Assembly: GCA_001938485.1 (NCBI GenBank)
Contig: MQRK01236233.1
Coordinates: 15,977-79,426, forward strand
Origin: Girardia tigrina
Lineage: Eukaryota
Length of the DNA stretch: 63,450 nt
Direction of reading: 5' to 3'
This document shows positions 1 to 63,450 of the stretch, piece after piece. Position numbers and translations under genes: made by a program. Numbering within the stretch: the stretch's first letter is position 1; every line of letters begins with the position of its first letter. The notes under the pieces were generated by a model. The model ran no database searches and had not been told where the DNA came from. It saw nothing but the letters and a program-made list of their open reading frames with translations.

Positions 1-249
1 AAATTATTTCTAAAAATATTAATCCGTTAATTATTTATTTTAAACTTTATTTAAACTTATTCCACTTATAAAATATATTAATTGTTATTAATGTAAACAT
101 ATTTTAAATACGTATTTATGTTATCATAATTTTACTCTACATTTTAATTTTCTAATTTATTTCCTTTAAACTTTCAAAATTAAGAAAATAATAAACCAAT
201 TTGTCGAAACTTAAAACTAACCCCTCATAGTCATACAATCAACACGTTA

Positions 250-600
250 TCAATTAATCATGTAAAAACCCTCAATAAAGTTGTCGAGAGTTCTCCAATT
301 TAGGATCCAAAGATCTTACTTATAACGCTTCACACGCCACTCTCACAATAATTCTTGAATTAAGTGCACAGAATTTTAAATTTATGGATGTTTATGTCCC
401 CTTTACAATGTTTACTATGTCCAGCAATATTACTTCCACTTTCCTTACGACTGTGTTCCTGGATTCTCTTACAGAGCTGACACGAAGTCTCTCCAATGTG
501 TGTGGCATTACACTCGTTACATGTATATTGGTAAATGAGGTCCGAACATAATCCTAACGGTGTTGAAGATTTATTACTAAACATACTTTCAATTTTTTTA
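250..600 (-). mobile_element. Penelope-like element fragment, GIY-YIG endonuclease C-terminal region
   Basis: ORF 360..584 LIYQYTCNECNATHIGETSCQLCKRIQEH...HSKHC matches the PLE GIY-YIG pattern (VY-x-x-x-C-x-x-C-x-x-x-YIGET...R-x-x-EH). Confidence 0.75.
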
Positions 601-699
601 AAATTATTTTAACAGTAAATTATTTAACAGTATTATCTACTGCTTTTAATAAATAATTCAATAATAATATAATAAAATAATAATATAAAAATAAAAGTA

Positions 700-2176
700 T
701 TAGGTGTATAACTTAGTTTTTTGGATTTTTTTGCAGAACAGACAAGTTTATTTATATGACATAATAAGTTTTATTCTAATCAAAATATTTTCCATCGTTA
801 ATTATGACTTTCGACCATCTTTCAGGCAAAATAAGTTTTGGTCTTTTGATGCGATCCATTGTTCCAGCCATTTTTTATATGTTCCTGGTTTCTGAAGTGC
901 TGGTCCCGAAGAGCACTTTGCATTGATCGGAACAGATGATAATCTGATGGGGCACAATCTGGTGAATAGGCAGTGTGAGATATTATAGAATTAAATTAAT
1001 TAAATGAAATATTACACAATCACCAAATTTAGAATAATTCTAAATTTGTATTATATAACAATTACGGGGTCGAGAACAGAGTTAACCTTTGACTCTCCAT
1101 TTATTATGTATATAACTGATGTATGTGTGTTTGTGGTTTAGTTTATTTAAATATATTTTAGTACCGATCTTTTGTCTTCTAACAGGCAGCATGCGGTAGA
1201 ATTTCCCATTTAAGTGCTTCCAACGTGTTTTTTAATTGTTTTGCGAAATGTGGCCGAGCATTGTCATGGAGCAAAATCACTATTCACTGTTTGTTGGCTG
1301 GAATAGGACGTTTTTCCTTCAATGCATCGTTCAATTTAATTAACTGTTGTTAGTAACGTTCTGCATTAACAGTTTCATTCGAATTCAGCAGCTCATAGTA
1401 CAGTACACCATTCTGATCCCACCAAATGCACAACATAACCTTGCTTCCATGAATGTTTCTTTTTGCTGTTGACGTGGACGGTTCGCCGGGATGNNNNNNN
1501 NNNNNNNNNNNNNNNNNNNNNNNNNNNNNNNNNNNNNNNNNNNNNNNNNNNNNNNNNNNNNCCATCTTCGTTGTCTTGTAAGCAATGAATTGAATATCAG
1601 TAATCGACTTTCAATGTTGCTTGATTCAATTCATGTGGTATCCATTTTCCTTCTTTTTGAATCATTTTCATAGCATGTAGACGTTTACTTATGGCTGCTT
1701 GAGTAACATTTAACTGTTTTGCAAGTTCTTTTTCTGTTTGAGTAGAATCTTTCTTCAGTAATGATTTCAAATCTTCATCTTCGAATCTTTTTGGTTGACC
1801 GGAACGCTCTTTGTCACCTACATCGAAATCTCCACTTTTGAAACGTTTATACCAATTCTCGCAAGTCTGTTGAGTTGGTGCATGTTGACCATAAGTTTCT
1901 TCAAGAAGCCGAAAACTGTCTGCAGCTTTTTTCTTTTGATTNNNNNNNNNNNNNNNNNNNNNNNNNNNNNNNNNNNNNNNNNNNNNNNNNNNNNNNNNNN
2001 NNNNNNNNNNNNNNNNNNNNNNNNNNNNNNNNNNNNNNNNNNNNNNNNNNNNNNNNNNNNNNNTAATGCCTCGATTTCAGCACTTTAAAAATCTGTACGT
2101 ACGACTGTAAAATAATGCTTATTACAAAGGTTACACCATCTCTTAGAAAATCCAAAAAACTAAGTTATACACCTAA
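700..2176 (-). mobile_element. Mariner (DD34D) element, degenerate, with gaps
   Basis: About 30-bp TIRs ttaggtgtataacttagttttttggatttt / aaaatccaaaaaactaagttatacacctaa flanked by TA. Motifs KVMLCIWWDQNGVLYYELL and WEILPHAA|YSPDCAPSDYHLFRSMQ. Confidence 0.92.
974..1184. mobile_element. Solo LTR inserted in the mariner transposase
   Basis: TG...CA termini and a 5-bp TSD GGCAG (969-973, 1185-1189). Removing it restores the HAAYSPD motif. Confidence 0.85.
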
Positions 2177-2614
2177 TACATTGAAGAATAATTAAGAAAT
2201 AATTAAAAAATATTTGGGTACAACTCAGTTTCCGTCTCCACCAAAAAAGAAAACTTTATATTCAGGGTTAGAATATGGATTATTATTAATAATAATTGTA
2301 TTAATAAATTATAATAATAAACTAGTTAATTAAGTAATAATAAATGAGTAGTAATTATGATAATTAATTAATAACTAAAATAATAATAATATAATAAAAA
2401 TAATTGAATAGTAATTTTTAAAATTTCGCGTAAACACCGTTTTGCTTCTCTTTGTCTCTCTCCTATTTTTATATATTTAATAATCGATCTAATAAAAATA
2501 ATTAAGATTACAAATAATTGAATAAGTAATTTTTTAAAATAATAATAAGTAAATGATTAATAATATGATAATAATAATAATTAAAAAACGCTATTTTAAA
2601 ATTCAATCATTTAT

Positions 2615-2660
2615 TGATGCAATACGTTTCGACGGAATATGCGTCATCATTAGGCATTTC
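2615..2660 (-). ncRNA. Degenerate minimal hammerhead ribozyme (Penelope pLTR-type)
   Basis: Minus strand ATGC-CTAATGA-T-GACG-catattc-CGTC-GAAACGTATT-GCAT followed by AATAAA. The core carries a CTGATGA->CTAATGA change. Confidence 0.45.
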
Positions 2661-3159
2661 TGATCCCAGCTGTTAAGCTTATATATATTAAAATGATGAT
2701 TATTAAATCAATTGTGTAATTACTGTTTTACGTAATTTATCTTCCAAAATAATATTAATATAAATAATAAAAATAATTGAATAATAATTTTATAAATTTA
2801 TAAATAATAATATAATAACACTATTCTTGATCACAGTAATAAATAATTAATAAATAATTATTAAATAATTAAAAATTTCAAAAAATGAAAGCAAATTTAT
2901 GGCAAATCAATTTATCAGAATTAATCGCAGCCATCAAACTAATATTCTGTCATCTGTTAGCCGGAAGATTTCAAACAAATCAATTACGTTTTAACAGAAG
3001 TTTAAAAAATTGTATTTATAATTTACATTTATTTTTATTTTGGAATGAAATTGTTTTATATTTCAGAATAAAAAAAACTAAATTCTAAATTACAGTTTTT
3101 TTTACATTTTGAAATCACTCTGTAAAATACATTAATAAATAATTAAAATATAAATAATT

Positions 3160-4139
3160 GAATTCATAAATTATGTCACACGAAAAATGACTTTTTTAAC
3201 CCCCTCCCCTCTCTGTCACAAAATCTCAACCCTCTTTGTGACGTCACAAAAAATCGTTAATTTTTTTTATGAAGAAAAATACTATAATTCACATTTTTTA
3301 GTTCATAAATATCCTTTGTATTCAAAAGTCCATATATTTTTCAAGTGTGTTTTAATATAAATCAAAGGAATGTTTCCATCGAGAGTGCATAGATCATGTT
3401 CAATTACTTGAGCATCGAGATGTTCTTCGTTTATCCATTCGACATCTTCATCAATTTCAATCAAGATTTCTTTCTTTCGCTTTGCTATTACTCATTTTGG
3501 TTTCTCTTTAGTGTTGGTAATTCGATTATGGATCCTCGCACGATGAACTTTTAACATTTCGGTTATCCATTTAAAATAAAATGACTAATTTCTATTCTAA
3601 GATTTTATTAATTATATTTTATTAATTATAATTATCTATAATCTCGACTATTTTATGGGGAAAATAGTGATGTTATAATGACTCACATTTTAGAAGCCTT
3701 TTCATTGGTTTACACTCTCAAACACACACATACCATCAACATACATTCAATATCAGACAAGTAACCCAATGTAAATTTCAGTCTGCACATACTCGACTTG
3801 ACAATTTGGCTTATAGAAGGACAATATGTATCAGAAGGAATATTCTGACTGGAAAATGCCTGATTTTGAAATGCATTCATAAACTTTGCACCACCATCTT
3901 AATATACACTTTATACACCAATTTAGTCGAAATAATAAAAAATTAAATTATGAAAAACTCATTCTTCAAATTTTATCATTGATTACTTAAATATTTTAGA
4001 ATTTGATACCATTGACTTTTATCTTATAAAATCTTTGTGAAGTCACAAATTATCATACCCCTCTCCTTCTGTCACAAAATGTCCTAAACTTCTAGACCCC
4101 CTCCCCCCTAAAAGTGTGGCATAATTTATGAACGGTCCC
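3160..4139. mobile_element. Non-autonomous TIR DNA transposon (possibly Zator-like)
   Basis: Inverted ends ttcataaattatgtcacac / gtgtggcataatttatgaacggtccc, with C-rich subterminal blocks at both ends. Superfamily uncertain. Confidence 0.55.
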
Positions 4140-4382
4140 GAAGAATTAATAATTAATCGAAAATTCACAAAACAATGAAAGATTAAAATCGAAATTCCAA
4201 ATAATGTTTTGATTTGTGAGTATTGATTTGGAACTTTAGGGCGATGTTCATTTGTAGTTAACTAAAATTGCTTTTCCGATTTTAAAGAATGTGTGGTAAA
4301 ATTTGTCCTTTCATGAAAACTAATCAAATCCTTTTACTCATCACCATCCAATAATGTTAACTGATGTCTAGGGCGATTTTTT

Positions 4383-5333
4383 TTACTTTAAAAATTGGTA
4401 TGAATAAACGCAGTAGATAAATGAATTAATTCGGAAGATAAATAAATGAACCCAGAAGATAAATTTAGATGATTGTTCACCAAATGCTGACTTGAATCCA
4501 ATGGTCGTTGCGTCTGCGGCATCTGCTATTAATGTGTCAAGTTCATAATAAAAGTTGTCAAATTGTTTGACACATGTCTTAATTGATTTGAATATGAATT
4601 TGAAATCTTGGTTGTCTTCATTTGTGCAAATTGCTATGCCGAATGCATGAAAGCTTTTCTTTTTATCTTTTTTTCCAACTATTAACATTGGATATCCTTG
4701 ATAAATCAGTTTGTATATTGTATCTGCACAAAGGTGTTTCAATTTTTTGTATAATGAGGTCAATTGTCTTGTTGTTATCCAGATATTGAATTTGGGTTCC
4801 ATTTTAATAGTTCATGGCTTCACTTCCCTGTCACATTGATGCCTTACGTAAATATGCTTTAAACATTGGTTGTCTGGGATTTAGCTTCTCACACTGCATC
4901 ATTTGTCTTATTTTGCTAAATTAATACTTTTGTTAATTACTTTTATTAAATTAATGTTTTGGATCCTTTTTTTCTTGATTACCTGGATGAAGTTGCGTAT
5001 TTGAATTCAATTAGGCAGCTGTCTATTAGAAAATTTGTTTTTCATGTTTTATTTTATTTGATTTGGTTTTTGAAAGTCCATAAATATGGCATCAATCTCT
5101 TTTATCTCATCCGGTATTCCACGATTGTTTAGCTTCCCATGCCCATTGTGAATTGTCTCTGATCGATACACTGACACGTCTTCTTTGTCGTGGTGATAAA
5201 TCATGAACATTTTGGCTGGGCATCCATAAGAAGCTTTGAATTTACATTTGTTGAATTTCTTCATTCCATCAGTTCGCCAGTCCCGTAGATCTGATTTCAC
5301 CCATAAATTGTCTTGCGTTGCATAGTCTATCAC
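4383..5333 (-). mobile_element. Mutator/MULE transposase remnant
   Basis: YKLIYQGYPMLIVGKKDKKKSFHAFGIAICTNED...LIADAADA (MULE domain), preceded by a C-x7-C...H-x2-H WRKY/FAR1-like zinc finger (5049-5333). Confidence 0.8.
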
Positions 5334-5498
5334 TAAATGTTTTTATCTTTTCGTACGCTGTATTTTTTCACTCCTTTTTTTGAATCTTGCACTATTTTAT
5401 CTACTTACTGAGATGTTGTTGGTTTATTTGAGATTTTGAGGAAGTTTTCTTCACTGGAATCATCTTTTAGGTTCCTGACTTCTTCTTTATTGTAAAAT

Positions 5499-6060
5499 TT
5501 ATTTATTATCTATTGCTATTATGTAAAACACAACGTTTTTAGGGCTAAAATTCTTATCTTTAGCAAGTAATTTACCGAGAAGAGAGAAACTTCTCTCTAC
5601 TCGGGCCGATGTTGGCTGACATTTCAATAAGATTACATAATCAGTCTGAGAAACGGTGTCTGACTCCACTGTAAGAAGTTTAACAATATCGTTTTTGTGC
5701 AAGCGATTTTCTATGTACTCCTTAATTTTGACTGGATCATTGCCAAAACTGAGAGCTTTTATCTGTGAGTAAAGATTTTCAATAGTGCAGGTTGAAAGTT
5801 CAGCAAATGTAACCAAATCATTAATTTGAAGATAAGTTGAGCATCTTTCAAACATATTTTGAACGACATCAGTGGATTGAATAGATTCTTTTGCTTTAGC
5901 AACTATGATGTCATCTCTATCAACAGATAAAACAATCCTTTTTAATATTGGTAGATTTTGTGAATAGCAATGGGCTGCTGACAGCCAAGTAACAACTGGT
6001 TCAGGTGGACTTCCTATATTAGATAATAATTGCTATCTACCTTTATTTTTAATAGTAAGC
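5499..6060 (-). mobile_element. hAT-type transposase C-terminal remnant
   Basis: PPEPVVTWL... upstream and PTSARVERSFSLLGKLL dimerisation-domain motif. Confidence 0.7.
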
Positions 6061-6629
6061 GATATCTTATGTGTTCAGTGGAATTTACACGATTGATTTT
6101 GCTTTTACCAGGTAATTTTCACAATTTTCGATAGTGCAGTGTCTCTTCATTGCAAACCCTTTCTTTTTCAATATTCAATTCAGACAGTTTTGTTCAAGAA
6201 TCTGCTTTATTTTTTTAGTATTTGTGATGCATTATGCAGCACTTTATAATCAATCTATGACCTTTTAATGATATTAAATGAATTGTGAGTAGTAGATCAT
6301 TTTCAGACATGTCTTCAACTTGTTTAGTTTATTAACAGCAAGATTGCCAAAGTGTAGATTATTTAACTAAAGAATCGTGTTAGTTTGTCTCAACTGAATC
6401 CAGATCATCTTTTATATTTGCATAAACTTATTCTTCATTTATTATCAATCCTAATAGAATCTGATTTTATAAGTCGCATTTTAATAATTGATTGCAGATA
6501 TTGCAAATAAATTATCTTTTGTTTGTATATAGTCTAGATTAGGTAAAATGTTTTATTGACAAACGATAAATTCTCTGTTTCTCTGTACCAATAAATATCA
6601 TCTTTTATAATCCTTTTGTCCTTTTGTTT

Positions 6630-6974
6630 TAGAGAACAATTATTCGAACAAATTTTCGTTTTATACATTTAAATTATTTTCTGATTTTATTTTTAAGTTT
6701 ACTTTAATTACAATATTTTTTTCCTAAAATTATTTTAATTTCAAAATGGTTTTATTTAAAAACATTTATTTAATCGATTTAAAATTCAGTTTAATCTTAT
6801 TTACTTTATCAAAGTTTTAATATTCAAATATTTAATATTTTTAGTAATTTAAAATTTAAATCATGCTCAAACAATCATCACGACCATTAAAAACTAATCT
6901 TTTTTCCATCTGGGTAGCAGAAACACACTTCCAAATAATAAACTCTACATACTAAATTTAAAATATTCCTCACA
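6630..6974 (-). repeat. TGTGAGGAATATT-family LTR-like repeat
   Basis: Starts TGTGAGGAATATTTT with a downstream TTCTGCTACCCAGATGG block. Aligns by eye over about 350 bp with 58300-58705. Confidence 0.6.
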
Positions 6975-7031
6975 CTTATATTTGAAATTAATATACATAA
7001 TAAGTATAATCATACCAAAAAAAATTTGGTG

Positions 7032-7395
7032 TACAAGCTTTTATAATTTGTCATATGTTTGCGGTTCTTATCTATTTCACCAACTTCCCACATTTTTTGA
7101 CTGAATTATCAAAGCCTACTATGCGAAAACCCGCTTTCTATTTGCATTTAGATGTAGCAAATTTCAAAGCCTACTACTGAGGAAAACATGAGAACGACAC
7201 TTTAATTACTTTTTTGCGGCCAAACTAAAGGCGGTAGATGAGCAGTGACAGTGAAAAAGTGTATTGTCACCTAGAATACATCAGTCCTGAAAGTTTCATG
7301 TCGCTAGGTGAACGGGAAGTGGATGAATTTTCGATCGCAAGATTTGATGCATCCAGACAGACAAACAAACAAATGAAATGTAATAAAAGCTTGTA
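7032..7395 (+). mobile_element. Helentron/HINE (DINE-1-like) non-autonomous element
   Basis: Terminal inverted tacaagcttttat / ataaaagcttgta and a 3' (GACA)(AACA)n microsatellite. Homologous copy at about 52790-53122. Confidence 0.55.
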
Positions 7396-7718
7396 ATAAT
7401 AATAATTATTTGGTAATTTGATAGAATTTTAATTTCATTCTTGAAAATAAACGAAAAGATTGCTATGTAATACAGTGTATAAATTTGTAGATAATCGTAA
7501 GTGGTTTTTTGCAAAAAAAATTAAAAAAAATTATTTTTTTTCAAACATTTTCAAGAACGTTATTCAATAATTTAATATACTTAAGAATTTAGATAAATTT
7601 ATTTTAAATATATGATAATGAAAAATGATTTTAAAAGATCATTCTTTCCCGATGGGATGGAGCACTGTCGAGTTTGACCCTTGATTATTATTTGTTTAAT
7701 TGTAATTTTTAATAATAG

Positions 7719-7818
7719 TTAAAAACGAATTCTGAAAATGAAAGTTTCTTAATCAATCCTTTGGGGCTTTTGTATCGAGAAATAACAGCGTCTTCACTAG
7801 TGAAGATCAATATTAACG
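7719..7818 (+). CDS. ADD/hts: Adducin exon (aldolase-II-like head): LKTNSENESFLINPLGLLYREITASSLVKININ(G)
   Basis: AG at 7717-18 and GT at 7819-20. Matches adducin FLI-x-PFGLLY-x-EVTASSLVK. Phase 1 end fits the next exon. Confidence 0.9.
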
Positions 7819-7830
7819 GTTTGTATTTTG

Positions 7831-7867
<37 letters not shown>

Positions 7868-7868
<1 letters not shown>

Positions 7869-9232
7869 GGGTGCCCATAAGTAATCGTACACTTGTCACA
7901 ATAATGAATTCATTTATTTATCTCAAAATTACATAATTTTTAATCCAGTTGAATTAACAGATATTTTTTTCTGGAAAACACAGCTTCTTTTAGAATACGC
8001 CATAAAACGAAATCATCGGGTGTTAGGTCAGAATAACGTACCGGTCAATCAGTCGTCCCTCTATTACCTATCCAACTTGGAAACATTTCATTCAGGAATG
8101 TGCTAACAATATTTGCAAAATGAAGGAGTGCATCATCCTGTATAAAAATAATCTTACCAAGATCGTCATTCTGCAGCTCAGGTAGTAGAAATTTGTGTAG
8201 CAATGTAAGGTATGTCTCACCGCTGACTGTATCTTGAAAGAAATAAGGCCCCCGCACACCGGAACTTCGAATAGCTGCCCAGATACAAACTCCAGGAGAT
8301 TGAACTTCCATTAAAAGATGAGGATTGGCTTCGGCATAATAAACTGAATTATGCCTATTCACCTGTCCGGTTAAATGAAATGTTGCTTCATCTCTGATGA
8401 ATCATCAGATAATAAGATTCGGTCTTCCACAATTGGATCTTCTTCTGTAGCAATTAAATACCACTCGCAGAACTGAGATCGGCGATCTATGTCATCTTCA
8501 TTGAGTGCGTGAACCAATCGTGGTCTCTACAGTCTCAACCGTAGATTTATCATGATTCTCTGTAATGATGTTCGGGGATATGCCTTTGAAGGCTAGTTCG
8601 AACTTGCGATGTGCTTGGATTTTCATGGTAGAAACTGGGTCACTGTTTCTCTTTTGTGCAGACTTCTATTTAAAACAAGTCGAGGCTTTTCTTAGCATAA
8701 TGAACACTGCCAGTCTTTCGAAATTTTATCTTCGATGCATATACAGCCTGCGAATGCTGTCTGTACAGATGGAGCATCTCCTTGAAAACTCCTTTCCAAA
8801 ATAAAAATTCTTTCTTCATTAAATTATAATATACCATCGCTAGTCGACACTCAACTGAGATTCAATGACAAAAGTGAAATTGACATTTACGTACTTAGCC
8901 AACCGAGCGAACAAAGTTCTATAATATTGATTTACTAATATTGAAGTCAGCAGTAAGATTGCATTATGCATTATGATGAACTTTTGGCAATTATTGACGC
9001 AATCAATAATAATTAATTTAAAATTATCAATTTAACTGTTTGTTGATATCAAATATAAGGTTACTTATGGTCACGTTCTCCCGACCTAACACCCGGTCAT
9101 TTCGCTTTATTGGGTATTCTAAAAGAAGTTGTGTTTTCCAGAAATCCTAAGTGTTAATTCAACTGGATTGAAAATTGTGTAATTTTATGATAAATAAATG
9201 AATTCATTATTGTGACAAGTGGGCACCCCTGT
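7868..9232 (-). mobile_element. Tc1/IS630-family (maT/rosa-like) element, degenerate
   Basis: VCIWAAIRSSGVRGPYFF...FIQDDA...WIG motifs. Inverted ends with gggtgccc...cacttgtcacaataatgaattcattt. Confidence 0.8.
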
Positions 9233-9485
9233 ATATATTATTGTCTTGTAAATACTAATGTTATATTTTTGAAAAAAAAGAAATATCAAATTAGAATTCA
9301 CAAAGTAAAGCTGTCTCAGTTCTTACAATCTTTAATTAATAAAAAATTGTACGATTATATCCATAACGTTCTATGATTTTACATTTTTATTTTAAATATA
9401 ACATTTAAAAGCATTTAAATTAACATTAACAATTTTTACGTTACAAATTTATTATTGCTGATGATGTATGAGACATATTCGTATA

Positions 9486-9845
9486 TTAGGTTAGTCGAAA
9501 AATAATGGCGGTTTTGAGACACAAACTTCAAAGACGTGCAAATTCACAGAAGCAAAAGTTTATTAATCAAAGTATGAACCGTTGGCATCAATACATTTTT
9601 GCCAACGAGAAACAAGTTGTTTTATTCCATCATCATAAAATGCATCGGTTCTCGAAGCGACGAATTCTTGAAAGGCATTTTGAGCATCATTTTGGTTTTT
9701 TAAAATTTTTTCACGTAGGAAGTTGTACAAATGCCTGAAAAAGTAGAAGTCCGTTGGCGAGAGGTCTAGTGAATATGGTGGATGAAGCAGGGTTTCATAG
9801 CCAAACTCATTAAGCTTTTGAAGTTGGCAATTTTTGCAGATTTGG
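9486..9845 (-). mobile_element. Mariner 3' fragment
   Basis: GYETLLHPPYSLDLSPTDFYFF...RWQKCIDANGSYFD, plus TIR ttaggttagtcgaaaaataatggcgg. Confidence 0.85.
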
Positions 9846-9849
9846 TAAA

Positions 9850-10745
9850 TCATATGAACAATTTAAATTTAAAATTACTAGGTGAAAGTAATTTAATTTG
9901 CAATTTTTACACAAATATATAGGCATTCAGAGCAAAGTTGCTAATGCTAGAAAGCCAAATAAACAATTATAATTTTACACATATGCAATGCTGTGCAGAA
10001 TTGTATAAAACGTGCCAAGGGACATTTCCTTTGCCTTTCGCAATTATAGTTATCGAAGACATAAAACAACAATTCTGGAAACGTTTTGCTGAACTGGATG
10101 CTAATGCTGCGGAAATAAGGTTTTTTCAAAATCCGTTTGATTGTGATATTGGAAATATTCCAACCCATTTTCAAATGGAAGTAATTGAACTGCAGGCAGA
10201 TGAACGTATTAAAGATAAATATAAGGAAGAAAACTTGATTGATTTTTATAAAAATTTAGATTTGGACCACTTTCCAAATTTAAAAAAATTTGCTTGCCAG
10301 TTTATTTCTATGTTTGGCACGACTTAGCTTTGCGAACAATTTTTTTCTAAAATGAAGTATATCAAATCATAATACAGAACTTCTTTGTCAGACTCACATT
10401 TAAAATCCTTACTTATGGTTTGTGCTTCGAAGATTTTACCGGATTACTCAGATATTTTACTAAATCAACAACAGTTACACCATTCTCACTAGTTAGACCT
10501 GCTAATCGTCCAATTTTTTGAAAAAATAGTTTTTAAATGGAATTTAATGTTATTGTTTTGAATATATTTTCAAAATTTTCACTATCATGTAATTACAATT
10601 ATAATTTTATATGTTCATATTATTAATAAACTTAACATTTATCTGTGTATTCACTGATTATGCGTTTTTAATATCATAATTTGTATATGTGGCCCGCGGG
10701 ACTATCTTCCAATGCACCATCTGGCCCGTTTTTCAAAAGTTTGGA
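9850..10745 (+). mobile_element. hAT (SPIN/Buster/GTF2IRD2-like) 3' remnant
   Basis: FQNPF...QMEVIELQ...FPNLKKFACQFISMFGTT*LCEQFFSKMK, and tggccc subterminal motifs at 10690-10730. Confidence 0.8.
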
Positions 10746-11453
10746 TTTCGATTTAAAGTATCGAGATTTGTTGAACTTACCATTAAACTTGTTCAAATTT
10801 TATTTGATTTAAATACACCTGTATTGATCATCTTATAATTAATATTTTTTATGAATACGGATATTGACGGTAACTATCAGTTTTTAAAGTAAATCGGAAT
10901 ATTCACATATTCCTAATTATTGCTGATCTTATTCGAAGTGACCAAATAGAATAAACGATTTTTATAAATGGTTCTTTTCATTCTTGTTGGAATCCGAACT
11001 GGTATTAAGATTATCTATCCACGTTATTCGAATATTCCGCTTAATCATTTATCAATTATATGCAATACAATTTATCTATTTCCTAAAATTTGTTCTACGA
11101 TTAATTATTTTTGTTGAAACACTATTCAAGTTACTATTTTTCTAGTCAAAGACTAATACAGTAGAATAATAGATTTTCATAATTTGTTATTTCCAGAACC
11201 TTTTCATATTTTCTGATACATGTAATTCATTTTCCCTTTGTTTCCACTGTGTTATTTACCGATAAAGTATATTGTAATTTACAATAAATGCTTAACCGAA
11301 ACAAATGTTATTTATAACATAATTTTAATTTTCACAGATGATAAAATTAACATTTATTAAAAATATTTGATGATGAGATTGTTTTATTTTTCCAATTTTG
11401 AATATAAACCAATGAATAATAGTAGGTTATAAATAACGACAAAAATATTTCAG

Positions 11454-11584
11454 GAGGCACTTTAGATCCTGGAAGCTCAGTTTTCGGGATAAACAAGGCC
11501 GGTTGGAGTTTACACGCAGCCCTGCACAGTAGTAGACCGGATGTTAGATGTATAATTCATACACATGTACCAGATGTCATTGCG
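11454..11584 (+). CDS. ADD/hts: Adducin exon: (G)GTLDPGSSVFGINKAGWSLHAALHSSRPDVRCIIHTHVPDVIA
   Basis: Acceptor tttcag at 11448-53 and GT at 11585. Matches adducin GS-x-x-LGVN-x-AGF-x-LHSAI-x-x-x-RPDVKC-x-x-H-x-H. Phases 1 and 0 are consistent with the neighbouring exons. Not in the ORF track. Confidence 0.92.
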
Positions 11585-11710
11585 GTTATTAATTATTATG
11601 TCTATTGGAATGATCTTCATTTTAAATAATATAAAAAATAAACTATAAAATCTGAAATAGATAATATCTTTAAGTATTCTAGTTAGTGACATTTGAGTTA
11701 TTTAAACATT

Positions 11711-11755
<45 letters not shown>

Positions 11756-12387
11756 TTAAATTGATTTTTAACCTTTTAAAAAATAAAAAAAAATTTCCAA
11801 GTACTTTTCAACCCCTTAACAAAACATTTTCAACCTTTTACAAATAAATTCAAATTTTTGCAAAAATAAATATTATTGATTTAAAAACCCTATATAACTT
11901 GTACAGAATAAAGTTTTGTAAAATAAGTTTAAACTTTAAAAAAGTCATGAATTTTGAAAATTTGAAAATATATATTAAGTTGAAATTTATTTGTTAAAGG
12001 TTCAAAATTATTTCAAAATACATAATGGTTGTTATTAATATCTTTTTCTGAAAACTTTGTTGAATATTTTTGAATAATAAAAATATTTTAATTTACAAGT
12101 CCTATTTTATATTTCCTTCTAGTTTAAATATCGTTCAATAATATTGTAATTAATTAATAACTCACCTGTTTGTTAAGGTTTTGTAATCACCTGAAATAAA
12201 AGTACATCTCAGCACAATGTCACATTAAATTTTATTGATTTATTACTAATAAATAAATACAAGCCTATTTATCATTGATTGCGTATCACTAGAGAACATT
12301 TTTATTGTTACAAATTTTTAAAAAAGACCGAAGGCTTGTATAGACTTTATCTTGAGAAACATGAAACTACATACTTATTATACACCC

Positions 12388-14641
12388 TGTGTGGAATATT
12401 TGAATGTTTGATGTTTTGTGTTTGAATGTGTATGTTGATTTGTAAATGTGTCTCTCCTACCCAGATGGATGATTAATATTTTAATTCTTATTATCTAAAA
12501 ATATTTAATGTTTAAATTTATTTTTAATTTCAAATAATTTTAAAATTTTAAATAAGTTTATTAATTTTTATAAAATTTAATAAATAAATCAAATTAATAT
12601 TTTTTAAATAATTAATTATCATTTTAATTATTAGCCAATAAGTTTTGAGTGAATATTTTATTAAAATATTTATTTCCCCATTTGCTAAAAAATAATGAGA
12701 ATTAATTCATTAATCAATTTCGCTTTGAATGCAAATGTACGAAAGTTTTGACAAAGATTGTCTTAAGGACAATCAAAATTGTTGTTTAAATAAAAATATA
12801 AAAAGTCAAATTGGTGTTCTTAATATGGCGACACACGACCACGTGACTCCGAATATCAAAGGTCCAGAAACATTCGACGGATCTGAGATAAAAGTGGAAG
12901 CATTTATAAAGAATTTCAACAGGTACGCGAAGATAATGTGATTTTCGGAGGAAAGGAAAATCCTTTTAGTCACGCCATACATGACACCGGAGGCAATAAT
13001 CAAATATGAAACAACGCCCGGTGAAACATGTGAAGAAAAATTAAGAGCAGCGTTCTCCAAGAAAAAAACCGTACTAGATATAATGAAAGAAATGTTAGAT
13101 TTGAGAATTGGCTCCAGCGATCCCACAATAATATTTAGAAAGGCAGACGAACTAATAGAGAAATTTGTAGAGAAAAAGCTAGGTAAGAAAGAACTATCGA
13201 ATTTAGTATACGCTAACTTGATAGATGATGATGATGTACAAAAACAAATAGCCATTCAAGTTATCACGAAATCTGATGAGATTGAAGAAATACCAACAAG
13301 AATGTTCGAACATGAGAAAAAGAAAAGAAATGCACCAGTGGCAGCATATAATACAAAAAGAGAAAATGAATGGAAAACAGTGGAAAATAAAAAGAGAACA
13401 ACAAGACCGCGGAATAGAGAAATTCTAGAAGATACAAGAAGAAATTTTAGAGTCAGGAAAATTACTTGTTGGGCATGTCATGAAGAAGGACATGTTAGAA
13501 GAGATTGTCCATGTAATCATTGCAATAAAAAAGGACACATAAGAACACAATGTTATGAAACCCCGAATAGGTTTAAGGAACGCGAGCAATGGAAACGGGA
13601 TAATGGAAGAAATCGATGGGAAAATGATAGGAAAAAATACTCGAATCAAAGATATAGAGACCGTCCGACGTACACAAATAGGAAATATTCAGTAGCGGAA
13701 TTGAACGAATTGGACGATGAATTGCATGAAGGAGATAACTCTTCAAGACGGGCTATACCGACGAAACCAATAGAAAAGAAGATTCTAAAAGACAGGAATA
13801 TCCCAGAGGTTACAGAAAATTCAGAGATGATCAGGGAAATGAGGATGCACGATCACAGGGAGAGGTGATCAGTGTGCTTCATTAGAAAGTCAATGCAGAT
13901 GTATGTTTGATTGTACATATGAATGTGTGTCTGATTGTATTTTTGATTGTATGTATAAAAATATTCCTCTAGAAATGTGTGAATTAGATAGTTTGAATAA
14001 AGAAAATAATGAAAAATGTGATAGCATGGATATTGAAAAAGAAAGAAAGGAGAGAAATATTACAACAGATATATTAAAAATAGCAAAGTTTGACATAAAT
14101 TATAAAAATTTGAAAGGACGGCCAAGTGTAGAATTTCGTATAAAAGATAAAAATGTACAGTGTATTTTAGATACAGAAGCCCGAGTGAATGTCATTAAAG
14201 CGGATTTAATCAAAAGTATGAAAAATATTCAGATTAGAGAAACAAGAAAGCGTATTCACTGTGCGAATGACTCAGAACTTGTAAACTATGGGACTGTACA
14301 ATTAAAGGTGATAATAGAAAGGGTACAGAAAACAATAGAGTTTTATGTTGTCAAAGAAATAGATCCGGAAATGATTGCTTGTATAGATTTTCTGGATAAA
14401 TTTGGAATAAAACTGAAGAAAGAAGCATCAAATATCGATAGCATATTGGCTATTAGAGATAGTCCTTCTGATGAAGATAGATTGAAAAGAATAAGAGAAT
14501 TGTACAATACTACAAGTGAAAATGAGCTAATGGAACTTTTAACAAAGTACAGATCAATATTCATGGCTGATAAATGGGATATTGGAAAAACTTTGTTAAC
14601 CAAACACAAGATAGAAACGCATGGAGAACCAGTACTGGTAA
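12388..14641 (+). mobile_element. Ty3/Gypsy LTR retrotransposon 5' half (LTR, gag with two CCHC knuckles, protease), truncated before RT
   Basis: LTR-like start TGTGTGGAATATT. Gag from about 12825 (PETFDG; CWACHEEGHVRRDC, CNHCNKKGHIRTQC). Protease CILDTEA (DTG mutated), then DKWDIGKT...HKIET. Confidence 0.88.
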
Positions 14642-15166
14642 AATATATCTTTATATCTTTATTTTATTTTTTATAATTTCATTTATTTATTTTTCTTAAT
14701 TTATGTTTTAAAATATAAAAATTATATCTGTTCTGAGTTTTTTATTTTTTAAAAAATGGAAATTATTTTCGGACAAAATGACTGTTTTTATGATTCATGT
14801 GTTGATTGAGCTGATTAATTCCTATTTGCATATGTATGATATTTGAAAGAACATTTCCCTCTCATTTCTATTGTTGGGCAAAACAGAATTGTATATACTA
14901 AAGTATTTTATCGTTATTTGTAGTTTTTTAATTATTGGATCAGTTTTAACATGGATCAAAAGTAACAGTTTCAGTTTTTCTATTTTATCTTTTTTACATA
15001 GTGTTTTGATTTTGTTTAAAATTTTCCCTGGAATTAAATTATCGTCTGCCGATCATTGCAAAAATGATGAAATATTTAAATCTTCAGTACTCTCAATTTT
15101 TTCTCTTAGTGATATTTGAATGGCTGTAACAAATGGAATGACAATCGAAAGTCGCTTTGCGGATTC

Positions 15167-15168
<2 letters not shown>

Positions 15169-15214
<46 letters not shown>

Positions 15215-15264
15215 NNNNNNNNNNNNNNNNNNNNNNNNNNNNNNNNNNNNNNNNNNNNNNNNNN

Positions 15265-15341
<77 letters not shown>
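15169..15341. repeat. (TA)n/(TG)n microsatellite spanning an assembly gap
   Basis: Seen directly in the sequence. Confidence 0.95.
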
Positions 15342-15342
<1 letters not shown>

Positions 15343-16223
15343 TTTTCTCGTGCTAATTATTTGAAAAGTTTGAAACATTTTGAAGATATGAATAGGATAA
15401 ATATCATTAAAGATTTAAATAATTTATATATTTCAAGAACATTAAATTAAAAATAGATTTTGATTTGAAAATAATCGAGCAAATCTTAAGAAATAATAAA
15501 TATAATATTTCAATTTAAAGATGTAAATTTAATTTTATCGATCGAAACTATTAAATTTCAATAAATATTTTGTGTTGTGAAATTTCTGATGATCATGATT
15601 TAATCAAATGTTATCATCACTTTTAAGAATAGATTTTCAAACGTCGTCACTTTTTTCAAATATTTATGTTTTTTAAGTTTTGAGTTTCTCTTTTCTTAAA
15701 TACTGCTTCACTTTTTCATAATGTAAAGGAAACAATGCATTAATACACTCTTGAAGTTCTATTTTTTATCAGTGGTAAAAGCATAACAAGGAGTTGGTTC
15801 TAAACTTCTATTTATTACATAGAAATTTGTGATCTTTTGTCCGAATGGCTTTTATTTATTTCGGCTTCGTTGAAATTTGAGAATTGGACATCGATTTTTA
15901 ATTAATTTTCAAAACATCTGACAAATTCTAATTATTAAAACAATTGCGTATTTTATTTAATGTAATTTGCAAATATTTTTGGGAGAGACAACATAAATCA
16001 ACATTCAAAACATCATACCAACCACAATCCATCAAAATCAACTTTAACTATCCTTTTACATCCGCACTAAATATTTTTATACAATAATATTTTTTCTTGC
16101 AAACTGGTCGACATTTTTTTACATTTATAAATTTTCGTATTAAATTATTTGTTACCATTTTTACTACAAATTAATAATTTTAGTTATAACTGAAATGCAT
16201 TTTTGATAAGATTTTCTTTACAG

Positions 16224-16493
16224 GTGAGTTGTTTAAAATATGGTTTGCTTCCAATTAGCCCAGAGGCTGTGGAGTTACTCGATGAATCCCCAGATTCAAT
16301 TTCTCGGGGTGTCAGATACCATGACTACTGGGGTTTAGCTATCAATAAAGATGAATGGCCAAGTTTAAAAGAAGATCTTGGACCCAACAGCAAAATTTTA
16401 TTTTTACGTAATCATGGTGTTGCAGTGTGTGGCAGTAATTGTATTGAAGCTTGGATTTTACTTAAAAGAGTTATAAATGCTTGCGAAAATCAG
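16224..16493 (+). CDS. ADD/hts: Adducin exon: VSCLKYGLLPISPEA...YHDYWG...LGPNSKILFLRNHG...ACENQ
   Basis: ttttctttacag acceptor and CAG|gtatat donor, 270 nt, phase 0/0. Matches adducin GLLPISPEA, YHDY-x-G and LRNHG motifs. Confidence 0.95.
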
Positions 16494-16879
16494 GTATATT
16501 AGTATTTTTTTAAAAATTATATTTTTGTTGATATACTTGGTTTGTTCAAGAAGTACCGACCTGAAAAGAGAAAATGTGTTTAAAGATTTTACATATTTTA
16601 TGAGAACATGTATTGATGGAATATCGATTTTGTTTTACTTCTTTCAATCTGTAGCCAAATGTTTTTGAAATTTCGTCTTAGTTATGATTTCAGAGGTCTA
16701 GTTCCACAATGTCAAGATACCCAATTGCTGACTACTGTCAAATATTGGGTGAGAGAGTTTTAAGATTAAAAGTTTATTCTTTATAAAGAAAGATACCATA
16801 CGAGAGAAATATTGAACTTCGTAGATTATAATTGTTTAAGTCCTAGTCTAGAGTGTCGAATATTATTTTTATCTATTAA

Positions 16880-18023
16880 CCACTTCTGTGATTTGCCCGA
16901 ATCCAGTTCTGGTAGGTATTTTGCTGACACAGTGATTTGCCCGAACTGGATTCGGGCAAATCATACACGAATCATACAATGCCTATAAAGATGAGGTAAA
17001 AGGATTACAAATTGTTATGCATCTGATGAAACCCATATTGCATTTAGGACATTGTCTTACCACAGACAACTTTTATACCTCACCGAGATTCGCAGATATT
17101 TTATTAAAACATTACACGGACACATTTGGCACAATGCGATTGAATAAAAAAGAGGTTCCAAAAGAATTTAAAAATAAAAAATTAAAGAAAGGAGAAATAA
17201 TAGCATAATAGAAGAAAAGTCTGCATTATGAAGTGGAAAGACAAAAAAGATATTACCTTGTTATCAACCATTCATAATGCAGAATTTATAGATATAGAAG
17301 AACAACAAAAAAAATCAAAGATTATAATAATTCAATGGGTGTTGTAGACAGGGTTGACCAACATCTAACAAATTATCCGATAATAAAAAAGCGTGGGAAA
17401 AAGTTTTATTATAAAATATTTTTGCATTTATTAGATCAAACGATATGGAATTCTTACGTTATTTATACGAAGCGGGGGGCATGAAAACCCACTTGCAGTT
17501 TCGATTGGATCTAATTGAAGAAATATTGGAGAAATATGCAACAACAGAAGAATATCTTGGACGTCAATCATACACACCACCGACATCGCGATTATTGGAA
17601 AGGCATTTTTTGGAATACATACCCCCAACGGCGAAAAGAGATAAATCTACTAGAGAGTGCAAGGTTTGTTGCTCGCGGAAGGACGCGAAAGACAAAAAAA
17701 TAAGAAGAGAATCCCGAACCTACTGCCCTGATTGTAATGTAGGGTTATGTCTGGAATGTTTCAAAATATTCCATACAAAAAAAGAATACTAATTTTTTAT
17801 GTAAGTTTCAGTTTTTAGGTAATGTTTGATTCAAATAAAATATGTTTGATGAAAATGAAACATTTTTTTTCCTTTGTCCTTTGATTTTTTTCTCTACTAA
17901 TATTATTTATTTATGTTGTATACCGATTTATTATATTTCAAAATATGATAAAAAACATAATAGTGAAAAAAAGGGTGGCTTTTTTTGACCCACTTTTTTC
18001 CAAGAGGTTGACCACAGAAGTGG
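16880..18023 (+). mobile_element. piggyBac element, internally deleted
   Basis: TTAA TSDs and TIR ccacttctgtg / cacagaagtgg. DNFYTSP, YNNSMGVVDRVDQ and a C-terminal CKVC...CPDCNVGLCLECFKIFH domain. Confidence 0.93.
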
Positions 18024-18119
18024 TTAATGTAATTATATGAGTTCTTTATATTAAAATAGTTATGTATATAAATAAATAATTTTCTGTTATTTATAAATTT
18101 ATATTTTTATTTATTTTTG

Positions 18120-18300
18120 CCATTCTTTATATTAGCTTACTTTATAGGTATGGAATTAGGAAACCTATTTTTGAAGGCTTTTTACTGAATCAATTTTCTC
18201 CAAAATTTGCACACTGACTCATTTTTGATGACAATAAATGATTATGTGAAAATTTGATAAAAAAAACTTTTTAAGTGTCCACAATGAGAAAAAACGGAAA
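18120..18300 (+). repeat. Interspersed repeat, inverted copy at about 38930-39095
   Basis: Shared tattagcttacttt...gaaacctatttttgaaggctttttact...tttgcacact...gatgacaataaatgattatgtgaaaattt. Confidence 0.65.
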
Positions 18301-21300
18301 ATTCCGAGTTCCATAACAATATTAATTGAAAAAGATTATGCGAAGGTTATGTGTGAAGCATTGTTGATCAAATCCTTTGATCCTAAAATCAATGTGCAAA
18401 CACCATCCTCTTCAACTTTATTGAAAGTATTTTCATGATTTAAATGACATAATTATTACTTAAACATTGCTTTGATATATAATAGTGAGTATATCATTGT
18501 TAATTTTAGTCTGATGATGACAGTTGATCCGTCAAAATTAATCACAATAAATTTTGACGGCCGTTTTTTGATTTCAAAAAATAATTTATCGTCATCTTTT
18601 AAAAATAATCAGAAATTTAATTAAAGAAAGCTTTCTGATTGCGGATCATGAAGTTTCAGATTAATGAATCAAATTTAACTGGAAACGTTCTAAAATTGAC
18701 GAAATAAATAATTTTTTCGGACTATGAAGTTTTCGGATTATTGAAGTTCGAACAAATGAGGGTTGAGTGTAGATATAAATATTGACATTTTCTTGATATT
18801 AATTTCCATCTTAGGTCGGGCATTTTTTGAACATACCGAGTACACTATATAATTCTTTGGAATAAGTAAAAATGATGTCGAAGTTATACAAGTACAAATT
18901 AACTGGTAAAATAGTTAATACCATTCTTATATTAGCTCACTTCATATATATATAAACCAGAAATTTGTTAAACTAATTTTTACCCTCTTCCCATAGTCCA
19001 CTTTACCTGAAATTTTGCCCAAGTGTGTAATTCCGAGGACAACACATGAATCGATTCACAATCAGGATGATTAATTAGTCATTTTTTTGTAAAAAAAACC
19101 AACCAAATTGCGATTGTCCAATAATTATCTTTTTTCTATAAATTAAATAGAAACGCAATAAATTCAAATTTGTATTTTTTTATTTGTCGTAAGACAACTA
19201 ATTTTTATAATTATGAATTTGCTGTATTTTTCGTAATTTTTGGATTTCTTATTAATTATAGTTTATTTGGTTACATCTTTGTCATGATGGATTTTCAAAA
19301 AACATTATTGGCTGTCTGAACTCAAGGTATTCCACTATTTTCTATAATTTTCTTGTGATAAAAACAACATTTTGGTAGGTTAAGTTGTGGAACGGCGCTT
19401 CGAAGACTTAATTATTCAAATCAGCAATCGGCACATAATTATACAATTAAAAACTTTGAGATTGACCAAACAGTTAGAAATTCCATCGTGATCAAACAGT
19501 TGCACCACACTAAAACAAATTAAAATGCTCTCCTTAATCTGCCGACCATTTTGTTACATAAACCAGCTTGATCGGATAACTAGTTGAAGTTGTAGACTCG
19601 AAATATCAACTCTAAATCGATTAAATTGTTGAAAATTACCCATATGTTAATCGATTTTCCAGGGACTTTTGTTTGAACAAGAAAGATTTTTTTGATTTAC
19701 TAGTTTTTAATTTTTTTTGGAAGATTTATAAAGATTTATAATTTAGAAAATTCTAAAAATAAAATTATGCATCACACAAATAAATCATGAATAAATAATA
19801 AAGTACGAAATTCGTAATATTAAAATTCTTTTATTTGTGTAATTGCCTTTTCAAAATGGTCACCGATTTAATCCTCTCTTCATTTGTATTCATTGAGATA
19901 ATCCTGCAATAATTCATGTTTAATTTTTCTTTATATAATTCAGTATGTTGGGTTTATATTCCATGTTCTTGATTAATAGTTTTATTTTTAGTTTATGAGT
20001 TACAATTTCAGGATTGTATCCCAGATGCGATTGAATGTTATACACGCTAAGGACGAAGTACCTTAACTATTATTAATCACAAATGATGTAGATTCATTTT
20101 GAACTATTTCTCATATTTGTTCGTGGCCCAACAAATAGCACTGAAAATAACTTGAATAAATTGGATTGATATAATACAAAAATTAATTTGCTATAATTAA
20201 CATAAAACTTTACAAGATAATTAATAAAAAATATTGGAATAAATTATTAATATTATTACAAAATTATTATACTATTTATTTTTTGGTATATTTTTACATT
20301 GGCCATGTATTTGAATATTCATTTTCATTTTACGTTTACATTTTAACTGAAACAAAATTGTTTTCTTAAAGAACCTTTTCGTTGGAAATCAGTACTTTTT
20401 ATCATTTATATATTAAAGAAGTAAATAATGGAATAAGAAATTTTATTATTCCAACACTTTCATCGAATATAAGACGCTTCAAAAAATCAGAAATAAACGC
20501 ACGTAAAAATGTGCGTCTTGTATTTGATGTAATACGGTTCTAAATATTTTGTCTTTATTTATTTGTCTTAATTTAAATTGTGTTCTATATATTATGAGTT
20601 GTATATTGTCAAGTGAAATGACATTATGATGTTACTTTCTTTTATTCTGTTATGCGTCTAAACTTATATTTTTATACGCATTTCTTTGTAAAATATTGAA
20701 AAATATTGAAATACAAAAATTTTTGTATTTGAGTAATCCTAAACAAGAACCTTAATTTTTTCTTAATAAAATTTTTTTATTTTGCATCTTCGTTTTAAGA
20801 ATCTGTTTGTGCTATTTGTCATTAATTTAATAGCTTAACTGATACGTATGACTAGACATAGTAAGTTCATTTTGTCATATATTTGGCACTTTATTGGCAG
20901 ACTTAACTCACTTAATCTGTTTCTACGTCATATTGATGTCACTAAGTTTTGTTGACAATAAGTCAATCAAAATAGTAATTCATTCGATCAAATATTTTAT
21001 GATATTTGGATACTCAATATTATTAATATTTTTTCCTGAAACACCTAAAGTTCTATTGGAGAGACTTCTCGTCATCTCTGTAAACGGATGCAGGAACATA
21101 AACGATTGGGTAATTGTAGGACATATGAAGTTTGTAGATTGGAGACGAAAACAACTAATTTGAAAATATTGTGCAGTAATTTTATAAATTATTAGGAGAG
21201 TCATTTGTGAGGTATTATTGATTAAATCACTTACATTAATGTCCACATTCACATTATAATCACATTAATGTCCAAACAAGTCTCTTCCGATTTGTTGAAA

Positions 21301-21639
21301 ATGAATTATTACGCAAGATGTTTGCATGTAATCTTCAATTTGCTATATATAAGACAGCAAAATTGTTGCTAATTAAGTCTGAAGATAGTGGAAGATCCAC
21401 CAAAATATATTGTGAGGAATATTTTAAACTGTTTGAATGTGCAAATGTATTGATGATGTATGTTGATTTAAGTATATTGAAGTTAGAATGGTGATTCTCC
21501 CACCCAGATAGAAATTGGTATTTTTTTATTAAATTTAAAGTGATTGACTATTCGAACATCATTATAATAACCATTCGATAAATTCATATTTTTTAATTTA
21601 ACAATTAAAATTAAATTTTAAAAAATGATGGCAACTTAT

Positions 21640-22017
21640 TTTTAAAAACAAAAATACGCCATTTGTTAAATATACATTTATTTTTCATGACAATTATGTC
21701 TCCAGCATTCTCCTTAGGATCTTCCGATGAACTTTGCGAATATCTTCTTTATGTAAGCATTCATGCAATTTTCTTTTGAATATAAACGAGGGGATAATAT
21801 TCTCGGCAACACAGGAAGCCAAAAAATATATATCCGATTCCTTTCTTCGTAACGAACACACTAATTTCAGATATTTCTTGAATGTAACCAGCGCATCAGG
21901 AAAATAATTATTCAAAAAATTAAAAAATGATGGCAAATTTTTTTGAGAATGCTGGAGACAGAATTGTCATGAAAAATAAATGTATATTTAACAAATGGCG
22001 TATTTTTGTTTTTAAAA
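21640..22017 (-). mobile_element. Penelope-like ORF N-terminus with about 73-bp inverted duplication
   Basis: ORF 21694..21936 SDIYFLASCVAENIIPSFI resembles the PLE N-terminal FL-x-x-C-x-x-x-x-IIP-x-F motif. Arms 21640-21712 and 21945-22017 are inverted with one mismatch. Confidence 0.6.
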
Positions 22018-22259
22018 TTAAATTTAATATTTTTTAGTAAAATTTAAATTAAATGCATTTTTAATTAATATTTTCTTAGAAGTTAAATATTTTAAAAAAT
22101 GACTTGGAAAAATTTTTCGAATAATCATGATTAAAGATGGAAATAAGAAAACCAATTAGAACGATGACAAACGATGAAAGACCTTCTGAGAGTTGTAATG
22201 ACTCTAAATGTGATTGTAATAAATATTCAAGTGAGACTTGTCTAAATGTTCTTAATATA

Positions 22260-23503
22260 CTAGGTTGGAGAAAAAGTAATCCATTATTTTAATTCATTGT
22301 TTATCGATCAAACAATTTCAAATTTATGCTCTTTGTCAAGGTAACATTTCACAGTAATTTCACAAAAAAATTTTTGCTTTTTTTATTCAGTTCTGAGTTA
22401 CAGGGTGTTAAAAATGGAAGTCAACAAAAGAAAAAATTCGATACATTTTACAGTTTTTATTCGATAAAGGTGAAAATGCAAGCCAGGCGACTGTTATTGT
22501 GAATGTTGTTTATGGTGCCAATACTGTAACAGCTAATTACACGCAATTTTGGTTTCGTCGATTCCGTGGAGGTATTTTTAAAGATGCACCTCGCACAGGC
22601 AGGCCTATCGTTGAAAATGTCAATAAAATCTCGGCAATGATTGAAGTTGACCGGCATGTTAGTAGTCGTAGCATCGCACAGGAGCTGAAGAACGACCACA
22701 AAACGGTTTTAAACCATTTGGGCAAAGCAGAATTCAAAAAGAAACTTGATGTGTGGGATCCACACCAATTAACACCAAAAAACATGATGGATCGAATTTC
22801 CATTTGCGAAGCCTTGGCCAAACGAAATGAAATCGACCCATTTATTAAACGGATGGTTACTGGGGATGAGAAATGGGTCACATACGACAATATTGTACGA
22901 AAACGATCGTGGTCAAAGCACGGTGAAGCACCTCAAACGGTCGCCAAACCAGGACTAACGGCCAGGAAGGTTCTATTGTATATTTGGTGGGACTGGAAAG
23001 GAATCATTTATCATGAGTAGCTTCCGTATGGTCAAACACTAAATTCAGATCTGTACTGTCAACAACTGGACCGTTTTAAGATAGCAATTGATGAGAAACG
23101 ACCAGAATTGGCCAACAGAAGAGGTGTTGTGTTCCATCACGACAACGCCAGACCACATACGCCTGTAGTGACTCGCCAGAAACTCAGGGAGCTTGGTTGG
23201 GACGTTTTAATGCATCCACCATATAGTCCGGACCTGGCAACAAGCGATTACCACCTTTTTCTAGCATTGCAAAATTTCCTGAGTGATAAGAAATTGGGAT
23301 CAATAGAAGATTGTGAAAATCGATTACTACAGTTTTTCGCCAATAAGGATCAAGACTTCTACGAGAGAGGCATTATGAAACTACCTTCAAAATGGCAACT
23401 AATTATACAACAAAACGGTGCATATTTGACTCCAATCCGAGACATGTTAAATAAAGTTTTGAATTTTACGCCGAAACGATGGATTTCTTTTTCCCCAACC
23501 TAA
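22260..23503 (+). mobile_element. Near full-length mariner (mellifera-subfamily-like), one frameshift and one stop
   Basis: TIRs (c)taggttggagaaaaagtaatccat / atggatttctttttccccaacctaa flanked by TA. WFRRFR, TGDEKWV, HDNARPH and HPPYSPDLATSDY motifs. TAG at 23018-20. Confidence 0.95.
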
Positions 23504-23650
23504 TATATTGCGACAATAAAATTTAATTTTTTGAAGAACGTTATTGATTTTCATAATGCACAAAATTTCCATTTAGCCAATGTAAGTAAAATTAATTGTA
23601 ATTCTAATATTATAATTATTTATTTATCAAATTTAATAACATAATTGTAG

Positions 23651-23979
23651 GTTCGATTATTACAAACAAAGGGTGAAGAAGGTTTACTGGCCATGAATTT
23701 TAAAAATTATGAAAAAGCAGCGTATCAGGCTGGGAGTGAAGAAGAGACGTCATTAAAATCTCATAGAATAACATCTGCAGAATTGGAATTTGAGGCTATG
23801 ATGCGTATGCTCGATAATGCGGGTTATAAAACGGGTTACGTTTATTGCCATGGAAATTTGTTACGTAAAGGATGTGGGAGTAATTATCCTAACGATGATA
23901 TACAACTAGATTCGACTCTAGCCAATATAACAGATTTGAGTTTAGACGGTTCAAATATGAATGGTACCAATCCAAATAA
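23651..23979 (+). CDS. ADD/hts: Adducin exon (neck region): VRLLQTKG...ELEFEAMMRMLDNAGYKTGYVY...
   Basis: tgtag acceptor and AA|gtaaat donor. Matches adducin E-x-EFEALMRMLDN-x-GYRTGY. Phase 0/2. Confidence 0.93.
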
Positions 23980-24748
23980 GTAAATATTAATATTATTGTT
24001 GTCAGTTATTTATTTATTTTTGACATGTTGTCTTATGAAATGATTAACTTCATGAGATAGACAAAATCATTTATGATAATTTGAAATCTACATACGCAAA
24101 TAGAATAGATTTAATTTCCAGATTTTAAATCGAGTAAAGTTATTTATATCTAGGATTAATTGATGTGAAATTCAGAAAATTAAATTAAAAGGGTGAGTTT
24201 CATAAGATTTCAACATATAAATTATTTTTTTTCATTTACTTTGTCATAAATTGATTTTGGACACAAACTGGTTGTATTATTACATTTTCAGTGTGATGAA
24301 ATATAAATTAAGTACTACTAATAAAGTTGAAAATTTGTTTATAAAAATGATGTTTATACTTAAAAACCGTATCATATTTTTCAACAAATGTTGCTTGATT
24401 CTAATGAACGATTGCAAACTAAATATGCAGTTCTTTGATTATGTTGAAGAGTATTTTAAATATTATAACTTAAAGGAAAATACATCTAGTACAGTGTTGT
24501 GCTTCGGTGGAACTGTAAAATTACAAATTCAACAAAACATTAATAATTAAATTAATTACTAAAATAAAAGTATTAACTTGTTTAAATAAAATGTTGAATG
24601 TAACTTTTTGCCATGTGTGAATGTGTCAGCCAACTGCGTAAAAATATAAATTGCTCAATCATTGTGCATTTCGATTTCTGCTTCACAATTTATCATATGA
24701 ATATGGAAAATATACATCCACGATCTTTCGTCATAACCGGTTGTCATT

Positions 24749-25713
24749 GGAAGATTCAAATTAATGAATCAATTAATTATAAATATTTGTATGTATAAAA
24801 ATTTCAGTTTTTGTCATTATCTGACATTTTCTTTTGAAATTAGATAAATCATAAAAAGTTAAAACTTATTATTGAATAAATTCTAAATTTTTCTCAAAAA
24901 ACTATTTATATATTGAAAAAATTGCAGTATTCTTTTACTGCATCAATTGTAATTATTTGTAATTGAAATAATAATAAAATTTTTAAAAGGTGAATTGAGT
25001 TTTGGTTTTTGCATTGAATTTGAAATCGAAAATTTGAAAACAAAATTTAAAAATGGTTAACTATTTTGGTAGCAGATCGTGTTTGGACTTAAAATGGGAA
25101 TCGTCAGCAATTGATTTTGGATGATCGATCGAGAGTATCACCGATCAATTCCTCGTCCGGCGACTATGCGGAGGATTTGGTGAATTGTTCTTTCCTTAGT
25201 CGTGGTCTGGGAAGTAAGTCATGTTTTGGTGCTGGAGATCGGCTGTCGATGTTGCTCAAGGAGTGTGGCCGCAATATTTGAACATACGGAGAGGAAAATA
25301 ATCGATTTGAAATGGGAGAAATTAAATTAAAATTTGTGGATTCAGTTAATGGAAATGATCCTTTTGAATGTCATTTGCAATTGGATTATGACGATTGCGT
25401 CGCAAGGCTAGTTAAATTGACCGAATCACTAGGAATTCTTTCTGAAAAACTAAATTCGATTTTTTTGAAAGTGAGAAAGATATTCGTGAGATTTGTTAAA
25501 AAGGCGATATTAAAGATGATTTTAAAGAGTTGGAAAATTGTGAAACTCTTGATACTCTTGATGGATTGAGAACATACCTCTGTGAATTTTCCATGGAATC
25601 TCAATTTGAAAACGATTATTATAAAACTGGAATGGAGTGTAGAAAAGAACTTAATCAAATATCCAATGATTCAAACCAACTGAAATCAAAAATTACGAAT
25701 CTAAACGACTTTA
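24749..25713 (+). mobile_element. Truncated copy of the Ubl-Gag BEL/Pao element (5' region, PBS, leader, N-terminal ORF)
   Basis: Inverted homology to 50843-51799, with a shared MGEIKLKFVDSVN ORF. Confidence 0.85.
25067..25084 (+). promoter_or_regulatory. Primer-binding site complementary to initiator tRNA-Met
   Basis: TGGTAGCAGATCGTG is complementary to the ...TCTGCTACCA 3' end of eukaryotic tRNAi-Met. The same sequence occurs at 51465-51479 (-). Confidence 0.65.
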
Positions 25714-25938
25714 TATCATTCATTGACATCAAATTTGATAGTAATTATTATAAAGTATATATACAATTATAGAAGAATATATAGGAGGCTGGTTTATGAA
25801 GCTGAAAGGATGCTCGAGTGACAAAGAGAAGTCTAACTCCCAAGCTATTTTTTTGTAAATTGCTCCAGAGAATCAAAGAAAATCATTTTTCTCTATTTAT
25901 AATTTGTGTACAGATTAGCAGTGGAAACAGTGTCTTTT

Positions 25939-26123
25939 CAGGGCTGCGGAGTAGGACTAAAATTACCCGACTCCGACTCCAACTTCGACTCAGCCTTCGT
26001 CTCCGACTCCTTTTTAGGTCAATTTATAATATTTGTTATTATATTGGTCGAAGTCGATTTTCATGACTCTGACTCCAATTCCGACTTCCTCAAAAATCTT
26101 TAAACTCCGACTCCACAGCCCTA
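25939..26123. mobile_element. hAT-type MITE with (GACTCC)n subterminal repeats
   Basis: TIR cagggctgcggagt / actccacagcccta, with imperfect TSD gtctttt / gtttttt. Confidence 0.75.
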
Positions 26124-27591
26124 GTTTTTTAGGTATGAAAATAGGTTTTGTGTGTGGGAAAAGGAAGAAAGATAAATATGGCGGATACTTGATAATGAAA
26201 TAAATACTGCGGAATGTATTCGAAGTATTCGAAAAAAAATTTCTAACTTGGTCATAATCTGTGGAAGTTAAAAGTATTTAAAGGTTTGAAAGCTTCAAAA
26301 TTTGTGAACAAACAATCGGCAGTAACTTTATATAAAAATTTTAAGTGATTGTTTGATTAACACATCAAGAAACTATTTTATGGGTACTCAGGTTGATTAC
26401 TTGTCTTCTAGGACGAATTTGCTCCATGTTACCGCACTGTGAGGAATATTTTAAATTTGGTATGTTGAAATTGGTTTGTTGAATTTTGTATGTTGATAGA
26501 GAAAACTAAGGAAATTGGTTTATCAGAAAAATTGAGTTTAAAACAAAAGAAAAAAAAGCATAAAGCATACAATATTAAAATTGAAAAAAGTGACAAGAAT
26601 CTCTATTAGATTTTATATTAGCAATAAATTTTCAGTTAACCAAGATGGTTATTGATCTCGTTGGAAAAAAATAATCGGTGTTATGTAAAGAAGTGACCGA
26701 GAGAACATTTTTCAACATTTACAGTTAGCTGAAGAATTTGTCAACGATTTTTAAAAGAAAAAACAAGACGTGTATGAAATGTCAACAAATTCATGTTCGT
26801 GATTTAAGTATAGAAATGTTTTTTAAATGAAAAGTTGTGCAAATATAATTTCCAGAGCAAAATAATTTGTTAAATATTTTCGGAGCATAAATGATGTTTG
26901 ATTATTATCGACTTCCACATCTAGGAGTAAATAGAAAACGTATACGAATTGCAAAAACTTTTATTAAATTGTATATTTTTGTCATCCATCGTAAAATAAT
27001 TCTTAACCCGCTGTGATAGAAATTTGTATATTTAAAATCAGTAGATTTAATTTTAATCATCTCTTTCATCAATAACTGTTATAATTAAAACAATGTATTA
27101 TGAAACTACTTTAATTACATTTTCATTAGTCTCTTAACGGAGATACTCTACAACATTTAGGGAGTTTTTTTCTCTACGAAGCCGCACATTTCTGCATATG
27201 AAATCTATAAATTCATTTCTTCTAAAATTCTTAAGGATTAAAATTAGTAAAACACTCTTAATTATTTATTAATCATGAGTAAATTTTGTATTTTAGTTCT
27301 GAATATTAATTTTTTTATGAATACTTATTATATTAGCGTTTGTATACCGCGCGTCTTTCAGAAAAATACTCTAATTTAAAACTTTTTCAATAATCTGCGG
27401 ATAATGTACATTTTCTTTCTGTTTAGGAATTTAAAATAATCGTGTTTCATTATGAATTCACTTTTTGGAGTTGTTGAAACATGAAAATAACGGAATGACC
27501 TTTTAGACATGTTTTGCGTGAATTAAAGTACATGTTCTCATTTGTAAATGCAATTATTAATAAATGAAGGCATTTAAATAATTTTAAATAA

Positions 27592-28235
27592 GTACTGTAA
27601 AATCTCGTGTTTTCCCCCACCCCCATATTCTTCTAAAAAATCTGAAATAATTGATGAATAAAAGGAATTATATAATAATAAGACGTATTTTTGATAAAAT
27701 ATAGTATCTGAGTCAGTTTAAATTAAATTTTACAAAACATTTTAAATTTAATTTTGAGGAATAGTAATCTCCCATGGGGGATTACAAGAGGTTTCACAGT
27801 ACAGTAGATTCGTTTTATGCGATATATACGTTCCGCATGAACAACATAAAGAACCACATAAAAAAGGTACTAATTCTATAGTAAAACCATATATAGGTTC
27901 CAAATTTCTAAGAACCGCATAAATATGATATAATGCGATAAATCACATAAAATGGGTACTAATTCCAATAGTAAAAAAGATATAATTTCTGCAGTTGATA
28001 TTTCTTCCGGTAGGCTTTTCCTTTACTGCATTCTGGCCAAATTTTTTCCAGTAATCATTTGAAGTTTTTCGTTTTATAGCTTTAACAGCCAAATCAACAT
28101 GATTTATGCAATCCAAAATCGAAAATTTTTTCCAGACATCCATAACTGTCATCTCTTCATTCTCTTTCTTGTCTAAAATGTGCTGAAATGTCCACTTTAC
28201 ATGTTTTTTTTCAAATTACAGATGATACCCTGATG
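27592..28235 (-). mobile_element. Small TA-flanked MITE followed by a Tigger/pogo transposase fragment
   Basis: Inverted ends tactgtaaaatctcgtg...cccca / tggggg...tttcacagta. VMDVWKKFSILDCINHV...YWKK is TIGD1-like. Confidence 0.6.
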
Positions 28236-29759
28236 GTTGAAAAATGCTGAAAAATATCAAATGAAAGTGGCTGTAGTGAACATGTTGTTTATTTAAAAGT
28301 TTTTCTAAAAATATTAAAATATATTATAATGTTAAAAAGAATTACTTGTGTTTTCTATAAATATAGGTAACGACAAAAGTTAAGAACTGTGAGGAATATT
28401 TTGAATCATACAGTGTATGTTGATTTTGGTATTGTGTATCTCATACACAGAAGGTGAATTGATATTTTTGAACGTTTAATGATTAAAAATATTTGAACAG
28501 AACTCTAAAATTTCAAATCTTGATTTATAGGTTCTAAAAAAATTAACTTTTTAAAAATTAACTTTTATTCTTGAATTTATTCTTCTAAACTCAAAACACT
28601 TGCATCAATCTATCAATTGTAAATTTATCTTTTATCTTAAAAACCAGATGTATTTTCATATTTCTTTGGTTTTAACCTTTAAAATGATCATTTGTAAGGC
28701 ACCAATGTGCGCTATGTATTTCATTACTTTATGTCGCCAATTTTGGTAAAATCAATTAAATTTATTTGCAGTAAACATTAGCTTCCTATATGTTTTCAAT
28801 AACAATAGACCAACACGTATAGCTTTTGTCTCCCATTCCAGACAACAATAATGTCTATCTTTTTTGGTAATATTTGGTATTAACTAATAATTATATTAAT
28901 TCGACTAGTGTTTGTAAATTTCGTATATTCTATAATAAATGAATTAATAATTTTAGTTTTAATTAATTATAAATGCAATTGTGTGGATATTTGGGATTTT
29001 TTCTTAACATGTCTGGAATATAAATTGAAAGATTTAAAACGGTAGGGGGTAGATTAGAGCTTTTTATTTCTGGAACTTGCCCTAACGGCATTGATATCAG
29101 CTGTCATGACAAACATTCATACATCATCCACCACAACTCAGTGATGTGTCAACCTGTCTAGACAAGCAAAGCTGCCTATTGTGAGTGAACTCACTCTGCT
29201 TTGTTACGACACATTACTGATGCGACACGTGTACATCAAGATTCACATCTTATTGAAATTTGACATGGCGATCCTTATTTAACAAATTATTTTATGTAAC
29301 TATTCTCTCTATATTTTTATTGATTATTAAACAATTTTCAATTGATGCTGTCCTATCAAATTGGGAAATTCATTTTTCAATTGGCTGCAATTATCGTTAG
29401 TCGTAATAGGCAGTGGTCGACCATGTTTTTTGGCGGCTTTTGTTTGCTTTTGCTACTATAATTGAAATGTTTATCAGTTTATTCAAAAGTAAAAATTTCA
29501 ATTTAAATATAAAATTGTCTATATTCATTACAAAAATATAAATTGCAAATGGTTTTATAATAGTGCGATAAAGTGTTTATTGTATTACAAAAATTTGACA
29601 ATAAATACTTTAAGCTTGCATTTTTATGTTATAGGATTTATAGTCAGATTAATAAAACTTATATGTGTGACCAAGACCATTTTTCATTAAATCCATTCAC
29701 AAAAATGGTTTCACTATTATGACATCCTCATTGTATTAAGAGAAAGTGATTAATTTATA

Positions 29760-31103
29760 TAGTTGAAAACATTAGATAACAAGTCTCAAAAAACATGCTT
29801 TAAAACTGTGATTCCCGGACTGTTGTACAACTACATTCTCAAATATGTCTATTCTGCATCATAAAACAGACCGTCAAAAATTACTGCTCTGTGGTAAAAT
29901 GGCTTAAATGAGTTCTAAAAGGGTGGACATGAAAATAATACCAGCGAATACTTAAGCAACAAGTTGGTTGGTAGCAAGTACAATTTTCACCTCTGGAATC
30001 AAGAGATATGACTAGCAGTCAGCAAAACGATGGTGGAATATCCTATCCATCATTTACAACTCTACTTCGCATCCTAAAATTTCTAATTTTCAAGCTATAT
30101 ATATATGTGATATTTCTCCCCCGAAACACCGCTTTATTGATCCAGCCAATGGAAAAAGGAGTTCTTCGAAGCGTGAAATATTTTATCAGTATCAGATATG
30201 CAAAAATCTTTTAGATTCCCGAGACACCAATCTTATCCATTAAAATTTCCTCAGTGGCAGACTTATCAAAGCAGAATAACATCCTCCATACTTTTATGAT
30301 GATCCAGAGATCATTAGCACCAGGGAAAGCAGTCCCAAACTGCTTCCGTAAATCTGGCTTTCATATTCATGGCGAGGAGATTAAAAATATAGATGTAGTT
30401 GAAACATTAGATAACAAGTCTCAAAAAACATGCTTTAAAACTGTTATTTCCGGGCTTTTGTACAACTACAGTCTCAAATATGTCTGTTCTGCATCATAAA
30501 ACAGACTGTTAATGAAGACCAGATCAATGAATTCAGTGTGCATGCAGATTACGTTGACATTGATTCGCAGCTCCAATGTCATTAGGATAAAGATTCAACG
30601 ATAATTGTAGCAGTTACTGAGAGGTGACATCAAGAAATTGCTCTGGAATCAGATACCAGCAATGATGAAGAAATAGCTATCACCAAGAAATTGCTCTCGA
30701 ATCAGATACCAGCAATGATGAAGAAATAGCTTTGACAAATCCCTCTATCCTGCTGTCAAATTTGTATGAGATTGAAATATTTCTGGTGTATGGTATATTA
30801 GTCATTTGTCCAAATTTAATATCTCATACTGAGCATAAAGAACAAAACGAGATAATATATTTGTATATAAAGATATACGCACGTTTCTAGTTCATCAAGA
30901 ATATGTGGTTAAATTGATTGTAATTGTGTTATAATGTTAGCAAATAAAATTAAAACTTTTTTGTTTATTATTGTTGTTGTATTTATACTTTTATGATTGC
31001 ATGTAGAAACCTACTATAAATAAAATTTTGTAAAGATTTGTTGCATTGTTAAATAGTGAACACCTGCTTAACATGATAAAAATTCCAGAACTGATGTGAT
31101 CAC
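29760..31103 (+). mobile_element. pogo/Tigger remnant with internal duplications
   Basis: FLPRNTALLIQPMEKGVLRSVK (DDE_1 motif). About 115-bp duplicate at 29760-29875 / 30396-30510, 48-bp near-tandem repeat at 30631-30731, and terminal cacgttaagcgggttccattgta. Confidence 0.7.
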
Positions 31104-31643
31104 GTTAAGCGGGTTCCATTGTATGTTCAGAATGTTTTTCATTAATAAATTTGTAGTAACTAGCAATAATTCAAATACTTATAAATTATTTTTAATTCAT
31201 TAACACCATCACTTGTCTTTAATATTTACTAAAACCAGTAGGATTAAGGTCAAATGAATTAAGGGGTCAAAAGTTATAAAATTGACACTTAGGATTCGGT
31301 AATCAATATTTTTAGGAAAACAGTTTTTCACTTTTGAGTAACTAGTTGAAACATTAAACTTTTCTTCTTTTAGGTAAGTCAATTAACATTTCTTGAAACT
31401 AAAAGAAAAAAGGACTAAATTTTTATCATCCTTCAATGAACAATATTTTGAAAATATTTTATGATATTTATTGTTTTTATTTACTTTTTAACTGTGTAGC
31501 AATTTAAAATATTTGTCACTGTCTCCTCCAATAACGATTACTTATGACCTTATAATTACTTGAAAATTGTTCTTAGTATTTATATAAAAATATAAAACAA
31601 ATTCATTTAGTTTTATATTAAGTTTTTATATAATTTGCCGTAG

Positions 31644-31744
31644 ATTATCAAATAAAGTCCTCGCATCAAGACAGAAAGCCGCGCAAAGAAACCAATGGCT
31701 GATCAAAACAATGTCTCCCGATGAAAGCATCCAAGAAGAGTCTA
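31644..31744 (+). CDS. ADD/hts: Adducin exon: (K)LSNKVLASRQKAAQRNQWLIKTMSPDESIQEES
   Basis: tttgccgtag acceptor and A|gtaata donor. Phase 2 start fits the previous exon. QRNQWL resembles adducin REKTRWLN. Confidence 0.7.
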
Positions 31745-31863
31745 GTAATAATATTTATTATTGAAATTAAATGTGTTAGGATTCATTTAATAACTTTTTA
31801 TTTTAGATTTTAAAATATTTTGTACGATTTTCAACGTCTATTAAAATAGTATGCGTAAAATCG

Positions 31864-31900
<37 letters not shown>

Positions 31901-31967
31901 TATTATGCTTATTATTTATTTTATTATTATTATTATTTNNNNNNNNNNNNNNNNNNNNNNNNNNNNN

Positions 31968-32014
<47 letters not shown>

Positions 32015-32167
32015 TAATATATATATGATGACTTATTAAAATTGAAGTAATTTACAGTTTGATGCCATTAAAAAACTATATTGTTTTATAATTCAATAAA
32101 TACAAATTTAGTTCAATCGAAATAATAAGTTTACTGATTGTAACATTTGTATTAAGTAATTATTATA

Positions 32168-33235
32168 GGTACCACGTTAAAACGTCGAAAAAGAAAATGT
32201 CCAAACGTTAAAACATCGAAAAAAAGTTTTAATAAAACATTAAATGAAATGATGTATTAATAAATAATGATTGTCACTGTCTCCTCCAATAACGATTACT
32301 TATGACCTGAATGAGTGAATGAATAAATAAATTAATGAAATTTCTATATATACTTAAATTATTATTTTGATCACCGAAAATGAAAATTAACTTACTCGTT
32401 ATTGGGTTCGAATTCAGAATTCCCCATATTTATGACACAAAATTTCCTCTTTTATTAAATTTCCATTTTATTTTACATTTTCATTTTAAAACAATCACCT
32501 TTTTAATTAACATTGTCACTTAAATTTTATTTCAATAAAAATACATTTTCAAAAAATAAAATAACTATAGACGCCAAGTGCTGAAGAATAAAGCGAATCA
32601 AGCACTAAGTGGAATCTATTAACCGTTGGATTCGATGCGATAATTGAAGAAAGTCGGCAAAGTGTTGTTGGATTCGTGCCGCGAGCGGCGCTCATTTTTA
32701 CGGGACACTGATGACAAAGATTTTTCGTGGTAGGTCGAAGTTGAGCGAGGAATCGAAATACTTCGGATGGATTTTTGAGAAAACATTTGTGTGATTTTCG
32801 ATTTGATTTTGTTAAACTTTTCACCCGTTGGCTTCTGAGTTGATGGGATTCGTTTTGATTTTAGATTTTGAACGTTCCTTTTTCTCCATTGAATTTTTTT
32901 TATAATCAAGAAATCGAAAAGATTTAGTCGCAAAATAAATACTTTATTTGTAAACAAATTGAATTTTGCATCTTAACGATTGTGTTTTTTAAACAAAATT
33001 ATTTTATCCGTTCCCTTGTCTTTCGGTTCACTCTCAAATTCAATTTAATAAAAAAATATTAGCGATAAAAAATTTGTAATTGATAAAAAAATTTCTTTTT
33101 TTAATAAGGAAAAAAAATTAAATATGAAATGAGAAAGTTTGCTAAATTTTTTTTTGCTAAATATTTTTGGTAATTTGAATTTGATGCAACACTTAAAAAA
33201 TTTAAGACTATTTTTCGATGTTTTAACGTGCCATG
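32168..33235. mobile_element. Non-autonomous TIR element (MULE-like) with GC-richer interior
   Basis: cacgttaaaac(g/a)tcgaaaaa repeated at 32173-32225, and inverted tttttcgatgttttaacgtg at 33211-33230. Confidence 0.5.
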
Positions 33236-34166
33236 TTATTTTATGCTTTACACATAGATTATGATTTTAAATTTACAGTAAAAGTTAAAAATCGCAAGTG
33301 ATAATTAAATATTTACAGTAACATAAATTTTTCAACTTTGCTGCATTCACGACTCTCTCGAGACACCAAGGCAACACAAAAAGAACTACCCAATACGATT
33401 ATCGACGTCCATATGTAAAACGTTTAGTGATAATTTTTATTGTCAAATAAGGCTGGGGAATGTTTCCTCAACTTTTATGTTCTCCCCGGATTTTTACACC
33501 AATTGATCGTTGAAGAATTCACTTATGAACAGTGTTTTCCATGACTGGGATGACTTGGTTTCCGCAATCAAAATTGGATTGTCATTAAGAACAAAAACTT
33601 TTTTACCCAAGAAAAAAGGAAGGAGTAATTGTTGTAGATAGAGACAATGTTCATGAAAAATCATTTTAAAATAAAATTTGTTAAAAGGTACCATAATGTT
33701 TCACCAACCTAATTTATAAAAGAAAAAATAAAATAAATTTATTCAGATAACTTTTTAATGGACATATTCTTTTTCTACCTCATGGAAATCTTATTCGTTG
33801 CAGAAATTAAGGATATCATAAATTGGCTTAATACGTATAATATCGTACATTTACATATCATATATCCTTTTTCACAAGATTATGCTTATTAGTAATAATA
33901 AGTTATTACTATTAGTAAAAGAAGTAGCCGTCAGATAATTATTGTTTCTCTTATTTCTTAATAAATCATTTTCATTACTTTTCTAGCATATATTTCATTT
34001 GCATTCATATCAATCATTATGTATTTTGATATTGTACGTGTCCCATGACGTATATATTAATAACAATCATGAACTGAGAAATCCTATAATATTTCTTAAC
34101 TATTAACAAGATATTCTGCAAATGTTCTGATGTTAAAAATAAATATCAGTGATATATTTACTTCAG

Positions 34167-34317
34167 CCAAACTTTCGCCAATGGGAGATATGCCCAGAAT
34201 CGATGATACTTTTAATGACAGTCTTGAGACTTTACAGTTCGATAATAAATACAATAGTATTTATTCGAGCAATTCTGAAAGTATAAATACTGTTATATCT
34301 ATACATGAGCCGAGTCA
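34167..34317 (+). CDS. ADD/hts: Probable adducin tail exon: (T)KLSPMGDMPRIDDTF...VISIHEPS(Q/H)
   Basis: tttacttcag acceptor. Phase 1 matches the prior exon and the frame is open. ISIHEPSQ resembles adducin IRIENPNQ. Ends at a CA|gtaaaa donor or reads to TAA at 34321. Confidence 0.6.
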
Positions 34318-35064
34318 GTAAAAACTATAAATTTTGTTTTATTGTTTGTGTTATGTTTCAGTTTTGAATTGTCGATATGCTGATTGAATTTAAATTATTT
34401 ATTTCTATAAAATGTTATTGTTTCATTGGACATACATAATTAAACCTGATTGTATATCTTAAATGTTTAATAATTATTCTACTAAATAAGTAATTATGAT
34501 TTTTATAATAAATTTGTTGTTTACTTAAGGGTTCTGATAATAAAATAAATAATTCCCGTCATATATTTTAATAAGATTTAAATAAAAAGATTACCAAATG
34601 ATTTATTTGATAGGGTATATTAAAAATTTTATTTATATTATTCCTATAATTGTGATAGACAAATAAGACTTTGAGAAAAGTTTTTGGATTTATTCGGATT
34701 ATATTTTTTATATATAGGTATTTAAATCATCACAAGTTTTATAAATCTAAATATTTATTTCAGCTAAATTATATAGTGATAACTACATGATTACGGTAAA
34801 TCCATATATTATGGTAATTTACATTTCTAAAAAGGATGTTTCCAATCTAGAAACCACAGGTCATTCGTAAATGCAATGTACACCAATTTTAGAGTGTAGT
34901 AAACTCCATTCTAAATTCTTTTTTTTTTAAATATTTAACATTAGTAATGAAATATTATTTGTAATTTTTCTTAGATTTTTTTTGCATTTTATAGATTAAG
35001 ATGAAGTGTTAAACTATGCATCTATTCAGTTCCAAACTTATTTATAGTATTTAGATTTTTATTT

Positions 35065-35433
35065 ACCGTATTTATCGGACTATAAAACGCGGTTTATATG
35101 AAAAAAATGTATGAAAATTAAAAAAAAATTGGTTAGACTTATACGCGTGTGTGACTTATATAAAAATAAAAACATCAATTTATAAAAACAAAACCAACAA
35201 TTTTATTTTAAGATTATTCGATTTCCCTGAATCCATCAAAATCTTCATCATCTATTATTTCAAATGTTTCGAAAATAATATTAATTTTAATTTAATCATT
35301 TCTTCATTAGCATAATTTAAAATACGTTTTTGATTCAAGTTTCCAGGTCACAAAAATATGCGACTTATATGCTGTTGAATTTAATTTTCAAAATTTAAAA
35401 AAAATGGGATGCGACTTATAGTCCGATAAATAC
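35065..35433. mobile_element. pogo/Tc2-type MITE
   Basis: TIRs ccgtatttatcggactataa / ttatagtccgataaatac, with internal gcgacttata repeats. Confidence 0.7.
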
Positions 35434-37254
35434 ATTAACTTTATCATTAATTTTTAAACATTGTATTAAATTATTCAATAGTTAATTCTAAGTTTCCATT
35501 TACTGCTTACCTATTCATTTCAAACTAGAGAATACTAAAATAAATAATTATTTTAGTGAAAAAATATCAGAAGGAATAATTAAAATTTTTGTCCTTAATT
35601 TTTATTTTAATTTTGATCACCAGGAATACTTTTTCAATATTTGGTTTAGAAAATCGTGTTAAGAATAAAACTTTGTTTTGAAGTGTTTGTAAATGAGCCA
35701 CAAATGGTTTTGCTTGTTATCATGAGATTTCCGCTTAAAATACTGAACATCATCTCACTTCTAAATTTTTACTTTATGAGGGGTTAGTTTAAATTTGCAT
35801 TTCGCCCAATTAGTTCATTATTTTTTTTAATTTGAAAATTTGAAAAAAATAAATTAAAAATTAAAATGTAAAGTAAAAATATCACAAAATTTAAATACTT
35901 ATTTAAAATATGTTTGCAGTCATAAAAATTGAAATATTTTAATAAAAGTTATGAAATAAATTCAAATAAATTTAAAATAGATAATTAATGGTTTAATATT
36001 TTAAGAAATAATTTTTTAATAAAAGGCTTATTGTAAATTTAAATTAATTAGTTTTTATGATAAAGTTTTGTAAAAAATATAAAAATTATTTTAAAATTTA
36101 GCAAATTTTCAAAATTTAATCGAAAAAAAATTTAATAGATTAATTTTGGGCGAAATAATTGAATTAACAAGAAATTTGTTTAAATATATGAATTGTTGAT
36201 CTGAGGAATATTTAGTGTGTGGATGTTTTTTGTGTAGTTTTTGCATGTTTAAATGTTGTGTGTTGATTTGGGATTGTGTCTCTCCTAATCAGATGAATGA
36301 TTAAAATTCAAATTCTTATTATCTGAAACTAATTTATTTAAATTTAGATTTAATATTGAAATTTTTAATTTTTATTATTTTAACTTTTAAATAATTTTAT
36401 TATTTTATTTTTGCAAATTTTTAAATAGTTAAAATCAAATTAATGTTTAAAATGATTATAAAAAGTAATGTTATTTTATCCAATAAAATTTAAATTAAAT
36501 ATTTAAAATAAAATAACTTTCTTTAAGTTAATTCAGATTGTAAGGATGAGTATTAAAACATTGAGTGAGGGAATTAAGTGAAAGTAATTCTATTGATCTT
36601 TATAGAGATGATCAAAATTGTGTTCTGTCAAATGTGTGAGTTCTCTTAACAGTTGATATTAATAAAGATTGTGGTGTTAAATTATGAGTACTGAATTTGA
36701 TAAAAATGAAAGTGGGATAAACGCTATTTACATACTCATTCATATATCACATAATCTTGATGTTCTCCAGTTGTGTATATTTATAACTACAATACTAATT
36801 TTACACTGAAAACAATCAGAAAACATCTTAACGTAAATTTTTTGTACGCCTCAGAAAAAAATGTTTTCGTGAAAACTTATATAGCTTATTGGCCTATCCA
36901 GTGAGGCGATTTCAAATTAAAAATTTATGTCTTATTCTTGAATAAGGTGTTCTATGGACATTAGGATATCACTACATAATTAAGCCCTAATTTTATGACA
37001 TTAATTAGTAATGCCGCCAGAATGCACTGGCAACCACGAGATATAAAAATTGTACTCTTACTAATTTTATTACACTATGATTTATAATTACATTGATTTG
37101 TGTATTCTGTATAACTTAAAACATTAAAAAATTAATAAGATAAATTTAAAATTCCTATTCCGTTGTTTCTATTTCATTTTCATTATTGATGCTATTAATT
37201 ATTTGTTCTTATTTTGTAGAAGTAAATTATGAGGTAAACTAATTTATCTAAATA

Positions 37255-39185
37255 CAGGGTTGGCCAAAAGTAACGCCGCGTAATTTGTATATAGATTTTA
37301 ATTGTTTTATATCCTCTCATTACCTCTATGTTAATTATTTTTTGTTTCCACGTGCGGTTCTTTTGATTTGTGCTTTTTAAATTTTTTTTAAAATACGCCG
37401 GATGTTTTTTTAAGTAAAAGTGAAAAAGTTTATTAAAAAAGTTTTAAATGGTTATTATTTAATAAAATAAGTTTTCAAAGTAACCTCCTTTGTTGGCGAT
37501 TACATGTTAGATGCGATTTGAAAATTCTTTATTTACTTTTTCAAATGTTTCGGCTGGAATGTCCTCTATACTTTTGGATTGCTGCCTTTAATCCATCAAC
37601 TATAGTCGGAGGAGTACGGAAAATTCTGTCCTTGAGATAGCCCCACATAAAGAAATCTAGATGATTTAAATCTGGCGAATATGGTGGCCAATCCATTCCT
37701 TTTCCAGTGATTTTTTCGCTATCTAAATCGATAATTCTTACATCATAGTGTTCGCGGAATTAATTGAATACATCAGTTATCCTGTGGGGTCGTGCACTAT
37801 CCTGCATGAACCAATCTCCATCAATTTGATCCAAACCATGAGCGTTTGGGATGAAAAAGGTGTTCAAAACTTCTTTGTACGTAACGGCCTTGATTGTTCT
37901 CGTGAAAAAATACGGACCAATGACTTGAGTTGATGACAATGTGCACCCAACAGTCACGCGTTTAGGAAATGCAGGGTATTTTAAATGTGTATGTAATAAT
38001 TAAATGTGTCATTACCCTCTAACATCAAATTCGAGACCATATTTGCAAAATTGAATATTCTTTCTTCGTCCCTTTGTAGCAGTGGCTGCACAACTCTAAT
38101 TTTGTAGGGGAACAAGTGCAATTTCGTCTTCATATCTCACCGTAGTGTTGTCCTTGGTATGCTGAGTTTAAAAGAGGCTTTAACTTGCGATGTTGATGAC
38201 TGCTCTTCTTAAAAATTGCGCACCTTTTCCACCATTTGATCATCTTATGCACTTGGTCGACCAGTTTATACATCTTTGTTATCTTGCAGTGATCCTGTTT
38301 CAAGAAACGTACTTACCCTTCAACGAACCGTACTCATTTAATTGGACATCGATTTAATTTGCATCGATGTTTTTTATTATAAATTTCTGACGCTTTTCCG
38401 TAATTTTTAAAATTACCAAATTTCCAATATTTCTATACATTGTTTAATCGTGTAACGTTTCATTGTCGTAGTTTCCAAATTTTGTAAATTTTTGGCTGGA
38501 CTATATTGCACCACTGCATTTAAAAATTTCACTATTTAAAACAAATTGAACTTAAAAATAAATGAGTTAATATGAATTATAAACTAAATAACTTGATTAA
38601 AGTTAAAGTTTATTAAAAAAATTAAGTTTTTTTATTGAATAAAAATAAAATTCTTATATAAAATATAATCTGAAAGTCTTAAGAAATGCTTATTTATAAG
38701 TTTTAAGAACCGCACATGGAAACAAAAAACTAGTAAATCAAAAATTTTAATTTTTTATATCCATTCTTTATGCAGACAGAACTCTACTTTACCAACAAAG
38801 TTTTTAAAATTTTAAAAATTTTAATTAAAAAAACATTAAAAATTAATATAAACTATTTATAATTTATAAATCTTGCAAGTAATATTGTTCGGGAACTGTG
38901 AACTTTTCGTTTTTTTCTTATTTTGGGATCTTAAAAAACTTTTTTCAATTAAATTTTCACATAATCATTTATTGTCATCGAGAATGAGTAAGTGTGCAAA
39001 ATTTGAAGAAAATCTTTTGAGTAAAAAGCCTTCAAAAATAGGTTTCTAAATTCCATGGATATATATACCTATGTAGAAAGTAAGCTAATAAAAATAATAG
39101 AATAATTAGCATAGAAGTAATGAGAGGACATAAAATAATTTTAATTTATATAAAAATTACCCGACTTTACTTTTGGTGAACATTG
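37255..39185 (-). mobile_element. Tc1/IS630-family (maT/rosa-like) element with long TIRs
   Basis: Inverted ends of about 85 bp (cagggttggccaaaagtaa... / ...ttacttttggtgaacattg). IGPYFF, WFMQDSARPH and WPPYSPDLNHLDFFMWGYLK motifs. Confidence 0.85.
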
Positions 39186-40009
39186 TAAATTTATTTAAAT
39201 AATTTTAATAATATATTCATAGATTTAATATTTAAAAAATATTAAAATTAATATTTATTTTTCTTAGAAACTGGAACTTCGGGTTAAATAATGAATCGAT
39301 GTTATAGTTTCGCTCCTGGTTTATGATAATATTCGAAAACAATTGAAAAATACATTATCATTATTCTTCTTATTATTAACTATTATGTGTTGAAATAATT
39401 TATTGTGTAATAATCTTTGTGTAATTGCCGAACCCAAATTTGTAATATATATATACAATTTTTAGTTGGTTATATCCATTATTCTTGAGTTCTTCTGATA
39501 CGTCTGCAAATGGTTGTGTTGATTCTATATTTTGTATTTAAGTGATTGCGTTGACTTGAATTTAAATATAATTACAATATTAGGTCTACTTCTGATTACT
39601 TCTACGGGAATGAGTTGATTCCTACTTATTGATGAAAAGATTATATCAAATTTGCATGGATTTTAGGAAGAATTTTATTTTAATTATTAGATTATCGAGT
39701 TTGAGTGTCGTGTTATCATGTTGCTATTGCTGCAAGTCAGTGGGAAAGTATTGAATACAATCGTTATATTTCAATGTTGTCTTATCTTTATGCGATTCAA
39801 TAAACTTCTAATATCTATCTTTTCGGAAATCAACAATATGGTTATTATAAAAAAGTTACTTAATCAATATTTAATATTTTTTGTTTTATTGAATTTTATA
39901 ATTAAATATTTTATTTTAAGGAAATAAGTTATTAACTTTATTTAATAATAGCTTTATTTTGCTTATTTAAACATGTTTTTTATGTCGAGATTAAATAAAA
40001 ACTTTTCAT

Positions 40010-40455
40010 TATTGGTTTGAGAAGAAATTAATGTCCGTTTTTTATATCAAATTTTGAACACTGAGATCGTAAAACATTTAATTTAAATTTTAATTTGCAC
40101 ATCTTAAAAAGGCATTCAACTATTATTTAATTAAAAAATAAAAGCAATAGTCTTTAATGATGGCGAGAAACGACAAACACATTCGTCATTTAATGTTATA
40201 TGAATTCCGAAAAAATAATAATGCAAGTGTGGCCACGAAGTATGTCTGCGCCGTTTATAAAAATGCAATTAGTGTGCAGACAGTGAGGCGATGGTTCAAA
40301 AAAGTTCAGGTCCGGAGGCTTCAGTCTCGATGACAAGCCCGGGAGAGGACGTAAGACTGAGTACGACATTGACGCGTTGAAAGCACTGGTAATTGAGTCA
40401 AGGTAATCTATGAGAACCTTCACTTTTACAGCTATGAGCCAAGTAAACAGTTTCA
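40010..40455 (+). mobile_element. Mariner 5' fragment
   Basis: TIR tattggtttgagaagaaattaatgtccgt and RRWFKKFRSGGFSLDDKPGRGR HTH motif. Confidence 0.7.
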
Positions 40456-43400
40456 TTGCGAGCAAATGTGCTAGCTACACTCACAAATTTTCACACGTTC
40501 TACATTTCACGCTTGCCTTTTACGCTTCCTTTTAGTAAGTACAAACATATATGCTTCCACGCAGTCACTACTTACCATTTCTACTACTTACCATTTTACA
40601 TTCACTTTTCTTTACTTGTAACATTCCTTAGTATCGTGAGAAAAGCTGATAATTGTTTTTTTTTCTGTTGCGAAGGAGCCAAAGCGTGTATTTGTGGTTC
40701 AGTCTTCTGCTAGAACAACGAAAATTAAATCTTCTGTTGTTGCAAAAGCATCAGGTTATGATCACAAAAATAGAAAGGTAGTTTTAAAGATCTGTTCGGA
40801 TTATTGACTATTTACAAATTAACCACACCCAGTCTATCACTTTTGCCTTGGCCTTTTTGGTCCCTTGGGGGGGGGTAATATGCCCCCAGTCAATATGTTA
40901 AAAAAGGCCCTGGATTGAGTATAAGCCTTTAAAAGAAGCTCAAATAACTGACATGATTGTTCCGTGACCTTGCTGATTAGCTTGCTTCATAATACTCATA
41001 AAGTTTTGAGCAGGCTTTTTTAGAACTACACATAAGAAACATTCACGGGTTTGGCGGAAATTCCATAAAACACAAGAATTATGATATATAATTAAATATA
41101 ATTTTAATGATGTAGTTTCCCGGAGGGGTGTACAACCACACGAGGAATAGTTTCAACTCAAGTTTTATGTTAACTTTATTTAATTTTTCTCATCTACATT
41201 GTTCACGATTGTTTGACACTCACATAATATACAACGTATCCCCAATGAAAGCAATTTTAACCTTGGGAGAGATTCTCTTTTGATCACAAAATTGTAGAAC
41301 AGATTTGTAAGTTTTTAAGTTCTGATTATGACAAAAAAATTCTGCTGTATTTATAGTTAATTTTTATTGAAGAAATTTCTAAATTAGCGTATGTTTTTAA
41401 ATGTCTGATGCTTGCATACGGTTTATTTTAATTACGCTTCTGTGATTGAAGCTTGTGTTTTGTCTGATAATTATTCTAGAACATTTTACATTCAATGTTT
41501 AATGAGCATAACATTTTCGAAAGACACTGATTGACTTGACTAGAAAGAGAAGTAATCCACTGAAACTTCACTTTCTTTTATCTTAGAAAAGTATATTTTA
41601 CCTACTAGTTTTACATACGTTGAATTAAAAAAGCTTAAAAATATTTTTCCTTTCTCTTATTTTTATATTCTGTGGGACATTTTTTGCTGTTTTTATATTT
41701 GGATTAGTTTTTATTATAATTCAGTAAAACATATTTGAATTTCAATGCTGAAAACTGAAAAACTAGAATAATTTAATTTTTTACATTTATAAACAAGCTA
41801 AAATAATATTAATAACTAATACAACAAAATTTCAGAGAAATAAAATATTTCAACTAAAAGTTTTGATGAAAAAGAAAGAACAATATTTATGCTAGGGAGT
41901 AACCTAACAACTGAGAAGATTGTACTTTGTTGAGTTATACTTGAAATAATTTTTAACTAATTTTTATTACCTTTAGCCAGTGAAACGAAAAGATCTTAAT
42001 AAAAAGTTTGGAGAAAACAGATGAAAATTTCATTGCAGGGGGATTTATTTATGAAAATTTAAATTTGTATTTGATTTTGTAATTTATGTATGATATTTGA
42101 ATGTATTTTATGACTCTCATTGTATATATTTATTGCATTTTATATTAAGTGTGTTTGTTTAAATGTTCAAAATTATTTAATTTGGAAGTGCGGAATGTAT
42201 AATATTGAACTGAAAAAGAAATATAGTGAAAATGTCCAAAACGTTTTCTGGTTTAGGATTTCAAAGGAAATTAAAAAATAAAGCGAAATGTAAATTATCC
42301 ACTGCTAACATTTTTAATTTAAACTATAAAAGTGAAATTCAATAAAAAACAGTCATCTTTATAGCGTTTTTTAACTTTTTACTTATTAAAACAAGTAATT
42401 AAAAACAGGTTTTTGGCTGTTTTATCGAAGAAAGCCTTTGTGAATAACTGTACAGCTCGAAGAACCGAAAATATTTTATTACATTTTACGTAATTAAAAA
42501 AAAATACTAAACTAGAAAAAAATACAGGTAGACTAATTATTCATTTATTTTCTAATCAGTATATATTCTTCATAAATTATTAAAATTTTAGACGATTGAA
42601 GTTTGAGCAATAATTTGAAGAATTTTAAAAACTCATTTGAAATGATTAACTTTTAAAATGTAAATAAAGCGACGCCAAATTCAGTTAAGAAATTTTGTCA
42701 AAATGAAGAAAATGTTATTGGTTTAATTACTTATTACTCTGAATCCTTAAGTATAAAAATAATTATCTAAATTTCCTAAACTGAGTTAGATCGTTTCACA
42801 AGCGACATACAAGATTGTTTATTTCAAATTATTATATTAAGTGATGAACCATTTATAAATGTATCATTAATCAAAAACTCGCCATTAAGAATAACGACAA
42901 AACGACAATCGTTAATGAGTTCGACTGAAAGTAAACATGAAAATATAATTATAGAAAACTTTGAATTAATAAAAAATCATTTGAGAAATTAAATAAATAA
43001 ACATAATTATATTGACTAAAAATAAAAATAAATAATTGCTAATAAAAATAAATATTAATATTCAACGTGAAAATAAAAATAAATATTGATGTCTAGAATT
43101 TGATCTTATACGAAAAACTGAATTTATTGAATCAAATATCATTTTTTATTAGTGAATATTTTAATATTCATTTTAACAGTTGAAAAAGTTTCCTTCAATC
43201 TTTCCAAAATTAAATAAATGGAAAATTACGAAACTAAATTGTTATGGTAAGACATTGAATAAATGCGTGAGGAACATAATTAAAGTATTTCCCTTTCCAG
43301 ATATGATATTTATATTAATAAATTTCTAGAAATATCAATAAAAGAATGGATAAATAAACCATATATTTATTTATTCATATATTATAATTTCTGTATTTTT

Positions 43401-44929
43401 CCTCATTTAAACCTTTTTAAATCACAAAACTTAAACATTTAGGAACATATTTAAAAAATTTACAAAAAAACTAACTAATTTAATGTTGTTAGGAGAAAAC
43501 TCTCATAAATTATAATTCAGTTTTTTTAATTTCGTCTGTACAACATTTTAGACTTTGCGATAATATGAAAATGATGAAGAAGAGTATAAACATAAAATAA
43601 AAATGAATAAATGATATAATAATTAAGGAATATTAGAAAAAATATTTTCTACCTGTTAAGTTCGTTTGGTGATTCTGTGAAATGAAAATTAATAAAAAAA
43701 AACTAATTTTAAAAATTAAAACATAAAAACTAAAATTTTATGTTTTACTGTACTAATTAAATGATGTATGAAATGAAATAATTCAAATCGGTGTAATGTC
43801 GTCTTAGCTAGAAATAAAGGAAATATTATTTGTCTTTTCGTATCTGTTTATTCTCTTCCATCATTTTCTCACCGTCAATAATGTCGACCGTTCCGAATTA
43901 CAATGTTCAACGAGAACCCGAACAGGTTGGACTGAACTCGGTTCTACCACATCCAATCCGGCGGTGTACAATGGGTCGACATGACCTCACTAATCGGATC
44001 GACAGACATAGAGTGGACGGAACGACAGCACTGCTTGTCACTGCGGACGGCAACGCTCGTCATACGTTGGACGACACGCAACGGGGAACCACGACGAATT
44101 GGTCACGGCCCCGGCACTCAACAATGTGTCAACCGGTGTAGATCGGTCTACGTGGCCATCGAATTGTCACGCCGATCTCTGCGGGAAGCGACTTCCGGCA
44201 CATTAAAGAGATGGTTGTTGCCACAGCTCGATCCGGTGGCCAGCACCTGAATTCGATATCGAAAGTTGAAATCATAATTAGTGCCCACGATTTACTCCGG
44301 CAAGAAATGATAAATTTCACGGCATACCGAGGCAAAAAATGATACAAATATTTAATTTATTATTTCTTTAGTTAGGGAAATTTCAAAATTAATTTTACAA
44401 CATTGCTTTTATTATTTTATCAAAAATCTTAAGCTAAACTTTTTCATTTTTTATAATGATGTTTCAATAATAAAACTATTTTTTTAATTTAAAATATTTT
44501 CAACCCTAAAATTTTTTAATGTTTTAATTTATAAAAACATATTTTTAAATATTTTGAAAATGCCTTTGAGAAAAATTTAAATGTTAAAATTCAAAATTTA
44601 TGTTATGTTTCTAAAATTCTAACATTATGAAACTAAAACGTTAAAATTACTGATTATTGATACGGCATCGCTAATCTTCAACTAAATGTAAGCATAGACA
44701 GAACAGGACTGTCCTTAAGTCAAAGCTCATTTATATTTCGCTTTTAACCAGTTAAACGATTTCGACGTATATTTATGTCATGCAAAAGTGTCATTGTGGT
44801 TGTAAGAATTTTCCATTTCTAATGAAAACAAAATTCGATTATCAAAATTTATTTAAATTCAAAAAATTACTCAATTCTGATTATTTAAACAAATCAGGAA
44901 TTTCATAAAATTAAACTGGATCCTTATAA

Positions 44930-45622
44930 TAATTTATAATAAAAATATGAAATATGATTATTTACTATAAATATCAATATAACAAATTAATTATCTTCAC
45001 ACCCCCATTCTTTAAAACGCTTTAGCCACTTTATATTTCGACATATTAACCTTTCCGTTTTATTTTCAAATTCTACGCTGCGATTGTGTATTTTACGAGT
45101 GATCCTATACGGTCCTTCAAATCGATCCGTTCCTTTTAGTCTACTTTCGACTTTCATTAATACCATATCTCCTTGTATAAAATCTCGCTTCTGATCGCAT
45201 GTTTGAATCATTTTGTTTTCTCTATGTTGCACTTCAATAATTTTTTTATTATCAAGATCATATCGACGTGATCCATCCAATATTATCCGTTTTCCAAAAA
45301 TGATTTCTGATGGGCTAAATTTGGTGGTACTCTGTCTAGAAGCATTTATACTAAATTCAATATCCGGTAATATCTCAACCCAATTTTTCCTACCATTATC
45401 TTTTAAGGATGCATTTAAAGCGTCCCTGATAGTACGGAATTGACGTTCTATGATTCCATTTGCACTATGATGGTATGGACTTAAAAACTGCAACTTGATT
45501 ATCATTGATTTAGTAAATTAGGCGAAGGATCGTGATTCAAAAACTTTTCCTCAGTCTACATGAATACATGCAGTGGCTCCAAATTTTAATATCCACTGCC
45601 TCATGATCGTTTGAATTGTAGT
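44930..45622 (-). mobile_element. Ty3/Gypsy integrase 3' end, PPT and start of 3' LTR (outer element)
   Basis: SPYHHSANGIIERQFRT and FEGPYRI motifs. PPT AAAGAATGGGGG is followed by TGTGAAGATAAT. Confidence 0.85.
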
Positions 45623-48600
45623 TGTTATCGTTTTAGATATATCAGTAAATACATATTAATGACTAAATAACGATAACGACTGAATATTTTTTTATTGATT
45701 TTTTAAATTCTATGGTATTACCGTTTTTTTATTTCATTGAAACAACATATAATTTTTTATATAAAAAACAAATGTGCAAAAACTTTACATGTTTTCTACA
45801 TAATAATAACAGTAATAAAAATAAACAATTTTTGTAATAAACAAATTTATTTAACATTAATAAAAATAAACATATATCCGAATCTAAAAATAAATGAGTA
45901 TCTTTTGAACAACATAACATAGCCCTCCCCCCCGTTCGGAGATTTGATTATCGGTTATTACTAACAAATTATTCTTTTGTGTGTTCGAGTCTTATTATGT
46001 TATCTGTTGATTTATTTTGGGTGTATATTGAAAAATGTACTCGTTTTAGTGGTTTATTATTGTTTATATGTAGTGATTGTTGTGTTGTATCTGTTTTATT
46101 TTTTTGGTTATAGTGTAATGTGTTAGGAGTATTATGAAGATCAGATATTGGAGTATTTAAGAGTTCTGTTAAAATTTTTGTAGAGTCTTCTTTTGTGTTT
46201 TCAAGTGTTTTTGAATCAGTTTTTCTATCTTCGACTGTGAATGCTGGTTTGGTATTACTTATGTGTATTAATGTTTCTATGCCGTCTTTTAAAATTTTTG
46301 CATTATGTGAAAATATTTCTATTATTTTGTAAGGTCCTGAATAGGTCGGATGTAAACGTTTAACTGTTTGATTTTTTAACCATAAGAATTTTGCAGAGTA
46401 TAAGGATTTTGGAAGAAATTCTTTGAAATTGTGTAGTGCTTTTCAATAGGTATTCTTGTCTAAAAGTTCGAATTGATTCCTGGCTATTTGTATATCTTCA
46501 TTTGTTGGTGTTTCATTAGAGTCGGTTAGTTCTGCTAAAAAGCGAATTGAGGAACCAAAAAGAGCTTGAGCTGGAGCTATATTAGTAGATGTACTAGGTG
46601 TATTCCTCCAACCCAATAGAACATACGGTATTACATCTAACCATCGCGTGTTGTTATCAGCTAATATTTTCAATTATATTTTGAACGTTTTATGGAAACG
46701 TTCTTATACACCGTTGGATTGAGGATGGTATGCAGATGTATGGACATGTGTTGTTCCTAATTTTTCTACGAGAGCGCGGAATAATCCAGATTCGAATTGT
46801 TTTCTTTGATCTAAGATGTTTTGGTGTTCCAAAGCGGCAAACCCATGTAGCCATAAATGTCCATATATTGTATCTGCATCAATTGTTTTTAATGGTATTG
46901 CTTCGGGCCAACGAGTTGCTCGATCTAGCATTGTTAGAATGTATTGGAAACCTCTATCTAATGGTAAAGGACAAACGACATCTATTTGAACAGTTTCAAA
47001 ACGGCTTGTTGTTGGAGAATGGTATAAAGGGGGTGAGAGTTTTCTTGTTACTTTATATTTTTGGCAAGGTATACATTGTTCAGTCCAAATTTTAACATCA
47101 CGTCTCATTGATGGCCGTATGTCTCTAGTATGAAGTAGCTTATAGGTATTGGAACTTCCTAGGTGGTGTAAGTGATGAATATAATTAAAAGCTTCTTTGC
47201 TTAATTCTTTCGAGAGTATAGGGCGTAAAGTTCCAGATAAACTTGTGTCATATGCTATTCCGTCTTTGAATATAAAATTCTTGAAATATGATAAATCTTC
47301 ATTAGATGGTTTTCTAGAAAGGAGTCAATCTGTAGTAAAAATAGGACTAAAAGAAATGCTAGAAACTGATCGAGAAAGAAAATCTGCGACTGTATTTTGT
47401 TCTCCTGGTAAATATGTTATACTAAAACTGAATTCCGAAAGAAAAGAAATCTGTCGTTGTTGGCGATAAGAAGGATTTTTCATGTTCATAAGATGTATTA
47501 CAAGACGAATTACATAAGACGAATTACAAAACTATTGAAAGAAGTTCTCTGTCAAAGGTAGAATATTTTTGTTCTGTGGATGAAAATTTCACAGAAAAAA
47601 ATTCTATTGGTTGATGTTTTCCGTTACTTAATTGGTGAAGTACAGCCCCAGCGGCCAAAGTTGAATCATCCATTGTCAAGAATAAAGAAGAATCTTTTGT
47701 TGGATATGCTAAAAATTTTAAATTCTGTAGTTTCTCTTTCAAGATTTCGAATTCTGTCTTAGATTCTTCAGTCCATTGTATTTTTGACTTTTTAGGACCA
47801 TTACTAAGTGATGAGAGTTTAGCAGTTAATTCTGAACAATTTGGGATATACCTATGACAAAAGTTTACTGTTCCCAAAAAACTTCTTAATTCTGTGATGG
47901 TAGTAGGTGTTTTAATATTTTTTTATTGTTTTAAGACGTTCTGGTAAGGGTGCATGTCCTTTGTCTGAAATTATATGTCCTAAATATTTTACGGATGGTG
48001 ACATAAAGGTACATTTCTCAAAATTAACTTGTAAATTGTATTCGTGCAATCTGGAAAAAAATATTTTAAGATGTTGAATGTGTTTTTCTTTATTTTCTGA
48101 TGCTACAAGTATATCGTCTATGTATACGAATGCAAAATGTAATTCTGAAAATACTGTATGTATATGACGTTGAAAAGTTTGTGCAGCGTTACGTAAACCG
48201 AATGGCATGTACAGATATTCAAAAAGACCAAACGGTATTGTTACAGCAGTTTTTGGAATATCTTGGGTCGCAACTGGAATCTGGTGATATGCTTTATGTA
48301 AGTCTATTGTTTGTATTATCTAAACGGTGTAAAATATCAGTTACAAGTGGTAAAAGATAACTGTCATATTGTGTGATATTACTTAATAATCTATAATCTC
48401 CACAAGGTCGAATAGATCCATCTTTTTTAGGGACAATGTGGAGTGGTGATGCCAAAGGAGAAGTTGAACGTCTTATTATTCCCGATTTTTCAGGTTGTAA
48501 AAATTATTTCTCTGCTGCAATACGACGATCCAGGGCTAACTCTCTACGCCTTTGTCTTATTGGAGAATTATCTTGTGTAATGATATGATGTTCAGTAGTG

Positions 48601-49080
48601 GGCTTTTGTTGTAAAAAAGAGTTTTTATTAATTTGTATTCTGACATTGCTTTCTGATAAAATTTTCTAATTCTCTTTGTAAAGATGAAAACTTTTCTGAA
48701 AGAAATGTTTCCTGTGGATTGTTTTTATCAATGACGTTTATTATTTTCTTTTTAAGGCAAGGTTTAATGTAATTAATTGAATAGTTTTCAGAACTATGTT
48801 CCGGGTTTTTAATGATTGTTTTGTTAAAACAGTTTAAAAGAAATTTGTAATGAGATAAAAAATCTGCTCCAAGAATAGGTTGACAGACGTCAGCAATAAT
48901 GCACTTCCAAGTAAAATTCTCTTGAAAATTAGAAATATAAAAATTAACGAATTTGTGTCCTGCGGACTTAATTATTGAACCGTTGGCTGCTTGTAGTGAC
49001 ATCAAATTTAATGTAGTTTGTTTCGAATTATAAGATAATGGTAGAACAGAAACAGCGGAACCACTGTCAATTAAGAAATT
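45623..49080 (-). mobile_element. Ty3/Gypsy pol (PR-RT-RH-IN, frameshifted) with 3' LTR at 45623-45919
   Basis: FLIDSGS, MPFGLRNAAQTFQR, YIDDIL, YSTFDRELL and SAYHPQSNG motifs. PPT GGGGGGGAGGGC. LTR TGTTAT...ATAACA. Confidence 0.92.
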
Positions 49081-49311
49081 AATAATGTTTGAAGGTTTTA
49101 ATGCAAAAAGTTCCTGGAATAGTGAAAATATTAGATATGGTAATATGTGAAACTATAGGTATAATATTCGGCGATTTAGTAAAAAATCTGCCTCTCCCAA
49201 TGGTCGCCGTAACCAATGATGGGCTTGTTAGTTTAAAGATTTGTTCTTCCTTAATCTTTGTGGTTATTGTCATTGTTCGTTGACACTCCATGAATGATCT
49301 TACCACCTCTT

Positions 49312-51800
49312 TTACCGTTTTCTTTTCTTCTTCCATGTCAAACTTGTCCAACATGGTGCTCTTTTAATTTCTTTTTCCGATCCAGCTGGTTTTCCTTTTT
49401 CTTTTTGAAAGAAGGATTTTTCTTTATAAAGTTCTCTAATATTCAGATTTCGCTGTTTGGATTTGAATGTGCTGATACCATGAACGACTTCCGCAACTGT
49501 CCTCTTTATTTCCACCTCATTTATTAACCAATCCTTTAAAACTGATAATTTTTGAGGTTTTCCTTCAGAAAGGCGAGTTCTCTCCCAACGCTCGACTAGA
49601 ACTTCGGGTAATTTTGCCGTCAAGGTGATGCATAATAATCCTCGTTCAATCTCAACTTCCTTGTTATTATTCTCTGATCTAGAAATAATAGCTTCCATCA
49701 ATACTACAAAGCATTCTAGGTCCTTTAAATTATTTGACCTCACTGGAAAGAACTCATTTATTTCTCTCATTAAATTGGCGTATTGCCTCTGAGCACCTCC
49801 ATATCGTTTGTCCAATTTGGCCAATATCGTTTTATAGGATTCTTTAGTTATGTCGATATTTTTGATCAATGTCTTTGGTTCGCCAATAAGGCATTGATCC
49901 AACATTATTTGCTTCGAAATATCTGACATCTTTGAGGAGTCGACACATGCCTCGAAAGTTCGCTTCCATTTTTCATACTCACCCACATCTCCAGAAAATA
50001 TGGGTAAGGTTACCAGTTGGAATTTTATGGGAATTCTATCTTCCACCACCTGCACTCGTTCCTTTTCTTTGATCAGTTTATGATTGATGTTGAATCTCTG
50101 CTTTGCAGCTGCTAGCACCTCTTCGTTTTGATCTTCTAATTTTTTCAACTCCTTGTCGATTATTGAGCTATACTCTTTTTTTCTTTAACCGTTTGGCATT
50201 AATTGCCATTGATTCGAAATCCTTCAGCCCTTCAATATAGCATTCGTTGTACGAAACCATCGTTCTATTGAGTTTTCAGTTGATATTTCCGCATGTCCGA
50301 GCTTGCCGAACTTCTTCGGCATAGCATTTTTCTATCTAATTTATCTTCATCCATTTCTATGCCTCCTTTCAGGGCAAACAGAAGATGAAGTGTAGCATTC
50401 TTAGCTATATCACTCTCCTTTCTTTTTTTTTGATCTTCTAAGAGTAATTGTTGTAAGCTGACTGGAATTTTTCCCTTGTTTTCAATTTTTGCTTTGATGT
50501 GTTTTATCGTTTCTCGATTCTTCACATCCGAGGCAATTGTTTTGCCAGAAAGCGTTTTTATGAATATCAGCAATTCTGTGTCTTTTCCTTCAAACTTTTC
50601 TTATCATCCTCATCTTCCGGCAAATCGAGATCTTCGCTGCCAACTACATCCTTCACAAAATTCAAATATTCTGAAAAGAGATTCTCACAACTGCTCTCGA
50701 GAATTGCACTATTACATTCCTTTTGTTGTTCTATAGCATCTTCTAAACTCGTCAGCTTAAATCCGGTCAGCTGGTGGGAGTGTGTGATATTTGTATTCAT
50801 TATTTGATTACTTATTTCGGATATTAAACTCGTAATATTTGTTAAAGTCGTTTAGACTCGTAATTTTTGATTTCAGTTGACTTGAATCATTGGATATTTG
50901 ATTAAGTTCTTTTCTACACTCAATTCAAGTTTTATAATAATCGTTTTCAAATAGAGATTCCATGGAAAATTCACAGAGTTATGTTTTCAATCCATTAAGA
51001 GTATCACAATTTTCCAGCTCTTTAAAATCGTCTTGTATATAGCCTTTTTAACAAATCTCACGAATATTTCTTTCACTTTCAAAAAAATCGAATTTATTTT
51101 TTCAGAAGGAATTCCTATTAGTTCGGTCAATTTAACTAGCCTTGCGACGCAATCGTTATAATCCAATTGAAAATCACATTCAAAATGATCAGTTCTGTTT
51201 ACGGAATCCACAAATTTTAATTTAATTTCTCCCATTTCAAATTGATTATTTTCCTCTCCGTCTGTTCAAACATTGCGGCCACTCTCCCTGAGCAACATCG
51301 ACAGCCGATCACCAGTGCCAAAACATGATTTACTTCCCAGACCACGACTAAGGAAAGAACAATTCACCAAATCCTCCGCATAGTCGCCGGACGAGGAATT
51401 GATCGGTGATACTCTCGATCGATCATCCAAAATCAATTGCTGACGATTCCCATTTAAGTTCAATCACGATCTGCTACCAAAATAATTAGCCATTTTTAAA
51501 TTTTGTTTTCAAATTTTCGATTTCGAATTCAATGCAAAACCCAAAACTCAATTCACCTTTTAAAAAATTTTATTATTATTTCCAATTACAAATTATTACA
51601 ATTGTTGCAGTTCAACAAACTGCAATTTAATCAATTTATTTTTTTTTACAAATTTCAAATATTTAATCAAAAAAACTAATTTTAATTTGTGACAAAACAA
51701 ATCAATTAGTGAAAATTAAAAAGAGTTCGAAGTAAATAAACAAAAATAATTATACACACAAATGTTTATACTTAATTGATTCATTAATTTGAATCTTCCC
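49312..51800 (-). mobile_element. BEL/Pao LTR retrotransposon 5' part: leader, novel N-terminal domain, ubiquitin-like domain, DUF1759 Gag (frameshifted, truncated)
   Basis: LPIFSGDVGEYEKWKRTFEACVD...LDKRYG is DUF1759. Collinear upstream ORFs at 50265-50573, 50567-50800 and 50987-51235. PBS at 51465-51479. Confidence 0.85.
50361..50573 (-). pseudogene. Ubiquitin/NEDD8-like domain embedded in the retrotransposon ORF
   Basis: LIFIKTLSGKTI...ETIKHIKAKIENKGKIP...ATLHLLFALKGG aligns end to end with ubiquitin, with a roughly 5-aa internal deletion. Confidence 0.9.
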
Positions 51801-51849
51801 TTACTTGTTTCGGGTGCAATAAAAAGGATTATATTTCCAGATACTGTTG

Positions 51850-52730
51850 GGTAAAAAACATCAGCGAGAAGTCCTCAGCGCTAGCGGCTTCTCGACAGGA
51901 GTAAAGGCGCTCCCAGAGGTTCAGTGCATGGTGAAGGGAAAATGGCTTAGGGCTATGGTGAACACCAGCCGCTCTCAATTGGTCGTCAGGCGGAGCAAAG
52001 TGGAGGAATCTGTTATAAGATTGGATAATGACAAGGTCACGTTGGCCAATGGGACGGAGATTTCGATGGGGTCCTGTATAAGAGAGAGTTCTGTAAAAGA
52101 GGTAAGATAGGCTTGTATAGTTATGAGTGAATTGTCAGAGATTTTGGATTTTTGTTTGAAATCCAGGCAATTGAGAATTTGGGGGTATTGTGCTCCATAA
52201 TGGGCATATAAAGTTTAGAGTTAATTGAGAATTTTCAAATATCTGTAGTGTCAGCATGAGTTATAATTCGAAAGAAGTGGGTGTCGAGTAGTGGTTATCG
52301 AAAAATATAACTTCAGGATTCGGTTCGACAGAGAGTGGACAATCTACTGGGATTAGAAATCAAACACATCGGAATATTTACCGAACAGTCAGACGCGATT
52401 GAAAGATTTAAAATCAAAAGATAGACGAAAAATGGATATTTTGGAAGGGTGGGATAAACGGGGTTATTTGGTGGAATACAATGAGAAGCAGATGGGTAAG
52501 TCGGTGGGATAAATTCCGACTTATGGTATCGTTCAGGTGAATTAAAAAAATCAGACCAGTTTTTGATTTCAGAGAAGTAAATAAAGACATTGACGTTTAC
52601 AGCGGATCGTCGGATGCATGCACATAAAGATTAAGCGAGTGGAGGAGAAAAAGTAACCAATTCGAAATATTGGATCTTTCAAACGCATACATGCAAATTC
52701 ATGTTGATCCTGCTTTGTGATACTGATACT
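51850..52730 (+). mobile_element. Highly decayed Gypsy protease/RT fragment
   Basis: VKGKWLRAMVNTS (decayed A-x-VDTG), FDFREVN and LDLSNAYMQIHVDP remnants. Confidence 0.65.
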
Positions 52731-52789
52731 GGTTTTTGTCGGTATATTCTAAATTTTCAACACAGACCAACAAAATCTCGCGTCTAAAA

Positions 52790-53122
52790 TTGCGTGCAGA
52801 ATTTTTTTTGACTGAATTTCCAAAGCCTACTATTACTACATGCGAAATCTCATTCNNNNNNNNNNNNNNNNNNNNNNNNNNNNNNNNNNNNNNNNNNNNN
52901 NNNNNNNNNNNNNNNNNNNNNNNNNNNNNNNNNNNNNNNNNNNNNNNNNNNNNNNNNNNNNNNNNNNNNNNNNNNNNNNNNNNNNNNNNNNNNNNNNNNN
53001 NNNNNNTCCTGAAAATTTCAAGTCACCAGCACAACGGGAAGTGGGTGAAATTTCGATCGCAAGATTTGATCCATACAGACAAACAAACAAACAAACAAAT
53101 GAAACGTAATAAAAGCTTGTAA
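52790..53122 (+). mobile_element. Second HINE-like copy (family of 7032-7395), gapped
   Basis: Shared gactgaatt...caaagcctactat, acgggaagtgg...ttcgatcgcaagatttgat...(AACA)n...taataaaagcttgtaa. Confidence 0.65.
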
Positions 53123-54999
53123 AAAATACATTTAGGAGCTACTTTTCTAATTTCGGTAACAGCCCCAGCTTATTCAGAAATCATCCTTGAGCATCAGTCT
53201 GTAGCCAATACCAATGCATTATTTATATCAATATATTTCTAAATTTTTCAAGAATACGTTTCCCAGGAATTTAATCTGTTACTCTGGATTTTCGAATTCT
53301 TTTCTTTTATTTTATATGAATTTTTATAACTATATTTTTATTGGTGCACCGATTAAATAGTGAACGAAAAAATAGCGCCGACAAAAAGCGATGAGAAAAT
53401 AGAGCCGACAAAATAGTGCTAATATTTAATTATTCAAAAATAATTCATAAAAATATTCTAAACTAATTTTAATTTTGTTGTCAAAGATGATTTAATCTTT
53501 TTAAGGAAACTGATTTAAATTTTTTGTCGTCACTATTATTGATGAATATTTCAATTTTTATTCTTGATACATTATTTAATTTCGATTCTAATAAATTGAA
53601 TTGAAAAGAAACATTTTATTTTGATTCAAAATTTGAATTTTGATCTGATTGTGATTAAAAAAGACAGTTTAGTTTTTGATTCTGATTACAATGATTTGTC
53701 TGAATGATTTTATAACAAAATGACTCCAGTACTTTAAATCAACCGAACTTCTAATATATTCCCTCAATCTTCTGCCATCTCTGTCCGGTCTTCGAAACAA
53801 CATGGGGATCGGGTGGAACACTTATATTTAAAAAAAACAAAATGAAATTGATTTATTAGTCTCACCAACTAGTTTAATTTTCGGAAATACTGTACTTACT
53901 GCATTTTGACTTGCCTTTTCAAAATTTTCATCACACTCTAGAGTGCTAGTTTCAAACTTAGCTCCATTAGTTTCTTGAAGAGTTGAACATACTTGGTGAT
54001 CTCAGAGCGGCAGATTGAGCGCGGCAGCCACACCCAGAGTTCTTTAACTAGTGTCATGTTGTTGTTTTCTGGTTATCGAAATTTACTGTCCAATCACCAA
54101 TTTGGCCCTAAAGAGGGTCGTGCTTCCTTCGCAAATTTCTGCGTTCTCAGCTGAATCTCCCAATAGCAGCAGTACCACTCCCGTCTGCTGCAGTAAGAAT
54201 TCTGTGACACAAAACTCAGTTAAACATAAATAATTTACACATAAAATTTCATAACAATTAAAATTTTAATTTTTCTTCTTTTTTTATATTCTCAAACACT
54301 CGAATTTCAGTTTAGATAGCAGGTGTGCATATATGGGGGTCACAGCACAGTGATCAATGAGTGCACAAAACTCAGGTGAAACCTTAAATATGTCATCAAT
54401 GAACTATAGAGAATATGTGTCAAGTAATTGTAAATTGACATCTGTTCGAAATAAAAAACATGAAATCCAATATTAATCGAGGTGGCACTGTAATATCATG
54501 CAGAGAATAAAATCAATATTTAACAATTATATCGTCAAATGTGTAATTATGTAAATAAATTCTAATTTTTAAATGAAAATAAAAAAACAAAAATCAGCTC
54601 TATTTTGTCATTCGGTATTTTGCCGGGGAACTGAAATCCACGTACACAGCCAAAGTGATGCATAATCGTGGGACTACTACTCATGATTGGTTGTTTCTCA
54701 CTGCATTGATGAAGCGTTGGTGGAAACGTAAGACTGACATCCAATTCGAAGCCTATCGGGGGCCTTATAGAATTATTTTGTTCGGGTGGATCTTAAGATC
54801 ATATATGATGAAAACCATTCTTGAAGAGAGAAGTGAAGGGTCGCTTTGTGTTACGCCATGTTTTGAAAAATATCATACAACAACATCTGAATCTGATTGA
54901 GTGATTTGTGTTACATTTTAATTCCATTTTGATATTTTTTATAATACACTTAAAATAAATATATATGAAAATTGTATTATATTTTGTTATAAGTCTAAA

Positions 55000-55290
55000 A
55001 GAAGGACATTCCTTCAGAATGTCATATGATGTGATCCTTGGGTTCACAACTACTGCTATTCTGATGAGTTTATCATCCATTGGAGTCGAATTCTGAGGAC
55101 GGCCTTCGAACGATGTCGATTGTGAACAGAACCCATTTCAGCATATGTCTTGAGAATATAAGACACAGACTTGAAATGAATTCCCAAACGTTCAGCAATA
55201 GCTTTATGAGTATGTACTTCTTCTTTCAAGATAAGCACCTGGGCACGCTTCTCAATTGAAATTGGTGTAGAGCTATTCATTTTGATCTAT
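55000..55290 (-). mobile_element. Tc1 transposase N-terminal (paired-like HTH) fragment
   Basis: ISIEKRAQVLILKEE...AIAERLGIH...RHRS/GRPQNSTPMDDKLIRIAV...NPRITS. Confidence 0.75.
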
Positions 55291-58200
55291 TTAGCAATGC
55301 ATTAAATTAATAAATACTAATAGTGTTGGGATATTGGTGTATTTAAATTATTATCGTAATAACAATTTATAAAAACTGAAAGTAAAACAAGAATTTATTT
55401 ATATAAGATTTATTAATAATTACAGTAGTTTACAATTGATATTTTACAGACTTAACTTATTCAGAATTTGGATTTTAGGTATAAGGGAGAAAGTACTTTT
55501 TCTACCCTTGGTATTTTATACGTATATAAAAGATATATTAAAAANNNNNNNNNNNNNNNNNNNNNNNNNNNNNNNNNNNNNNNNNNNNNNNNNNNNNNNN
55601 NNNNNNNNNNNNNNNNNNNNNNNNNNNNNNNNNNNNNNNNNNNNNNNNNNCGCAATCTGGCTTCCGGTTTCTCAATAATTTTACCAGCTGTCCTGTCTTT
55701 CAAGTCTAATTAATTCTGAACACGCAACTGACTTTTTCTCGTCACGCAATTCTTGCACTTTAAAATAAAATAATTAAGGTCGTCTTCTTTTACGTCTTTA
55801 ACGTTTTCTTTTTCTCTTATCTTTTATACGTCTTCTTGGATACCTTTTTGAATGTCTTTGAGTGTCATCTTCTTTAAAATCTTTCTCCTTTATATAGTGA
55901 CTTTCTTACTTTAAATCTTTTTTATTTATCTTATAAAATAAGCTATTTCTTTAAATCACATAAATAACTTTTAATTTAACTCCATCTATTTATTATTATT
56001 ATTCATTTTAATTAATTTATTTATATATATTCTATATTTATTTTAGATAAAAAGTAAATATTTCTATTTAACTTTAAGAATTTAAACAATTTATTAAAAT
56101 AATATATTAAATTAAAATACTATCTCAACAATAGTGTGGATATAAACCAATGACGTGGATTTTAAAATGTGAGTAATAACATTACAAATTTAAATAAAAA
56201 TATTTTTTTAAATAAGTAAAAATACAAATTAAGAAGTTAAATTCAAAAAAAGTGCGTAATTATGCATTTATGCAATGCATTTTTGATAATGCGTTTGGGT
56301 TAACACTGAAAATTATCACTGTTCCCCAATTAGATGATTATGATATTGCAATAATTATAAAGATTGTAAATTGTAATTTGGGATCAGAATAAATTATTCC
56401 TTACTTTATTCTAAATTGTTCTGGATAACTAACAAAACATATTTCAAATAAATTTTTATTCTTTGAATTCTTATTTACAACAAAATTTATCAAGATGAGC
56501 ATATTACATTAAAACTCTACAAGGATTTTTTAACATGGGTACAACATAATCATTTATACACAGGTTGTGGAAAAAAGATTAATTCAACTAGAAAGGATCC
56601 TAATTTAGAATTTGGTACCATTTTGTTTTCTGTAACAGAAGGTACAAGTTTCGAAACTAGTTTATATGATAATTTTGTAAAATCTCGCATGTTATATTGC
56701 CAATTGTGAAACATTTTCAAATTACAAAAGCTTAAGTTTTTAACAAATTTTGAAAAGATTCTTTCGCATAATATATAAAGTAAAAAATAAATTTTTAAAC
56801 CCACCTTCCCCTTGTAACAGACCATAACATAACCATGAATCCCCTATGCAAAATGTTTGACAATGTTTTTCAATTTAAATATAATAGCTTAAAATTTTAG
56901 CGTGAGTTTCTCCCACCTTTTTTTCTTTTTCATCTTATACCCTATCTTCTGTTTGGCATGAACCCTTTTTTATTGTTTACCTTTCCACGTGATCTGTCTT
57001 TCTTTCATTAGTTTTTAGTTTGTGAAGTGGGGTGACGATTTTATTGGTTTGGTATGGCTCATGCTATATTTATTTATCTCGAGATATGCTTATTTACTTA
57101 TTTATGTTTTATTTATTTCATGTTATTCATGTTATCTATCAAGATGTAAGAATATTTTACAGAAAGACTGTTCAGAAAATAAAAAAGGAAGTAATGAGAA
57201 AGAAAGATAAATAATGACGAAGAAAATAATAATTTCAAAAATTTCATAATTATCAAAATTCAAAATGACATTCAATAAATCGAATTTCATAAAATAATTA
57301 ATTCCCGAGAAACTGCAAATTAAGACAATCTGCTGCGTTTTTGATGCCCTATTTCAATTGAAGGCTCCAATACATTTTTTTGATAATTTAAATCGAGAAA
57401 GACTATCCTTCTTTTGTTAACTACTGGACCGATCTGCCTAAATATCCTGTTGAAGTTTTGTAGTGATAATTATCGTTAGATTATTATTTGGTTTGAAAAC
57501 ATTATTTTTTATTACAGTTTTGTTGGATTATGCTTAGTTATTTATTATACGGAATCATTAATAAGAGGTGTTTGAATTTTAGTTTATTTTACATATATTA
57601 CGGGGTAAAAGAAATCAGATTGACATAGAAACTACTGACTCTATCTTATATTTTTTTGAGTTAGTCTGATTTTTTTTGCAACTACCAACTAAGTTCACCA
57701 AATTATATTTATTTTGGTTAACTTAGTTCGTTTCTTATCTTAGTTAGAACAACAGTTTTGACTGCTAGAAAGCAAAGAATCAAATCTTTTGTTCTACAAA
57801 AATTATGATAATAAAAATGAACGAAATGAAAGTATCGTAATCTTAACTTGATAGTTTAATAAAAAAATGAGTTAATAAACTGTAAATAAATTTTACTTTA
57901 ATAATTGAAATTTTCAAAACTTCCTATTAAATTAGTAACAAATAAAATTCATCCCTATCTGGTGTATATATTGTAAAAAGTTTTTATTCATTCTGCCAAT
58001 TCATTCAAGATGCTTTTAACGTTCATTACTGGAAATTGTGTTAATTCTTCTTTTGTTGGTTCATTTTGTTGTGACAGTTAATCCTTATATTGTGTTACCT
58101 TTATCAATACACTTTTATCTGTAAATTTATTGATTGCAAATTAATGAAAATAAATTTTAATCATGGAACATATTGAGAAACCAATACGGGTTTCTCAAAT

Positions 58201-58299
58201 TTATTTTCTTAAGAGTGCTGTCTTTGAGACAATTCTCAGCCAAGCTTTCATAATTTGATATCTCGCTAAATTAATTAATTTTTGTTAATGTCTTGTTAA

Positions 58300-58705
58300 T
58301 AAACAATTATTCGAACAAATTTTCCTTTTAAATGATTTTCAGATTTTATTTTAAAAATTCTACTTTTATAATTTCGTAAATAATTTTATCTAAAATTAAT
58401 TTAATTTTATAATGATTTTATTTAAAGAAAAACATTTATTTATTCAATTTAAAAATAAATTAAAAATTATTTACTTTATTAAAATTTTTAATATTCAAAT
58501 TTTAAACGATTTAATATTTTAAAAGTTTTTTAATATATTATATTGTAAATTTAAATTCAAACTATGGTCGAATAACTATCCGTCGTGAAAATACAAAATA
58601 CAAATTTTCCATCTGGGTGGGAGAAACACATTTCTAAATACTAAACTCAACATTCAAAATTCAACATACCAATTTCAACATATAAAATTTAAAATATTTC
58701 TCACA
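58300..58705 (-). repeat. TGTGAGGAATATT-family LTR-like repeat
   Basis: TGTGAGAAATATTTT...GTGTTTCTCCCACCCAGATGG, homologous to 6630-6974. Confidence 0.6.
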
Positions 58706-59148
58706 GAACAAATTATTAACCCTTTTTTTCTTGTTACAAAGCATAAAAAACCTTAAATCATCTTTACCGTTACATAATCTGAGAAAGATCCTAAATCAAA
58801 TATTCACATATCATTTATAATTTTTAGATTCTCTGATGAGTCAAAGACAAGTATTTTTTCAAAAGTATTTTTTGATTTCAAGGCTGACATTTATATTTTC
58901 TTCACAACTCACCATCAAAAGATATGTGATTCTATATTCTGTTCCGAAAATATTCAGTATTTCAAGGATCTAAATGTGGTCTCTCAAGAATGAAATTACT
59001 GACTCTGATACTAGTCCATTTAGATTCTTTAAAAGAATAATTGAAGCAATAAAATAAAAAAAATACAACAAAACAAGGTAAATGAAAATGTATTTCTTTT
59101 TCATTTATTAAAAACATCAATTTGAAAGAAATCATGACAAATAATTTA

Positions 59149-61395
59149 TTATTCATTCAAAATTTGAATCTTTTCTATTACTTTTTGTCCTTCAATTTTC
59201 ATTTTATCTTTGAGGGTTCCAATGGTAATCGGTATTTGCAATGGTTCTCTTACTACAGCATTCGATCCTCCGTATTTTTCTATAATTTCATCCACTGATC
59301 CTTGAACTCTTTTAGTTAGAAAATCTATTGGCATAAAACTAGGAAGATTGGACAACTCTTTATTTGTCTCTTCTTCAATTGGCCATTTCCACAATTCGTA
59401 TAATGGACAGAGATTCATAGCAGTAATAAGAGAAGTTTCTTTAATCCATAATTGAATTTTTTCTGAATCAGATTTTTTTTTGTTTTCTTTGGCTAATATA
59501 TTATATCTCCGAAATATCTGAGCATAAAGTTCCCACCCAAAGCTATTTCTCAGTTGAGCATAAATTCCTAAGCCTATAAAAGGGTTTAATTTCCAATCAG
59601 CAAATGTACCTCCATTAATATATGTAATAATACTTTCGTAAATGTTTTTTTCTTTGAGCCATCCTTCTGTTAGAGACCATGAACTTACATTTCTCATAGA
59701 CTCAATACCAACAAGTGTGAATATGTTATTTGTAATTTCTCCAGAACCGGTAAAAGTAAAAAGCGAATCCTGTAAATTATGTCCAACTTCATGAAGAATA
59801 CCCCATTCACCTTCACGTTTTATTTTATTTTGGTCAAAAATAAAACTGGAAGTTAATCCTGGGTTTGCTACAAAGTGAATCATTGTACCTATAGGATAAC
59901 CAGCGTGCATATAGCCGGCTAGAATTTGAATGTCTGTTGATATTATTTCTCTTTTGCTTTCAGACACAGATTTCCCTCTCAAATGTAGTTGTTCTTTTAT
60001 CATTGAATCATAGAGTTCTAAAATTGGCCCAGGTTCGGCCATGCTTCGTATGGCACTGGAGCAAACTATAAAGACAACGGTATCACCTGCAATGATAGCC
60101 CATGGTGAACTTGACTGTTGCATTTTTTTCCAATCTTTACTTAATTCGTCATCTCGTCTATCATACATTGGAACTTGAGTAACTCCCATTAACTTAATTT
60201 CCACAAAATCATTACTTTTTTCGCACGATAATGATAAAAGGCCACCAAAGGCAAAATTTAACTTCTTTAACTTTCCTTGCTCCAATTCAAACTCAGTGTT
60301 TGTCACTGGCCATTTATTCCATTCATCTTTGTTAAACACATTAAATAAATGAAAGTTTACATATAATGTACATGTTTTAGATTTAGATTTAGTTATTTCA
60401 ACAGAAATGTCTTCTCCTGGAGGCATATACAATCCTAACTGAGCCTTTTCATCATCAAACTTTAAATTCAACGACATTATTACGTTTATAATTTTGGATT
60501 TATTTAGTTGTATTTTTCCAGGATAAAACGACAAACCTGGAGCGATAAATTTGTTACCAAGAGGTTGAATTAATAACGCATTAATTAAACCTAATATAGC
60601 CTTATCTGAATTATTTTGAACAGGATTATTCAAACAAGGTATGATGGATTTAACGTGTGACAGATGAACTGGAAATAATTTTTTTATGCCTTTTCTTATA
60701 TTCTCTAGTTTACTTATTTCCATTATCTTTTCGAATTGCATATTTAGTAAAATGCTTGTGAGATGGGGTGAAACATTAACGGCATTTAATAGACTAGTTC
60801 CAGCATAATCAAGAATATGAACCAACGGAAACGTTTCAATAACTATTTCATTCAAAATGGTTATATTGTCATTGTATGAATTTAATGAAGGCCATACCCC
60901 TGCTGCAAGGAATAGAGGTTTTAGTTCGCTATTTGGAAGTTTTTGCAGATAATGATGATAAGCCCAGGGTTTAATTCCAATGACTATTCTTAATCCATAT
61001 TTTACTAATTCTAAGAGCACATTAGTTGCATCTGTTCCAAGTCTGTTATGTGAGTTCCAAATTAAATGAGTTGAAATAATTTTTCCAGAGTTCTTTTGAG
61101 AGTTTAATTTCTCAATTACATCGATTGTTGCTTCTGTCGGATTCACATTGTTCTCTCCATAAACAGAACTGAAAAAATCACTTAAATCTGATTTGAAAGA
61201 ACTGGAGATGTATTTCTCAGATCCCATAAAACCGACTCGACCTTTTCCAATATTTGAAATAGAAAAGATAACTTTATTTTGAGTTGTAACCGCATAAGGT
61301 ATAACGTTATTTTCTATCAAATAGAAGTCACCGTAGTTGTTGCTGATTCCTATACTGAAACCTCGTCGATCTCTCTCACTTAAATGTTTATTTAC
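59149..61395 (-). CDS. M60-like zinc metallopeptidase / TRPM8 channel-associated factor (FAM115/TCAF)-like, terminal exon
   Basis: About 748-codon intact frame with GLYMPPG, FGGLL, TDIQILAGYMHAGYP, WGILHEVGHNLQ...GEITNNIF and QLRNSFGW. Acceptor ttttttttcag-like site ends at 61396, extending the ORF-track start by 25 codons. Upstream exons are not visible. Confidence 0.9.
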   Translation of the reverse strand, partial: VNKHLSERDRRGFSIGISNNYGDFYLIENNVIPYAVTTQNKVIFSISNIGKGRVGFMGSEKYISSSFKSDLSDFFSSVYGENNVNPTEATIDVIEKLNSQKNSGKIISTHLIWNSHNRLGTDATNVLLELVKYGLRIVIGIKPWAYHHYLQKLPNSELKPLFLAAGVWPSLNSYNDNITILNEIVIETFPLVHILDYAGTSLLNAVNVSPHLTSILLNMQFEKIMEISKLENIRKGIKKLFPVHLSHVKSIIPCLNNPVQNNSDKAILGLINALLIQPLGNKFIAPGLSFYPGKIQLNKSKIINVIMSLNLKFDDEKAQLGLYMPPGEDISVEITKSKSKTCTLYVNFHLFNVFNKDEWNKWPVTNTEFELEQGKLKKLNFAFGGLLSLSCEKSNDFVEIKLMGVTQVPMYDRRDDELSKDWKKMQQSSSPWAIIAGDTVVFIVCSSAIRSMAEPGPILELYDSMIKEQLHLRGKSVSESKREIISTDIQILAGYMHAGYPIGTMIHFVANPGLTSSFIFDQNKIKREGEWGILHEVGHNLQDSLFTFTGSGEITNNIFTLVGIESMRNVSSWSLTEGWLKEKNIYESIITYINGGTFADWKLNPFIGLGIYAQLRNSFGWELYAQIFRRYNILAKENKKKSDSEKIQLWIKETSLITAMNLCPLYELWKWPIEEETNKELSNLPSFMPIDFLTKRVQGSVDEIIEKYGGSNAVVREPLQIPITIGTLKDKMKIEGQKVIEKIQILNE

Positions 61396-61440
61396 CTGAA
61401 AAAAAGATATAGCAATTAAGAATGAATTAAAAATACAATC

Positions 61441-61441
<1 letters not shown>

Positions 61442-61516
<75 letters not shown>
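61442..61516. repeat. (AAT)n microsatellite
   Basis: Seen directly in the sequence. Confidence 0.95.
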
Positions 61517-61517
<1 letters not shown>

Positions 61518-61539
61518 CATGCAGAGTTAACGCTGCATA

Positions 61540-63000
61540 AGCTTGGAACTAAAATTGATGATCTCCGATTGGCATACCTTTAGAGGAGAGTCGATCAATC
61601 GTTTTGTCCTAACAAGATATATGGTTATAAGGTTAATATCGAATTCGGTCGATGTTTAGAGCCAATTATCAAAAAAAGATCCGACAGCATGTGTTTGAGT
61701 CAGATCTAGTAATTATGATATCATAGTAAATACTGATAAAATATCTAAAGAGCTGTTGTTGATGGAATTCGAGTAAGTTTATCATAAAAGTTTATTAATA
61801 AGTAAGTTTATTATTAAAGTGTTTTATTTTGGACTTTGTTTAATTTCCGAAAGATATTCTAGAACGCTTGATCGACCTAAATCTTTTTGCGCGGTCAAAC
61901 CGTTTTGTGAGACACGTTTTGAGAGTGTGTTGTTCCAGAGAAGATTACCGGAGATGGAAGATGGAATGCAGAAGTAAAACTGATAAAAAAGTCACTAAAA
62001 TTGAAACAGACTAAAAAGCGTATAAAAACGGAAGATCATGTCTCAATTCCACGAGAAGAACCGTAAATTGAGAAAGTGCAGGTGTGGTGTGGCGCCAGTT
62101 TGATTTCAATTTGGGGGTACCTGAATTGAATTTGGCGATACAATCTTGTAAAATACATGTGAGTTTTAACCGACGGGTCACGAAAGTATTAATAAAACTT
62201 GGCTTAACTTGAGATGGCAAATTGAACTCTCAAGGCAGTGAGAAAGTAAATACTGTAAATTTTACTTATTGATTCAACAACGTATCATAACTTGCATTTA
62301 TTAACACATTTTGAAATAGAGACGATCAGATCTTTCAGAGCGCTTTTGATCAACTTCTTCTTTTTGAACTATTGACCAACTCACTGGTGAAGTGTGATTA
62401 AACATTTCGTAGTTTCAGCGGCACTAGAAATAGTTGATAAAAACAAATTCATCGATACTCTAAAGTACCTACATTAGTTCCATCAGTCAGAAAATATCAT
62501 ATTCTTGGCAAGGTTAGTAAGGGATTCCAGTAAAGTTTTGGAGAAAAAGTCAAGTCAGTGATTAAAGGATGTATGATCTGTGTTCCTCAATTATTTCAAT
62601 CACAATCAGATATAGAAGATGAAAAACGAATTTGTTATGAAATGATTTGATAATGGTCTATGGTAGACATCACACACATATCGAAAAAGTTTCTCATGCT
62701 AATGAACTGTGACTGGATTCTTAATGGCTCGGTACTGGATTGTTACAGAATGAAACGGAAATTTTCTGTGACAATAAATATAATATTGAAGGATTTTGGT
62801 ATATCAATGGCTGTGGTCTAATGAGTCTTCTCGACTTCAGATTTGAAGTCTAATTTTGTTGCGTGAATCGTCTGAGCAGTAACGAAATTGTCAAATAGAG
62901 CTATAGGGAAATAAAAGGAATGGCCGTGTGGAGCGGCTAGCAATTAGGTGTAATGTTTACATAATATATATAGAGACTCCGATTCCAAATGAAGTGATCC
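61540..63000 (+). mobile_element. Heavily decayed LTR-retrotransposon pol/integrase remnant
   Basis: Scattered remnants such as NGRVERL at about 62919-62940, with many stops. Confidence 0.4.
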
Positions 63001-63450
63001 CACCATTGGTAGTGTTCAATCTAATGATTAAGATACTATTACCGAAAGTCTACACACTAAGGTTCTTCTAGGGCTATGGCAAGAAGTTTCAAAGTAGGAG
63101 CTACTAGTCAGAGATGAATCATTTGTTAAGTCGCTTAAGCAGTATACTGTCATGAAGCTCTGGAAGTGTGCGACAATAATGATAATACAATCACCGCTCC
63201 AAGTTAAGATCAATAATATGCATTTTTTACATCAGCCATAACGATATGTTGGAGCACGAGAAAAGCGAGAATACCGATACACAAAAATCAGTGTACAGGG
63301 TGCGGCAGCTATTTGAGAACAAAATGACATGAATTTCAAAAAATGAATATACAACAGAAAAATAACATTTATTACAATTTAAAATTTTACATATATTAAC
63401 ACGTACATAAAGGACTACATCATTCAATGAAACCGCCATTAGCGGCAATA

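Follow-up and report, generated by a model that had tools for sequence, protein, structure and literature searches.

A broken BEL/Pao fragment in the window

The window analysed here is a 63,450-nt stretch of Girardia tigrina contig MQRK01236233.1, and its minus strand holds a fragment of a BEL/Pao retrotransposon in which a ubiquitin-like domain (Ubl) ending in Gly-Gly precedes Gag. The fragment opens with a 5' LTR of about 316 bp (51483..51800), delimited by blastn to the full-length copy C250909, and a primer-binding site (PBS) of the TGGTAGCAGA(G/T)CG type (51462..51479), complementary to the 3' end of what we take to be the initiator-Met tRNA. In family A, to which the fragment belongs, an ATG falls within the final 11 bases of the LTR, and its frame continues through the PBS (51493-51462 in the window, minus strand). 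The ORF pieces that follow encode a helical N-terminal leader, broken here by frameshifts (50700..51493), a linker made of two joined pieces of host Hsp90 (50585..50698; Pfam HSP90, E 0.002), a ubiquitin-derived Ubl ending in LKGG (50361..50573; Pfam ubiquitin, E 8.5e-12, with identity and an AF2 model of the L011 copy in agreement), and Gag (49348..50360), all on the minus strand. Gag comprises N-terminal helices, DUF1759 (E 4.6e-14 on the ORF piece 50184-49312) and the start of a first CCCH finger. The sequence-only reading of this DNA had described four collinear minus-strand ORF pieces with the Ubl and its Gly-Gly before Gag, and this layout was confirmed; leader, linker, Ubl and Gag are in differing frames. 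The acidic linker of that reading is also present, but as a two-piece segment derived from Hsp90.

The Ubl (50573-50361, minus strand) ends LHLLFALKGG and is followed by IEMDEDKLDRK. It had been thought to read without a stop into Gag. This holds for the copies L003 (533 aa) and L020 (341 aa), in which Pfam ubiquitin and DUF1759 lie in one stop-free frame across the Gly-Gly, but in the window copy the frame enters Gag by just 17 residues before a deletion near 50306 shifts it to a stop at 50265. The window Ubl has also lost five codons in frame (71 aa versus 76 aa in other copies), which explains why its identity to ubiquitin had been put at about 40% by eye; intact copies show about 50%. Likeness to C250909 ends at 49348 by blastn. 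At this point the truncated BEL Gag abuts a decayed Ty3/Gypsy pol (49347-44987, minus strand; protease, RT, RNase H, integrase), in which Pfam detects RT_RNaseH, Integrase_H2C2 and rve and no Peptidase_A17, and which has no DNA match to family A; a second integrase fragment lies within it (45517-44987, minus strand). The window copy is a dead, broken 5' fragment. A second, shorter family A copy (24748..25711, plus strand) has the LTR, PBS and leader and stops before the Hsp90 linker and Ubl. The plus strand also bears a transposase remnant with one stop (22412-23503), presumably Mariner-like from its motifs.

Family A and its wider clade

In the genome (G000, 1.43 Gb), one search returned 392 candidate family A loci and a second 403, and the best 40 of each were scored. 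The 7111-bp natural copy C250909 has 316-bp LTRs that are 95.6% identical to each other, a PBS, a polypurine tract and a 5-bp target-site duplication with one mismatch; the family A LTR ends TG...TA, not TG...CA. At L201 the 3' half of a tRNA with a CAT anticodon matches the PBS, and no whole initiator tRNA gene was found in the three loci scanned of 13 matching places. Family A copies carry DUF1759, two CCCH fingers, protease, RT, Peptidase_A17 and DUF5641, and the order protease-RT-RNase H-integrase with Peptidase_A17 and DUF5641 was seen in L213, L045, L047, L033 and L049. This domain set, together with the LTRs, places family A in BEL/Pao. Nearly all of the best 120 of 522 RT relatives found outside the genome carry PF05380, and the RT groups with BEL/Pao; the initial assignment to this group is borne out by LTRs, DUF1759, Pol domains and RT relatives alike. 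The fusion is a family feature, as had been supposed: other copies carry the Ubl inside the ORF bounded by LTR and PBS. An independent ubiquitin retrocopy was rejected, given the number of candidate loci and the same in-frame Gag junction in many copies.

To examine selection, 33 family A copies were compared after five duplicate assemblies had been dropped. None of the copies sampled is open from end to end, and the 33 diverge by 2.7-7% from the commonest codon of each column. The Gly-Gly, whose conservation had been named as a check, is retained in 27 copies and lost in six; such loss is expected from decay after insertion and equally compatible with a relaxed need, and the two are not distinguishable. 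The residue that follows is Met in 27/33. Variants private to one copy look neutral (pN/pS 0.8-1.05). Among shared variants, DUF1759 is clearly constrained (pN/pS 0.30, p 6e-5 versus neutral), and the proposed selection check on the Ubl gave a borderline, suggestive value (pN/pS 0.52, p 0.06 versus neutral; p 0.18 for single versus shared variants); the Gag N-terminus (0.60, p 0.09) and the first 115 codons (0.77, p 0.45) gave higher ratios. A stop is the commonest codon in no column, and variants common to at least three copies include two stops in 117 nonsynonymous changes. Family A contigs are present in four sequencing runs. In X4, the sole run on record as RNA, a contig spans the Gly-Gly junction by 65 and 187 bases, although it may derive from DNA. 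In the leader, an in-frame block of about 45 codons (element positions 618-752) separates two subfamilies, and the window copies are of the short form.

The architecture extends well beyond family A. A ubiquitin profile search of the genome returned 3445 candidates (best 150 scored), many in long frames, and a DUF1759 search returned 1330 (best 150 listed). Twelve of the ubiquitin candidates were examined, followed by 82 DUF1759 loci from the 150 listed. By HMM, 57 of these 82 have a Ubl within 1 kb upstream, in a list that is skewed to high-scoring families and contains some duplicate assemblies. The Ubl-GG sits 120-164 codons before DUF1759. About ten families were separated by eye, with Gag identities of 30-40% between most of them, and their junctions read LGLKGG|M, LRLCGG|S, LRLRGG|S (three groups), LRLQGG|M, LRLNGG|M-type, LRIRGG|M and GKLLGG|M. 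In families A, C, C2, D, F and G and in one copy of family E, the PBS motif was seen upstream of the Ubl. In L082 an Hsp90 piece, ubiquitin, DUF1759, CCCH, protease and RT share a single 1178-aa frame, N gaps included. Among the 25 Ubl-negative loci, 18 match Ubl-bearing loci at 89% identity or more and are copies with truncations, gaps or rearrangements; five are unassigned. In the other two, L181 has just the last 12 ubiquitin residues left before Gag, and L165 has a decayed tail in which the Ubl is unrecognisable and ends LRIREG. No clear case of an intact Gag start without a Ubl-type tail was seen among the sampled loci.

Records outside the genome gave a similar picture. Pfam ubiquitin is in frame with Gag and Pol in P0156, P0177 and P0202 (full length) and in P0230 (partial), whereas P0169 and P0210 keep the LxGG tail. 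P0230 is essentially family D; the other outside Ubl records are distinct. A further independent record, P0154, has the order RPB10 piece, Hsp90 piece, ubiquitin, DUF1759. Seventy-two outside BEL proteins carry Gag and extend far enough before DUF1759 for the junction to be judged; six have [LI]xGG there and 66 do not. In an RT-RNase H tree of 43 rows drawn from 128 (family G has no RT, and the L082 row was trimmed), one branch sets all 14 Ubl rows, together with two records whose Gag start is missing, apart from the 27 others, with support of 91/88 (not starred); the trees contain neither a non-BEL outgroup nor the named references Sinbad, Pao, BEL, Tas, Suzu, Dan and Flow. All six outside LxGG proteins fall on the same side as the genome's families. 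A single origin of the Ubl-Gag fusion is compatible with this tree and not rejected by it. The families are not independent tests, since they share ancestry and recombine. Judged from the sequences, Ubl-GG before Gag is a clade-wide architecture and not the oddity of one family. The early suggestion of long residence in the element is also supported. Protein searches were dominated by polyubiquitin-like proteins, and none of the 150 matches listed covers the Gag part; an Atlas search returned DUF1759 clusters alone, with scores below 0.9.

The Gag fingers vary within this clade. Two CCCH fingers replace the BEL triple Cys-His box in families A and B, and CCCH is also found in C and C2 (observed in L013, L015 and L017 of A; L082, L089, L091 and L148 of B; L119, L122, L136 and L137 of C; L184 of C2). 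The CCHC form is retained in families D, E, F and H and in the outside Ubl proteins, and the CCCH pattern occurs in none of the 120 listed outside proteins within the first 900 aa. The triple Cys-His (CCHC) box is described as a feature of BEL/Pao Gag in the main text of PMC554778, in which Tas already lacks it. Families A, B, C and C2 lack it too, and because Tas does so CCCH is a variant trait and not a ground for excluding them from BEL/Pao. In four derivatives of family B (L083, L084, L086 and L092; open frames of 456-915 aa), a long repetitive coiled coil replaces Gag after the N-terminal helices and DUF1759 is absent; these are possibly non-autonomous or decoy elements.

Origins of the Ubl and of the leader

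Compared with host proteins, an intact family A Ubl shows 50% identity to ubiquitin, against 40.5% to NEDD8 (L196) and 24% to FUBI. All 50 listed Foldseek matches and all 60 listed PDB sequence matches are ubiquitin, its variants or its fusions. An AF2 model of the L011 Ubl, built from an alignment that included host ubiquitin and NEDD8, has a pLDDT of 91.6 and a TM score of 0.95 to ubiquitin. The domain had been read as NEDD8-like from Ala72, which is indeed present in the window copy but private to it (G in 28, D in two, C in two and A in one of the 33 copies). A NEDD8-type cassette cut by a deneddylase might also draw on a weak Ulp1/SENP-family likeness in leader residues 22-86 of P0202 (Pfam E 0.009, below the cut-off). 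Against the rarity of Ala72, the identities and the uniformly ubiquitin-type matches, this explanation is most improbable, and we rejected a NEDD8 origin. Descent from FUBI-eS30 was rejected as well; for family G the FUBI search gave no hit, compared with 36% identity to ubiquitin. The median difference between host ubiquitin units is already 46% of synonymous sites, which confounds dN/dS computed between elements and host genes.

Family A keeps L73-x-G75-G76 and the lysines K63, K6, K11, K27, K29 and K33, and mostly has Q42, W44, L48, G72 and K74 (I44W in 28/33, K48L in 32/33). In ubiquitin the arginines R42, R72 and R74 are read by E1. With these replacements the Ile44 patch, the K48 chain site and the E1-read arginines are gone, and family A thereby lacks the residues R42, R72, R74, I44 and K48 of conjugatable ubiquitin. 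A released family A Ubl would likely be unconjugatable (R42Q, R72G, K48L). Families B and C keep near-canonical ubiquitin surfaces. These surfaces bear on the idea that the Ubl stays attached, helping with folding or solubility or offering a handle for interaction with ESCRT, the proteasome or ubiquitin-binding proteins. The modelled fold, the surfaces of B and C and the lysines retained in family A would suit such a role. However, the ESCRT or proteasome handle first suggested for family A sits badly with I44W, K48L and R42Q; the Ile44 patch and K48 vary between families and the Gly-Gly does not; and no env gene was seen in the 7.1-kb element. Linear Ub-GG-X fusions with a canonical tail, such as that of family C, are moreover cut by host deubiquitinases. 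We consider a permanently attached Ubl unlikely.

The leader upstream of the Ubl contains pieces of host mRNAs. The family A linker corresponds to host Hsp90 residues ~369-380 joined to 533-549, and in L003, L011 and L012 it is about 80% identical in nucleotides to host Hsp90 L123. Families A, B, D and E all have Hsp90 pieces (from aa 343-549, with varying ends) before the Ubl, and family C shows a trace; the PBS motif, where found, lies upstream of these pieces. The family B leader also has an RPB10 piece; a PBS was searched for in this family and not found. A remnant of a preceding ubiquitin unit is present in family C and P0177. The helical leader of family A has no Pfam or PDB match, and a single-sequence AF2 model of the 451-aa L012 frame reached a pLDDT of 38. 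An Atlas lead (0.86, 137 shared features) pointed to formin FH2 as the source of this leader; it was not confirmed, as tblastn against 30 host FH2 loci gave no match. Separately, the FH2 fragments L235, L238-L244, L247, L252 and L253 all begin at one profile position (~167), which points to a further repeat bearing part of a host gene. An intronless, internally deleted PRMT1-like piece is in open frame with Ub-Gag in L087 (3345-5750, minus strand); it lies upstream of the PBS and was left out of the cassette. The N-terminal leader of P0156 looks DnaJ-like and has no Pfam match.

The Ubls of several families are mosaics. In their first quarters, the B and C Ubls agree with individual units of one host polyubiquitin gene at 51-56 of 57 nt. 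Between B and C, quarter 1 comes from different units (40/57) and quarter 3 is shared (55/57), and their Gags are only about 35% identical despite these near-host quarters. The P0177 Ubl has a canonical first half and a diverged second half. The ubiquitin of families B and C has its closest source in a three-unit polyubiquitin gene that ends GG-CGTESGW and is identical on four contigs (L054, L055, L056 and L058). We infer that the mosaics may reflect repeated template switching at ubiquitin homology. It could then be argued that ubiquitin matters at the RNA level only, as a recombination hub or small-RNA camouflage, and that Gag uses its own Met; the near-host quarters beside distant Gags, the quarter shared by B and C and the lack of a selection signal in the first 115 codons of family A agree with this. 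On the other hand, the old Ubls (A, G and P0156; 32-50% identity) have lost their DNA likeness to the host and kept frame, core and Gly-Gly, stops are not dominant at any family A codon and are rare among shared variants, and several Gags have no Met near their start. A purely RNA-level role is quite improbable.

A predicted cut after Gly-Gly and its known counterparts

We propose that leader, Ubl-LxGG and Gag-Pol form one frame and are translated together as one chain, and that a host deubiquitinase cleaves behind the Gly-Gly, which would release Gag(-Pol) with a defined Met or Ser N-terminus. We give this reading a probability of roughly 0.7; the host-protease cleavage cassette, raised when the locus was first read, stands as the leading model. 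Among 13 lineage representatives (32-96% identical to host ubiquitin), G75 and G76 match in 12 each and L73 in 11; the core residues I13, K27, L50 and T66 match in all 13, compared with four for R74 and eight for I44. The beta-grasp fold, the exposed C-terminal di-Gly and a P1' residue other than Pro, as expected of a processing cassette, are present in the sequences and the AF2 model. Nearly every family has Met or Ser at P1', residues typical of natural N-termini; P0169 has Gln, and Pro was never seen. The first Met after the Gly-Gly is at residue 83 in L087, 62 in P0156 and 50 in P0169, so in these three, translation must pass through the Ubl to make the N-terminal helix of Gag. Where Met follows the Gly-Gly, Gag could start at that Met without the Ubl. 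In the Ubl-less outgroup P0243, Gag starts 148 residues before DUF1759, at about the Gly-Gly position of the clade.

A cut at or near the junction might instead be made by the element's own aspartic protease, since the elements encode a protease with an LLLDDAS motif. What is kept at the junction, however, is a fold plus LxGG, the signature of DUB/ULP substrates, and proteases of the retroviral type prefer hydrophobic P1/P1' residues. This alternative is very unlikely. Cleavage by a host deubiquitinase has precedents: passages of PMC8354635 describe human FUBI-eS30 as cut by USP36 with a need for the Gly-Gly, and passages of PMC8310069 describe pestivirus Ub-NS3 as cut by cellular hydrolases. 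The host FUBI-eS30 junction SLKGG|K resembles GLKGG|M of family A. According to parts of PMC10611586, USP36 contacts R72 and R74 and most deubiquitinases do not process Fubi-like tails. In family A, R72, I44 and R42 are gone and K stands in place of R74, so its tail may be cut poorly.

Under the deubiquitinase model, the cut would render anything upstream of the Gly-Gly harmless, and template switching could then add fragments of abundant mRNAs (Hsp90, RPB10, polyubiquitin) to the leader. The cleavage site, if it is real, may thus make the ORF tolerant of captured host sequence. A wider scenario is tentative: an ancient BEL/Pao clade may have outsourced N-terminal processing of Gag to host deubiquitinases, the Gly-Gly cut turning the 5' end of gag into a capture slot, with ubiquitin as the site of crossover both to host polyubiquitin mRNA and from one family to another, and with pieces of those host mRNAs swapped in, perhaps for translation signals or shelter from small RNAs. 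The gain to the element may be improved expression, help with folding or concealment from small RNAs. If the cut is real, this lineage of retrotransposons would have a capsid maturation dependent on the host ubiquitin system, and its activity would be tied to the state of deubiquitinases and proteostasis. The natural series of junctions, with 32-96% identity to ubiquitin and many tails, offers a test of what deubiquitinases need. The thousands of ubiquitin-like matches in this genome arise because the clade carries the cassette, and they are a trap for gene annotation.

The elements share with BEL/Pao (Belpaoviridae) the LTRs, the DUF1759 Gag, the order protease-RT-RNase H (Peptidase_A17)-integrase-DUF5641 and Gag and Pol in one frame, and their nearest named RT relatives come from molluscs and other aquatic invertebrates. 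They differ in the Ubl-GG before Gag, the host-mRNA leader and the CCCH fingers of A, B, C and C2. Our full-text literature search gave no report of ubiquitin fused to a BEL Gag, and the word 'ubiquitin' is absent from the main text of PMC3118150 and PMC554778; Repbase, Dfam and GyDB may hold the architecture. The nearest retrotransposon case is the planarian giant Gypsy Burro/GYPSM1, whose LTR polyprotein includes a Ubi2/SUMO-like motif and other host domains, as stated in section 7 of PMC6431247. That element is Gypsy and not BEL, its motif lies after Gag between MATH and BCL-2, and this section describes no processing role for a Gly-Gly.

In host Ub-eL40, Ub-eS31 and FUBI-eS30, too, a Ubl-GG is fused to an assembly protein that binds RNA. 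Family A has a tail like that of host FUBI (LKGG), although the family A sequence is not derived from FUBI, and in these host genes the Ubl stands at the very N-terminus, whereas here it is internal and follows a leader. In cytopathic pestiviruses (BVDV), ubiquitin or a Ubl is inserted before NS3, often with pieces of neighbouring mRNAs, and host hydrolases generate the authentic N-terminus, as described in parts of PMC8310069 and PMC13517609. Unlike those sporadic RNA-virus recombinants, the cassette here is fixed across a deep clade at 32-96% identity and precedes a structural protein; cleavage is known there and predicted here. If the cut is real, the BEL/Pao clade would represent a heritable, long-fixed counterpart of the pestivirus insertions.
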